Shown here one piece after another: positions 1 to 64,000 of a stretch of 64,000 nt of DNA (position 1 is its first letter; every line of letters starts with the position of its first letter). Where the stretch lies: positions 45,907,188 to 45,971,187 of the forward strand of contig NC_068986.1 in assembly GCF_001194135.2 (NCBI RefSeq). Reading direction: 5' to 3'. The stretch is from Octopus bimaculoides. Taxonomy: Eukaryota. The position numbers and the translations under genes were made by a program. Below the pieces are notes generated by a model. The model did not search any database and was not told the DNA's origin. It saw only the letters and a program-made list of their open reading frames with translations.

Positions 1-339
1 ATATGTTATTTTTCAAGGAGAAACACTTTGAAAGAAACTGAATACTCCTTTCAAAATACTGAGAGTAGAACAATCATCAGGCTATTAATGAGAAAACTAC
101 TCCAACATAATCCATAAAGGAAAGTGTAAAACTGATTGGAAAACTCACCCATGAATTAGTTTGAAAAGAGTCATGAAATACAGAATAGAAAAATTTGATG
201 AATATTTGATAAGAATCTCAGATGTTTGCCCACACACACCCTTGAGAATTATCAAAAAATCTGCGCTTTCAGGTTTTCAAATGTTATCAAAAGTATTATA
301 ATTACATCTAGTCACACTCTATGCAAATCACTGTCATTA

Positions 340-670
340 AATGTGATTACAAGCAATTTTGGTTTTCACAGAGTGCCTTGAGTCTCTCTAGTTTAAGCCA
401 CTACTTCACTGCAGTGAGAGGTCACAGTTTCTGTAAGATAAACATGTGGTTAGAGTGCCAGAGGAGAGGATTTCAAAGCATATTCCTCAAGCTACACCAG
501 TTTGGTCTCCAACAAGCAGGAAACCTAAGGTGAGACAGCCGGATCCTATACATAGTCTCAGTTGGTCACACTTGAGAAAGTTTAATGATGATTGCTTCAA
601 CCCTGTGGGGGAAGTACCTGAAGACTCTACTCCCAGAATAGTGGGCAGTGAAAATGGATGGAAATAGATG
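340..670 (+). mobile_element. Degenerate RTE-like LINE 3' fragment
   Basis: RVPEERISKHIPQATPVWSPTSRKPKVRQ resembles the RTE ORF2 C-terminal motif HVLRM..ERIPK..L.......R.RGRPK..W. Confidence 0.55.
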
Positions 671-815
671 GATGGACATATGTATATAAATTAAACCATG
701 TTCTTGCAAGGTTTACTTTAAATGTCTGAAGTAATGGATTTACATAGAGATACAATATGTCAAGTAGTTAAGCTAATATGCTTAGCTCTTGTATATTAAA
801 AGCAAGAAAACTTAC

Positions 816-965
816 CGTCTTTGCAAATTGATCCACCTGTTCCTAAAGGACATAGACATCGGTATCCGAGTGTCTTGTCCATAAGGCATGTTCCTCCATT
901 TTGACAGGGATTCAGTGTACAGGTTGTATTAGATGTTGGTGATGGTGGAGGAACAGATACAACCT
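816..965 (-). CDS. AGRN: Agrin exon: Pro/Ser/Thr linker + EGF-like domain
   Basis: ttgcag acceptor, gtaag donor, phase 1-1, 150 nt; (E)VVSVPPPSPTSNTTCTLNPCQNGGTCLMDKTLGYRCLCPLGTGGSICKD. Confidence 0.93.
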
Positions 966-2556
966 CTGCAATAAAACAGTATTACAAATGTAACATCACT
1001 AACAAAGAGAATATATACATATAGACTCGACTTTCATGCATAATAAACACTCTAACAAAGAGATTATTTGTCTAAGCTGTTTTAATGTGTTCAACTGATT
1101 CTCTGAAAGCTATAATTCTGAACAGAGTAGTTTGGTGAATATCTGTATTTAAGTATATTTTATAGTATATAAAAAGTAATATAAAATAAGGCATTTTGCA
1201 TTAATAATTCTTCAATTGACAACAGCAAATAAAAATATAACCAGATTTGGAAATCAGACAGTTTAGAGATCAGTTATTAAGCTATTAAGCAAAATTATTC
1301 CAATATAGTTGATAAATAATGATCAGAAATCAATAAGAAAACTGCTGCAGCAAAGGTAATAAAAAACAAAAATGAAAAGTAAGGGGAAATTGAGTGGAAT
1401 TACTGACAAATAGCAAAACATAAGGATATGAATGAAAAATATCTTCCAAGTCAATTTTTAATTTCCTGACTTCATTTCCTTATTATTATCCTTGATGTTA
1501 TTTTATATGAAATGTGCCAGTAATGATTGAAACAAATAAAAGGAAACCTGGAAAGCTTGATGGGTATTTACTTTCAAGTCTCTTGTCACTGAGAGAAAAT
1601 TTTGTCAGGACTAATTATTTTTATTTTTATTGATAAGCTCTTTTCAATTGAAGATATACCTTCAAAGATTTAAAAAAACAAAAAAAAACTATTTTCTACA
1701 ATATGAATTTTGTAGAGTTATTATCGTAGTGTTGCATATGTTTTGCATCACAATGTCATGTGACCCAAACTTTTTTAAATGGTTGCCATTTCTGTGTCAA
1801 AGAAATTTTTCTTTATGATATGTTTTGCTTGGTTATTCAGTTGATTATTTAAGGTCAGCAGAAGTAAGGGATCACATATGTGACAGCTGCTTTACTTCAA
1901 TAAATTCTTTGCTGTGAGACCATATTTATATACTTGAATAATGCTTTGTGTGCAGGATTATGAATACAATCTATTTGGTTGTAATAATTTCTTCTTCCAA
2001 CCACCATAACAAATTTTATTACTAATTTGTTGTTACATGATACTGAATTTATATTCAGTTTATATTGATATATTTTTTAAACCTCTAGTTTCAAAATGAA
2101 AATTAGTTTTCTTGTTCAAGGTAAAAAGCTAACTCAGTTGATTAATGTTTCTAAGATAATCTATATATATAAAGATAAGAATGTGTGTCTGTCTGTGTGT
2201 GTGTCTGTGTGAATCCCTAAAACTCGAGAACTACCCAACCAATTTCATTAAAATTTTACACATGCCTTACTTACAGTTCGTACAACGTCATGGACCAAAA
2301 ACATTTTCAACTTCTTGCCTAATGCGAGCCCACAGCAATCTCTTTCTTATACTATTTCAGTATTACGTGTCAAAAGTGAAACAATAATATCTCTCTATTG
2401 CAATGTGAGATACTTTCAGTTTAATACTTTCACTATTATAGTGAAACTATTACCTCACATATATACATGCATACACACATATTCGTCATAAACACTCTAC
2501 CACTGCTACTAACATCTGTTGGGAACCCTTTCAGACCTGCCTTACATTCAAACCAG

Positions 2557-2966
2557 AATCTCAAAAACATTATCCCCTTATATCTCATTCTCATTTCATT
2601 ACCACGATAGGCAAATAAAACTTACTTCTCACGTGGAGACAATGGAAGATGGTAACAGACATTAACCAGATGCTACCTTGTCAAGTGAAATATATTGTCA
2701 TCCACTTCAGCTCTAACCTTCCTAGCCTATGGAGAGTTCAAACGACCTCCACACAACTATAGCACCACTGAACCGTAATCTCAAAAACATTGTCCCCTTG
2801 CATCTCATTCTCATTTCATTCTAAACACATGGAAATAAAACTTACTTCTCACTACAGGACAATGGAAGATGGTAACAGATATTAACCACATGCTACCTTG
2901 TCAAGTGAAATATATTGTCATCCACTTCACCTCCAACCTTCCTAGCACCACTATAGCACCACTGAT
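2557..2966. repeat. ~220-bp tandem direct duplication (2557-2776 / 2777-2966)
   Basis: Both copies run aatctcaaaaacatt...gacaatggaagatggtaacaga...tgctaccttgtcaagtgaaatatattgtcatccacttca...cttcctagc...ctatagcaccactga. Confidence 0.9.
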
Positions 2967-3509
2967 ATCTTCATCCTTCTAGCTGTCTGCTTTCTTACAA
3001 ATACGACAGAATTCATTTCCAGGCAGATAACATTCAGAACGCAATTCACAATCACTGTCTCCTTTCCTCTTACTATTTCTCTCATCTTGTCTTTCACAGC
3101 ATTGCTCTATCAAAACAATACTGATCAACTAAAGCACATTCATTCATTTTGCTGAATTTGGTACGTAAACTTTCTCGTTTGTAAATTGCATCAATCTGAA
3201 AGATTTCACTATTTCTAGCATGCGCTGCTACCACATAACGGCTTCTCGCAAATACCTGTTCAGTGGTTGCAAGATGTGCTACAAATACCAACCAAATCAA
3301 TTAATATTTACAAGTACACCTGCATATCAACTCCCAACACTTTTCTTTCCTTTCTAGCGGATTCCTATGTTTTCCATCACGGACATTCCAATTATGCAAA
3401 AATAATGTCTTTCATTTTCAATTCCCTGTCCCTACTCCTAATTTTTACATTTTCACTTCTTTCAAAATAATTCCTTACTTCTTCCCTAATGCAGGCACCA
3501 AGCAATCTT

Positions 3510-3582
3510 TTACATTGCTTCAGTCAATTTCTTACATTGCTTCAGTCAATTTCTTACATTGCTTCAGTCAATTTCTTACATT
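3510..3582. repeat. 22-bp minisatellite, ~3.3 copies
   Basis: Unit ttacattgcttcagtcaatttc repeated exactly three times plus a partial copy. Confidence 0.9.
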
Positions 3583-5974
3583 TTCATTTCTTTCATTAAG
3601 AATAAGGGAACAGGATACTTGATACCAACCGAAAACAGTCCCAGTTTTACCTGTTCTCCTTACTGAAATGCGTACTGGTGCATGCATTAAAATCTACCAA
3701 TAGTTTTGGCTTCTTCAATAATGCAGGCCTGCAGACCAACTAACTTACCTACAATCATTCCTATATTCATTTCACTAAGGAAATATGTAAGATTTCACTG
3801 CTATTTCTAGCATGCACTGCTACCACGTAATGGCTTTTCGCAAATACCTGTTCAATGGTAGCACGATGATTTATGACCTGAAACAACTGCTGTAATCACC
3901 TCCACCAGTCTTGAGAGCTGTTTAATCAATTTGCAGTCGATATGTGCGTGAAAATGGAATCAGAGAGACTGTGTTTCATCAGGTCACATAAAAAAAAATT
4001 GAGCTCTGACAGCTACATCCATCCCTGAGATGCCATCAACAATGATGGCATCTGGTGCATCTTTGGCTTTCCACTTCACCAATGACACCCTGCCATTCAA
4101 CAGCTTGCAGTGCACCTGGAAAACAGTCAAAAAGTGTACTTAACCAATGCTAATGCTTCTCTGTTGGCAGAGGAACCAAGGGATAGCACACTCACTGCAT
4201 TCTTCAAGCTTTGTCAAGTGGATCCATTCACTCAAACCATGCTGGATCCACAGCTTCCATCGTACTATACTTGGAATGGAAAAAAAATGGGCCCCAGAGA
4301 AAGCAGGTCAAAATGTTCATGGATACCCTGGCATTAAGTTTGACACTTGCCTTGGGTGAATATACACAGTGCATCTCACTCAACAAGAGTGCTTCTACTT
4401 CGGTCTACTACTGTAGGAGGTCAGAGGGCCAACGTGTTTCCAGGCCCTAAAAACCGCTCATGGACATGTCTGCACAACATACAGAGGAGCCTGCTATTGA
4501 CAAGGTCTGTTAGAAGATGGTGCACAATGGAATGCAACTTTGGGAGAGGCTGCATTATCAGAAAAGTCTCAGGGCACTATTTGAAGTATTACTACAGACA
4601 TGCAAACTATGTGATCATGCCACTCTATGGCTCAAGTACAGGGACAACCTGGCTGAAGACTTTAAGTGACAAGCTCAACTGCTCTATTCTGACATGGAGG
4701 GTATCAGCAATGAAGTCTATAACAAAACTCTCATTGACATTGAAGACAGAATTGCCACACTGGGTGGAAATTAATTGTCCACATATGGCCTGCCACAAAC
4801 ATTCAGGTCAAGGTCAAATAACCTTCCCACTGCTGTCATTCATGAAACATCCTACGACACTCAAGCGCTTTCAAAGTACATTGTTGAAAACGAGCCTAAA
4901 TTACTTCCGGACCAGCTGCAGGCCTACAGAACTATTCTTAACTGCTCCTGGAGGGACAGGAAAAAAATTAATTACAAAGCTTCTCCTTGCAGAAGTTAGG
5001 CAGCATCAGGACATTGCAGTAGCTGTGGCTTCCTCTGCGGATGCAGCTACTTTTTACCTGGTGGCAGGACAGCGCGCTCAACTTTCAAACTCCCTCTCAA
5101 TTTAGCAGCATCCAAGACGCCTTCATGCAACATCAACAAAAGCTCAGATATGGGGCAGGTACTTAAAAGGTGTCATCTAATTGTCTGGGATGAGTGCACC
5201 ATGGCTCACAAGGATGCTTTGGAAGCACTAGATAGAGCCCTGAAAGACATCCAAGACTGTCAGGCTCCAATGGGGGGTGTAACGCTTCTGTTGTCAGGTG
5301 ATTACAGGCAAACTCTTCCTGTCATTCCGAAAGGCACTAGAACAGATGAGGTCCAAGCATGCCTAAAGTCCTCTACCCTGTGGCATCATGTTATGATCCT
5401 CAGTCTTAACACTAACATGAAAGCTCAGTTACATTAGTGGACTAAAGCCCTTCACATATTTTCCCTCAATCTTAATCTATACCTCTCATTATACTATGCT
5501 AATATCAAGCTATTAATAATTCTTGTTTACACTCACTCTCTTCAGCACAAAGATTTTATTTGGAATCACTGATTGGCACATGTTAACAGTTGAATCAAGG
5601 AAGGTGCACCTGTGTGGTCACTCAAACTGTTAGAAATAGCTAAATTTCATTTAGACTACACACTCTACCATCTTTTAAAATTTCTAGAACTTGGAAGTTC
5701 TAGAAATATAATATAGATGGCATAGTCAGGGCAGGAAGACTTGACAGAGCTGTAAATAGCAATTAGAGTATGTTAAGAGTTGAACCAAGAAAGGAGTCTC
5801 AGTACAGTTGCTCAACCTACTCAAAAAAGCAATCAAATCTCCCTCACTGGACATCTTACCATCAGACAATGTAGTTCTAAGTATAAAAAAAAAAGATAAT
5901 TGGATGGTCATGGCTGGAATGCCTTTGATTTATAATAAACAGATGTCAGATTGGATATCAAATGAAAATGGTAC

Positions 5975-6097
5975 CAAGACAATTCTTTTTGTCCATAGTT
6001 TGAATGAAGCCGGTTTTGCAGACACAGATGCCTAGTACGCATCGACTATTTGGTACATCACAATCACTTTCACTGGGACACAAGTCATCGATTCTGC
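5975..6097 (-). CDS. AGRN: Agrin exon: EB/EGF-like six-cysteine module
   Basis: tttatctttgcag acceptor, gtacca donor, phase 1-1, 123 nt; (G)RIDDLCPSESDCDVPNSRCVLGICVCKTGFIQTMDKKNCL. In frame with both neighbouring exons and absent from the supplied ORF track. Confidence 0.85.
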
Positions 6098-6200
6098 CTG
6101 CAAAGATAAATTTGCCATTTTAAAATTACATAAAGAACAAAACTGATTTTTAATTATATTGTTTCAAATAATAATGAATAAGAAGTTATAATAATATTAA

Positions 6201-6411
6201 TTTGAAATTTTGGCACAAGGTCAGCAATTTTGGGGGAAGGAATAAGTTAATTACATTGACCCCAGTGATCAATTGTAACATCTTATTGACCCTGAAAGGA
6301 TGAAAGGCAAAGTTGACCATGTTAGAATTTGAACTCAGAATGTAAAGATAGACAAAATGCTGCTAAGCATTTTGCCTGGCATGCTAATGATTCCGCCAGC
6401 TCACTACCTAA
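6201..6411 (-). mobile_element. tRNA-derived SINE (family with ggtagtgagctggcagaa head)
   Basis: Reverse complement resembles the + copies at ~8055-8250 and ~9402-9610 (gagctggcagaa...ttctgagttcaaattc...actttgcctt). Confidence 0.75.
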
Positions 6412-6960
6412 TAAAAAGTACTATATTAACATTTCCCATCCTTGGTGTGTGACTTAAGTTTAATGCTGTCATAATATCAAAGCCATTCAAATACAAATAC
6501 TATATTTTCATGTATACAAATCAAATTATACAGATGAAAATTTACAGCCAAAAAGAAGTAGGCCAACTTATAAGCTATGATGACTTTGGAGGACTAAAAA
6601 TTTCCATGTGAAATACAGCGGAAAGGTAGTGACAATGTTTGAATGTTTACACTACATGTTTACACTATATACTATATTGATTTGGGTGCCAGAAAATGCA
6701 CTATACAAGCATCTAGAAAATCATTACACTTTACACCTTAGTAAAGTATGAATCTCAATTTGAAATGAGTAGAAGTCATACTATTTATTAAGTGAGTGTG
6801 TCTTAAAATTCCATTGCTTTCATGATTTTTTAAAAATTTCATTTATATATTTTTGCAGAGTACCAGCATGAGTGTGTGGTTAAGAAATCAGTTTCATGAC
6901 CGTGTGGTTTTGAGTTTGATTCCACTGCATGGCACTTTGGGAAAGCAAATTCAACCATAG

Positions 6961-7390
6961 TGTCAGCTTAAGCTTGTAGCAAGGGCCGTAAAGGCTAAAA
7001 GGAACAGGGCAGAGTGACGTTCCTTCATTCTGTTGTTGGTAGGTGGCGCTGCAATGGCACTTCTGCTAGGGAGGTATAAAAACGCTAGAGGGACAACAAA
7101 CTTTCTCTTTTTTTTTTGTCGGTCTCGCTCCTGGGCAGTTTGACTTGTCAACTGATACAGCCAGCTAGGACTGCTAGCTTGCTTTGCCTTTGGTCATTAT
7201 TGCTACTGCATTATGTAACAGACACATTTCTTACTCTCTACTCTTTCAGTGTCAATCTACAACTTTTATTTATTCACATCCACTTTTGTATGAACACTGT
7301 TATAAAAACTTGTTTAACTTTGATTTGATATTGTTTATCACACCAGTACATGCACCTTAACACAAACAAGAACACCAGATTCATGTTTAC
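6961..7390 (+). mobile_element. Putative solo LTR-like insertion splitting a SINE
   Basis: Starts TG, is GC-richer than its flanks and has TATAAAAA at 7075. It interrupts a SINE whose head (6860-6960) and body (from ~7395) flank it. No target-site duplication (TSD) was resolved. Confidence 0.4.
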
Positions 7391-8054
7391 TCTTCACTAA
7401 AAGCTTTTGAGTCAAATTTAGTTGACAGAAACTATGTGAACACCTAGTGTGTGTGTTTGTGCATGTTTATATTTGTGTGGGGTAGATAGATGGTAGAGAG
7501 ATTACTGAGTGTATTTACATCTTTGAGAGTGAGAACCATTACGTTTGAGCAGAAATCCCTTGCAGGATTTATCTCCCTTCATGCCAGTATTTACTTTGCC
7601 TTTCGTATCTGATGTGAATGTCAAAATAACTGCCTTACAAAGTACTGGATTAAAAAACAAATAGGCAACTAAAACTCTTGAAGGCAATGCCCCAACATAA
7701 CCCTAGTCTAATGATGAAAAAGAATAACAGAATAAAAATAAGATGAGATATAGGTGCTCAATTATATTCTGAGTTCAAGAGTTCAACTCCCCTAGAATTA
7801 ATTTTGTCTTTGTTGATTAAATCAGGGCAGTCTTCATGAACAACGGAGGAGCATCTATGTGGCTGTTTCATCGGCTAGAAATAACAGCCATAATCTACTG
7901 CAAATTACACCCTTCTGTCTTGAAATTAAAGAGACATGCAATGCTTGAATGCTGCTAATCATAGATTTTTGTCTATTTAGGGTTGAACTAGGGCTAAACA
8001 ACAGCAAATATAACTCTATACTTAACTGAGAAATCATTACGAAAGACCAACGTA

Positions 8055-8250
8055 AGGGGGGTGAGCTGGCAGAATTGTTAGCATGCTGGACAAAATGCTT
8101 AGTGGCATTTTTTTCTGGCTTTTTATGCTCTGTGTTCAAATTCCATCGAGGTCACCTTTGCTTTTTATCCTTTTGTGAGTCAATAAAATAAGTATCAGTC
8201 AAGTACTCGGGTTGATGTAATTGATTTAGCTGTCCCTTGTGTCAAAATTA
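8055..8250 (+). mobile_element. tRNA-derived SINE (gagctggcagaa family)
   Basis: Similar to the 9402-9610 copy and to the reverse complement of 6201-6411. Confidence 0.75.
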
Positions 8251-8529
8251 GAAAGAATTATTACAGATTTAATGTTTCAGGTTTTTTTAGTCTTTATTGT
8301 CTATAATAACGTAATTCCATTGTCTATAATAATGTAATTCCATCCACTTCTTGACTGGTATTTTGTTTTATCAACTATAGATGGATCTATCCATCAATCC
8401 ATCCTCTCCTTTACATACTATTCCTGGGAGAGTCACAGGCAGAATCCTCAGGCATAGCAATTGTTATTACACTTTCCAACTAGATTCCTAAGCATGACCA
8501 ACTGAGATTATAAAGATAAAGGTAACATT

Positions 8530-8762
8530 TCTTTCTTGAGTCATACTGACTCATAAGGGTCAGTTTCATGGTTTCCATGGTGTATATATTCCCCACCTGG
8601 ATGGACACCAGTCCATCTCAGGGTTACTCATTTTTGCCAGCTGAGTGGACTGGAGCAACATGAAAAATGAAGTGCTTTGCTCAAAAACATAATGTGTTGC
8701 CTGGTCCAGGGATTGAAACCACAGGCTTACAGTCATGAGTCCAACACTCTAACCACTTGCCT
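8530..8762 (-). mobile_element. tRNA-derived SINE
   Basis: Reverse strand has a tRNA-like head (gtggttagagtgttggactc...ggtttcaatccctggacc) followed by a core-like body (ttgagcaaagcacttcat). Confidence 0.65.
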
Positions 8763-9401
8763 CCACTCAACTGAGATTATGAATATTATCCAACTATCTT
8801 GCTCAAGGCCTACCCCTACAGATCTTGTCAGTTGGCTCAGTTTGAAGAATCTGTCTTGTGATTATTTCCTGTGACATTCTAATCACATGTCTGAAATACC
8901 AGAACTGTGACCTCTCAATGTGGAGAAGTAGTAGTTTGACCTAGAAAGACACCCTGATCCCCAAGCTATGCAATCTGTTGAGTAATGTTAACCCACTGAT
9001 CCTTTGGAGGAACTCAATTTTGGCTGCTTGAATTCACGGTTATACTGTTTCGGCCATTACCCAACATTCACAATGATAGGTGAGGATAGGCATGAAACCC
9101 AAATTGAAGATGGATGGATGAAAGTCAAAGCTGATGTTAGCAAAATTTGAACTCAGAATGTAAAGAACCACAAATATCACAGGCAGTTTGTCTAATGCCC
9201 AAACAAGACTGCCAATTTATTCCATCAGTAAAATTGTATTCTCAATTGAAACTGGTTTGTTGTTATTTCAATTATCTTGTAGAACCCCACCCCACAAAAA
9301 AATAATTAATGACAAAATATAAAATAAAAAATGGTATATTATAATTCTTAGTTCCCTTCTGTTATAATTGTCAAGCTTCTTGTTATTAATAACACATTAT
9401 T

Positions 9402-9610
9402 AAGGTAGTGAGCTGGCAGAATTGTTACCGCATCAGACAAATTGCTTAATTACTTCTTCAAGCTCATTACATTCTGAGTTCAAATTCCATTAAGGTTGAC
9501 TTTGCCTTCATCATTTTGGGATAAGTAAAAAAAGGCATCAGTTGAGTACTGAAGTCAATATAATTCATTAACCCTTTCCTTCCCTGAAACTGGACCAAAA
9601 TTAGAAATAA
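9402..9610 (+). mobile_element. tRNA-derived SINE (gagctggcagaa family)
   Basis: aaggtagtgagctggcagaattgtta...ttctgagttcaaattcc...gactttgcctt. Confidence 0.75.
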
Positions 9611-9676
9611 TTAATAAAGCATTATTTGAGGAGGAATAAATAAATCCATGGGAGGTGACAGGAAAAAATTACTTAC

Positions 9677-9820
9677 CAACGACTTCTGGTGGCCTTTCTG
9701 TAGCCTTAGTTAAAATGATTTTTGTTACTTCGTTACTAACATGGTTGATGTGCCTGGTTGTCTTTCTTGATCTTGTTGTGGGAGTAGGAGAGGTTACCAT
9801 TCTTGATTCTGTTGAGACTA
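9677..9820 (-). CDS. AGRN: Agrin exon: Ser/Thr-rich, basic linker
   Basis: ctttctacttag acceptor (NAGNAG), gtaagt donor, phase 1-1, 144 nt; (L)VSTESRMVTSPTPTTRSRKTTRHINHVSNEVTKIILTKATERPPEVV. The exact acceptor is inferred. Confidence 0.75.
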
Positions 9821-11430
9821 CTAAGTAGAAAGAGTATTCTGCATAAGACCACGTTTTCCCTCTTCCTCCTTACCCAAGTTGTCATTTTCCTCCTCCCATT
9901 ACTGCTAATAAGTCTTTTAGGGAAAGTTACTCCATTATAGATGAGCATAATATTGAAGATAAAATTTCTCAATATCATGAAGCTAGGGCCAATGCAAGGA
10001 AATGCAGATCCCAATTAGAGAATTGTCATTGGAACCCTCTACACTACAACAGCCAAAGATTGATGTTTGACACTTCATGCAGTATGCTGATCCCAGTCAA
10101 AAAACATTGAGGGCTTGAGGTTTCATCATTAGTCACAATAATATACTAAAAATTCATGATAGTGTCCTCTACTCAAGTGTGTGTACAGGGCCCAGTTTGA
10201 ACAAATCTGTCTAATTGGCTTAAAACCAGCCCTGCATAAAACCATAGGTTAATGAGAAATAGGGAAGTGATGTGAAGTGTAGTGTGGGATGAGAAAGGGG
10301 TGCTCAATGACAGAACTGCATTGTTTAACATTGTTTGACAATGCATTTGCAACAAGAAACCATTGCAGTACTCTACAATACAGAAACTGCAACAAAATAG
10401 ATGGTAAAACAATAGTTGATGGTACAATAATTCTACATAGAATTTCTCAAAAAAAATAGTGTATTTATGGAGGTCTTCCTAATACCAAAATATAAGCCAA
10501 AGTATATACACAAATACATCATAAAAAAAATTAACTCTGAAAACTACTGGTCCTAATTGTTGAATATTTTTAAAATCTAGTACTGAAAAGAAAAAAGAAA
10601 CACATGGAAAGTACCAATATTCCTGTTCTTCTTTGTGATTCAAATCAAAGTATGTGAAAACATACTATTTCCTAATCATTGTAATTTGAAGTTGAGGCTG
10701 AGATAGCTTGAAATATTCATAGATATTGATTTAGAAACACTAATGTTTCAAACTGAACATAAAAGACTAGTAAAGAAAAATTCTTAATAAAACAGATGAA
10801 ATGCTAATATAGTTGTGTCTTTTGCACAAGTTTGAAAGAGCAATGCAGTTCCAATCTACACACATGCACATGTACACACACACACACACACACACACACA
10901 CTTATACATACACTCAAATGTAGATAAATAAATACATATAAAAAGTGCATCTAAAAAATATATGAATATATTTGCTTTTAGTGATACAAAATAGAAACAA
11001 ACTTAATAGTATTACAATAAGTTGTGGTTAAATTAGAAGTTTAGATAAAAAAAATTAAGGTTCCACTTTCTTCCCCTTATTTTTCATAATCTTTCTCTCC
11101 TTTTCACTATTCCCAATGTATCTATTTGGCACCAATAGAAAACATCACTCTCAGTTGTAATATTCTGCTTGAAGCATTAGACTTTTCTTCTTCTTCTTCA
11201 GAGTAGGTCAATTTATGCCATTTTCAAACTGTTTATGCCTGCAACAGAGTCTACCAGAGGAAGGACTAACTGTGAAGATGAGTATAAAGATTGTTAAGGA
11301 AAAATTAAAAACATGAATGCTGAGAAAGCTACGGGTTGCCAAAGAAATAGTTGTAATTCTGAAAGCACCAGGTTGTGTTATCGCACACTTGTCTAATCCA
11401 TGCAATTTAAAAAAAAAAAAGATGTATGAA

Positions 11431-11600
11431 TAGGTGCAAGCATGGGTGTGTGGTAAGAAGCTTGTTTCCCAACTTCCAACTACATGGTTCCAGGTTCAGT
11501 CCCACTGCATGACACCATGGGCGAGTGTCTTCTACTATAGTCTCGGGCTGACCAAAGCCTTGAGAGTGGATTTAGTACACGGAAACTGAAAGAAGCCAGT

Positions 11601-11644
<44 letters not shown>

Positions 11645-11870
11645 TGTGTATCTTCATGTCTGTGTTTGTCCCCATCACCGCTTGACAGCTGGTGTTTGTG
11701 TGTTTATGTCCAGTAACTTAGCAATTTGGCAAAAGAGAATGATAGAATAATTACAAGGCTTTAAAAAATAAGTCCTGGGGTCGATTTGCTTCACTAAAAC
11801 CCTTCAAGACATTGCTCCAGCAGGGTTGCAGCCAAATGACATAAGCAAGTAAAAGAATAAAATTATAAAA
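11431..11870 (+). mobile_element. Abundant SINE with internal (TG)n, near full length
   Basis: Head ggtgcaagcatgggtgtgtggtaagaagctt...caggttcagtcccactgc, body gaccaaagccttg...ggaaactgaaagaagcc, (TG)n and a tail ending aaaagaataa. Related partial copies at ~6860, 20930, 30100, 41080, 41690, 45367, 50050 and, on the - strand, 53551-53712. Confidence 0.8.
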
Positions 11871-12338
11871 GAATACCAGTATGAGAAAATGATGAGGAAG
11901 ATGATGATGTCTTTATTCAAGGCTTGTACCATTATGTCACCCAATTCAGAATACTCTGAATATGAGCAAATATTTTTACCAATACTCTAGTATGGACTTC
12001 TGTTATACAACTCATCTGTGAACATAGTTGGTATACGTGATTAATAACTGAAGCAGTTACATTTATACATTCCTATAGGAAGGTTGACACATGAACATCA
12101 AAGATATCAATAGTGTTGTTATTGATGATAATTGTGGTAAACTTGATAACGTTGAGAATGGTAATATACAAATTATATGACTAAATTAGATAAACAATGA
12201 TAAAATTATATCTAAATTCTCTTCGCTTTAATTTTCAGGAACTAATTTCATTTCCCAATGATTAGCTTTGTCGTGGTTATTTCCCCTCAAACTTAATGAT
12301 TTTGCAAAGAATGATTTAGAATTAAAATCTGTACTTAC

Positions 12339-12560
12339 AACTACAAATTCCTTTGTGTTCAATACTGATAGGCTGTTGTAGACGACAAGAGAATTGTTTG
12401 AGTTGACATTCAGAACCATAAGTTTGGTTATCAGAACCACAAACAAGGTCTGGGTAACCAGAACAGTTGATGTTACATACACATTGGTGTTGGTTATCGA
12501 TACGTTTGCATACTGCACCGTATTTACAGTGCAGATATTGGCAAGACTTTGGTGGTATTT
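12339..12560 (-). CDS. AGRN: Agrin exon: follistatin/Kazal module after the laminin-EGF repeats
   Basis: cag/gtaagt, phase 1-1, 222 nt; (E)IPPKSCQYLHCKYGAVCKRIDNQHQCVCNINCSGYPDLVCGSDNQTYGSECQLKQFSCRLQQPISIEHKGICS. Confidence 0.95.
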
Positions 12561-13606
12561 CTGTAACATGATATATAATATTTAAATGCACAAAACAGAC
12601 ACAGAATACTCTACCTAAAAGATGTTAATGAAATAATTCATCATTATAGTCTAAGTTTAGTGAGTTTAATAAAGGTAATATAGCTAGATTAGTGATTTCT
12701 CTTTGTGGTCAGTAAAAAAAGATTATGATTACTTTTCAGCTAACCCAGTTCACATAAGTTATGATAGGTGATCTCTGAAAACTGTCCTCAAAAATGTAAT
12801 TCTCTCACAAAATAGCAATATTGCAGTAATCTGATATTAAACAATAATTATGTTATTTTTCTTCAGTGTAATTGACATTGTAAGAACTGAAACAACTAAA
12901 TTAATTACTTTATATTACAAGGAAAAACACCTTGATTTGTTTTCATGATTTAAACTTAAAAGCAAGTGCAAATTTGAATTTGCTGATTTAAACCAGTAAA
13001 GCCTTATGAGATATGTTATCTCATATTTGAATAACAAATAAGAGTGGATAATAATACAATTATGAGTAGAAAAGAGTTGGTTGAACCTTGCTGCATTTTT
13101 GATAACCATGCATATTCTATATTACCAGGTTGGTTAAAATAATATTTGACACAAATAACAGTAAGAACAAATTTGCAAGTACTAATTTCCGTAATAACCA
13201 TTTTAGTAAAATGTCTGTCAAAATATTATTATCTAAAATCAAATGTAAAAGAAATCTCTTAACAACTGAAGAAAAGCTGGAAAAAAGATATACATAGGAG
13301 AAAATCACAATTCCTTCCCCATACAATTTCAAAATGCGAAAGGTTTCTAAAAAGAAAGACATAGCTCTATACATGATTCCCAATGAACTTCATGATAAAT
13401 AAGCAAAAAAAAAATATATATATATATATATATAAAAAACAATATGAGCATTCTATGCATCTGCTCCCTTATTCCTTAATTTTAAATTCAAACTTCTAAT
13501 CCTGCCAAATACTATGATGAAATGATTATCTCCCTTATATTAACTGTCTGTTAGGGGACAGCATGAGTAAGAAAATTATTTTCTCATTAAAGTTTATTTC
13601 ATTTAC

Positions 13607-13747
13607 CAGTGCATCCTTGTGGACCAAGTTGCATCCTGTTTGGACAGACGTTGCATTTCATGCCAGTGATTCCATTTTTGCACATACAACGTCCACTGTT
13701 CTGTTCACAGTCGTCTCTAACTGAGCCATATCTATTACAGTTGCATG
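13607..13747 (-). CDS. AGRN: Agrin exon: laminin-type EGF repeat 2
   Basis: ttttctttcag/gtaaat, phase 1-1, 141 nt; (P)CNCNRYGSVRDDCEQNSGRCMCKNGITGMKCNVCPNRMQLGPQGCT. Confidence 0.95.
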
Positions 13748-15155
13748 CTGAAAGAAAATAATATAAAAGTTGTGCAAAATATTTTAAATATTGATATGTA
13801 AATATAGAATATTAATATTATTACACAGTTTTAATTTACCAAAGAAACTGATCATTCTATAAAAAGATAAATAATAAAAATATTAGTAATTTAATTGAAT
13901 TTAATTCAAATAAATTTTAAGAATTGAAGCACAATGCATAATTTATGGTTGGCTTATATATATGTGAGGTATCACTGATCATGTAAATTTCTTGGAATTG
14001 ATAATGCTTCCATTCTGAGATCACAGAATATAAAGTAAAAACATTATTGACATCCAAGCTGAAGTTTCACTGCATCAATATATATGATCCTCATCATTTA
14101 ATGTCGATAGTCCATACTGGCATGTGTAATGCAGTTTGACAGTAACTAACAGGGCAGAGGACTATACTGAACTCTGATGTCTGTTTTGGCATGGCTTTTA
14201 TGACTGGATGCTCCTCCTAATCCCAACCACTATTCAGAGTGTACTGGGTGCTTTATATTGGCACTGACAAATGAAATAAGGTTTCTGTTGCCTCAATATT
14301 TGTTTTCCAAGATTAACTGGAATAGATTCAGAGCATTAGTAAAATCGCATCATTAATACTGGTCACTGAGAGTTTATTATTTCTTGCTTTATTCAGCAAC
14401 ATTGTTTATGTTTGCTATTGATTCTTACTGAGAGCTTTTTTTCTTTCAGTTTAGTCATGGGAAAAGATCTGTGCTCAAAACATCAAAACATTGGTAAGAG
14501 TGATGTGGTTAAGGATTCTCTTGAATAATTGTGAATTAACAACTGCAGGAAAGAGATGTCAGAGGTAGCAGCAGATACATTATGTATGACACAAGGAGAG
14601 ATGTGTGAGTTGGGAAAGTCTGGGGTTAGATGGCATGAGACCAGGCATTTCAAGAGTAGAAGCTACTTTCATTGCAGTAGAAAAACAGAGTGAGGAGACT
14701 ACACATCTGTAGGCCAGAAGCTGGAGTGTGTTGGTGAACAACTTTACACCATCAACAATGTTCAGTTGCTTCTGAAATCTGAGCAGCATTCTGTATTAGC
14801 TTTCTCTTATCAAAGGTGCTGTACATGCTGTATTGTTCAGAAACTTAGGAAGATGTGTTTCCCTTTATTTCTATTGTTTGTTTATAATTGAGTTCAATTC
14901 CTGATTTAGCAGTAGTTTTGGATATCATTATTGCTCTCAGATAATGTGGACCATTGGGAAGTTGTTCCCTAAGTAAATGCATTTTGATTACTAATCAGTT
15001 TAAGCCTAACTTAAAATAGTAAATTATATTGTGACCTGAATAATTATAGTGTTTTTCTTAATTCTATATTTGCCAAAGTTAACAGAAATTGTCATTAATT
15101 TATAACAAATAATCTGATTTATAAAATAAACAATAAGGAAGAAATAGTAACTTAC

Positions 15156-15317
15156 GTATACAACCTGCACTGCCTTTAACTATAGAGAGAAGTCCCCAGT
15201 TTCCAGGTTTACACCGGTCACATCTGAGACCCCCAACGCCTGGTTTACAAACGCACTGTCGTGTATGGGGATCACAGCTTGTGCCGTATGACCCTAGAGG
15301 GTTACATTGACATGAGC
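15156..15317 (-). CDS. AGRN: Agrin exon: laminin-type EGF repeat 1
   Basis: ttttgtcttag/gtaag, phase 1-1, 162 nt; (S)[53 protein letters not shown]. Confidence 0.96.
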
Positions 15318-15619
15318 CTAAGACAAAAAGAAAAACAATGATGATTAGTTATGAAGAAAAGATATTGCAATTTACCTGAAAGCTCTATTAGTTGAATGCT
15401 AATAATTTGCCTCATTAGCAAGAGATCCTTTATTAATTCTTTGAGAATCAATTATGACACAGTTAGTCTAAAGTGTTCTTTGGGTCAGGGAGGTAGGGGT
15501 GGGTGGCCTTAAAATTGAGGCTAAAATCTAAGTAGACAATTTAACCATAAATTCAAGGGAGTGTCATGAGGTAAAATGTATTTGGGTTCATATGATTTTT
15601 AGAACTTCATTTTCTAGAG

Positions 15620-17330
15620 CAAGGGTCAGCAAACTTATGATATCATTGACCCCTTCATAGAATCACTAATAACTTATTGACCCCCATCTTATAAATTTCC
15701 AAAATAAAATTAGAAATTAATGAAATTTCTTGATTTAAAAACAATAATTCTGTTATTCTTTTGTGCCTTTACCATTTTTTATGTAAGAAACATTTATAGA
15801 AATCTTATGAAAATACTGAATAAGACTGATAAAGAACATCAAAAATTCAGTCATACTATATTAATAGTCAGAAAGTTTTTAGCAAAATATGTGTTGGGTG
15901 AACACTAGATATTGCATCAATATTTGGTGTGAAATACTTGAGCCTTAAATGACTGCACTTTTCCAGATTCATTCTGTTTCTCCCTTTCATTGAAAGTGAA
16001 TATGCATGGCAAAAACCCACTTCAATTACGAATGAGCTTGAAAATGTAAATTTAAAGGGATCAGCTACTGCACTTAGCTTAGGATATCTATTTTCAGTAT
16101 TCTTGTTGCACTAATAATCATTTAGACTTTTGTCTTTAAATAAGGATTTAGATTCAAAATCCATACACATATCAATGAGCTCATCTTGTAACTGATTTAA
16201 TGCCTGCATTTTTATTTCCAAATCAAACAATTTTTCTTGGTGATTTATGTATATTTCTAGGTTACTATTTGAAATTTTCCTTTTGTAAGCATTTCTGTAC
16301 TTTTTAAACTTTGAATATAAAATCTGCCAAGTAGGAAAAAACGATCTCTACACATTTTAAATTCATCATATAGAGAATAACTACATCCATAAGAAACTCA
16401 ATAATGGTGTAATGCAAGCTGAGAGGTCCCTGCAAGAAATCACCTCTTAACAATCATCTTTCTTTGATGTGAAAAAGAAAAAGCTGGTTGAAGGTCTCAA
16501 CATTTTTTCACCTAACATTGCAAATAATTGTGATTCCAGAGGATGCGCTTTTATTTTATTCCCTGACCTGATACACATATTTAGAGCAGTTTGTATTTCT
16601 CCTCTTACATTCTTAGCTATGCGATGATTTCTGAAATACACAGTGGATAGTATGCACATCAGAAACCTCTTTTTTGAGGAAGAATGCAAATCGTTTGTCA
16701 TGACTAACCATTACTGCTGCACTATCTGTAACCAGTGTACTGATATTCTCAAGAGGAACATAACTTATTCAAATAATCCTCTAGGCATCACAAAACTGTC
16801 TTTCCTGTTGCACCAGCTTTAAGATAATAAGCAATCAAAAATTCATCAACAATGTACTTTAAGATTTGGCTGTTATACTGCATATAGGCCACAAGAATAT
16901 TTGAATTACTGAATGTTGACTCATCAAGTCTGCTAGAAAACTTGCATTGTCCAAACTTTGGGGTCAGAGCTTCATCAATGTGTTGACTCACTGTTCTTGG
17001 ACATTTTGAAATAAGCAGATAGCCTTTCTTAATAAGAATTTCAAATATGTCTCTAATAGCTGGTATAATAGTATCCTTGTTAATGGCTTGCAATTTTCCT
17101 TTCTTTGCTATATTAAGAAAGATGGTACATGATGCCTTCAAATCTCTTTCATAACCTTCACAGATGAGTGTTTTAAAATATGTTAAATTTGACCATTTCA
17201 TAATCTTTTCCTTCAGTGCCTGAAAAAATCAGATATTTATTTTTAAAAAAATCTGATTGAACTCTTTCAAGATGCTCTTTCATTCTGTAGGCATCATGGT
17301 ATCATAATTGTAGGTCTTTTTTTTTTTACA
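15620..17330 (-). mobile_element. Fossil hAT transposon, Buster/Charlie (ZBED5/SCAND3-like) group
   Basis: Minus-strand fragments MKEHLERV (BED-finger end), ASCTIFLNIAKKGK...TIIPAI...FSSRLDEST...AYMQY, NKIKAHPLESQLFAMLGEKM and a C-terminal dimerisation-like FSSSFVIEVGF. Terminal CAAGGGTCAGCAAAC at 15620 is preceded by the NNNTANNN-type site TTCTAGAG. Confidence 0.85.
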
Positions 17331-19451
17331 TAACAGTATTATTTTATTGGTAAATGATAGTATAAATCCAAATTTTAAATACTCTTATAAATACTGTTGG
17401 TACATATTATTATCTGAAGTTGCAATTATGGGAGCTAAATGTTAAAAAAATTCATTTCAAAATTGTCAGACAAATGAAACTGCTCTACTGTAAATGGGCA
17501 AGAAATGTACATTCGTATTGAGCATCTCTATTACATCTTCATGAAAGTGTGCACTCACTCTCTAATCAATATGTTGATGTTTCATGTTTACTAGAGGTAT
17601 TCCAACAATGTAACATCTGCTAAAGCAATTTGAATTTCCATCTTTTGTGGACCTTTCTAAATCAAATGTTATACATGTTAAAAAAACAGTTTGCTACTAA
17701 TTCAGTCCCCTTAATGCTCAAAATCATTTCACCTGTTTACTGACCTTCAGATAGTTACATAAACCCCAACTAGGGTTCAATATTGACCACACCCTTGATC
17801 TGGAACAACCTATTTGCAGATAAGTGGGCTGCATTACTGAGGGATAAAGAACTTTGCTAATGAGGCAGCATAATACTGATCAAATATGACTCGTGGGTAT
17901 TTTTGTCTAGGAGGCCAACAATAACTGATTTACTTTCAGCTCTCACTAGTGTTAAAAGTATCCAATAAATAGAAAGGGATGAGTAATGGAAAAGTATGAT
18001 ATTATTATTGAAGAGCCTAGTGAACAGTGCATTATTTGTTGAATAGTGCTCTTGTAAATTTGAAGAAAGCAGCTCCATTGTCAAGTAGGATTTAGCATAA
18101 GAGCCTCAACATAGTTGCTGAACTCCATGAAACAGAAGTTCATTTTTCCTCTGATGAAAGCATACAGATAGTAGTAGCAGTGATAGTAGTGTAAGAGTTG
18201 ATAAAAACTGTTTTAATTTCATGACATAAATATATCTGTTGCAAAGAATTTATTGACAAGTGTATGAGAAAATAAATTTATGATAAAAATATTTCTGTCA
18301 CCCATGAAGAAATTTCATTGCTTTAAAACTGGTGCCATAGGAATGCAATCTTCAATTACATCGTACTCTCATCATTTTACCTTGAAGTTGGTAAAGTTTC
18401 TCTTGAAAAGAAATGAGGAAACCCAGCTCCCAGCTGCAAGTTAGACAGTAAGAGAGTTTGCAGATTATGTGAGGTATAATGCACCCTTTCATGTTTGGAT
18501 AGTTATTATGAATGAGTTATGACATAGTAAGATTACAGCCCAGTTAATGGTAATAGTTGATGTCCTTTAAGTATTGTGGAGCTTTGTGAAATATACTTGT
18601 CTTTGTTTTTGTTGCTCATTTATAAAGGCTACTCAGTACAGAGCAATTCTAAAATGACCAAGTTAGAGAATGAACAGAGGAAACCATCCTCAGATTGGAG
18701 ACTCGTCTCAAATGCTTGCAACAGAGTGGACTTCACTAAAGGGTCAGATTATGATATCAAACAAGCCTGTAATAATATTACTAGCCAAGGACTGGGAATA
18801 CTAAAGAGTTGTGCAGTAAAATGATGTGAGGTGAACTGCCTTGAATAGCAACTGGAATAATTTTAAAAGGCATGGACTATAATATGATGCTAATGTAAAG
18901 GCTAAATTTGAAGTTAATAAAAAGATTATCAGTGATTGTAGAGTCACTTGGTTGGTTAAGGATTTGGGTTAATGATAAAACTTACTGAATTTTATATTTC
19001 AAGATAGTAAATTGACCAAACACTGTGCAGGAAGACAGAGTCAAATTAATTGAGTGAAGTAGAGTTTTTGTCATAAACTTTAAAGAGAAGTGAGGTGAGA
19101 TAAATGTCCTTGTAAGAGGACTTTGGTGATAGAAAGAAGTTGCAGATAAATTTGTGAAATGAGGGGAAGAGATTCGTAGCTAAAATAACTGAATGACAGC
19201 TGAAAGTAATAGAATAAAATTAAATGATTTTCACCAGAATTCTACAGAATTATAAGGAAAGTTTTATAAATGAATCTGATCAAAACATTGTATTTATGTT
19301 TTAAAAGGGAATTACAAACAGGTTAGTAAATACCTAACTGCAATTAAGCAATTATTCTGAGTATATAAATATATTTATTAGAGAATGTGTTTCAATATAC
19401 CAATGGGTTAAAGAGAATGAGCAAGTGTATAATTATATAAAAAGTGTGCTC

Positions 19452-19452
<1 letters not shown>

Positions 19453-19489
<37 letters not shown>

Positions 19490-19496
19490 GGGAGAG

Positions 19497-19529
<33 letters not shown>

Positions 19530-19571
19530 GAGACAAAGAGAGAGAGAGAGACAGAGAGACAGAGAGAGAGA
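19453..19571. repeat. (AG)n/(AGAC)n compound microsatellite
   Basis: Directly visible. Confidence 0.95.
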
Positions 19572-19658
19572 GATGTGAAGCTATGAGTAAACAAAAGCAT
19601 AAATAGAGAAACAAAAGAAATATAGCAACATAGCAGTGATTCATGGAGAATGACTTAC

Positions 19659-19751
19659 TTGGGCAGCCTGCAAAATTAGGTGCCTTTGCAAGAGTTACAT
19701 TGTCTTCACAGCAACCAAAAGTATGATATTTACAGCCAGTAAACACAATTT
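19659..19751 (-). CDS. AGRN: Agrin exon: conserved GCC linker before laminin-EGF
   Basis: ctctctctcag/gtaagt, phase 1-1, 93 nt; (E)IVFTGCKYHTFGCCEDNVTLAKAPNFAGCP. Confidence 0.93.
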
Positions 19752-21299
19752 CTGAGAGAGAGTGAAACAACATAATACACATAACATGCAACATGCATTG
19801 TACATTCAATATTACTTTGTTGAAACTCGTATTTCTATGAAAGATTTTGAAGTATTTTGTAAATCTTGCATTAGTTATGAAAACCTAAATAAAATTTACG
19901 ATATATATCAGCCTCTTCATAAAATAATTGTTTCTAATTTAGGCAAAAGGCTGACAATTTTGTTGGGCGGAGATTAGTTGATACCACTGACTTCATTGCT
20001 GCTAGACTGGAAATTATTTTATTGACTCTGAAAAGATTGAAGGCAAAAGTGACCTTGGCAGGATTTGAACTCAAATATCACAAAGCATTTTATCTACTGC
20101 TCAAACAATTCCACCAATCCATCATCCCCTAATTCTGCTGTATTATAGTAATATAAACTTTATATTTTATGGATCTACCACTCTCTCTCTCTTTATGTAT
20201 ATATATATTCAGAAGCTGATGATTTACACCATTGCCACTGAAAGATTTATTGAAAATAATTATTTATATTCTGTTACTATTTCAGTTTTCATTCACTGAG
20301 GGCTTAGACCATATCAGGGCACTACCATCCAAAGACTGGAAGTTATAAATTAAATAACTTATCTCACAAATTGAGTTATATATAATTTTCCAGTCAGATC
20401 TGGTATATAACTGACTAAAAGTTTCTAGTAAATCATAATCGTCAATATTCTGATATGAAGCATGCTTTTGAAACTGTAAGCTGATAACATGATATCAATT
20501 TATCAGATGATACACAGCTCTAAATATCAAGTGACACATACTGAAATAGCAGAAGAAGCCATAAAATAGTATTTAAAAACTGATAAACTTCAGCTTTTTT
20601 GACAGATATACAACTTCAATTATTAAAATAGGTCACAAATAGAAAACATTTTTAACTATAATTTTTGGATAATAAAATGATAATTTTTCAGACTGTTAAT
20701 TGATTTTATCTTTACAGATGATCATTTTCAATATTATGCACTAAGCCTTATGTGACAGTAGCTTAGTGGGTAAGAACATTATTGTCATAATTTAGAAATA
20801 ATAGTTCCTAGTTCAAATCTTGTCCAATACTATGTACTATGTACACATCAATAAAGAGAGAGGTGATAATGATTGGAAGTCAAACTGATCATTGTGTATT
20901 AACAACTAATTTTAGAGATATGGACATAGATGCAGACAAGGCTGTATGGTTAAGAAATGCATTTCACAATCCAGTGGTTCTGACTTAGAACTCACTATGT
21001 GCTTCAGCAAATGTTTTCTAGGCTATGCTAAAGTTGACCAACAGTGTGAGTAAAATTTGATAAATGGAAACTGCGTAGAAGCCCATTACACACACATATG
21101 GATGAATGTGTGTGTGTGTATGCATGTGTCTGAGTGTAACTGCAAATATATATCATTATCATCATCATCATCATTTAGCATCTGCTTTCTATGCTGGCAT
21201 GAGTAAGATGGTTTGACTGGAACTGGTAAGCTGGAGAGCTGCACCAATTTCCAGTTTGATTTGGCATGGTTTCTACAGCTGGATGCCCTTCCTAATGCC

Positions 21300-21330
<31 letters not shown>

Positions 21331-21375
21331 ATGTATGTATGTATGCGTGTGGACATGCGCATATGTATGTATATA

Positions 21376-21491
21376 TAAAATTAGCATTAAGCATCAGGGC
21401 GTTCATATGCCATACCTGTTAGAAATAAGAGTTAAAACCCCAGATTAATGGGCATGGCATATGAACGCCCTGATGCTTAATGCTAATTTTA
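21376..21491. repeat. Perfect 38-bp inverted repeat with 40-nt spacer
   Basis: taaaattagcattaagcatcagggcgttcatatgccat (21376-21413) is the exact reverse complement of 21454-21491. Confidence 0.95.
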
Positions 21492-21638
21492 AAATTTTAT
21501 AGCTATTTAACACTATTCAATACCTCTATATTATCATTGCAGATTTTATTGATGACTGATATATACCATAGCTAATATTAGCAATAATAATATCGTTATG
21601 AATATTTTATTCATTATGGATATATATATTTAGGTTGG

Positions 21639-22029
21639 GTGGAGGCACAATGGCCCAGTGGTTAGGGCAGTGGACTCGTGGTCATAGAATCGCGGTTTTG
21701 ATTCCCAGACCGGGCGTTGTGAGTGTTTATTGAGCAAAAACACCTAAAGCTCCACGAGGCTCCGGCAGGGGGTGGTGGCGAACCCTGCTGTACTCTTTCC
21801 CCACAACTTTCGCTCACTCTTACTTCCTGTTTCTGTTGTGCCTGTAATTCAAAAGGGTCAGCCTTGTCACACTGTATCACGCTGAATATCCTCGAGAGCT
21901 ACGTTTAGGGTGCATGTGTCTGTGGAGTGCTCAGCCACTTGCACATTAATTTCATGAGCGGGTTGTTCCGTTGATCAGATCAACTGGAACCCTCAATGTC
22001 ATAAGCGATGGAATGCCAACAACAACAAC
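21639..22029 (+). mobile_element. Full-length tRNA-derived SINE with 11-bp TSD
   Basis: A box TGGCCCAGTGG, degenerate B box GTTTTGATTCC and a (CAA)n tail. TSD atttaggttgg at 21628-21638 and 22030-22040. Confidence 0.9.
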
Positions 22030-22032
22030 ATT

Positions 22033-22182
22033 TAGGTTGGACCAAAATATCTCAAGATATTTTTGCTGACAGTATCAATTTTATTACCCTCAGTATGTAT
22101 ATTTATATATATATATATATATTGAGTGTAATGAAATTGATATTGTCAGCAAAAATATTTTGAGGTATTTAGGTCCAACCAA
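22033..22182. mobile_element. Mariner-like foldback MITE with (TA)n centre
   Basis: ~60-bp imperfect inverted arms (ggttggaccaaaatatctcaagatatttttgctgacagtatcaat / attgatattgtcagcaaaaatattttgaggtatttaggtccaacc). The end TA|TTAGGTTGGACCAAAA resembles mariner terminal inverted repeats (TIRs). Confidence 0.75.
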
Positions 22183-24948
22183 GTTATCTTCCCTTAAACT
22201 AAAGTCAGCTTTGTCTTTGTTTTAAATGAAATCAATAAAATAAGTATGAGACAACTTACTGGGGTTAATATAATTCACTATAACCTTTAAAGGCAATGAC
22301 CCAGCATGGCATAATCCTCAAAGGTTATAACAAGACTAACCGAATATCATTTTTGATTGTTTGTATTTAATCACCTTTGGGTATGAAAAATACCTTTTTT
22401 TTTTTAGGGTAGTTTTCATCATCAAAATTATCAATTTACATTAGATAAATCAAATAATCTTTCATATGATACAAGCAACAACAAAAGAGAAAATAAGGAC
22501 TTAAATGCAAAATGAAGAACAAAAAATAACAATGGAATGTTAACTGCAAAAATGTAGAACAGAAAACTACATTGTGAAAGTAGATAAACAAAATATAAGC
22601 AAAGAAAGTGGATACATTTTATGAAATATTGAAAATGCTGGAGATTTTGAGGGAAATAAAATGAAAAAGCATGCTGGTCAAGCAACAGAGGGAGTAATAT
22701 TCAAAGGAATGTTCAAAATAACCCCAACCCGTTATTATAAAAATGACCAAAATTGTTAAAAATATATATTTAAAANNNNNNNNNNNNNNNNNNNNNNNNN
22801 NNNNNNNNNNNNNNNNNNNNNNNNNNNNNNNNNNNNNNNNNNNNNNNNNNNNNNNNNNNNNNNNNNNNNNTATATATATAAACTTTGCTTTCTATAAGGA
22901 TATATATAAATGTATAAATCATTCTTTTTTGCCTGCCTACATGCAAAATTATAGAAATCTAAACATGCTCAACTATTTACTAAATAAATAAGAAGCCCTT
23001 TTAATTAAATTGAGTTGCAAAAATAGAATCTATCTAATAATCATTTTAGAAATGGAATGTTAATAAAGAAATTAAATATTTGAATTCAGTTACAGAGAAT
23101 GTTCTCTCTAAAATGCTTTCAAGGTTTGAGATTTCACAATCTCACCAATAATATAATTCTAAAAATGGAAATAACAAAATACAGGAAAGGTAACTGGATA
23201 TAAGAGACATCTCAAAGTGCAAATTTGCATGTAAAAATATGAAAGAAATCTTGTCAAACTGTGCTTCATATACTTTGAGAATAAATAAATCATGAAAGGA
23301 TTTTGAAAATGCTTCAGAGAAAAAGATTTTGTTCAATAGAAAGGAAACTAATAATCAAAATCTTAAAGCCTGTAGAATAATAAATTGGCAAATGTAGATA
23401 TGTATGTAAATAATTATGAGACTATAAGGAATGTTTACCATCTATACAGAATTTCTACCAACTGATATGAATAATGATTATAACAATTTCCTAATAAGTA
23501 GTCTATACAAATCACACATAATAATTGTAGTAAAATCAGGTGCTCATGACATACTTTGAATTTTAATTGAAAATTTTCATCTTGTCCTTATTACCATCAT
23601 TATATCAATTACTATTGTGTAAATATGTTTATACACACACACAGGTGCATTTTTATATGTAGATGTATGATGGGAGTAGAAATTGCATCTAAGCACAGGA
23701 AAAAAACTTTTAGTCATTAATATAAAAATATTCAAATTATAAAATTCTGAAAGTTATCTCACTCACAAAAAAAGACATGCAAAATAATTACATACATACA
23801 CAACCACAAATGCATACTCAAACACACACACTCACACAGTGTCTATATTATTATTTTACATAAAACTGCCACATTAGGAAATTTTCTCAGTCCACTGTCA
23901 ACAAGAGATACAATGATTTTGTCATCTCTTCCTCTATTGATATCAGGGACTGTCAGGTTTCTTTTAGTTCCTAAACAGCACATGTTTTTCTCTCCTGTTG
24001 TCCATGCATCGATGATATCAAACTGGATATGACTGTAACCATTTCAACCAAGCAACAATTATTTTGCTTTGTTACTTGCTAATCATTTGTTTTTCTCTCA
24101 CATGCCTCTTCCTTGTCCATAATGAAACATTCTGTACTTTCTCCTCTAGTTTGCATATCATTACTCTGCTATCATTCAGTGTAAGTCTGACACATTGTGG
24201 ATCAAACAACATACAACATTCCACCTTCACTGGAAGTACTGTTCACTGACATTTTCCCACCTCACACAAATAATCAGCTCACAACTAAACAATTTGCAAT
24301 ATAAAAACTCAAATTTCAAAGTAGTTATGTGTTTAGATCTTTCTGGAATTCATTAATCATACACACTTTTAATTTGAAAATATGTATGAGCACTGCTACT
24401 TACTATCCTCTTAGAAACCCTGCATCTAACCTAGGAGACTATGCTTTCCAGATATCAAATCTTAGAATAATTCCTGAATGATTGCGTTACATGAAATCCT
24501 GAATAACATTCTTACAATATTGTTTACACCAATTATAATTTTGTAATGCTAAATAATCATTATTCATTTCATTCAAACAAATCTAGAATATAAGACTTCT
24601 ATCAAGAATGAGGGTGAGTAACAGTTAAGCTTGTGTTCTTGCCATGATCTAGCAGTATAATGGATCCTTTTAGTGATGCAAAGTTATTAGAAATTGAAAA
24701 TGAGTTCAGAGGAAGGTAATTTTTTTTTTATAAGCCCATTATATTCATAGTTAACAGAACAGTATTTTATCTTCTGATGATATTGGATTAAATTTGTATT
24801 ACCACAATTGTGCAAACCTATATGATCCCACTGAGTAAAGGGTATTAAAAGAATATGATTTCAAGAGAATAAAGAACATCAACATGGAGAACAGGAATAT
24901 ATTAAAAGAGAGTGTGCAATGCATATAGTCATAGAGATTCACATGCTA

Positions 24949-25055
<107 letters not shown>

Positions 25056-25147
25056 GATGAAAAAACACATACAAGTTTTATAGAGAGTGGGATGCTTTAT
25101 ATGTAAAATTATGGATATGGTTTTCCCATTTCATAACATGTATTTAC

Positions 25148-25294
25148 CTTCACGGCAACACTTAGCAAATGTTGCCCGCTTATGGCAATAACTTCCTGCA
25201 GGACAAATGTTTTTATCATCATAACAATAGTATTCCTGGCCCGTCAGGGGGTTGACAAGCGGCATGTTCCCATCACAAGGTTCTTCTTCCAGAT
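25148..25294 (-). CDS. AGRN: Agrin exon: lustrin/WR1-type cysteine-rich module
   Basis: cttttatcag/gtaaat, phase 1-1, 147 nt; (D)LEEEPCDGNMPLVNPLTGQEYYCYDDKNICPAGSYCHKRATFAKCCRE, with a C..C..CP.GSYC..CC pattern. Confidence 0.9.
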
Positions 25295-26908
25295 CTGATA
25301 AAAGAAATAAAATGTCAATGAAATTGTATATCAGTGGAGAGATCAGAGTAAATAAAAAATAAAGAAGCTGTTTCAGAAACTGAAAAATATCTAACAACTA
25401 TAGGAGTTCAGAATGTATTGCAAGCATCTACAATGATCATTACATTATGTCTGGCTATAGTACCATCTCTCCTTTATGCAGAGATGATACCGTGACCAAT
25501 GTGAGTTATCCAAGGCATATTTATCACTGGTTTAAAACTAATTATGCCTGGATTAACTGTTATAGTATACAGATTAATTTATTTAAACAGGAAGATCTAA
25601 ACCTGACCTGCAAAGTTTTGGAGATAATAAGAGTTCTTGATATGAAAACGTATCATGGTAAATGAAAGGTCGGAACAAAATATATCAGTTTAGATAGATA
25701 TTGTATTAATCTCAGACACTGATTTAAATGCAATTTTAAGAGGTACTCTCTTCAATTATGAAAGAGCATACCATCAAATTAATCACTGAATTCATATCCT
25801 GTGTTTATTGTTCTTATATTTGATCAATATTTTAGTATATACTAAAATTTATTCATTATAGTAGTCATTACTCATTTCAAAAGTTAATTAAATTCCATTA
25901 TTAGTGTAATCTAGAAAAAATATAGTTTTTCTAAAGTTCTGATCAATTAACACCTAAAAAATTATGAAGACACACAAAAGAACTGTTTTAACTCAACTGT
26001 TATTTCTATTACAAATAGTTAAGAAACATACACATATTTACATAAAAAAAAACAACATCCCTACAGGTGAAAAGAATGCAAAATTAGAGCATCTTTTTCA
26101 CCTTATATTTAAGACAATTTTTCTGATATTGATGAACAAACAAATGAAGACATTGTAAGGAAGAGAGGGCTCATTTGTGCTTATGAAAATAAGGCAACCA
26201 CTTTAATAATGGTGCCATGATAAAATGTACTTAACACACTTTGTTAAGTGTTTGAGTATAGGAAGGGTATCCCAGACATAGAAACTATGCTAAAAAACAG
26301 AATGTATGAGTGAGCAAGACATGGTCCCTAATCTGCCAAGGAAGGCAGTTACTCTGAAACTTGGACTGTAACAAACTGTCCAATTTATACCAGCATGAGA
26401 AGGCAGATATGAAAGAATGATGATGATGATGATGAGTATATCTATAATGAATTCTTTAAAATAAGACCAACCATACTCTCAGCAGCATGGTTGGTCTTAT
26501 TTTATCAATCCTAAAGGCAACAAATGATGAATTGGCATAGGTAACGATTATAATTCTAATTACTGCTTACTATTACTTGAACTGATGAACAAAATAATGA
26601 AACTGAATAATTAAAATAAAATTAACTGAATTCCTCATCTTATCTCAGAGTTATTACTAATGAAAATACAGGCTGCCTAATATCGTTAAAATCCTTGCAA
26701 CTTATTTCAGGTGTTTTATGGTTGTATAGATTCCCAATATTAATTCTGTGATTTTGTAGCTGTAATAGTAATAATGATAATAATTTCAAATTTTGAACTC
26801 AGAATGTGAAGATGGACAAAATGCACCTAAACATTATGCCTGATGCAATAATGATTTTTCTAACTTTCTGCCTTAATATTAATAATGATGATAATGATGG
26901 TGATGATA

Positions 26909-27293
26909 GTGGAGGCGCAATGGCCCAGTGGTTAGGGCAGCGGACTCGCGGTCATAGGATCGCAGTTTCGATTCCCAGCCCGGGTGTTGTGAGTGTTTAT
27001 TGAGTGAAAACACCTAAAGCTCCACGAGGCTCTGGCAGGGGATGGTGGCGAACCTTGCTGTACTCTTCCACCACAACTTTCTCTTACTTCCTGTTTCTGT
27101 TGTGCCTGTAATTCAAAGGGTCAGCCTTGTCACACTGTGTCATGCTGAATATCCCCGAGAACTATGTTAAGGGTACATGTGTCTGTGGAGTGCTCAGCTA
27201 CTTGCACGTTAATTTCACAAGCAGGCTGTTCCGTTGATCGGATCAACTGGAACCCTCGACGTCGTAAGCGATGGAGTGCCAACAACAACAACA
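26909..27293 (+). mobile_element. Full-length tRNA-derived SINE, same family as 21639, 9-bp TSD
   Basis: A box TGGCCCAGTGG, B box GTTTCGATTCC and a (CAA)n tail. TSD gtgatgata at 26900-26908 and 27294-27302. Confidence 0.9.
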
Positions 27294-27580
27294 GTGATGA
27301 TAATAAGATCATTGCATACAGTGCTCAAGTGCACTATAACTCATTAGAAAAGATTAAAGGAAGGATCAGAAAACAACAATAAACCAAGTAAAGGAGAACA
27401 GCAATGATAGCCAAAAGTACATGCATAGTACACAAGATTAAACTCGAGACAGAGAAGTGAATGGTAAAAGAACCTGAAAGAGAAAAGGGTGCATAGACTC
27501 ATCAAGTCCGTAAAATTAGAGATCTATGTATAATTCAAATATTATTACTATCAGAATTTAAAATTGAACAGAACACTAAC

Positions 27581-27693
27581 CTTCACAGTTTTCAGAAGCT
27601 ACAGCAGTAATTTCCTGTTGTTGGTAGCAGGACTCTAATTTCATCATACAGTCATTACCATAGGTTTTCCCATCAGAACCACAAACAATTGAT
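27581..27693 (-). CDS. AGRN: Agrin exon: Kazal half of follistatin module d
   Basis: tgtcactttag/gttagt, phase 2-1, 113 nt; (R)SIVCGSDGKTYGNDCMMKLESCYQQQEITAVASENCE. Confidence 0.94.
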
Positions 27694-28249
27694 CTAAAGT
27701 GACAGAAAAATGGAATTTTATTGTCAATGAAAAAGAAATTTATCAAATAAGATAAATATTCCTTGACTTATGCTGTATAAAAAACAATTTATGACATTGT
27801 TGCTGAATGGCATGATTTCATCTGTAACTAGTTTAATGTTAGGCAATGGAATTCTAAGAAGAAGCATTTATCAAAACAGGTCTTAGATAATTAATTTATT
27901 GATTTTTAAAAGAGCTAATGGATAGTGTGTCAAGCTGATTTATAAGTGTTATGATAATATAGACAAACTATGTGCTCTTTGTTTTTGCTTTAAACCTTTA
28001 TTAAAATTTTTTTGTGGACAGGAGATATTTACTGTAGAAATAATACTATAAATAATAAATGGTAAATATAACTGTCTGCTACTCTGTATCATCGTGTTCA
28101 CGAATTTGTTATTCTAGAAATCAGTTGGTTATATTAGTTAACATGTTCAGTCAGCTTCATTTTAATGCAGTCTCTCATTTCACTTCACAAGTTTTGTGTA
28201 TTGTTCCATCTCTTTCTATTCTGCTATCACTCTGCTTCAGTTGAATTAA

Positions 28250-28464
28250 TCCTTTAACATTTAAACCAGTCATATCAAGCCAAAATATTCCGCCTGTTTT
28301 ATATTTGAACTGGTCAGCTCTATCCTCTCACACCTACCCTACAATGTCATTGTAAAAATATACAATCATATCATCAAAATCTTAAAACTATAAGATAATG
28401 CATAATTATTTCACAACAATGCGAATAAATAAGCATTTAACAGAATAATCTGAATGCTAAAGGG
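28250..28464. mobile_element. piggyBac-like MITE
   Basis: TTAA|tcctttaacatt ... aatgctaaaggg|gtaa: degenerate CCCTTTAGCATT TIRs at a TTAA-like site. Confidence 0.65.
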
Positions 28465-29149
28465 GTAAATATAACTTTAGTCATTCACTTATAAAATATT
28501 TTACAAATATACTGGTTTCCAAATATCATTATCATCCCCATCTGTGTTGTATTATCGTTTTCATCATTGTTACTATTGTCAACATAATCTTACATCCATT
28601 TTTCTATGGGTTGGATGGGTCTCATCAATGATCATGATCTGTACCACCTGACACACCCAACAACAACAAAAAATACCCCAGCCAACTTTATGGTTGAATG
28701 TCTTACAGTATGAACTAGATGCTTTTTTCATGTCACCAGCACTGAAGAGATTGTTCCATACTGGAGTCATTTTAGCTCTGTTATTCAGAAATACCTTCTG
28801 CCTAGATGAGTAGCCTGCAATGAGTAGTTCACCTCTCATGTTCATGCTTCATCTTTTGATCATGATTTCTACAGCTAAATATTTTCCTATCAGTAATCAC
28901 ATTACAAAGTGTACAGGATGCATTTTTCATACCATTTCAAGCCGTTTTCATGCATTAAAAAAGTTACAACATGTGAGAAGAATAAAAAGACCTCCTCTAA
29001 TCTATAGCAATTCTTATTTGGAGTTGTATCTTCTTAGGTCAAAGACATTTAGATAATACTCCCTTATAAAACATGTTTAGTCTTTATCTGCAGCCTATTA
29101 GGTATAATAGCAATTTTTTGAATTATAACAACTAATGTATTTCCAATCT

Positions 29150-29152
<3 letters not shown>

Positions 29153-29209
<57 letters not shown>
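29153..29209. repeat. (TA)n microsatellite
   Basis: Directly visible; many similar (TA)n, (CA)n, (AAT)n and (ATCT)n tracts occur elsewhere in the window. Confidence 0.95.
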
Positions 29210-29213
<4 letters not shown>

Positions 29214-31056
29214 CAACACAATCAACTTCTTGCAAGTTTCCACTTCATATGAACTCCAACAAATATCTAAACCTGTAAAAACATAAATTGTTTTCTATGT
29301 AATTTGCTTGTAATGGTGTTATGATTCTGCATTTTGTATCTGGAGTAATTAGATCAGTTGCAAATAACATAATGTTGAAAATTAGAAAAGAGAATATTTT
29401 TGGATGATATTTAACACTATTTATAATTTAAAGGTCATTCCTTCTGTTTTAAATCTAATTTTTTGTTGTTGCTTTTAACATTGATGAAATACAATTTGCA
29501 AATCTGAACAAATAATTCTATTGATAGACATATTTTCTACTCTTAAATGCTAAGTTAGGAGGTACAGGTGTGTCAGTTGCTGGCAAGATAGATTAAATGT
29601 GTTATTTCCGGAGACAAAATACAGTAGCTCTGGCAAAGTTTAATTTCATAGCCATGTGTTCTAATAACACGAGCCTGCAAATTGTATTGGTTTTTATTTC
29701 TTTTTGTTAATTAGACACTAGCAAAGGCTAGCACCAATGAGCTTTGCATGCTCAGTCAGACTGGTGAGACTGGTACAGCTAATACCCTGCCCAAATTAAT
29801 GACAACAAGAAAAATATAAGAGTTGAGGAAACTGGAGTGTTTGTATTTGGTCTGAAATCTTGCAAAAGAATGAACTCTGCTATAAGAATCTATGGACGAA
29901 GTAGTTGTGTTAAACTGGGTGGTTTGATAGGCATAAGCCAAATATTTTCATGTGAGATCAATATGTCAATTAGCTGATTAGTCACTCATACATTCCTCTA
30001 AAAAATCTTAAGACAATTAGAAATTTCCTCTTTGTAATAAACATCAAATTTTTGGTAAATTTGTCCATAGGCCTTACTTTTCAACCATATGTAAAGAACA
30101 TTACTTTTCAGCCATGTGATTTTGGGTTCAGTCCCACCATGTAATGCCTTGGAAAGTCACTTCTAGTATATCCTTGACTCAACCAATGTCTTGTGAGGGA
30201 ATTTGATTGATGGAAGCCTATCATATATAATGCGTATATGTGAGCATGAGTGTAAGTATGCATGTGTGTGTGTGATCATTTTTCAGTTTGTCCCCCTTTA
30301 CTGCTTAATAACCAGTGTAGGTTGTTTAAACAGTTTGAGTAGTTCATCAAAAGTGATAGAATTAATATCAAACTCGAAAAAAAAAAAAAAAACTTATTAG
30401 GGTTGATTTGTTCAGTTAAATCTTTCAAGGCAATGCCTCTGTCATAGTCACACTATGAAAACTGAAACAAGTAAATGAGAAAAGGTAAATTACAAAAGGG
30501 AACTTTGCAGTTCCTTCCTCATCTCAATTTTCTTTAAAAAAACTATGTTCTTATTGTAAATTCATCAATATTGTTGCTTTCATCTTTATTATCCACCTCT
30601 TTTTCCTTTTCATTGTATTTTAATACTTGTATTTTTATATTTTTATATGTTAGATGGGTGTATAATGCAATATGTAAACACTTATCTTCATCATGCAGCA
30701 TCTTTTCTATTGAGACTAATGTATTAACATCTGACTAGACAAATTCCACCTGAAATATTTATGGACCTCCTGCTAACATAAGCTTTTTGTTTTCCAATAC
30801 ACAGCATTTTTCTTATCAATTAATGGTTGTAAGAACAGACACTTAAGAAGAAACTATAGTCAGAAAGTGTGGAATGATTTATCTGCAAATCTTTTCAGGA
30901 AGACTGTATTATAAAACCAGGTGGGCTGATATCAAAAAGGGTTAAAACCCTTTCATATGTAACTGTCCTTATTTAAAGATCCTGAGTTTTGTTGTTAAAA
31001 GGAATGTGCCTATATTTGAAAGAAGATTTTGGGAGAAATTGTGAAACGAGTCTTAC

Positions 31057-31177
31057 CTGATTGCGTCACAGATATTCTTGCATGTACAGTGGTAATTACT
31101 ACCTTCAGACAATTCACAAGTACCACCGAATTTACACGAAGTTTCATCACAGATTGAGCCACTTCCAGAACCCTCTA
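31057..31177 (-). CDS. AGRN: Agrin exon: Ser-Gly cluster + N-terminal half of follistatin module d
   Basis: ttttttattcag/gtaaga, phase 1-2, 121 nt; (V)EGSGSGSICDETSCKFGGTCELSEGSNYHCTCKNICDAI. Confidence 0.93.
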
Positions 31178-32520
31178 CTGAATAAAAAATCATAAAAATC
31201 TCATATGAAAATCTTTAACTGTTGGTGTTAGGATCTTCTTATATATCTTAATAATTTTTTTGCAATAATTTTAATTGCACAAATACAATTGGATACATCC
31301 TCATTGGTAAGATTGCTCATATTCATTGTAAAATACACTTCTAGAAGTAGGATGTATTAATCTGCTTGCTTAAGAAAGAAGTTATGACTTCCAATTCATG
31401 TAAAGACTGTGCTCACACTCAATTTACATGTATTTCAAGGTTGAAAATAAGCATAGAAAGAAAAGATTTCTGATACTATAATAATGAAAGTAAAAATTTT
31501 AGTTTTGTTGACTACTTGAGGTTTAGATTCAAGAAATATTATCCAAAAAATATTGCTTAAAATCTCAATATTTGTATGCAACAAGGATTCTGCTTAAACA
31601 ATTGACAAGGGTTTTGCTTATTATTACCAGATGGAAAATGGGGACAGAAAAATAGCCACGAGATAAAATTCTGTATATAGTTAAAAAGCTTTATAATAGT
31701 GAAAACGGTAAAGACAAGCCTAAGTTATGTAAAAAATTGGACATGGGAAGTTTTGGTATTAATGCTTTTTCAAGGTTACTAGCAAAGACAGTGAAATGGT
31801 TCCAAATGAAAATTCAAACCACATTGTAATCTTGATTCCTCCATAAATTATGTCCATACTATAGAACTCATAAAAAAGAAAAATATGAAGTTGATAACAC
31901 TTGAAATGAAAAGTAGAGAGGTTTATATTTTCTTAAAATTAAAGTTGATAAAATTTTGATTATTAAAATAAATAAAAATCAAAGAAAATCACTGCAATTG
32001 AGTAATAAAAATAATCATCCTTTCTACTATAGGTGCATAGTCTGAAATTTTTGGGGGAGTAATATAGTCAATTACATCAACCCCAGCACTTGGCTGGAAC
32101 TTATTTTATTGACCCAGAAAGGATGAAAAGTAAAGTCAACACCAGCGGAATTTCAGCAAATAATAATTGTAGTAGTAGTAGTAGTAGTAGTAGTAATAGG
32201 TTCCTTAATGTCTCTGGTTGAAACTAGGGCGCAGCTTGAATAAATTAATGCAAAGGCACAACAACAACAACAACAACAATAATAATAATAATAAAATCTC
32301 AGCACTGACTGAAAAACATGAGACTCAAAGAAGAGAGTGAAAATTCTTAATTGCAGCACAAAATCAAATCCACCCATCACTTTCACCACCCAACACTATC
32401 ACCTCACTACTCCATCCCCCCCCCCCAAAAAAAAAAACCACACAGAATGAAACACAGTACAATTAGTAACTGCAAAATATATAGTGATGGAGAAAGAAAG
32501 AATAAATCATAATTATCTCT

Positions 32521-33086
32521 GCCCATGCAATCTTGTCCAAGAAGGAATATATCCACAGACATGACAGAGATTCACATACATGTGTCAACACTATGGAATG
32601 CTAACAGCGAAAAGATAATATAAGCATAACTCAGAAAAGGTGTCAGATAATAACAAAGCAATTATACTTTGGGAGATGTAAATATACTCAGATAAAGATA
32701 TCAAGGATATTTGACCAGATGTTGTCGAGGATACCAAGAAAAAAAAAAATCTCCAAATCGACGTATCATTCCTATCTGAAAGAAGCCTATTGAAATACAA
32801 AGATAAGGAAATAGAAATGACCTGAGTGTCTATCTTAAAAAACAATCCCTATGGCAACAAGTACTTTAGGTATGGTATAAAAATATGACAAATACTAAAC
32901 CAAAACCCCAGGACTTACAAATATATATAGCATACAGTAAATAGCACTACAAGGCAGTGAACATGTCTTATATAGAGCTCTTTCAATACAGTAAAAAATA
33001 ACACAAAACAAATAACAGCACATACCTAAAATACATAGTGCTGCACTTCATAGTACGGTGAAACCATACAGTAAAAATGAAACTAT

Positions 33087-33090
<4 letters not shown>
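32521..33090 (+). mobile_element. Degenerate R4/Dong-like non-LTR 3' fragment #1
   Basis: KKEYIHRHD, IILWE, PDVV...LQIDVS (RLE-like) and a 3' UTR running into (TAA)n. Confidence 0.6.
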
Positions 33091-33147
<57 letters not shown>

Positions 33148-33180
33148 TAATTATAATAATGGTAGTAATTATAATAATAA
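33088..33180. repeat. (AAT)n microsatellite between two RLE-type LINE fragments
   Basis: Directly visible. Confidence 0.95.
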
Positions 33181-34300
33181 TTGGAGGGAATAAAATCCAA
33201 GCAGTTAATGTGTGGGTGATAGCATCACTTCACTATGGAGAGGGAATTATAAAATGGTGAAAGAGAGAAATGAAGAAAATGGATACCAAGACCAGAAAAA
33301 TGTTGACAGTACACGAACCCTTCCACCCAAAGAGTGTTACTGATAGGCAGTACTTGTCTAGAAGAAAAGGTGGGAGAGGTTTGATCAGTTATCAGGACTG
33401 TATCGAAGTAGAGGAAAACAGATTAGGGTGATATATAAAAAATGCTGTGGAGCCACTGTTAAAACACATGAAGAAGGCTGGCATCATCAAAACTGAAAAT
33501 TGAGTAACTAAAGAAAAATTTAAACAAGAAATGAACAAAAGAAAAAGCATGGAAAGAAAAAAAATGTATGGTCAGTTTGCAAGACAGATACAGAGGACCA
33601 GTTATATGAAGTGCATAATTGACAACACTACCAATAGCAACAAATGCAGAATGTGTGGTGAGAGGGGTAAAACAGTATGGCACATTGTTAACAAATGTCC
33701 AAAATGGGCAGAACATGAATACAAATGATGCCATGACGATGTGGCAAGAATGATCCATTGGGAGCTCTGTGGAAATTGCGACCTATATGATATGAGCAAA
33801 CCCTAGAAGGAGTCACTGAAAATGAGAGCTGCAAAATCCTGTAGGATGTAATGATCCAATATGATCACCTGACTAGACATAGAAAACCGGACATTGTTGT
33901 GGGGAATAAAAAAGAAAGAACATGTATGATAATCGACATAGCATGCCCCAGTGACAACAGGATCAATGTGAAAGAAGAAAAAATAAACAACTATGATGAT
34001 TTAAAGTGGGAAATACAAAGGTTGTAGTCTATGAAGAGAGTAGAAGTGATACCAATAGTAATTGGTGCACTTGGAAGTATCAGCACTCAACTATCAATAT
34101 GGTTGAAAAAGATCTGTGTAAGTGTGAAGGTAGAACACCTATAAAAAAATCAGCATTGCTTGGAACTGCAAGAATCCGTCACAGGGTTCTTGAAGCATGA
34201 CCAGTAAACAAGTGTCACCTTAGTCTGTTGACCGTGAACAGCTGACACTTTCCATCATACCCAGCAAAATAAGCTGTGAGTTTTCTTACAATAATAATAT
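33181..34300 (+). mobile_element. 5'-truncated R4/Dong-clade (RLE) non-LTR retrotransposon #2
   Basis: HPKS..DRQYLSRRKGGRGL, CCHC knuckle CRMCGERGKTVWHIVNKC, RLE motif RHRKPDIVV...IIDIACP, C-terminal KSALLGTARI and a (TAA)n tail. Confidence 0.88.
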
Positions 34301-34811
34301 AATACCTTAAGTATGTTAGATAGATGGCTTTTTAATCTAATCTATACTCTGGATTTTTTTTAGCCTAGTATTTAATTGTAATATCTGAATTTATTCTTTA
34401 CTGTTTCCTATATATCAGCGGTGAGATTTTGTCTAGGCACGTGGTTGTGAATACACATCATTAATAGGACTCAAGAAGGTTGAAATGTATCTGCTGTTCT
34501 CACTACCCACTGCCGAAATAATTTTCCATCTCTCTCCAATATATATTGAGATTTTAAAATAGTACATGTGTAAAAGATTTTATCAGAGATGAAAATTGCT
34601 ATTTCTTTCCAGTCAATGGAGTATGTACATTAAGTATGATACATAGACGACTATTTTTATTCAATGCTGCTTCAACTGCATACCCCAGAATAATAATAAT
34701 GATAATAATAAACATTATTAGTAGATAAAGAGCATGTAAATTTCTGTTGCATGGTATAGTTAGTCCAGTATCAAATGATTTTAAAATGGAATAAACAAAT
34801 GTAATACTTGC

Positions 34812-35030
34812 CAATGCCAGATCCTGATATTTCGTCACAGGGCCCATTGTTGACAATGTATAATTCGGTTTTCTTTAAGCATGCATATCTTTTCATCTCA
34901 CACTCATTATTATAGACCTGTCCATTGCTGGCACAAAGCACTTCAAAATCTGCAGGACATTCTGAAGGACATACACACATACCATTCTCACAAGTTGACC
35001 CAAATGGACAACGAATTTTCGCACATTTAT
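34812..35030 (-). CDS. AGRN: Agrin exon: complete follistatin/Kazal module c + start of Ser-Gly cluster (GC donor)
   Basis: atcttttcag acceptor; G|gcaagt donor is required by phase; 219 nt; (N)KCAKIRCPFGSTCENGMCVCPSECPADFEVLCASNGQVYNNECEMKRYACLKKTELYIVNNGPCDEISGSGI. Confidence 0.92.
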
Positions 35031-37304
35031 CTGAAAAGATAAAACAAAAGCTTTTATTTAGAATTGATATTTACAATAAGGATGCACTCACACTTTTAAC
35101 AGGATAGCCCTCATTTTAGAATGTATATTTAAATACTTGAGCTGTACTCATCACAAAAAAAATCATCCTTCGAGTAGTTATTTCTATGTGAGAAGACTAG
35201 TGCAGAAAATGTTCCTTAACAGAGATGATACTAAGAGAGGAATCATTTATTGTTGCTCATGTCAATTAAAGTAGGGATTTTAATAGTGCTCTTAAATTTG
35301 GTATCAGCTAATTGTCATTTAAGAATTAAGCAAAAGCACAATAAAGTATGAAATTGAATATCATAATATAAGGGAATTAATGAAAGCAATAATTTTGGTT
35401 AACAGAAAAATTTCTACATGAATTTTCTTCAAAATTCAGATGAGAAAGTCATTGAAATTTATTATTTATCAGTGAAAATTGTGAAGTTGTATGACTATGC
35501 TTTTGATATAAATATAAATATATATATATATATANNNNNNNNNNNNNNNNNNNNNNNNNNNNNNNNNNNNNNNNNNNNNNNNNNNNNNNNNNNNNNNNNN
35601 NNNNNNNNNNNNNNNNNNNNNNNNNNNNNNNNNNNNNNNNNNNNNNNNNNNNNNNNNNNNNNNNNNNNNNNNNNNNNNNNNNNNNNNNNNNNNNNNNNNN
35701 NNNNNNNNNNNNNNNNNNNNNNNNNNNNNNNNNNNNNNNNNNNNNNNNNNNNNNNNNNNNNNNNNNNNNNNNNNNNNNNNNNNNNNNNNNNNNNNNNNNN
35801 NNNNNNNNNNNNNNNNNNNNNNNNNNNNNNNNNNNNNNNNNNNNNNNNNNNNNNNNNNNNNNNNNNNNNNNNNNNNNNNNNNNNNNNNNNNNNNNNNNNN
35901 NNNNNNNNNNNNNNNNNNNNNNNNNNNNNNNNNNNNNNNNNNNNNNNNNNNNNNNNNNNNNNNNNNNNNNNNNNNNNNNNNNNNNNNNNNNNNNNNNNNN
36001 NNNNNNNNNNNNNNNNNNNNNNNNNNNNNNNNNNNNNNNNNNNNNNNNNNNNNNNNNNNNNNNNNNNNNNNNNNNNNNNNNNNNNNNNNNNNNNNNNNNA
36101 TAATATATGTATGTGTGTGTGTGTTTGTGTGAGTGTTTAGTTGTCCAATGAATTTTCACAAGTTTGAAAAAAAGAGACACTCATATTTTTAGGTAATAGA
36201 GTTGGTACATTATTCATGCAAAGTTATAAATTTAATTTCTTGATAGCTATTTCATGTTACCAAATGCTTTCATGTTGAAGAACCTTTCAAGTGTGAAAAG
36301 AACATGCAACAACCATATAATCATCAGACATGACTGAATAAAAGAGTATAGTTATACTCGACTATTCTGAGACTGGTTTATAATACTGTATTTGTGAATG
36401 AATTCATGGTTGCTTAGCCAAGATACCTGGATTTTATTCAGTTCACCACTGAATAAAATATGTTTAATAAATTTTGTAATAATATAAATTTAGTTTGCTA
36501 GTGGATACACAATATATTAGTTCTGATAGTTCTGTTGTAAAAATTAAGTCACAGTTTAGTAGATATGGCCTAAATTTTATTACAAAAACGAATAGATTTG
36601 TAAAAATGTATAACAAAATAAATTTCTTCAAAAAATAAATAAATAAAATAAAATATAAATTCTATTTAGCATTTAGAGTTTATATGATCTTGAAGATATT
36701 GAAATAATTCATTGAATAGCAATTGTAGTTTGTAAAAAAACAGAACTACTTGATGAATTACAGAGTCCTGCTTTTGTGATGTTAAGGAGTTAAGAAATAA
36801 ATTTACTTAGATAGAATGTTATGTCTATTACAAGTATATTTTGTTGAAAGTTCCAATACCTATTCCCTACCTCTGGTAAACTGATGCAAAATGGAATTAT
36901 CAGGTTTAGCAACATAATAAAACACTTTATAATCAATATATTCTCAAAGTAAAGGTTGTGTCTATGCAACTCACGTCAGATGTAACATGTCAAGTAAGGA
37001 AGTAGAGGAGAATATGATGATGATGATAATGAGAATAATTATGATGGGGATGAAACTTATCCCACAGCTTGCCTGATAATGTAAGAGTAGCTCAAGGCAT
37101 TAGTTCAACAGTGAAAGATATTGACAATACAATATTCCAAGTAAAGGAAATCTTAAGTTAATGACAAAGAAAAAATATGCTTAACTTTCTTGAAATTTCA
37201 AGTTGATATGATATTTCATCAGCAACAATAACTCAATTTTCATGTGATATATAGAAACATTGAACAATTTTTTTGTTGAATACTGAGAAATGATTTTTAC
37301 TTAC

Positions 37305-37419
37305 TGCAATCACCACGAGATTCCACTTCAATTAGTTTTTGATCGCGACATGAAGCAACCTTTAGTTCACACTCATTCTGGTAAGAAATCCTGTTTGTTC
37401 CACATACCTTATTCTCAAC
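37305..37419 (-). CDS. AGRN: Agrin exon: Kazal half of follistatin module b
   Basis: tacttcag/gtaagt, phase 0-1, 115 nt; VENKVCGTNRISYQNECELKVASCRDQKLIEVESRGDC. Confidence 0.93.
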
Positions 37420-37709
37420 CTGAAGTAGATTACAGAAACCATTCAGGTATAATAAAAAAAAAAAATGATATTTCCAATTATGTTATACAGGAAGCTCTAT
37501 GTAGAAATACAGTTTACTGAAAATTAAAAAACTTCAAGATCTTAGAAGTAACTTGATCTATGTTTCTGCATGTAGATATAAGGTTTTCTGCCGAAGTATA
37601 ATTCCATTCACTGATTTTGGTTTCCATTTGAGAGATATTAGATAGAATGTATTATGATTATTAAATAAAAATTAAACAGATTCTAATTGTAATTGAAATT
37701 TCTTACACC

Positions 37710-39795
37710 TGGCAGATGTCACTTTTGCACCACTCAGGCAACAACCCCCATGTCCTCCAGGGTTTTCCTCTTTTGGCAGATGGGGGCCCTGGTGGCTTTG
37801 CCCTAGTTGCTTCATAAAGCTGAGGTATGTCCCTGGAGGAAAGAACTTTTGGGTTCATACAAGAGGTTATTGCTGCTGAGGGTTTTATGAGGTTGTGCAG
37901 ATACTACCTCAACTTCTTTTAGTTGCCTTTTACAATGCACAGCGGAGTGCCAATCCTGGAGACCTATTCAGGTGGGGACTCAGAATGTCCTTTCACTGAG
38001 GGATGATTCCTGTCTGGCCCTGATGTCTTTGAAACTCAGCCATTTGTAAGTTGTTGTAGCAGCCCTATCAGAGGTGTGTCAGCCAGAGGAGGGTGACATC
38101 TCATGAGTGGTTACACCTACCACTGGTCTGGGTGCTCTAAGAGTTAGCTTGCCAGTGTGGTAGCAGCTGCAATGGTCAGCAGGTTGGTTCTAATTATATT
38201 AAATGTAACACCTGACAATGAGTGTATTATGTGGCCAAGGATTCAACATTCTCCAACCAGCTGTGCTCTGTTGTGGAGAGTATCCCCAATAGGAACACAT
38301 TCTTAGTCATAGGAGATTTCAATGCATCACTTGGGGTTGACAGAATCGATTACAAGTGTTGTCAGTCTTTTTATGATCTGGTACTAGGAATGAAAGTGGT
38401 GTGATGTTCCTGGATTTTGTCAAAAGCCATGAACTTTGCATAGCTGGGTCCTGGCCCTTACATTCAGAGCAGCATTGCTGGACTTGGTATTACAATGCTG
38501 GCCATGTGGCTAAGGAGATCGACCACATATTTATAGATGGCTGCTAGAGACTCCTACAGAACTGCAGGGTTTTTCAGAGTGTTAGTTTTTTGAGCACTGA
38601 ACATAGACTTGTTATGGCTGAATTGAAATTGAGACTGAAGTCTAAGAAGCTGAAGGCAGCAACTTCTAGAATGGATATCAACAGGCTCAAAGATCACAGT
38701 GTAAGCAAGACTTATTTGCAGTAAGTTGGATCTGTGTTACTTGGGGTTGACTCCTCAGCTGATCCTGTGGAAATGTGGGAAACTTACAGAGACACCCTAC
38801 TGGTTTCCAAAATCAAGCCAGGAAACATTTCCATTCCATGTGAAGCAGTGATGGAGCATAGCTGCTGGGTGAGACTGGGTGGAGTCCCTTATTATTTGCT
38901 TTGAGGGCTGACATGTGGGATAGTCAGTGCACTGAGGTCCAACAAGGAAAAGCAAGTCTGAGAAATCTATGAGGACGTTGGGAATCAGCTTCACATCGCT
39001 ATGCTGTGTGGTGGAGCCTCTCACTAGGTGTTCTGGAGTATTAAACTCTGATGGTACACTTCTGATGCTGGAGCCCAAGGTGGCAGCTCAGTGGGTAGTA
39101 TACTTTGAGGAGTTGTACAAGGGGGACCTACCTAGTACTGATCTGAATATCAAGATGTCTTCAGCATTGGTGGCTGACCTGCCAGTCAGCTGTGATCTAC
39201 TATTTGAATATGAGTTCATATGGTGGTAAATCAACTGAAGAGTAGGAAGGCAGCAGGAGTTTGTGGCATCCATGAGGATATAATCAAGAAAGGTGGGCCT
39301 GCTGCAGTCTTGCTCTTGTGGCAGATAATCTGTTCAATCTGGAACAGCAGCATATGACCTGACTGAAGGAGGGGCATAATTGTCTCACTTTGGAAAGGTG
39401 AAGATGACTGCTGTGATTGCAACAATTATAGGGCTATTACACTCTTCTCAGTACCCAGTAAAGTCTTTGCCAGGGTTACTCTGAATAGAGTGCAAAATTA
39501 CCTGGTCACATTTCAGTGGCTGGAACAGTCAGAGTTCACACCAAAGAGGTCAACTATCGAAAGGATCTTGGCTCTTTGTGTACTCATTGAACACCTGATG
39601 AGCTTTCAGCAGATGCTGCTTGTAGCTTATGTTGACATCCATAAGGTGTTTGACTTCGTGGACTGAGATATACTTTAGAAGGTTCTGAAGCTGTGAGGTA
39701 TACCTCCTCAACTGATTGGGCTGATGTTGTTCTTGAACAATCAATGCAGTTCAGATTGGGACTCAACATCTGACCTTTTCCCAGTTAGCAGATGG
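37710..39795 (+). mobile_element. RTE-clade LINE, 5' part (5' UTR, AP endonuclease, start of RT), 3'-truncated
   Basis: VGTQNVLSL...AALSEV, YTYHWSG, VIGDFNASLG, KEIDHIFI, KAAGVCGI, RGIIVSLWKG...CNNYRAITLLSVPSKVFA, VDIHKVFD. Many stops; ends before the GVRQG motif. Confidence 0.9.
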
Positions 39796-40785
39796 AAAGA
39801 ACAGTTTATTTTGTTATGGTACAAAGCTCTGTTTACAAGTAAGTATATGAAAGCAACTGATCATATTGATTCCATTGCATGAGTATTAAGAAAAATGAAA
39901 TTCAAACTGTCTTGAGGATTCAAATTTAGTGAACCTCTAAAGCAGATATTGTAAAGCATCCAATTTGGTGCCCTACTGATTCAATATCTGCTACTAGACA
40001 AATGGTTTTCAGAGTACAATTGATATAAAGGCAAAATATTAATAAGAATCCAAGAGAAATTTAATTAGACCCTAAATACACTTCAAAATCAGCTATCTCA
40101 TTTAATTGGTAATTACTGTATTATAAATTAGAAAGTCACCAAATATTAACTAAATTTTAAAATATTTTATATAAATAGGTTTCTGATAATTCATTTCTAA
40201 ACATTATTCTATTTTCATTTATAATATGATATATTATGAAAATTTTCTCTGTCTGAAGATTTTCTAATAGGAAATTCCTTACATCTCTATATAACATGTA
40301 AATCTTTTTAATTCCTATTAGCAAATGAAACATGTGTAACAGAGAATAAGCAATACCATATCTATTGATATAGGAGTAACATACAATTATTTTTCATATA
40401 CAGAATAGAAAGAGAATTTAAGTTGTCATGATTAAAAAGTGTTCCACAAACTGTATTGTGCAATTTGTGGTAGAATTATTATACCAATTTAAAACATACA
40501 AAAGTACTATGTATTATTAAGTATCCCAAATCTTTTTTCATATATCAAAATAGTCACCTATTCTCTACTCCACTGTGCCTGATAAACTGAAATACAGTGG
40601 AATAAAATTTTAACGACCAGATCACAGATGTACATCAATACTTCAATACTTACTAATATATAAATACCATTGTAAAATAAGGCAATGTAACTCCTTGAAT
40701 TTTAACGGGAAGTCTTGGATCAAATCTGTTGGATAATTACACCACTAAAATATTTACCAGTTATAAAACAAAAAACATGATTTAC

Positions 40786-40877
40786 CTCCACACAGGCCGA
40801 TGGACATACACATTTGGCATTTTTACCATCACTTTGACAAACGGCATAGAATTCGCAGCGTTGATTTTCACAACCAT
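40786..40877 (-). CDS. AGRN: Agrin exon: N-terminal half of follistatin module b
   Basis: gaatacag/gtaaat, phase 1-0, 92 nt; (N)GCENQRCEFYAVCQSDGKNAKCVCPSACVE. Confidence 0.93.
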
Positions 40878-42749
40878 CTGTATTCGAAAGAAAAGCAAAA
40901 CTGAAAATGAGGCTGATTGAAATGAATTGAATTTCAGCGAATTACTGTGATTCCAACTAGAAAATAACATTTTTCTGGAAAAGTAAAGGTGGTGGAGTGT
41001 TGTGAACCTGTTAATATACACTTATTTATATAACAAACAATGATATCACAAGAAAAATATTTCTAAAATGACATGGGAGAAGGTATGGCTATGTGACCAA
41101 GAAGTTTGTTTTGGAACCATATGGTTCCAGGTTTCAGTCCACTGCTTGAGAAGGCACCATCTGCCACAGCCTCAAAATGACCAATACTCTGCGAGTAGAA
41201 TTATTCAGTAGAAACTGTATTGAAGCCCTTTGTACACATGCATGTGTGCATGCAATTACATTTGCAGTGCTGTTTGAGTATTCGACAAAACACCTTGTGG
41301 TGTTTGCTCAAGTTCTCTTAGTTCTTTGCACAATGAAGTAAAATCGTGCTTTGACCATCTTCGCTTTGATTTTCTTTGTGAGTTAGTAAATAAAGTACCA
41401 ATACAATTTGGTAGATTAATGGAATGTTAGCATCTCAGACAAAATGTCTTGCCATGTCTATTTTGGTTCTGTGCATTCTGAATTCAAATCCTTCCCCCTG
41501 TCAGTAGTAAAAACTGAGTCTGTCAGGATCCAGCATAATAGTCAACAAGTTTGGGATGTTCTCAAGCAAGTGTCCAAGTATTTTTAATGCTTATTCTCTT
41601 TCACTAGCACATCTGATTGTATGAGATAATGCAAAATGACTTTTATACCCCCATATCTCTCTCTCTATGTGTGTGTGTGTGTGTGTGTAGGCACTGGCAT
41701 GGCTGTGTGTGGTTAAGAGGTTCACTTAACTACTACACTGTACATTGTTTCAGCTTCAGCCCCACTACTTGGCACCTTGGGCAAATGTCTTCTGTTGTAG
41801 CCCCAGGTTGACCAATATCATAGTGAATTTGGTAGAAGTAAGCTGCAAAGAGCTTGTTGTGTATATATTTATGTGTGTGTGTGCATGTGTGCATGCAAAT
41901 ATGAACATATATTTATATGTATGTGTGTGTATGTGTATATGTATTAGTTTACATTTGCAATTCTGCAAAAATTGTTCACGTATCATTGATCATGTTGCTA
42001 TCATCTTTCCTATCAATTAGTCATTTCTTAGCTTTTCCCCTTTGATTACGTATGGAATAAAATATTCCTTACTTAAAAACCATGGAAAGGACAGTGACAG
42101 GTAGAGCTACAAAATTTATATATATATAACTTATTGATGTATATTAACAAAAGATGTAAACATCATGAAAAGGATGTCTAAATAAAAAGAAAACAACCAA
42201 AAACTATGTATGGTCTTTGCTTTGAACTGAGCTGTGGAAAAATCGGAAAAATGTAAAAAATAGTGTTATTAATGAACTTTTCTCTGTTCTTCCATTTAAT
42301 ATATTAGATATATTAAAAAAACTATATTGCAATGCAATATGACATTCCACAGCCATTATAATTTGTCACTTGTCACACTTGCAATCAAAAATGCAATGAG
42401 TGGATCTTTGAAAACATTTATTGTTCACCAAACACATTATAGAATTAAAAGAATATAAGTGTTATACAATTGCCTAATCACCGGATTCATTTGACAATAA
42501 TCACATTATTGGAGTCATATTATACAGTCATGGCATGACGAGAGTCATAAACACAATTTCCTATTTGTTCTGACACTGCAATTTGTTCAGTCATTAATGA
42601 AATTTTCATGTTAAGAATGAATTTTTGAGATCATTCTAATATCTAATATTAATCTGAATATTAATCTAAGTTTGTGTGAGAGGGTAAAAATAAATATATC
42701 CTAAATTAAAGAAATAATTAATAGAATTTTAGAAGAAAATAAAACATAC

Positions 42750-42852
42750 TGCAAAGTCCTTTGTGTTTCACTTTTACATCAGACCTCTTTTGGCAGTTTT
42801 CTAGTCTCAGTTTGCATTCATTCGTATATGATATGCCATTCATGCCACATAC
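42750..42852 (-). CDS. AGRN: Agrin exon: Kazal half of follistatin module a
   Basis: ttctgtttccag/gtatgt, phase 0-1, 103 nt; VCGMNGISYTNECKLRLENCQKRSDVKVKHKGLC. Confidence 0.94.
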
Positions 42853-45800
42853 CTGGAAACAGAACATTGGAGAGAGAAGCATGTATAAAATACTATTGTT
42901 ATAACTTTTTCTCTATTCATACATTTAATATGCAGTAGATGAATTACAGAGACTATATTACAATGTAATATGACATTTCCTGAATCACTATGATTTCTAT
43001 CTCATTGTATGACAATTAATTTCATGCTTTTGATTATTTAAGTAGCTTTTTAATACATTTCCTATTGTAAAATGCTGTTGTATCAACAAGATATTCAAAA
43101 TTGAGAAATGTGACTTCAATTCTCATTTAGAATTGTGAAAACCTGAAAAGTTCCTCCTTTATTTTTTTATTTGGTTTCTATAATGTAACCAAAGCAGTGC
43201 ATCTCAGTGCCAGATAAGTAACGCAGACGTGTTAGGAGTCTTTACATATATCTGTTAAAGCCAGATTCTTATTGCTAAAAAACTGGGAGAAATGATTTTA
43301 GAACAATCTAATGGTAGAGGAAGGGAAGGTAAGAGAGGACATAGAGGTAACAAATGCCAAAGAAGTAACAGATGGAGAGAGGAGAAAATACAAGAAAAGT
43401 CAGTAGAATTGAAAACTTTGAGGAGAGATGATTAAGGAGGTTATGATTAAATTTTTCTTATAGCATTTCCTTGTTATTACATCAGGGAAATGTTATAAGA
43501 AAACCCCTAATCTTTATTCTCAATACTTCCTTCCCTTAGTTATTAGCATATTGTATTTTCCTCACCCACCTGAATTCTTGAGTCTGCTTTAGAAAATGAT
43601 GGAAAAAGAGCATAAAAGGGGGGATCAATTATCTTAAACTGGATAGAGTAGATGGCATTCTTAAGCTGTGTGTACCAAACAAATGTTATATCAATTAATT
43701 TTAATATACTTCTCTGAATATATAGGACCCTGATTGTGCACTCCTCTTTGACCAAAGTTGTAAAACAAGGCTAAAATCCTTTGCATTTGTAATGGCATTT
43801 ACGAGGTATTTAGACTCTTTCTCTTTCTAAACTTGAGATGATGGAAGTAGCATCATTGTACCATATTAAAAGAATATGTTACAGGTTAGATTTCTCTCTC
43901 TCAGAATCAGTACAGAGGGAAACAAGCTGTAACTGAAAGTTGGAAAATACTGCAAAATCCTTGATAATAAATACTATAAAAAAAAAAGCAACTTCTATGA
44001 TACATACAGATTTACTTATTTAAGAGAAATTGAATATAGACTGATTCTGGTAAATAACCGAAGGTCATAACATTCACTTTACCATTTATTTGTTAAGTCA
44101 TTAGACTGTGGCCATGCTGGGACACAACCCCAAAAGTTTTAATTAAACAGTTTATTGAGTACTTACTTTATAAGTCTGGTACTAATTCTGCTGGTCTTTT
44201 TTGCCAAACCACTAAGTTATGGGGATTTAAACAAACCCACACTAGCTGTCAAACACAGATGCAAGGACACACACACACACACACACATATGCATACAATG
44301 GGTTGGGTTTCCATTAAGTTTCCTTATACTAAAATCATTTGTAAGACATTGATCAGCCTCAAGCTATATTAAGATACTCTAGACTAAGGTCACAGGTGTT
44401 GGACTGAACATGAAACCACATGGTTACAAAATGAGCTTCTTAGCTACAAAGCCATGCTTGTGCTTACTGTATACTGTGCATAGAGTGCTTTTTTTTTCAT
44501 TTAAGCTACAATGGTGTTATTACAACAACATAAAATTTAACTTGAAAAATGTTAGTAATAAAATTAAGATAGTAAACCTATGTCTAAGCATGGTATCTTC
44601 GACATGAATTCTATCAATTATTTCTGGGAGTCAGTAAAGTGCAAAGGATGGATTAGTTTTATGTCCTCCAGAAATTTTATATCTTTATTAGCTCTCAGGA
44701 ACAAGGCATATCTTTTACTTTAAATTCTGAAGCTGTGGTCTATTTCTATAACATCACTTGCAATATTTCCTTATACTTAGTTAACTCTTTTCAAGAGACT
44801 GTTCCTGGTTTCTTCTTTTGAAGTGTTTTCATCAACTATCTATGAGTCTGTTGTTTTCTCTTTTGTGAAAAGATAAGGAACAAGAAAGGTGAGTTTGTTT
44901 CTATATGCTTGTTAACTGGTATTCACAAAGTGTATCTATATCTTGGTCAAGCATAATGTGTCCCTCAGAGTATTACTAGTGAGAACAAACAGCTATCTTT
45001 TATGGAAGAGGAGGCAAATGATTCACATTTTAAAGCGTTAACAGCAGTAAAGTTGTAGTTGGTTCTTTTGAGAAACACCAGTACAATACAGACTGATATG
45101 GCTTTTAATGATAATTGTAAAATATTTTACTGATTTTCTCTGCCAAAGATGGTTAAAGGGAGCATACATTTGGTTTATATTTGTTTGCAAATTCTATAGA
45201 ATGGGTATTTGGAGTGGTTGGCATTGGGAAGGGCATCCAGCTGTAGAAACACTGTCAGATCAGACTGGAGCCTGGTGCAGCCTCCTAGCTTCCCAGACCC
45301 CAGTTGAACCGTCCAACCCATGCCAGCATGAAAAACGGACGTTAAACGATGATGATGATAGTAGATGGAAACTGAAAGAAGCCCATCTTGCGTGTGTGTG
45401 TGTGTCTTTATGTCTGTGTTTGTTTGTCCTGCACCACCACTTGACAGAAGAGACCAATAGAATAAGTACCACACTAAAAAGGAAAAATAAGTACTAGGGC
45501 TGATTCATTTGACTAAAAAAAATCTTCACGGTGATGCCCTAGCATGGCAGCAGTCTAATTAAAATAAAAGATATATATATACCCTCGCCACACACATATT
45601 ATTGATTTTTGATACAGATTTTTCTATGTTTGTGTGGGTCAGAGGGGATTCAAGAGGCCAATTTTCTATGGCTATGTGTGTTTCTTGTCGCCAATTCCTC
45701 ACCTGTCTATCAGTAAGCTAATATTTCCTTATGACCAGAGAAGTTTCCACAGATGATTGAAATCTAACAGCAAGGTAATTTTAAAATAGTGGTACCCAAA

Positions 45801-45867
45801 TTCATGCTATTACATTCACTCACTCATGCATACACACACACATGCATACCTACACACCTACTCACAA

Positions 45868-45908
<41 letters not shown>

Positions 45909-46199
45909 ACAATTGTTTCCCTTTACCAAATCCATTCACAAATCATTGCTATATATATGTATGCATACATATATATATTATTGTNNNNNNNNNNTATATA
46001 TATATATATATATATATATATTTAGTGCCAAAACGAAATGGCACTGCTCCAGCATGGCCACAGTCATTGGACTGAAACATATAAAAGAATATATAATTTT
46101 TTATCAGGCAAGTCATAGCTTGCTTACTGACCTTGTGAATTACAAACACAGAACTCCAGAGTACCTCACTGGAACACCACATGCATTTCCCACAAACAC

Positions 46200-46465
46200 T
46201 TCAAGATAACTCTTACCAGCTTTACAGTAAATTCAACCAAGGGACATAACTCCTAATCTAAACCCCCTGCCCGTTTTTGTCTCACCATTTTTTTTCAGAG
46301 CAACCACAAACTGGATATGTCAATTCACCTCCGACAATAGAGAGCAGTCACCGTATTCCCTTCCACATCAGCTATCTCTGATGAGCGTAAGATTATATAA
46401 TTGGATTGTTACCTAACACTCCATTGTATTCCTAGCACGAAACTGATTGGTAAAATAAGCCATGA
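46200..46465 (+). mobile_element. Penelope-like terminal-repeat fragment with degenerate hammerhead-ribozyme motif
   Basis: CTGATGA (46378-46384) ... GAAAC (46439-46443) ... GTA|AAATAAGC, with partial helix I complement gctatct upstream. Confidence 0.45.
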
Positions 46466-46563
46466 TGGATATATAATACTGTACATTTCAGATAATATAC
46501 CCACTCTATTGACAGATATATGAGTGTATTTTTTCCCTGACTTATGGACACCTAAATGACTCA

Positions 46564-46602
<39 letters not shown>

Positions 46603-46612
46603 NNNNNNNNNN

Positions 46613-46656
<44 letters not shown>

Positions 46657-47202
46657 CTTACACACATGCGTGCATGTGTGAGTGTTTGTGCAAGTATGTA
46701 CTGTGTATATGTGTAATTTTAGAGTTAAAGTATGTTAGCATTAACAATTATTTAATTGTAAGTTATTAAAATGCCCATATTCAGAAAAGAGCCATTTAAC
46801 TGATTGGTATAAAGTCACTCCTAGACTAGTCTGCCTTTTCTGTTGCAACTAAATGGTCCCCACTGCTTAGAACTAGCTAGGCTCATGCTACTTCCATTAA
46901 GGCACTTGTGACTCATTTGTCTTTCTTATTCCTCTCTTCATGCCAGTTGTGTCAAATCCTATCAGAATTTGCACAAAACTCTATGCCCAGTCGCCCTTCT
47001 CAGAGCGTCTGCTTTCTGGAACTCTTTCCTTGCTCTTGTCTTTCCTGCAGGAGTTGGTTTGTAATGATTCAATAAGAACATTAATATATTAATCTCACCA
47101 ATTTCAGAGGCTTGCAAAGGCATGGCAGCCATCCCTTCCTCCGGTTCTAGTAAGCGAAAAAAAAAAAAAGAAAAAATTAAAAAGGTATACTTTTTAACTT
47201 AC

Positions 47203-47312
47203 TGGATCAAATTCCTCTGAACAAGTTGGGCAGTCACATTCAGCCCTTCCTTCACGAACTACGCACACTCCGTGGAAATTGCAGTGGTGGTTTAAGCACG
47301 GTTGCTTCACAC
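47203..47312 (-). CDS. AGRN: Agrin exon: N-terminal half of follistatin module a (most 5' exon found)
   Basis: tttttatag/gtaagt, phase 1-0, 110 nt; (G)VKQPCLNHHCNFHGVCVVREGRAECDCPTCSEEFDP. Confidence 0.93.
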
Positions 47313-47759
47313 CTATAAAAAATATACTGTTTTATTTAACCAGTCAAGCATTAACAGAAGCTTAATTCTGATTTATTTGGCAAAATATAATGTTGTGAAA
47401 GGTATAACAAGCAAATTCTAAAACAGTTAAAGAAATCTCTCACCAATCATAAACATCATCAAACATATATGTTTAAAAGTGACTGTAGCACTGATAAAAT
47501 AAAATATGGCAAATGCATTGAGTGAAAGATGTGCTATATTTTATGATTGTAAACCACTCTACAGGAAAACTCATTTTGAAAGATGAAAATTAATCTAAAA
47601 TGTGAATAAATATGTTTTCAAAACTATTGTTCTTCTTGCTGTTGTCATTACCATTGTCATTATTATTGTGCCATTATGATATTTATTTTATGTTATTGCT
47701 GTTGCTACTTTATCTATTGTCATTGTTGCAAAGCACAACACTGCTTTTCAAAACATGGA

Positions 47760-48200
47760 AAGTGAGTAGCAGAAGCCATACCTGATATGTGACAGAATGT
47801 GTCCTCCATAGACTAAGGAAGTGTGTATTTAGTGTCTGAGAATGAGGATGAGGCAAGGAGACAGTTTGTGAGTCGTATACCTGCCTACAAGCTGGTGTCA
47901 CAAAATGTTAGACATATTGGAACTACAGCTAGAGATGTTGGCACAAATATAAAATCTTGAATTATTGCCACCTTTATGCAGCACTATGGGAATGTGGTGA
48001 ATGCAGAGGTAACTTGCATCAAATAGTGGTCAAGTAGGATCTGTGTAGACACCTAGGTCCCTATGACCTCAAAGACAATGAGGCCTTCCTAAAAATGTAC
48101 CTCACTGAGGAAATAGAGAGATGGTCAATGAAACTGGTGGTACTGAGATCTTTCCAGAACACTAGTAATCATAGCCCCAGGAATGGCTGGAGTAGAAACA
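47760..48200 (+). mobile_element. Possible degenerate LINE ORF1/gag-like fragment
   Basis: Interrupted frame ...RQFVSRIPAYK...IIATFMQHYGNVVNAEVT resembles the RRM-like region of L1/Tx1-type ORF1. The resemblance is weak. Confidence 0.3.
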
Positions 48201-51200
48201 AGTGAATTCTCTCTTCCAACTTGCCACTAGTACCAGGGACTGATGATGACTATGAAGTAGTGATGTATCCTCTTTACATGCAGGACAGGCTAAAGATTAT
48301 GTTTGGCAGAGAGTTTTGGGAGCCTCCGAATGAAAGATGGTTAATAGAAAACATTTCAGTGATCTGCTAATAGATGAGAGTTTGCTGAATTGTGAAGGGT
48401 CTGAGTGGATGTGGAGAGCCTTCATAACTTAGTTAAGATCATTATTATTCAGGGGCAATTTTTGGAAAATCTGCTTGTTGGAAGTGATCAAATTGAGAGA
48501 GGGTCAGATCCTTATCATGCACATAATCCTATATAAGTGTCACATATATAAGTGTGCTTATGTGGAGATGGGTTGCTTTGATTTGTATTCTTATATTTAT
48601 TTATTCATCTGTATTTATTTTTTTCATATTACTTTTCTTATATATTTGTATTTGTTTTGTATAAAGTGATGCTTAACCTGTCTGAATATATTCAATTACA
48701 TTTAACCCTAGGAGTTAAGTGTGGTATGAAAACCAGAATTCATAACCTTACACTTTTAATTTTAGATATCTTAAAGTAAAATTAAATAATTTTAGGCATT
48801 AAAAAAACCTCTGAAAGCTGCAACTACCTTTTCTCCTTGAAGACGTTAAATTAGAAATATTTTGGAATTAAAAATATTTCTAAAATTAGAATTATAAGCT
48901 ATAACAAAATATTAATTGTAATAAAAAAAAATTTAATAAAATATTTCTCCTTATTTTTCTTTCATTGTAAACATCAGTTTTGTAGTAGTGTAAATATATA
49001 TTTAGGTATTTAGTAGTTTTTTTCATAGAAACTATTTGTCATATTACAAGTAATAGAAGTGGGTTGTTAATTGAAACAGTACATTGCAAAAACTAATTAA
49101 GCAAAGTGTTGAAAATAGTAGTAATGTCAAAATATGGTTGGAAAATAAGATTAGAAAATGCTTCACCATGTAAATTTTGCTAAGACTGGTTGGATAACTT
49201 ATTGATTTATTACTTGCGTATGATGAAAAAATCTATTGGGAAGAAATTTTGTAATATTTATGCTATTGTAATATTTATGCTCAAGGGTAATGTGAAATAC
49301 ATGAAGTGAAATGTTTCAATTTTAAACTAAAACTGGCTCAAAAACTTTAGTTCATCTTCTGCTCTACAGTGTTTACCACACAATAGCAGAATATTTAAAA
49401 AATAGAGAAAAATTAAGGTAAACTCATTTACCCAGCAATTCTCTAATGTATACATTTCATATGTGATGTATTTATTTGCAATTTCTAATAGAGATACCAA
49501 TTCTCCTGTCAACATATGCGAACAGGCAAAAAAAAAAAAAAAGAAAGAGAAATGAAAGACTAACATGTTAAATAGTCCTTATGACCTTCACAATTTTCAC
49601 TGCAACAGAAGAGTAATCTCTAGGAAGGTAGTGAGAATTAGTTGTCTATTGTTGCTAGAGCAATTAGTAGCAAGAAAAGGATGTGTTGTTCTATTCTTGG
49701 CTAACAGACAGTGCATCTACACATCAAGTAAATAAAGTGCAGTGATGCAACAAACAATACTGCTATGCCATTCAAGAGAAAGCTGGTGTAGATGAAATTA
49801 GTAATGAATGAATGGGAGTAGAGAGAATAAAGTAAAATGCTCTTGCTATGTATCTCTAGTAATCACTGATTTACTCAGATAATATCTGATAAGGAAGATA
49901 TAAGAAATGTGAGAATAAGCATTTTTGATAAACTGATAATTTTTTCTAAATCAAAAAATCAAATGTTCAATCTCTCTCATTACTCAATATTATTATTATT
50001 TTGACCACAATCATAACCATAACCACAATTAAAATTACAATACTGATAGGTGCTGGCATGGTTGTATGATTAAGAAGTTTGTTTTGCACTCAGGTGGCTT
50101 CAAGTTCAGTCCCACTGCACAGCACTTTCATCATCATCATTATCATCATTTAATGTCTACCTTCCATGCTAGTATGGGTTGGACAGTTTGACAGGAGCCT
50201 GCACCAGTCTTCTGTGCCTGTTTTGGCAGGGTTTTTATGACTGGATGCCCTGCCTAATTCCAATCAACCACCCAACAGAATGGACTGAGTGCATTTTACA
50301 TAGCACAAGCGCAGGTGAAGTTAGTTTTGGCATAGTTTGTACTGCTGGATGCCCTTCCAAATGCCAACCACTTTACAGTGTGGACATTGGATAAGGCAAA
50401 CGAAAGCACTGCAAGTGAACTTTGTAGAGGGAAACTGAAAAAGAGCTTGTCATATATGTGCATGTATATTTAGACACATACACATGCATGTGTGTGTTTA
50501 TGTCTTGACATTGCAAGCTAATTGTAAACAGATGTCACTATGATACAGGCAGTGCCACCCATTTGCAGTCTTTCATGAAAACATATCTGCCCAGAAACAG
50601 GTGAAGGTTGGCAAAAGGAAGAGCATCTAGTCACAAAAAAATTACCCTCAGTAAATTTTGTCTGACCCATGCAAGCCTGGACAAATTGAGACTAAAACTA
50701 CGATGATGATGATTTCCCCATCTTCCTTATCATAACAGTTATCATTATAATCACTATTACCATCTTCATGATCACCATCATCATCTATATTCCTGAGATC
50801 TCCTTTATTATTTCTCCTATGTGTCCACATCTGAGTTTGCATGATTTAAATAGGTGTTTAGATTTAAATATATCACAGCACTATATATAACTGACAACGT
50901 TATGAGTACCAAAGACTTATTAGCTGTAGAGATATTGATATTCTCCATATTTTAGTCACTATCAGAAATCAGTAGTAATATTATAATACAAACAAATCCA
51001 AATAATTCTATGAATGAAAGTAGGAATAAAGGGACATGTTTGTGATATAGTATTTCAAACTATCAATATGTTGGTACACAGAATGCAAAAGTGTTCTATT
51101 TCTGAATATTCCAATTGTTGCTATTTTTTAGACCCCAGCCAGGAGTAAACCTATAACCAAAAGCATTCAAAAGATGTGCATTATGTATTATATTCAGGCA

Positions 51201-54191
51201 TCAGGTATCTAAAACTGTTATCCAATGTACTCTTAATATAATCTCTTTTAAAAATGTGGGATGTGATATAAGAGTAATTTGACTGTTATTTCTAGTTGTT
51301 CAAATGACTGTATATACATTCCCTTGTTGAACTCCAGTTGAATTAGTTTGGAAAAATGAATGCTTTACCATGTAAATAGCTTAGACTGGCTTGATAACTT
51401 AATATTGATTTATTACTTAGGCATGATGTCACTAATGTATAAGTGGAGGGAAAAATTGCATGATATTTATGCTATTCTCAAAGGTAATATAGAATACATG
51501 AAATGAAATGCTTCAACTGAAAACTGAAACTAGCTCAAAGAGTCATAATTTGACATTACTACTGTTTCCATTTAATTCAGTCAACCTAATTGCTTCATGA
51601 ACCACACTGGCCTGTAGGAGTGGTACTTAACATTGTCTGTTGCATATCAGACACAGATCTTCTAGATGTGGTGCTTGTTTAATGCAGGTAAATTTCTATG
51701 TAAGATTCAGTGATATAATGTGGAATGTTATGTCTTCCATAGAGACACAATGAGATAATGTTAGACATTACGTATGAGGAGAAAATAACGATATATTTAC
51801 AGGAAAAAAATTGAAGGAAATTAAATATTTTGAAATTCTATACAAAACTTGAACAATAAACATCTAGCATGAAGATAATTGTTTATCTATAGGACAGTAT
51901 AACATCTTGATATATATATATCAACCTAAAGGCTACTCGAGCATGTGCATGTGACATACATGCATTGTAATGCAGTAGAATATAACCAAATGCATGTGTG
52001 AGCATACCTGCATATTTGTATGTATATGAATGCATTTGATTAATAATATTAGACTAAAGGAAAAAATAAACATATATTGTGAAGTTTATGATTGGTTCAA
52101 CATTCTCTAGAAAGAAAATATTTTTAAAGAATATGTAAATATTATCATAACAAATCATATAGAATGAGAAATAACAATGAAGAAATTGTTGGTATTGATA
52201 ACTCTCATAAAACATTTGATGAAAGAAAAAAAATTTCCTGATAAGTGAATTAAATAATAGAAGATAAATAAAAGTATATGGCATCAAAATAAAACTAATA
52301 AAATGATATGATAGACTACATTCAAATACACAAAAACGTTTTGAAAATTTCAAATATTTTAAAAATTTTATTAAAGCTAAAATGAATGTTTTGAGCAAAG
52401 TACTTCTTTCTGGAGATAAAACATAATATTAATCATGACATTTATTTCTGAATAAGAACAGATAACACAAGATCATTGATACTTTGATTCCAACTTTCAA
52501 AAAATTTGTTAATGAAAATTAAATATTACCAGATTTAAGAAAAAATTAATCATACTTTGCTTTATGAAGAATTGAAATGTAACTGAATAAATCCACTTAA
52601 TAAAATTATATGCTAGCAAAGTGCCTTTCATCTAAAAATATTTCACATGCGATCTTCTTTTGATTGATAAGGAGGAAAGTAAATCATTCTTAACTAAAAA
52701 AAATCTAACAAATATTTTAGCTTGAGATGGTATTGATACAATATAGTTTTTAATATGTATACTCAATGTTTCTTTGTAGAGAAGCACTTTATTAGCAAAT
52801 GAAACATTTTATTTACATTTGAATTTTCATCAGTAAATCAAATTTAGAAACCTATTACATATTATATACTTCATGATAATAAAATAATTTATTAGAATAT
52901 CTATATATCTGGCTACTTTACTAATAGAAAAATGCTTGACTAATTTAGAAATTGTTAACATATATATGTTGATAACACAATTACAAAGCAGACCTTGTAA
53001 CAATGTATTTACAAATCTGTCATCAAACAAAATGTTATATTCTATAAATCAAGATGATAGCTTAAACCATAACACAAAAGAAAATTCTTTTCAATCATAT
53101 ATTTTCCAGCGATGCAAAACCTCACTCTTAAATCAGAAACCATTATTTTACTGATTTTAGTCAGTGGTTTGTGCCCATACTAGAGCATTACTTTATTAAA
53201 GGGTATAAACAACTATCAATATGAGAGTTGTTTCTGATAAACATAAGAAACATCTTAGAATGAAGAAATAAATTTACTAAACAAAATAAATCTGCAATAA
53301 ACAGTAATAAATTAGACATCTGAAACCCTTTTTCATTTGTTTCATTGCACTAAGTAATAATTATCACACTAAATCTGATTATTATCTGTTTTTAAAAGAA
53401 GAACTGATGGTAGCCTTGTAAGTTTAAAATTATAGTTATTTAAGCAAATAACCAGATTATTGACATACAGCTAACATTGGCTATGAGGCTTATTCATCTT
53501 TTTCTTCAGTTTCAATCAAAGGAAAGTTATATATATATATATATATATGTATACGACAGGCTTCTTTCAGTTTCTGTCTACCAAAACCACAAACAAGGCT
53601 TTGATCAGCTCACCGTTATAGTAGATGACACTTACCCAAGGTACTTTGCGATGGGACTGAACTCTGAGTGGTTGGGAAGCAAGCTTCTTACCACACAGCC
53701 ACACCTGTGCCTACGTATGATTTTTCTTGGAGTTTTAGCTAAATTCTTTATAAGAAACTTCAAGTCAGCCACTAACAAAACAACAAGGCTTTTTAAGCTA
53801 AAAGAATTCCAGGTGTTTGTAAATATCTGGCTGAGTTGATGTGTTGGTCGAGTTGCCAATGCCCACAGTCAAGTGTGGGCATCTATTTATCTAAAAAATC
53901 TCAGATGGAGAATCTTTGGAATGTCTTACAAATCTTTATTGCACCACTAATAGATTTGATTTGGAGAACCAGTGTCAATATCTTTTGCTCTTTCCTCAAA
54001 AAACCTAGTATTTCTACGTTTTTGTGTATGTATGCATATGTGTGCATATATATGTACACACATACACATGTATGCATGCATATATACCTATATATATATG
54101 TAGACAAAACTTACTTGGAAAAGGATGCATGGCGTTCGATCATAATAATATAAATAATATATAAATATATGCATATATACATACGTATATG

Positions 54192-55024
54192 NNNNNNNNN
54201 NNNNNNNNNNNNNNNNNNNNNNNNNNNNNNNNNNNNNNNNNNNNNNNNNNNNNNNNNNNNNNNNNNNNNNNNNNNNNNNNNNNNNNNNNNNNNNNNNNNN
54301 NNNNNNNNNNNNNNNNNNNNNNNNNNNNNNNNNNNNNNNNNNNNNNNNNNNNNNNNNNNNNNNNNNNNNNNNNNNNNNNNNNNNNNNNNNNNNNNNNNNN
54401 NNNNNNNNNNNNNNNNNNNNNNNNNNNNNNNNNNNNNNNNNNNNNNNNNNNNNNNNNNNNNNNNNNNNNNNNNNNNNNNNNNNNNNNNNNNNNNNNNNNN
54501 NNNNNNNNNNNNNNNNNNNNNNNNNNNNNNNNNNNNNNNNNNNNNNNNNNNNNNNNNNNNNNNNNNNNNNNNNNNNNNNNNNNNNNNNNNNNNNNNNNNN
54601 NNNNNNNNNNNNNNNNNNNNNNNNNNNNNNNNNNNNNNNNNNNNNNNNNNNNNNNNNNNNNNNNNNNNNNNNNNNNNNNNNNNNNNNNNNNNNNNNNNNN
54701 NNNNNNNNNNNNNNNNNNNNNNNNNNNNNNNNNNNNNNNNNNNNNNNNNNNNNNNNNNNNNNNNNNNNNNNNNNNNNNNNNNNNNNNNNNNNNNNNNNNN
54801 NNNNNNNNNNNNNNNNNNNNNNNNNNNNNNNNNNNNNNNNNNNNNNNNNNNNNNNNNNNNNNNNNNNNNNNNNNNNNNNNNNNNNNNNNNNNNNNNNNNN
54901 NNNNNNNNNNNNNNNNNNNNNNNNNNNNNNNNNNNNNNNNNNNNNNNNNNNNNNNNNNNNNNNNNNNNNNNNNNNNNNNNNNNNNNNNNNNNNNNNNNNN
55001 NNNNNNNNNNNNNNNNNNNNNNNN
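54192..55024. other. Assembly gap (N run). Other gaps: 22776-22870, 35535-36099, 45985-45994, 46603-46612, 60709-61105
   Basis: N runs, mostly flanked by (TA)n. Confidence 0.99.
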
Positions 55025-55044
55025 TATATATATATATATATATA

Positions 55045-55290
55045 TATATCTCCCCTTCTTCCTAGCTCTCCTGTGTGACCTTTCCGTCGGGCATTCACCG
55101 TGATAGATCATTAGCCACTACACATACTTTATTTTCTCTCCTTGTTTTTTTCTGTGCTCCCTTCTGTGGGAGAGCATAGGCTTGAAACGTTAGAGACTTT
55201 TTCCCTTCCAGAGTGTTAAACTAATACATCTGTTTATTGCCTACATCACCTGTCTTCGTCTTTTGCTTTTTTTTGTGAATTCCCCCCCTT
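55045..55290 (+). mobile_element. Penelope-like terminal-repeat fragment
   Basis: Contains GAGC-ATAG-GCTT-GAAACGTT (hammerhead-like helix II plus palindromic helix III) within pyrimidine-rich flanks. Confidence 0.4.
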
Positions 55291-55349
55291 TATACATTTA
55301 TATATACATATATACAGATATATATATATATGTATTATGTATATATACT

Positions 55350-55445
<96 letters not shown>

Positions 55446-55639
55446 TAGGTAATTAAGGAATTAATTCTCTCTTTATATTGTGATAAACTAGGGAATGAAG
55501 AGAAAAATTTTTTGAAGGAACTTTTGAATGAATATTAAACAAAATGAATACATTTAATCTTCAACTCTATTAAATTTTATTGGCCATTTAAGAAAAAAAA
55601 AATGAAAATAATTTAAATTGAAAACTAATGAAATTTCAG

Positions 55640-55674
<35 letters not shown>

Positions 55675-56768
55675 CTGTTAAATTATACCATCAAATTATA
55701 CCATCAAAATAATGAAATTTTACAAGCCTATCTACTTAAACTTAAGTGGATATTTTCCAAGAAATTTCAGATACTAATCTTTATAGATCTATTTAGTGGT
55801 CACAAATCATTTAGTGTAGTCTATTTTAGCTTTATTTTTAATTAAAGATTAAATTTAAGAATAGGTATTTCTAGAAGTCTCGTGATAACCACAATTTATT
55901 TCCTTATTTTCTAACTATTAAGTAAGGAAAAAAATTAAATGAGCAAAAACTGGAATCATTATTCAGCAGAAAGACCTTTTTGAAAAAACTCAAAAAATTT
56001 TGCATAAATGTTTTATTGGATGTACAGTGATTTATTTTTAATTAAATATAAGATAAGAAGAAACGATGTTGAAATATCTTTATATCGTAACAGCTTGATT
56101 AATTTCAAAAGTGCTTATTTCTTAAAGGATGAATCATTTAGCATGTGTACACAAGCTATTAGTAAACCAAGTCTAGAAGAGACTTTTGATTCCTGACTGA
56201 GGCATCTCAGTTTACTTTATGCATTTGCAATTGTCAGTAGGAATTCACAACCTGGAAAGGGATAAACCTCAATTAGCTGAGTTTCTGCTAGCAAACTATT
56301 TGAAAATTAAGATGGAAATTTATTGAACAATTAAGAATGATGTTATTGTTATATGGGAATAAACTACCCTTATAAAAAGCCAAATTTTCAAAATTTAATA
56401 GTTAAAGTGTCTTGAAATAGGTATTTTAAAATCTGACAGAATGCGCCATTAGATCAAAGTTTTATTGGAAAATTCTTTATAAGATTTAATTTTTGAGCCC
56501 AACTATACAACATTCACTTACCTATAGTTTTGTCAAATGGCCTTTGCAAGAACATGATAATGTAGATGTTCAGACCATTAATTAATATTTCAGTATGAGT
56601 TATTTATGTATTTGTAAATTTGACTAAGTTCTTGGGTTCAAACTTTGTATGCAATTTATCCTTAATAGAGGTTAGCCTTTTATTATTAGTAGGATCAACG
56701 AAAAAAGTACTCTATCTAGTATCATTTAATATATAAAGTATTTAAATATAAGCTATGAATTGTTCTTT

Positions 56769-56864
56769 TGCCTTGTGTCTCTGAGCAATCCTTCAGGCTT
56801 GAATACACATGGCTGGTCTTAATTAAAAAACTGAGCCTATAGGATTGCTTGGAGACACAAGGCA
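56769..56864. repeat. 32-bp imperfect inverted repeat, 32-nt loop
   Basis: tgccttgtgtctctgagcaatccttcaggctt vs gagcctataggattgcttggagacacaaggca: 27/32 Watson-Crick pairs. Confidence 0.9.
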
Positions 56865-59205
56865 TGATATATAAATCTGTTGAATTATTGTGTTTCGACA
56901 GCATGAGACTATTAGTAGCTCATATTTAAATACTATATATCTAAAATCCTACAAGGTCACTCATTTTCAAAGAATTGTGTCAAGTTTTTGATCTTTTTAA
57001 TTGATGAAAATGGTAAGTTTCATTTAAAAGCCTAGTCAAATTTTTTATGGATTAATCATTACACCAACAAATATGTTATGACTAATAGTTGAAGAACTGA
57101 AAATCTTGATTATTTGAAAACTTAACTGATACACGTAGGCAACTAAATGATAGCAGAAACGTAAGAAAAAGATTTAATATTAAAATAAGAACAAAGCTGC
57201 AAAGAGATTTGGAGAAAATTAACTTACATTTCAAACTGCTCAATAAATGATTAAAAATAATTTATAATGTCCTCTAATAACTTGTGTATTATATCAAATA
57301 TAACTTTTATTCAATATTTCTTGAAAATATCCTGTGTTTCATTTGTTTTCCAATAATCGATACTCTTTTAATACTGAATCAACATGTTGGTATAAATGAC
57401 ATTCGTTTCTATTCTGCCTCAATAATAATTCTACTAAGATCTACTTATTACATTCATTATAGGAACAGGCTTCTCAACACTTGTAGAATTTTGCCTTTAC
57501 CTATTTCTTCCTTCATTCATCATTATTGATTCTTTCCCAACAATCAGCAATTATTTGGTAAACAAGAAAGTCACAGATTATAACCTACATTGAAGAATAA
57601 TGTTTGGTTTTGAGTTCTTATCTCACAAATAACCAAATCATTTAGTTTCTATGATTTGGTAGCATTGGATTTCTATTCAGCTTCATATTTGAGTGATAAA
57701 TTCTCAAAAATGTCCAAGTGACTGTTTAATAATGAGACTCACTCTTTGGTTTAGCATCAATAGTCAGCTATGAATTTATGATACTGAAATATTTTCCATA
57801 GACATCTTCACTATCTACATTTCAATTCAACCTAAATAATAAGAATTCTACATAACTAGTTGAATAAATATGTATTAGTTTGATTGACTACAATGTAATA
57901 TATTTGGTTTTTCATAAACAGAGATGCTCTTTGCTTCAAAGCAGTTATTTAACACAACAGAAGCAACTGAATGTACTGATAGCATCCTTTAATCTTAAAG
58001 AGTAAAATTTAGAGCTCTTTAGTGAAACCAAGCATCTTCAACATATTAGGCTATAAAATACTGAACAATATATCAGTGTTCTTTGCCTCTCATAATAGTG
58101 ATAATCTGTTTGAAATACTAAAAGAAAAGACTGCTTTAAAATGGATGTAACAGTTATTTCAGTTTGAGAGAAAAATATTAACCTTTACTCCTATTACATC
58201 AAATGTAATTGACTTAATAGCTCAACAGTTATATTTCAAACTACTTCAGTTTTATATCAAGTCCTTTTATGAGTAAGTGTGCTATAAGATTCTAGTGTAA
58301 ATGAGCATGGTTAAAATTTATCTTAAAACTGAGAAACATTCAAAAAGTAGTTACAGAGCTCAATATACAGTTTGCAATACATTTCAATATTCAGTTTGCA
58401 ATATATTTCTAAGACATATAATTTCAGGATTTATTTATGGAATGAATAATACTTTTATTAAACTACATTATGCTGGAAAAAATGCAGCCATTTTACTTTT
58501 TTTAAGCTATTAATTCAAATCAAAAATATATTTAATATTAAATAAATCCATTTAGTCTTTAAATAATATTTTTAAAAATTAGATTTTAAGAATTGACAAG
58601 AGCTTGTTTAGGTCTATAATTAGAAAAAATGCTAAACATGTAAAAATCTATTTTTAGTCATAAAGCCATACAACCATAAAAATAGTTTCATATTTTAATT
58701 ATATTTAGAAAAATAAAATTTTATTAAATACAAAGTTAAAATTTACTGTATAAAGTAGCTTACTATAGTTCATCATTAGTATATTTTTCCAGTTGGATAA
58801 ATTTAGATTTAAATCTGTTTGTACTAACATTTACACAGTCAATATATATTTATCAAGTTTCAAATATCACAGAAAATATTATGACATGTAATTTCAATAC
58901 TGAAAAAGTATCTCAATCAATAGAAAAAAGGTCAGGCTATTTTTACAGGGAATTATCAATTCAAAATCTATATCCTTCTTAAAATCCAACTCACTATTGG
59001 ATGAAATTGGATCTGTTTTCTAGAAAGATGCAGTTTGAGTATTGAATGAAAATCTAAAAATGAACATTTAATGGTGATATGCATAATATAATATGAATAT
59101 TACTCTGAAACAAAAGAAGAAAATAAAGAAAGGAAAAAGAATATAAACTATAATGACACACTATTATGACAACTGTAGCCTGCTGGAAAAAGATAACATC
59201 ATTAC

Positions 59206-59240
<35 letters not shown>

Positions 59241-60611
59241 CATAATAATAATAATAATAATAATAATGATAATAATAATAACAGTAACATCAGTTCTTAG
59301 TGTTAATGTTCTGCTCAGTATTTGTCAATTGACACGAAAACCCAATGGAAAGGAGAGAAAAAATGTTAGGTGTTGACAGAAAGGAAGTACAGAATTTGAA
59401 TAACAGATTAATGGAAGAAAAGAAGAAAAACAAAAAAATGTGGTTTTTTTTTATAAGTTGAATAAAATGAATTATATTTTTGTTAGGAATCCTTTCCAAA
59501 ATATAATTTAAGGAATATTTTTGCAAAGTCTATAACAATATCAATTTATAATTCTAATAAATATTTTACAATGTAAATTTAACTTAAAATTTATGCTCTA
59601 TCATCAAGTGATAAAAAAATAAAAATTTTATTAAAATTTGAATGAGAGAATTGAACAAAAAAAAAATCTTAATTAACTAAAGAAAGTTTTGATATTTACA
59701 AAACAAAAGACATGTAAAGTAATTATAGCAAATGTTTTCAGAAACAAACTCAAAAGACATTCTGGTTCCAAACAAGAATTTTAAAAAAAAAGATCAAAAT
59801 AAACAGATTTGTATAAATCATTCATGAAATTAACAGTTTGCATTATTCTTGTAATGATTATTCTTAATTAGATAGAGAAAGGAAATAGATGAAGTGAATT
59901 AGAAAGTAAAAAGAAGACAATTAATAAATGAAGAAAAAAAAAGCAAAAAAAAGTAAATAAAATAAGAGTTTAAAAAAAATAAATGAAAAATACCATTCTA
60001 GAGAGCAGCAGAGTAGCAGAGTTCAGAAGTCAAAGTTGAAATGTTTGGAGCATGGAGTTGAAGACAGTGTGAAGCAGAAGATTAAAATCTCTACAAGTGT
60101 TGAAGAAAAGTGGTTAGTAGAAGTTCTAAATGAGCAATATGCCTTTACTTATGTTATGATTCTAAGGCATTTAAAAAAATTAGGAAAAATACAATGGTCT
60201 TAAGCATATTAGTATTTAAGTATATATTTCTAAAAGTTTAGTAATGTATTAAGATTTTTGTTCTCTTAATTATTTACTATAGCTTTTCAGTTCATTAATT
60301 TCTTTTAACAAACACACCTATGGAACAGTTATGTGAAATTTTAGGCTTTTAAAATTATTTTGGTACTATACCATAATGCTATTTGATGATGTTAGAAACT
60401 GGTAAAATTTTAAGTATCCATTACAAAATCAGCAATTAATTAAACATAGTAATTAAGATTATTAAAAAATAAAATGATGCATAAAGTATTTCTACATACT
60501 CATGCAAACAAACACACACACACATATTACATACACAGATATATGTACAAATGCATACACACATACATATACATATCTGAATATAATATATTTATATCTA
60601 TGATATATATG

Positions 60612-60708
<97 letters not shown>

Positions 60709-62104
60709 NNNNNNNNNNNNNNNNNNNNNNNNNNNNNNNNNNNNNNNNNNNNNNNNNNNNNNNNNNNNNNNNNNNNNNNNNNNNNNNNNNNNNNNNNNNN
60801 NNNNNNNNNNNNNNNNNNNNNNNNNNNNNNNNNNNNNNNNNNNNNNNNNNNNNNNNNNNNNNNNNNNNNNNNNNNNNNNNNNNNNNNNNNNNNNNNNNNN
60901 NNNNNNNNNNNNNNNNNNNNNNNNNNNNNNNNNNNNNNNNNNNNNNNNNNNNNNNNNNNNNNNNNNNNNNNNNNNNNNNNNNNNNNNNNNNNNNNNNNNN
61001 NNNNNNNNNNNNNNNNNNNNNNNNNNNNNNNNNNNNNNNNNNNNNNNNNNNNNNNNNNNNNNNNNNNNNNNNNNNNNNNNNNNNNNNNNNNNNNNNNNNN
61101 NNNNNCATTCTCTTTTGGTGCCTTATAATTTAACACGTTCACCAGTAAAATTTTCGCTTATTTCTTCTTTATTTTTCTAAAATTTTCATTGCATTTTGCA
61201 ACCTTTTCTATAGTTTTGAGAGTCAAAACTATTGAAAAGGTTGCAAGACGCGATGAAAATTTTAGAAAAATAAAAAAGAAATAGGTGGAAATTTTACTAG
61301 TGAATGTGTTAAATTATAAGGCACCAAAAAAATGACTCTCCCCAGACACAACAGAATATGCTTCAACACATGAACTCACGTAAAGAATCTTGCAAACCAA
61401 ATCCAAAAACGAAATATATATATATTTATATTTAATATATATATATATATATTTATATATAATATATACACTTATATATATATATGATATGGTGCTATGT
61501 CTTTTCCTCCAACGTTGTTGGACAAAAAATTATCAGACAAAAAGATGTCAGACCAAAAGACATGGATGAAGTGACGTTGGACAAAAAGTCGGGTCACAAT
61601 ATGATATATATACATTATATATGTATGTGTATGTATATATTTATATATATAACATATATATACATATGTATATATTTACATATATATATTCATATATTCA
61701 TATATATTCAAACACACACACATATATATATATTATATCTCTTTTGCAATGCTAGCATGAGTCTAATGAATATATATTACTGAGGTATTGTTTTTCACCT
61801 GGATGCCCCTTTTCAAGTTAGAGAGCATCATGCAGCTTGATTTGAACAGAGCTATTGGACAATTTGCTGACAGTGAATTCTTAACAAATAGCTGATAACA
61901 ACACACAAACTGGTAGAGACACATGCACCCAAACACACACACAACAGGATTTATATAGTTTTCCTCTGATAAGAAACCCACAATACATTGGCTTTCTTGG
62001 GGCTGATTTACAAAGCAATTGCCTAAATTACTACACTTGACTATTACTGAACTTGGCTATGTGGCTTCCTACCACACTGTCATGCTTGCACTTCATGTGC
62101 ATGA

Positions 62105-62141
<37 letters not shown>

Positions 62142-62200
62142 AGCATTTTAGTTCACTTGAAGCATTGTAGTGTAGCAGTAGAAAAAGGAAAGAAAAATAT

Positions 62201-62390
62201 AGAAAGTTTTACAAAAACCTTTATATTTCAGGTGCAAAGGCCCATCCTCTGAAGGAAGCAATCCAAAAAATGTCTAGTTATACTGATTTATTAAAATAAC
62301 GAAATCGGTGTAACTAGACTTTACTTGGACTGCTTCCATCTGAAGATGGACCTTTGCACCTGAAATATAATAGTTTTTGTAAAACTTTCT
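62201..62390. repeat. 190-bp foldback, 89-bp arms, 12-nt loop
   Basis: 62201-62289 vs the reverse complement of 62302-62390: 77/89 identical with no indels (hand alignment). Confidence 0.93.
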
Positions 62391-62904
62391 GCATTGTATG
62401 AATCTTTCTATATTTTCGTTTGCTTCTTTTTTTTACATATTCATATATATATATATATATATGCGCATCCATGTAATATAACATTATTCAAATGTTGGAT
62501 CAGAATACATGAGAAAATAAACATGCCTTCAGTTTCAATAAAGAATAATGTATTCTATGTACAGAAGTATGAATATAGATGAATATAGATACATCAATAA
62601 AATTGAATAATTATTTGAAATAAACTTTCTTCTCTGGCATTACCACAACATTTATTGAATGAATGTTGATTGATAGCATTAACTGATAAATCTATAGACA
62701 ATAAAACTAGCAGCAGTAATGCAATTGATAGTTAATCCAACATCTGAATAAAAATACTCTGTATTTTTGCATTGAGTTCTCTATGGTATAAATTAGTTAC
62801 AGCATACATACGTACATGTATATCTATCTATCTATCTATCTATGCACACACACATACATATATGTACATGTGTATACATGTATATATAAAATATAACAAA
62901 AATG

Positions 62905-63170
62905 TAGATCACATGAAGAGCTCTAAGGCAATTCTCAGAGTAAATTGCAAAAACATTAGTGACAACGACTGGGAGGATTCCACTCATGACAAGACAGCTG
63001 AGAGATCCTCATTCACAAAGGGGCTGACCACTTCTGTTGAGAACAGTGTGATGTCTGAAAGGAAAGCATGGTTGTTCCAAATGTCAAAATCTGCTCTTCT
63101 TTCTGGACAGATAAATTCTACTGTCAGAAGATCTGAACTACAAGGATCTCTGCACATGTGCCATTAACTT
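62905..63170 (+). mobile_element. RTE-like LINE extreme 3' fragment
   Basis: LRVNCKNISDNDWEDSTHDKTAERSSFTKGLTTSVEN resembles the RTE C-terminal I..WE..A.DR..WR..I.KG motif. Confidence 0.55.
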
Positions 63171-63535
63171 CTAATTTGGTAAAAAATCATCCTCAATTTT
63201 GAAGGACTGCTGTGATTACACACACCACACACAAACAGACACGCACACACGCGCATACACATGTACCATCAATATATATAATCATATCTTTGACTCTTCT
63301 ACTTGTTTCAGTCTTTAGACTGTAGTCATGCTGTGCCACCTTGTTATATGTATAGAAATATATGAAAATAGTCAAATATTAAAGCAAAGTATCAGTCAAT
63401 ACTGTTCAGCAGAACAATGTACTTCTTTTGAGTTTTGCAAGGAAGAGTTTGGCAGTTACTTCAAAAGTTTGCCTAACAAGGTGTCATCAGACTGAAGGTG
63501 GCTACTAAGCAAAACTTCTAAGTCAACCTTTCCTG

Positions 63536-63584
<49 letters not shown>

Positions 63585-63956
63585 AAATACACATACATAT
63601 ACATATATAAACATATACATACATATATATATATATAAATATTTTTATATACATATGTGTATATAAATATATATTTGTAAGTATATACTCATCAACCTCA
63701 TCATTTTAACATTTCCTTTTCCATGCTAGTATGGATGAGGCAAAATTTGTTGAGGCGGAGCTTATATGGTTGGATACCCTTCCTATCACCAACCCTCTAC
63801 TATTTCAAAGCAAGTTACTATTTGGTCTTATCCTTCAAGCATCAACAAACTAATGGCTGAACATTTTTCTTGCAGAAAATTGCAAATGAATGACCGTGTT
63901 TGTATAAAAATGACTTTTATTTAAGGTGTAATACCAGGACAAGGAAACATGACAAA

Positions 63957-63994
<38 letters not shown>

Positions 63995-64000
63995 TATATA

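Follow-up and report, generated by a model that had tools for sequence, protein, structure and literature searches.

A 123-nt exon on the minus strand of the window (the whole 64-kb stretch of DNA that we analyzed) encodes a six-Cys module of the EB/EGF-like type within an agrin gene. Its similarity to the modules of other agrins is far above chance and, at the level of sequence, it was confirmed as a real coding exon of agrin. Protostome agrins have one EB-type module, placed after the last follistatin domain and its 'TTRH' linker and before the first EGF/LamG unit, and the exon is very probably its orthologue. As sequence comparison indicates, this EB module is ancestral to protostomes and was already on record, and is not cephalopod-specific. 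For annotation, this means that a short exon missed by ORF-based tracks is confirmed and that the exact junctions of the central agrin gene are fixed.

The agrin gene and its short exon

The DNA of the window is eukaryotic and low in GC, and it contains microsatellites and N gaps. Along its minus strand we found the domain order of agrin, that is, tandem follistatin/Kazal domains, two laminin-EGF domains, one more Kazal domain and an EGF domain, collinear with Aplysia agrin (Table 1). By this predicted architecture the gene is agrin, and the two laminin-EGF exons are the ones that identify it. The exon of follistatin/Kazal domain 9 (FS9) is 49% identical to Aplysia agrin. No match to LamG was obtained within the 64-kb window, where the gene runs off the low-coordinate end after the first EGF domain (EGF1).

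Table 1. Exons and splice sites of the agrin gene in the window, in the order of transcription
Feature	Coordinates	Strand	Details
Follistatin/Kazal exon series	47.3 kb to 27.6 kb	(-)	
Lustrin_cystein-like exon	25148-25294	(-)	EEPCDGNMPLVNPLTGQEYYCYDDKNICPAGSYCHKRATFAKCCRE; Pfam 20 bits, below the cut-off of 27
Four-Cys 'GCC' motif exon	19659-19751	(-)	CKYHTFGCCEDNVTLAKAPNFAGCP; without Pfam family
Two laminin-EGF exons	15317-15156 and 13747-13607	(-)	Pfam EGF_laminin 76 bits; tblastn vs Aplysia
FS9 exon	12339..12560	(-)	Pfam Kazal_2 43.9 bits; acceptor coordinate inferred from sequence
Upstream Ser/Thr-rich linker exon	9677..9820	(-)	...TSPTPTTRSRKTTRHINHV...ERPPEVV; donor TTG|gtaagt, phase 1; acceptor 9820 or 9817
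Acceptor of the EB exon	6098..6110	(-)	tttatctttgcag|; polypyrimidine tract and AG (ttgcag|GC)
EB-type (EGF-superfamily) module exon	5975..6097	(-)	123 nt, phase 1-1; encodes (G)RIDDLCPSESDCDVPNSRCVLGICVCKTGFIQTMDKKNCL(E)
Weak donor of the EB exon	5969..5974	(-)	TTG|gtacca; lowest score of the gene's 14 donors
Downstream exon, linker and EGF1	816..965	(-)	Linker VVSVPPPSPTSNTT; Pfam EGF 30.4 bits

On the minus strand the EB exon reads ...tttatctttgcag|GCAGAATCGATGAC...AAGAATTGTCTTG|gtaccattt. Two of its bases complete a split codon at the 5′ end and one base opens another at the 3′ end, and the peptide between them (RIDDLCPSESDCDVPNSRCVLGICVCKTGFIQTMDKKNCL) has six Cys. This reading bore out the first-pass annotation, which had placed a 123-nt phase 1-1 exon here and had called it invisible in the ORF track. 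Indeed, the stop-to-stop frame around the exon is only 53 aa long and has no ATG, which explains why the track does not include it. The neighboring junctions proposed at 9677 and 965 were likewise recovered (upstream GTT G|gtaagt, downstream ttgcag|AGGTTG): the upstream linker exon ends in ...CCAGAAGTCGTTG|gtaagt, and the EGF1 exon begins as ttattgcag|AGGTTGTATCT. The module would accordingly be spliced as a phase 1-1 exon from 9677 to 6097 and then from 5975 to 965. With the exon included, the protein would read ...PPEVV-G-RIDDLC...KKNCL-E-VVSVPPP, and with the exon skipped, VV-E-VVS. The acceptor of the EB exon is ordinary; it has 11 pyrimidines at −20 to −3, the same number as the EGF1 exon acceptor.

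Three other features of the gene region deserve mention. The Lustrin-like and GCC exons were placed between Kazal 8 and LamEGF1, and both are kept in Aplysia, in cockroach and bee-like loci and in sea urchin agrin; in vertebrate-type agrin, the GCC motif stands right before SEA. At 9986-10096 on the minus strand, in the interval from Kazal9 to the S/T exon, where sea urchin agrin carries a second GCC motif, a GCC-like open frame (CQTSIFGCCSVEGSNDNSLIGIC) was considered as another 'GCC' module exon and rejected, given E-values of 0.02-0.7 and the lack of a usable in-frame GT donor; it may be a decayed exon or a product of chance. Lastly, two overlapping ORFs at 4344-5434 on the plus strand code for a PIF1-like helicase (Pfam PIF1, 135 bits). 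They sit in the EB-EGF1 intron, on the strand opposite to the gene, and coincide with a local rise in GC; they are probably a frameshifted, Helitron-type transposon remnant.

Relatives and domain type of the module

When agrin-type modules from other organisms were compared by tblastn with the whole window, they matched only at 5973-6107 on the minus strand, with E-values of 6.4e-11 (P0030), 7.5e-10 (P0046) and 7.1e-11 (the module of contig L006); the next best match had an E-value of at least 0.03. The spliced LamEGF-to-EGF1 protein, used as the query of a word-index search, retrieved 'agrin, partial [Aplysia californica]' (P0002, NCBI/UniRef), which is 47% identical to the window gene over 287 aa that run across FS9, the SRKTTRHI linker, the module (NIDELCLKDQDCCASFSHCHNGLCNCFDGYIPSLDNSEC) and the EGF1 linker. 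The two are collinear through Kazal, Lustrin-like, GCC, two LamEGF, FS9, the SRKTTRHI linker, the EB-like module and the EGF1 linker. Moreover, the Aplysia protein reads C-F-E-V at the counterpart of the C-L-E-V predicted for the window, an agreement that supports precisely these two splice sites, with 5975 as the (weak) donor and 965 as the acceptor. The Aplysia module (residues 430-475 of P0002) has eight Cys, with an extra pair (EKC... and DCC), whereas the window module and all arthropod-like copies have six, a difference that, from the alignment, suggests the joint gain or loss of the two Cys of one disulphide. A literature search on mollusc or cephalopod agrin returned nothing useful.

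The exon was also found at the same place in two bee-like contigs (L002 and L007), which carry Kazal, Lustrin-like, GCC with LamEGF1, LamEGF2, Kazal9, a 'SKSTRHL' exon, the EB exon and EGF1-LamG1, and whose ORFs share 58-77% identity with the agrin model of a cockroach. Compared by eye, a stretch of L002 is nearly the same as the Apis mellifera agrin that PMC2874008 prints. In both contigs the EB exon has a phase-1 acceptor and a donor right after the first base of the codon that follows C-F (TTCG|gtaaaa and TTTG|gtaaaa), and the intron positions and phases around it are the same as in the window. The insect modules share ~35-50% identity and the six-Cys spacing with the window module, SEA being absent, and their exon differs from that of the window in a longer N-terminal lead-in, 'YRPTPATIRVVTALLGD'.

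A further agrin-like locus, probably lophotrochozoan, lies at 6075-8883 and 10052-10156 of L006 (ENA ERZ25069866 ctg4428); its LamEGF1 and EGF1 are 66% and 54% identical to those of the window. Between LamEGF2 and EGF1 it has ~17 near-identical tandem EB-type modules with a period of ~175 bp, and no Kazal9 was detected in it. This array could be a recent module amplification or an assembly artefact.

Against Pfam EB (PF01683), the isolated exon peptide scored 25.4 bits, marginally above the gathering cut-off of 24.3, and this HMMER-type check sustained the earlier description of a six-Cys EB/EGF-like module. The score fell to 21.7 bits in a 139-aa context, and the match covered only positions 19-50 of the 52 in the profile. 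Other agrin-type modules (P0030, P0040, P0046 and P0042) scored 25.3-29.6 bits against the same profile. The Aplysia module alone reached 23.1 bits and, being just under the cut-off, it has no domain label in the precomputed annotation. Solitary agrin modules match positions 16-50 of the profile and tandem EB proteins match from 7-12 to 50-52; the first positions of the profile may belong to the preceding repeat. The Pfam description of EB has eight conserved Cys over the full 52-position profile; the window module has six, and so it falls outside an eight-Cys definition of EB.

The six Cys of the window module are arranged as C-x5-C-x6-C-x4-C-x-C-x12-C in a domain of ~40 residues. This spacing is identical in all ten agrin-type modules that we aligned, in which one Ser is invariant along with the six Cys, and it also occurs in repeat units of P0016, P0020, P0058 and others. 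A phmmer search with the 40-aa exon peptide among 1.84 billion (1.84e9) representative proteins gave 46 matches at E ≤ 1e-3. EB was the top family in 10/10 of those scanned against Pfam, with 67-172 bits in the multi-repeat ones. The matches were of two classes, secreted proteins with many tandem EB modules and single-module ORFs, the latter of the form ...YRPTPATIRVVTALLGDLC..D.DC.IPNS.C..G.C.C..GYAET.DRQEC[LF]G; one single-module match (P0030) bears the JGI name 'agrin'. A profile search with alignment A1 returned only unnamed short genomic ORFs. The best relatives in the full library thus belong to the EB family PF01683, whose members in nematodes, arthropods and molluscs are secreted proteins built of tandem repeats (e.g., P0013, P0016, P0020 and P0022). 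Three of these (P0013, P0016 and P0022) have EB scores of 80-172 bits, and some units of the tandem proteins share the spacing of the window module. In contrast to them, the window agrin has a single embedded module and no array, and no further EB module copies were found elsewhere in the 64-kb window.

The AF2 model, built with 21 sequences, had a mean pLDDT of 90.6 and showed a central beta-hairpin at residues 17-20 and 23-26. The product would therefore be expected, on this model, to be a module of ~40 residues with the fold of a small, disulphide-stabilised EGF-type beta-hairpin. The top Foldseek matches in the PDB were mostly EGF-like domains (Pfs25/Pvs25, LRP6, factor Xa/IXa, C1s and fibrillin), all of them with E > 1 and TM ≤ 0.55, and a PDB sequence search with the module found nothing significant. 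The authors of a 2026 paper on the secretome of C. elegans (PMC13174244), which does not deal with agrin architecture, explicitly chose not to distinguish EB, WR1, Lustrin-type and EGF domains, as tools and predicted structures overlap. Because these types are not reliably separable, 'EB/EGF-like' is the right level at which to name the module.

Inclusion of the exon in the transcript

We expect the EB exon to be normally included in mRNA, as its long conservation suggests. The module would then lie in the hinge between the matrix-binding N-terminal (Kazal/LamEGF) and the receptor-binding C-terminal (EGF/LamG) halves of agrin, where its likeliest role may be that of a rigid spacer or an interaction module. 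Conservation that predates the split of molluscs, arthropods and nematodes argues for selection on the fold of the module. Our literature search found no paper on the function of the agrin EB-type module.

The main alternative to constitutive inclusion comes from the donor. With a rough consensus PWM it scored −3.8 bits, and the other donors of the gene scored from −0.8 to +7.1 (14 donors in the window). By the same rough PWM, gtacca stands at the 66th percentile among all GT dinucleotides on the strand. The first-pass annotation was thus right in calling the donor weak, and also in stating that skipping keeps the frame; the junction would read VV-E-VV. A regulated cassette, in which the weak donor would tie inclusion to tissue-specific splicing factors and yield +EB and −EB isoforms (VV-G-RIDD...CL-E-VV vs VV-E-VV), nevertheless seems to us rather unlikely. 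It draws on a donor that ranks last of 14 in the gene and near the background of all GT, on a length of 123 nt and a phase (1-1) that preserve the frame upon skipping, on the EB-exon donors of the bee-like loci, which likewise have no G at +5, and on a cockroach model (P0008, Diploptera punctata) in which LamEGF2 is joined directly to EGF1, without the exons for Kazal9 (FS9), the 'STRH' linker and the EB module.

However, the module exons that adjoin the EB exon are, where checked, of phase 1-1 too. Since the neighbors share it, this symmetry is no evidence for a cassette, and frame preservation is unspecific. The bee-like EB donors score low as well (−1.5 and −2.3), yet the Apis and Tribolium models include the exon. 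It is also present in the Aplysia model and in the RT-PCR-assembled cDNA of C. elegans, for which alternative splicing was not found (Hrus et al., 2007, PMC1939731; PMC2874008). In our protein searches, no spliced product of a close relative turned up. A module with invariant Cys has been kept since before molluscs, insects and nematodes diverged, and P0008, the one hint of skipping, is a partial 'hypothetical protein' that represents either a mispredicted model or a genuine short isoform. The more specific proposal that in this species the poor donor gtacca turned an ancestrally constitutive EB exon into a regulated cassette is quite improbable. If regulated inclusion did occur, tissues, for example nervous system and muscle, would differ in whether their agrin has the hinge module.

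That the exon is a chance open frame or a decayed pseudo-exon that merely resembles a Cys-rich module is extremely improbable, for although it is short (123 nt), without ATG, with a weak donor and a marginal Pfam score, three independent orthologous modules gave unique tblastn matches at E ~1e-10, the six Cys and their spacing are all intact, the residues at the splice junctions agree with the Aplysia protein and the intron positions agree with the bee-like loci.

Prior record and origin of the module

Returning to the reading of the exon as a conserved protostome module, we found the module already recorded in a published domain survey. Banyai, Sonderegger and Patthy (PLoS One 2010; PMC2874008) list in their Table S1 a Pfam EB domain directly after the last FS domain in three invertebrate agrins, namely C. 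elegans AGR-1 (870-914, E 6.9e-4), Apis mellifera agrin (1072-1112, E 4.9e-4) and Tribolium castaneum agrin (1117-1157, E 2.6e-5). They occupy the same slot as the module of the window, in the order last FS, EB and EGF1/LamG1, and their scores are similarly marginal. In the 'consensus-verified' architecture of that work, EB was dropped in the insects and relabelled EGF in C. elegans (PMC2874008). The same authors state that the agrins of C. elegans, Apis and Tribolium 'lack SEA domain', and their finds of SEA were confined to Ciona and vertebrates; in sea urchin agrin, EB and SEA are both absent from this place, which is taken by an S/T stretch and a second GCC motif (PMC2874008). Likewise, worm agrin was described as being without the S/T and SEA regions (Hrus et al., 2007, PMC1939731). 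In our own Pfam scans, SEA had no match on the S/T-EB-EGF1 peptide of the window nor on Aplysia P0002.

These records decide how the position of the module is to be read. The first-pass annotation had correctly located it in the stretch where chordate agrin has S/T-SEA-S/T, between FS9 with its linker and EGF1. It had also presented the module as hidden and lineage-specific, which did not hold: the module is in the public Aplysia californica agrin and is entered as EB in Table S1 of PMC2874008, and it recurs in the arthropod-like loci with the same intron positions and phases and in the C. elegans, Apis and Tribolium agrins. The novelty of the module is thereby largely refuted, given that Table S1 and Aplysia already have it in other agrins. 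The S/T-SEA-S/T region of chordates fills the same protein interval (FS9 to EGF1) as the EB module of the window, but the two are not homologous; chordate agrin has a four-Cys 'GCC' motif and SEA in place of the EB-type module.

A lineage-specific innovation, in which a new EB/EGF-like module would have been put in the place of SEA in the lineage of the window, which the first-pass annotation took for a group with elaborate nervous systems, to give novel agrin isoforms, has next to no likelihood. It could appeal to the S/T-SEA-S/T region that vertebrate agrin has here (PMC1939731) and to our first protein search, a word-index search with S/T, EB and EGF1, which gave no relative covering the module and only P0001, an EGF1 fragment of a related species that is 84% identical to the EGF1 exon of the window (its contig, L001, of 1 kb, ends short of the EB exon). 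Against it stand the presence of the same module at the same place in Aplysia and the arthropod-like loci, its record in the agrins of C. elegans, Apis and Tribolium (PMC2874008), and the restriction of SEA to Ciona and vertebrates, which makes it the derived state (PMC2874008). SEA in the FS9-EGF1 interval would then be a chordate acquisition, so that nothing would have been replaced in the lineage of the window. Molluscs join nematodes and insects as holders of an EB-type module between FS9 and EGF1, and the shared module and intron positions support an EB-type module in the protostome ancestor and SEA as a chordate addition.

Finally, the linker that precedes the module carries a short motif. 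The 8-mer SRKTTRHI, at 9747-9794 on the minus strand of the window, is identical in Aplysia agrin; at the corresponding place after FS9, insects have KSTRHL, and a fragment of vertebrate-type agrin (P0005) has TTPRHI. The motif 'TT(P/R)RH(I/L)' after FS9 is thus common to chordate agrin (P0005, TTPRHI) and the window (KTTRHI), and, on these few sequences, this short motif appears to be conserved across bilaterians.
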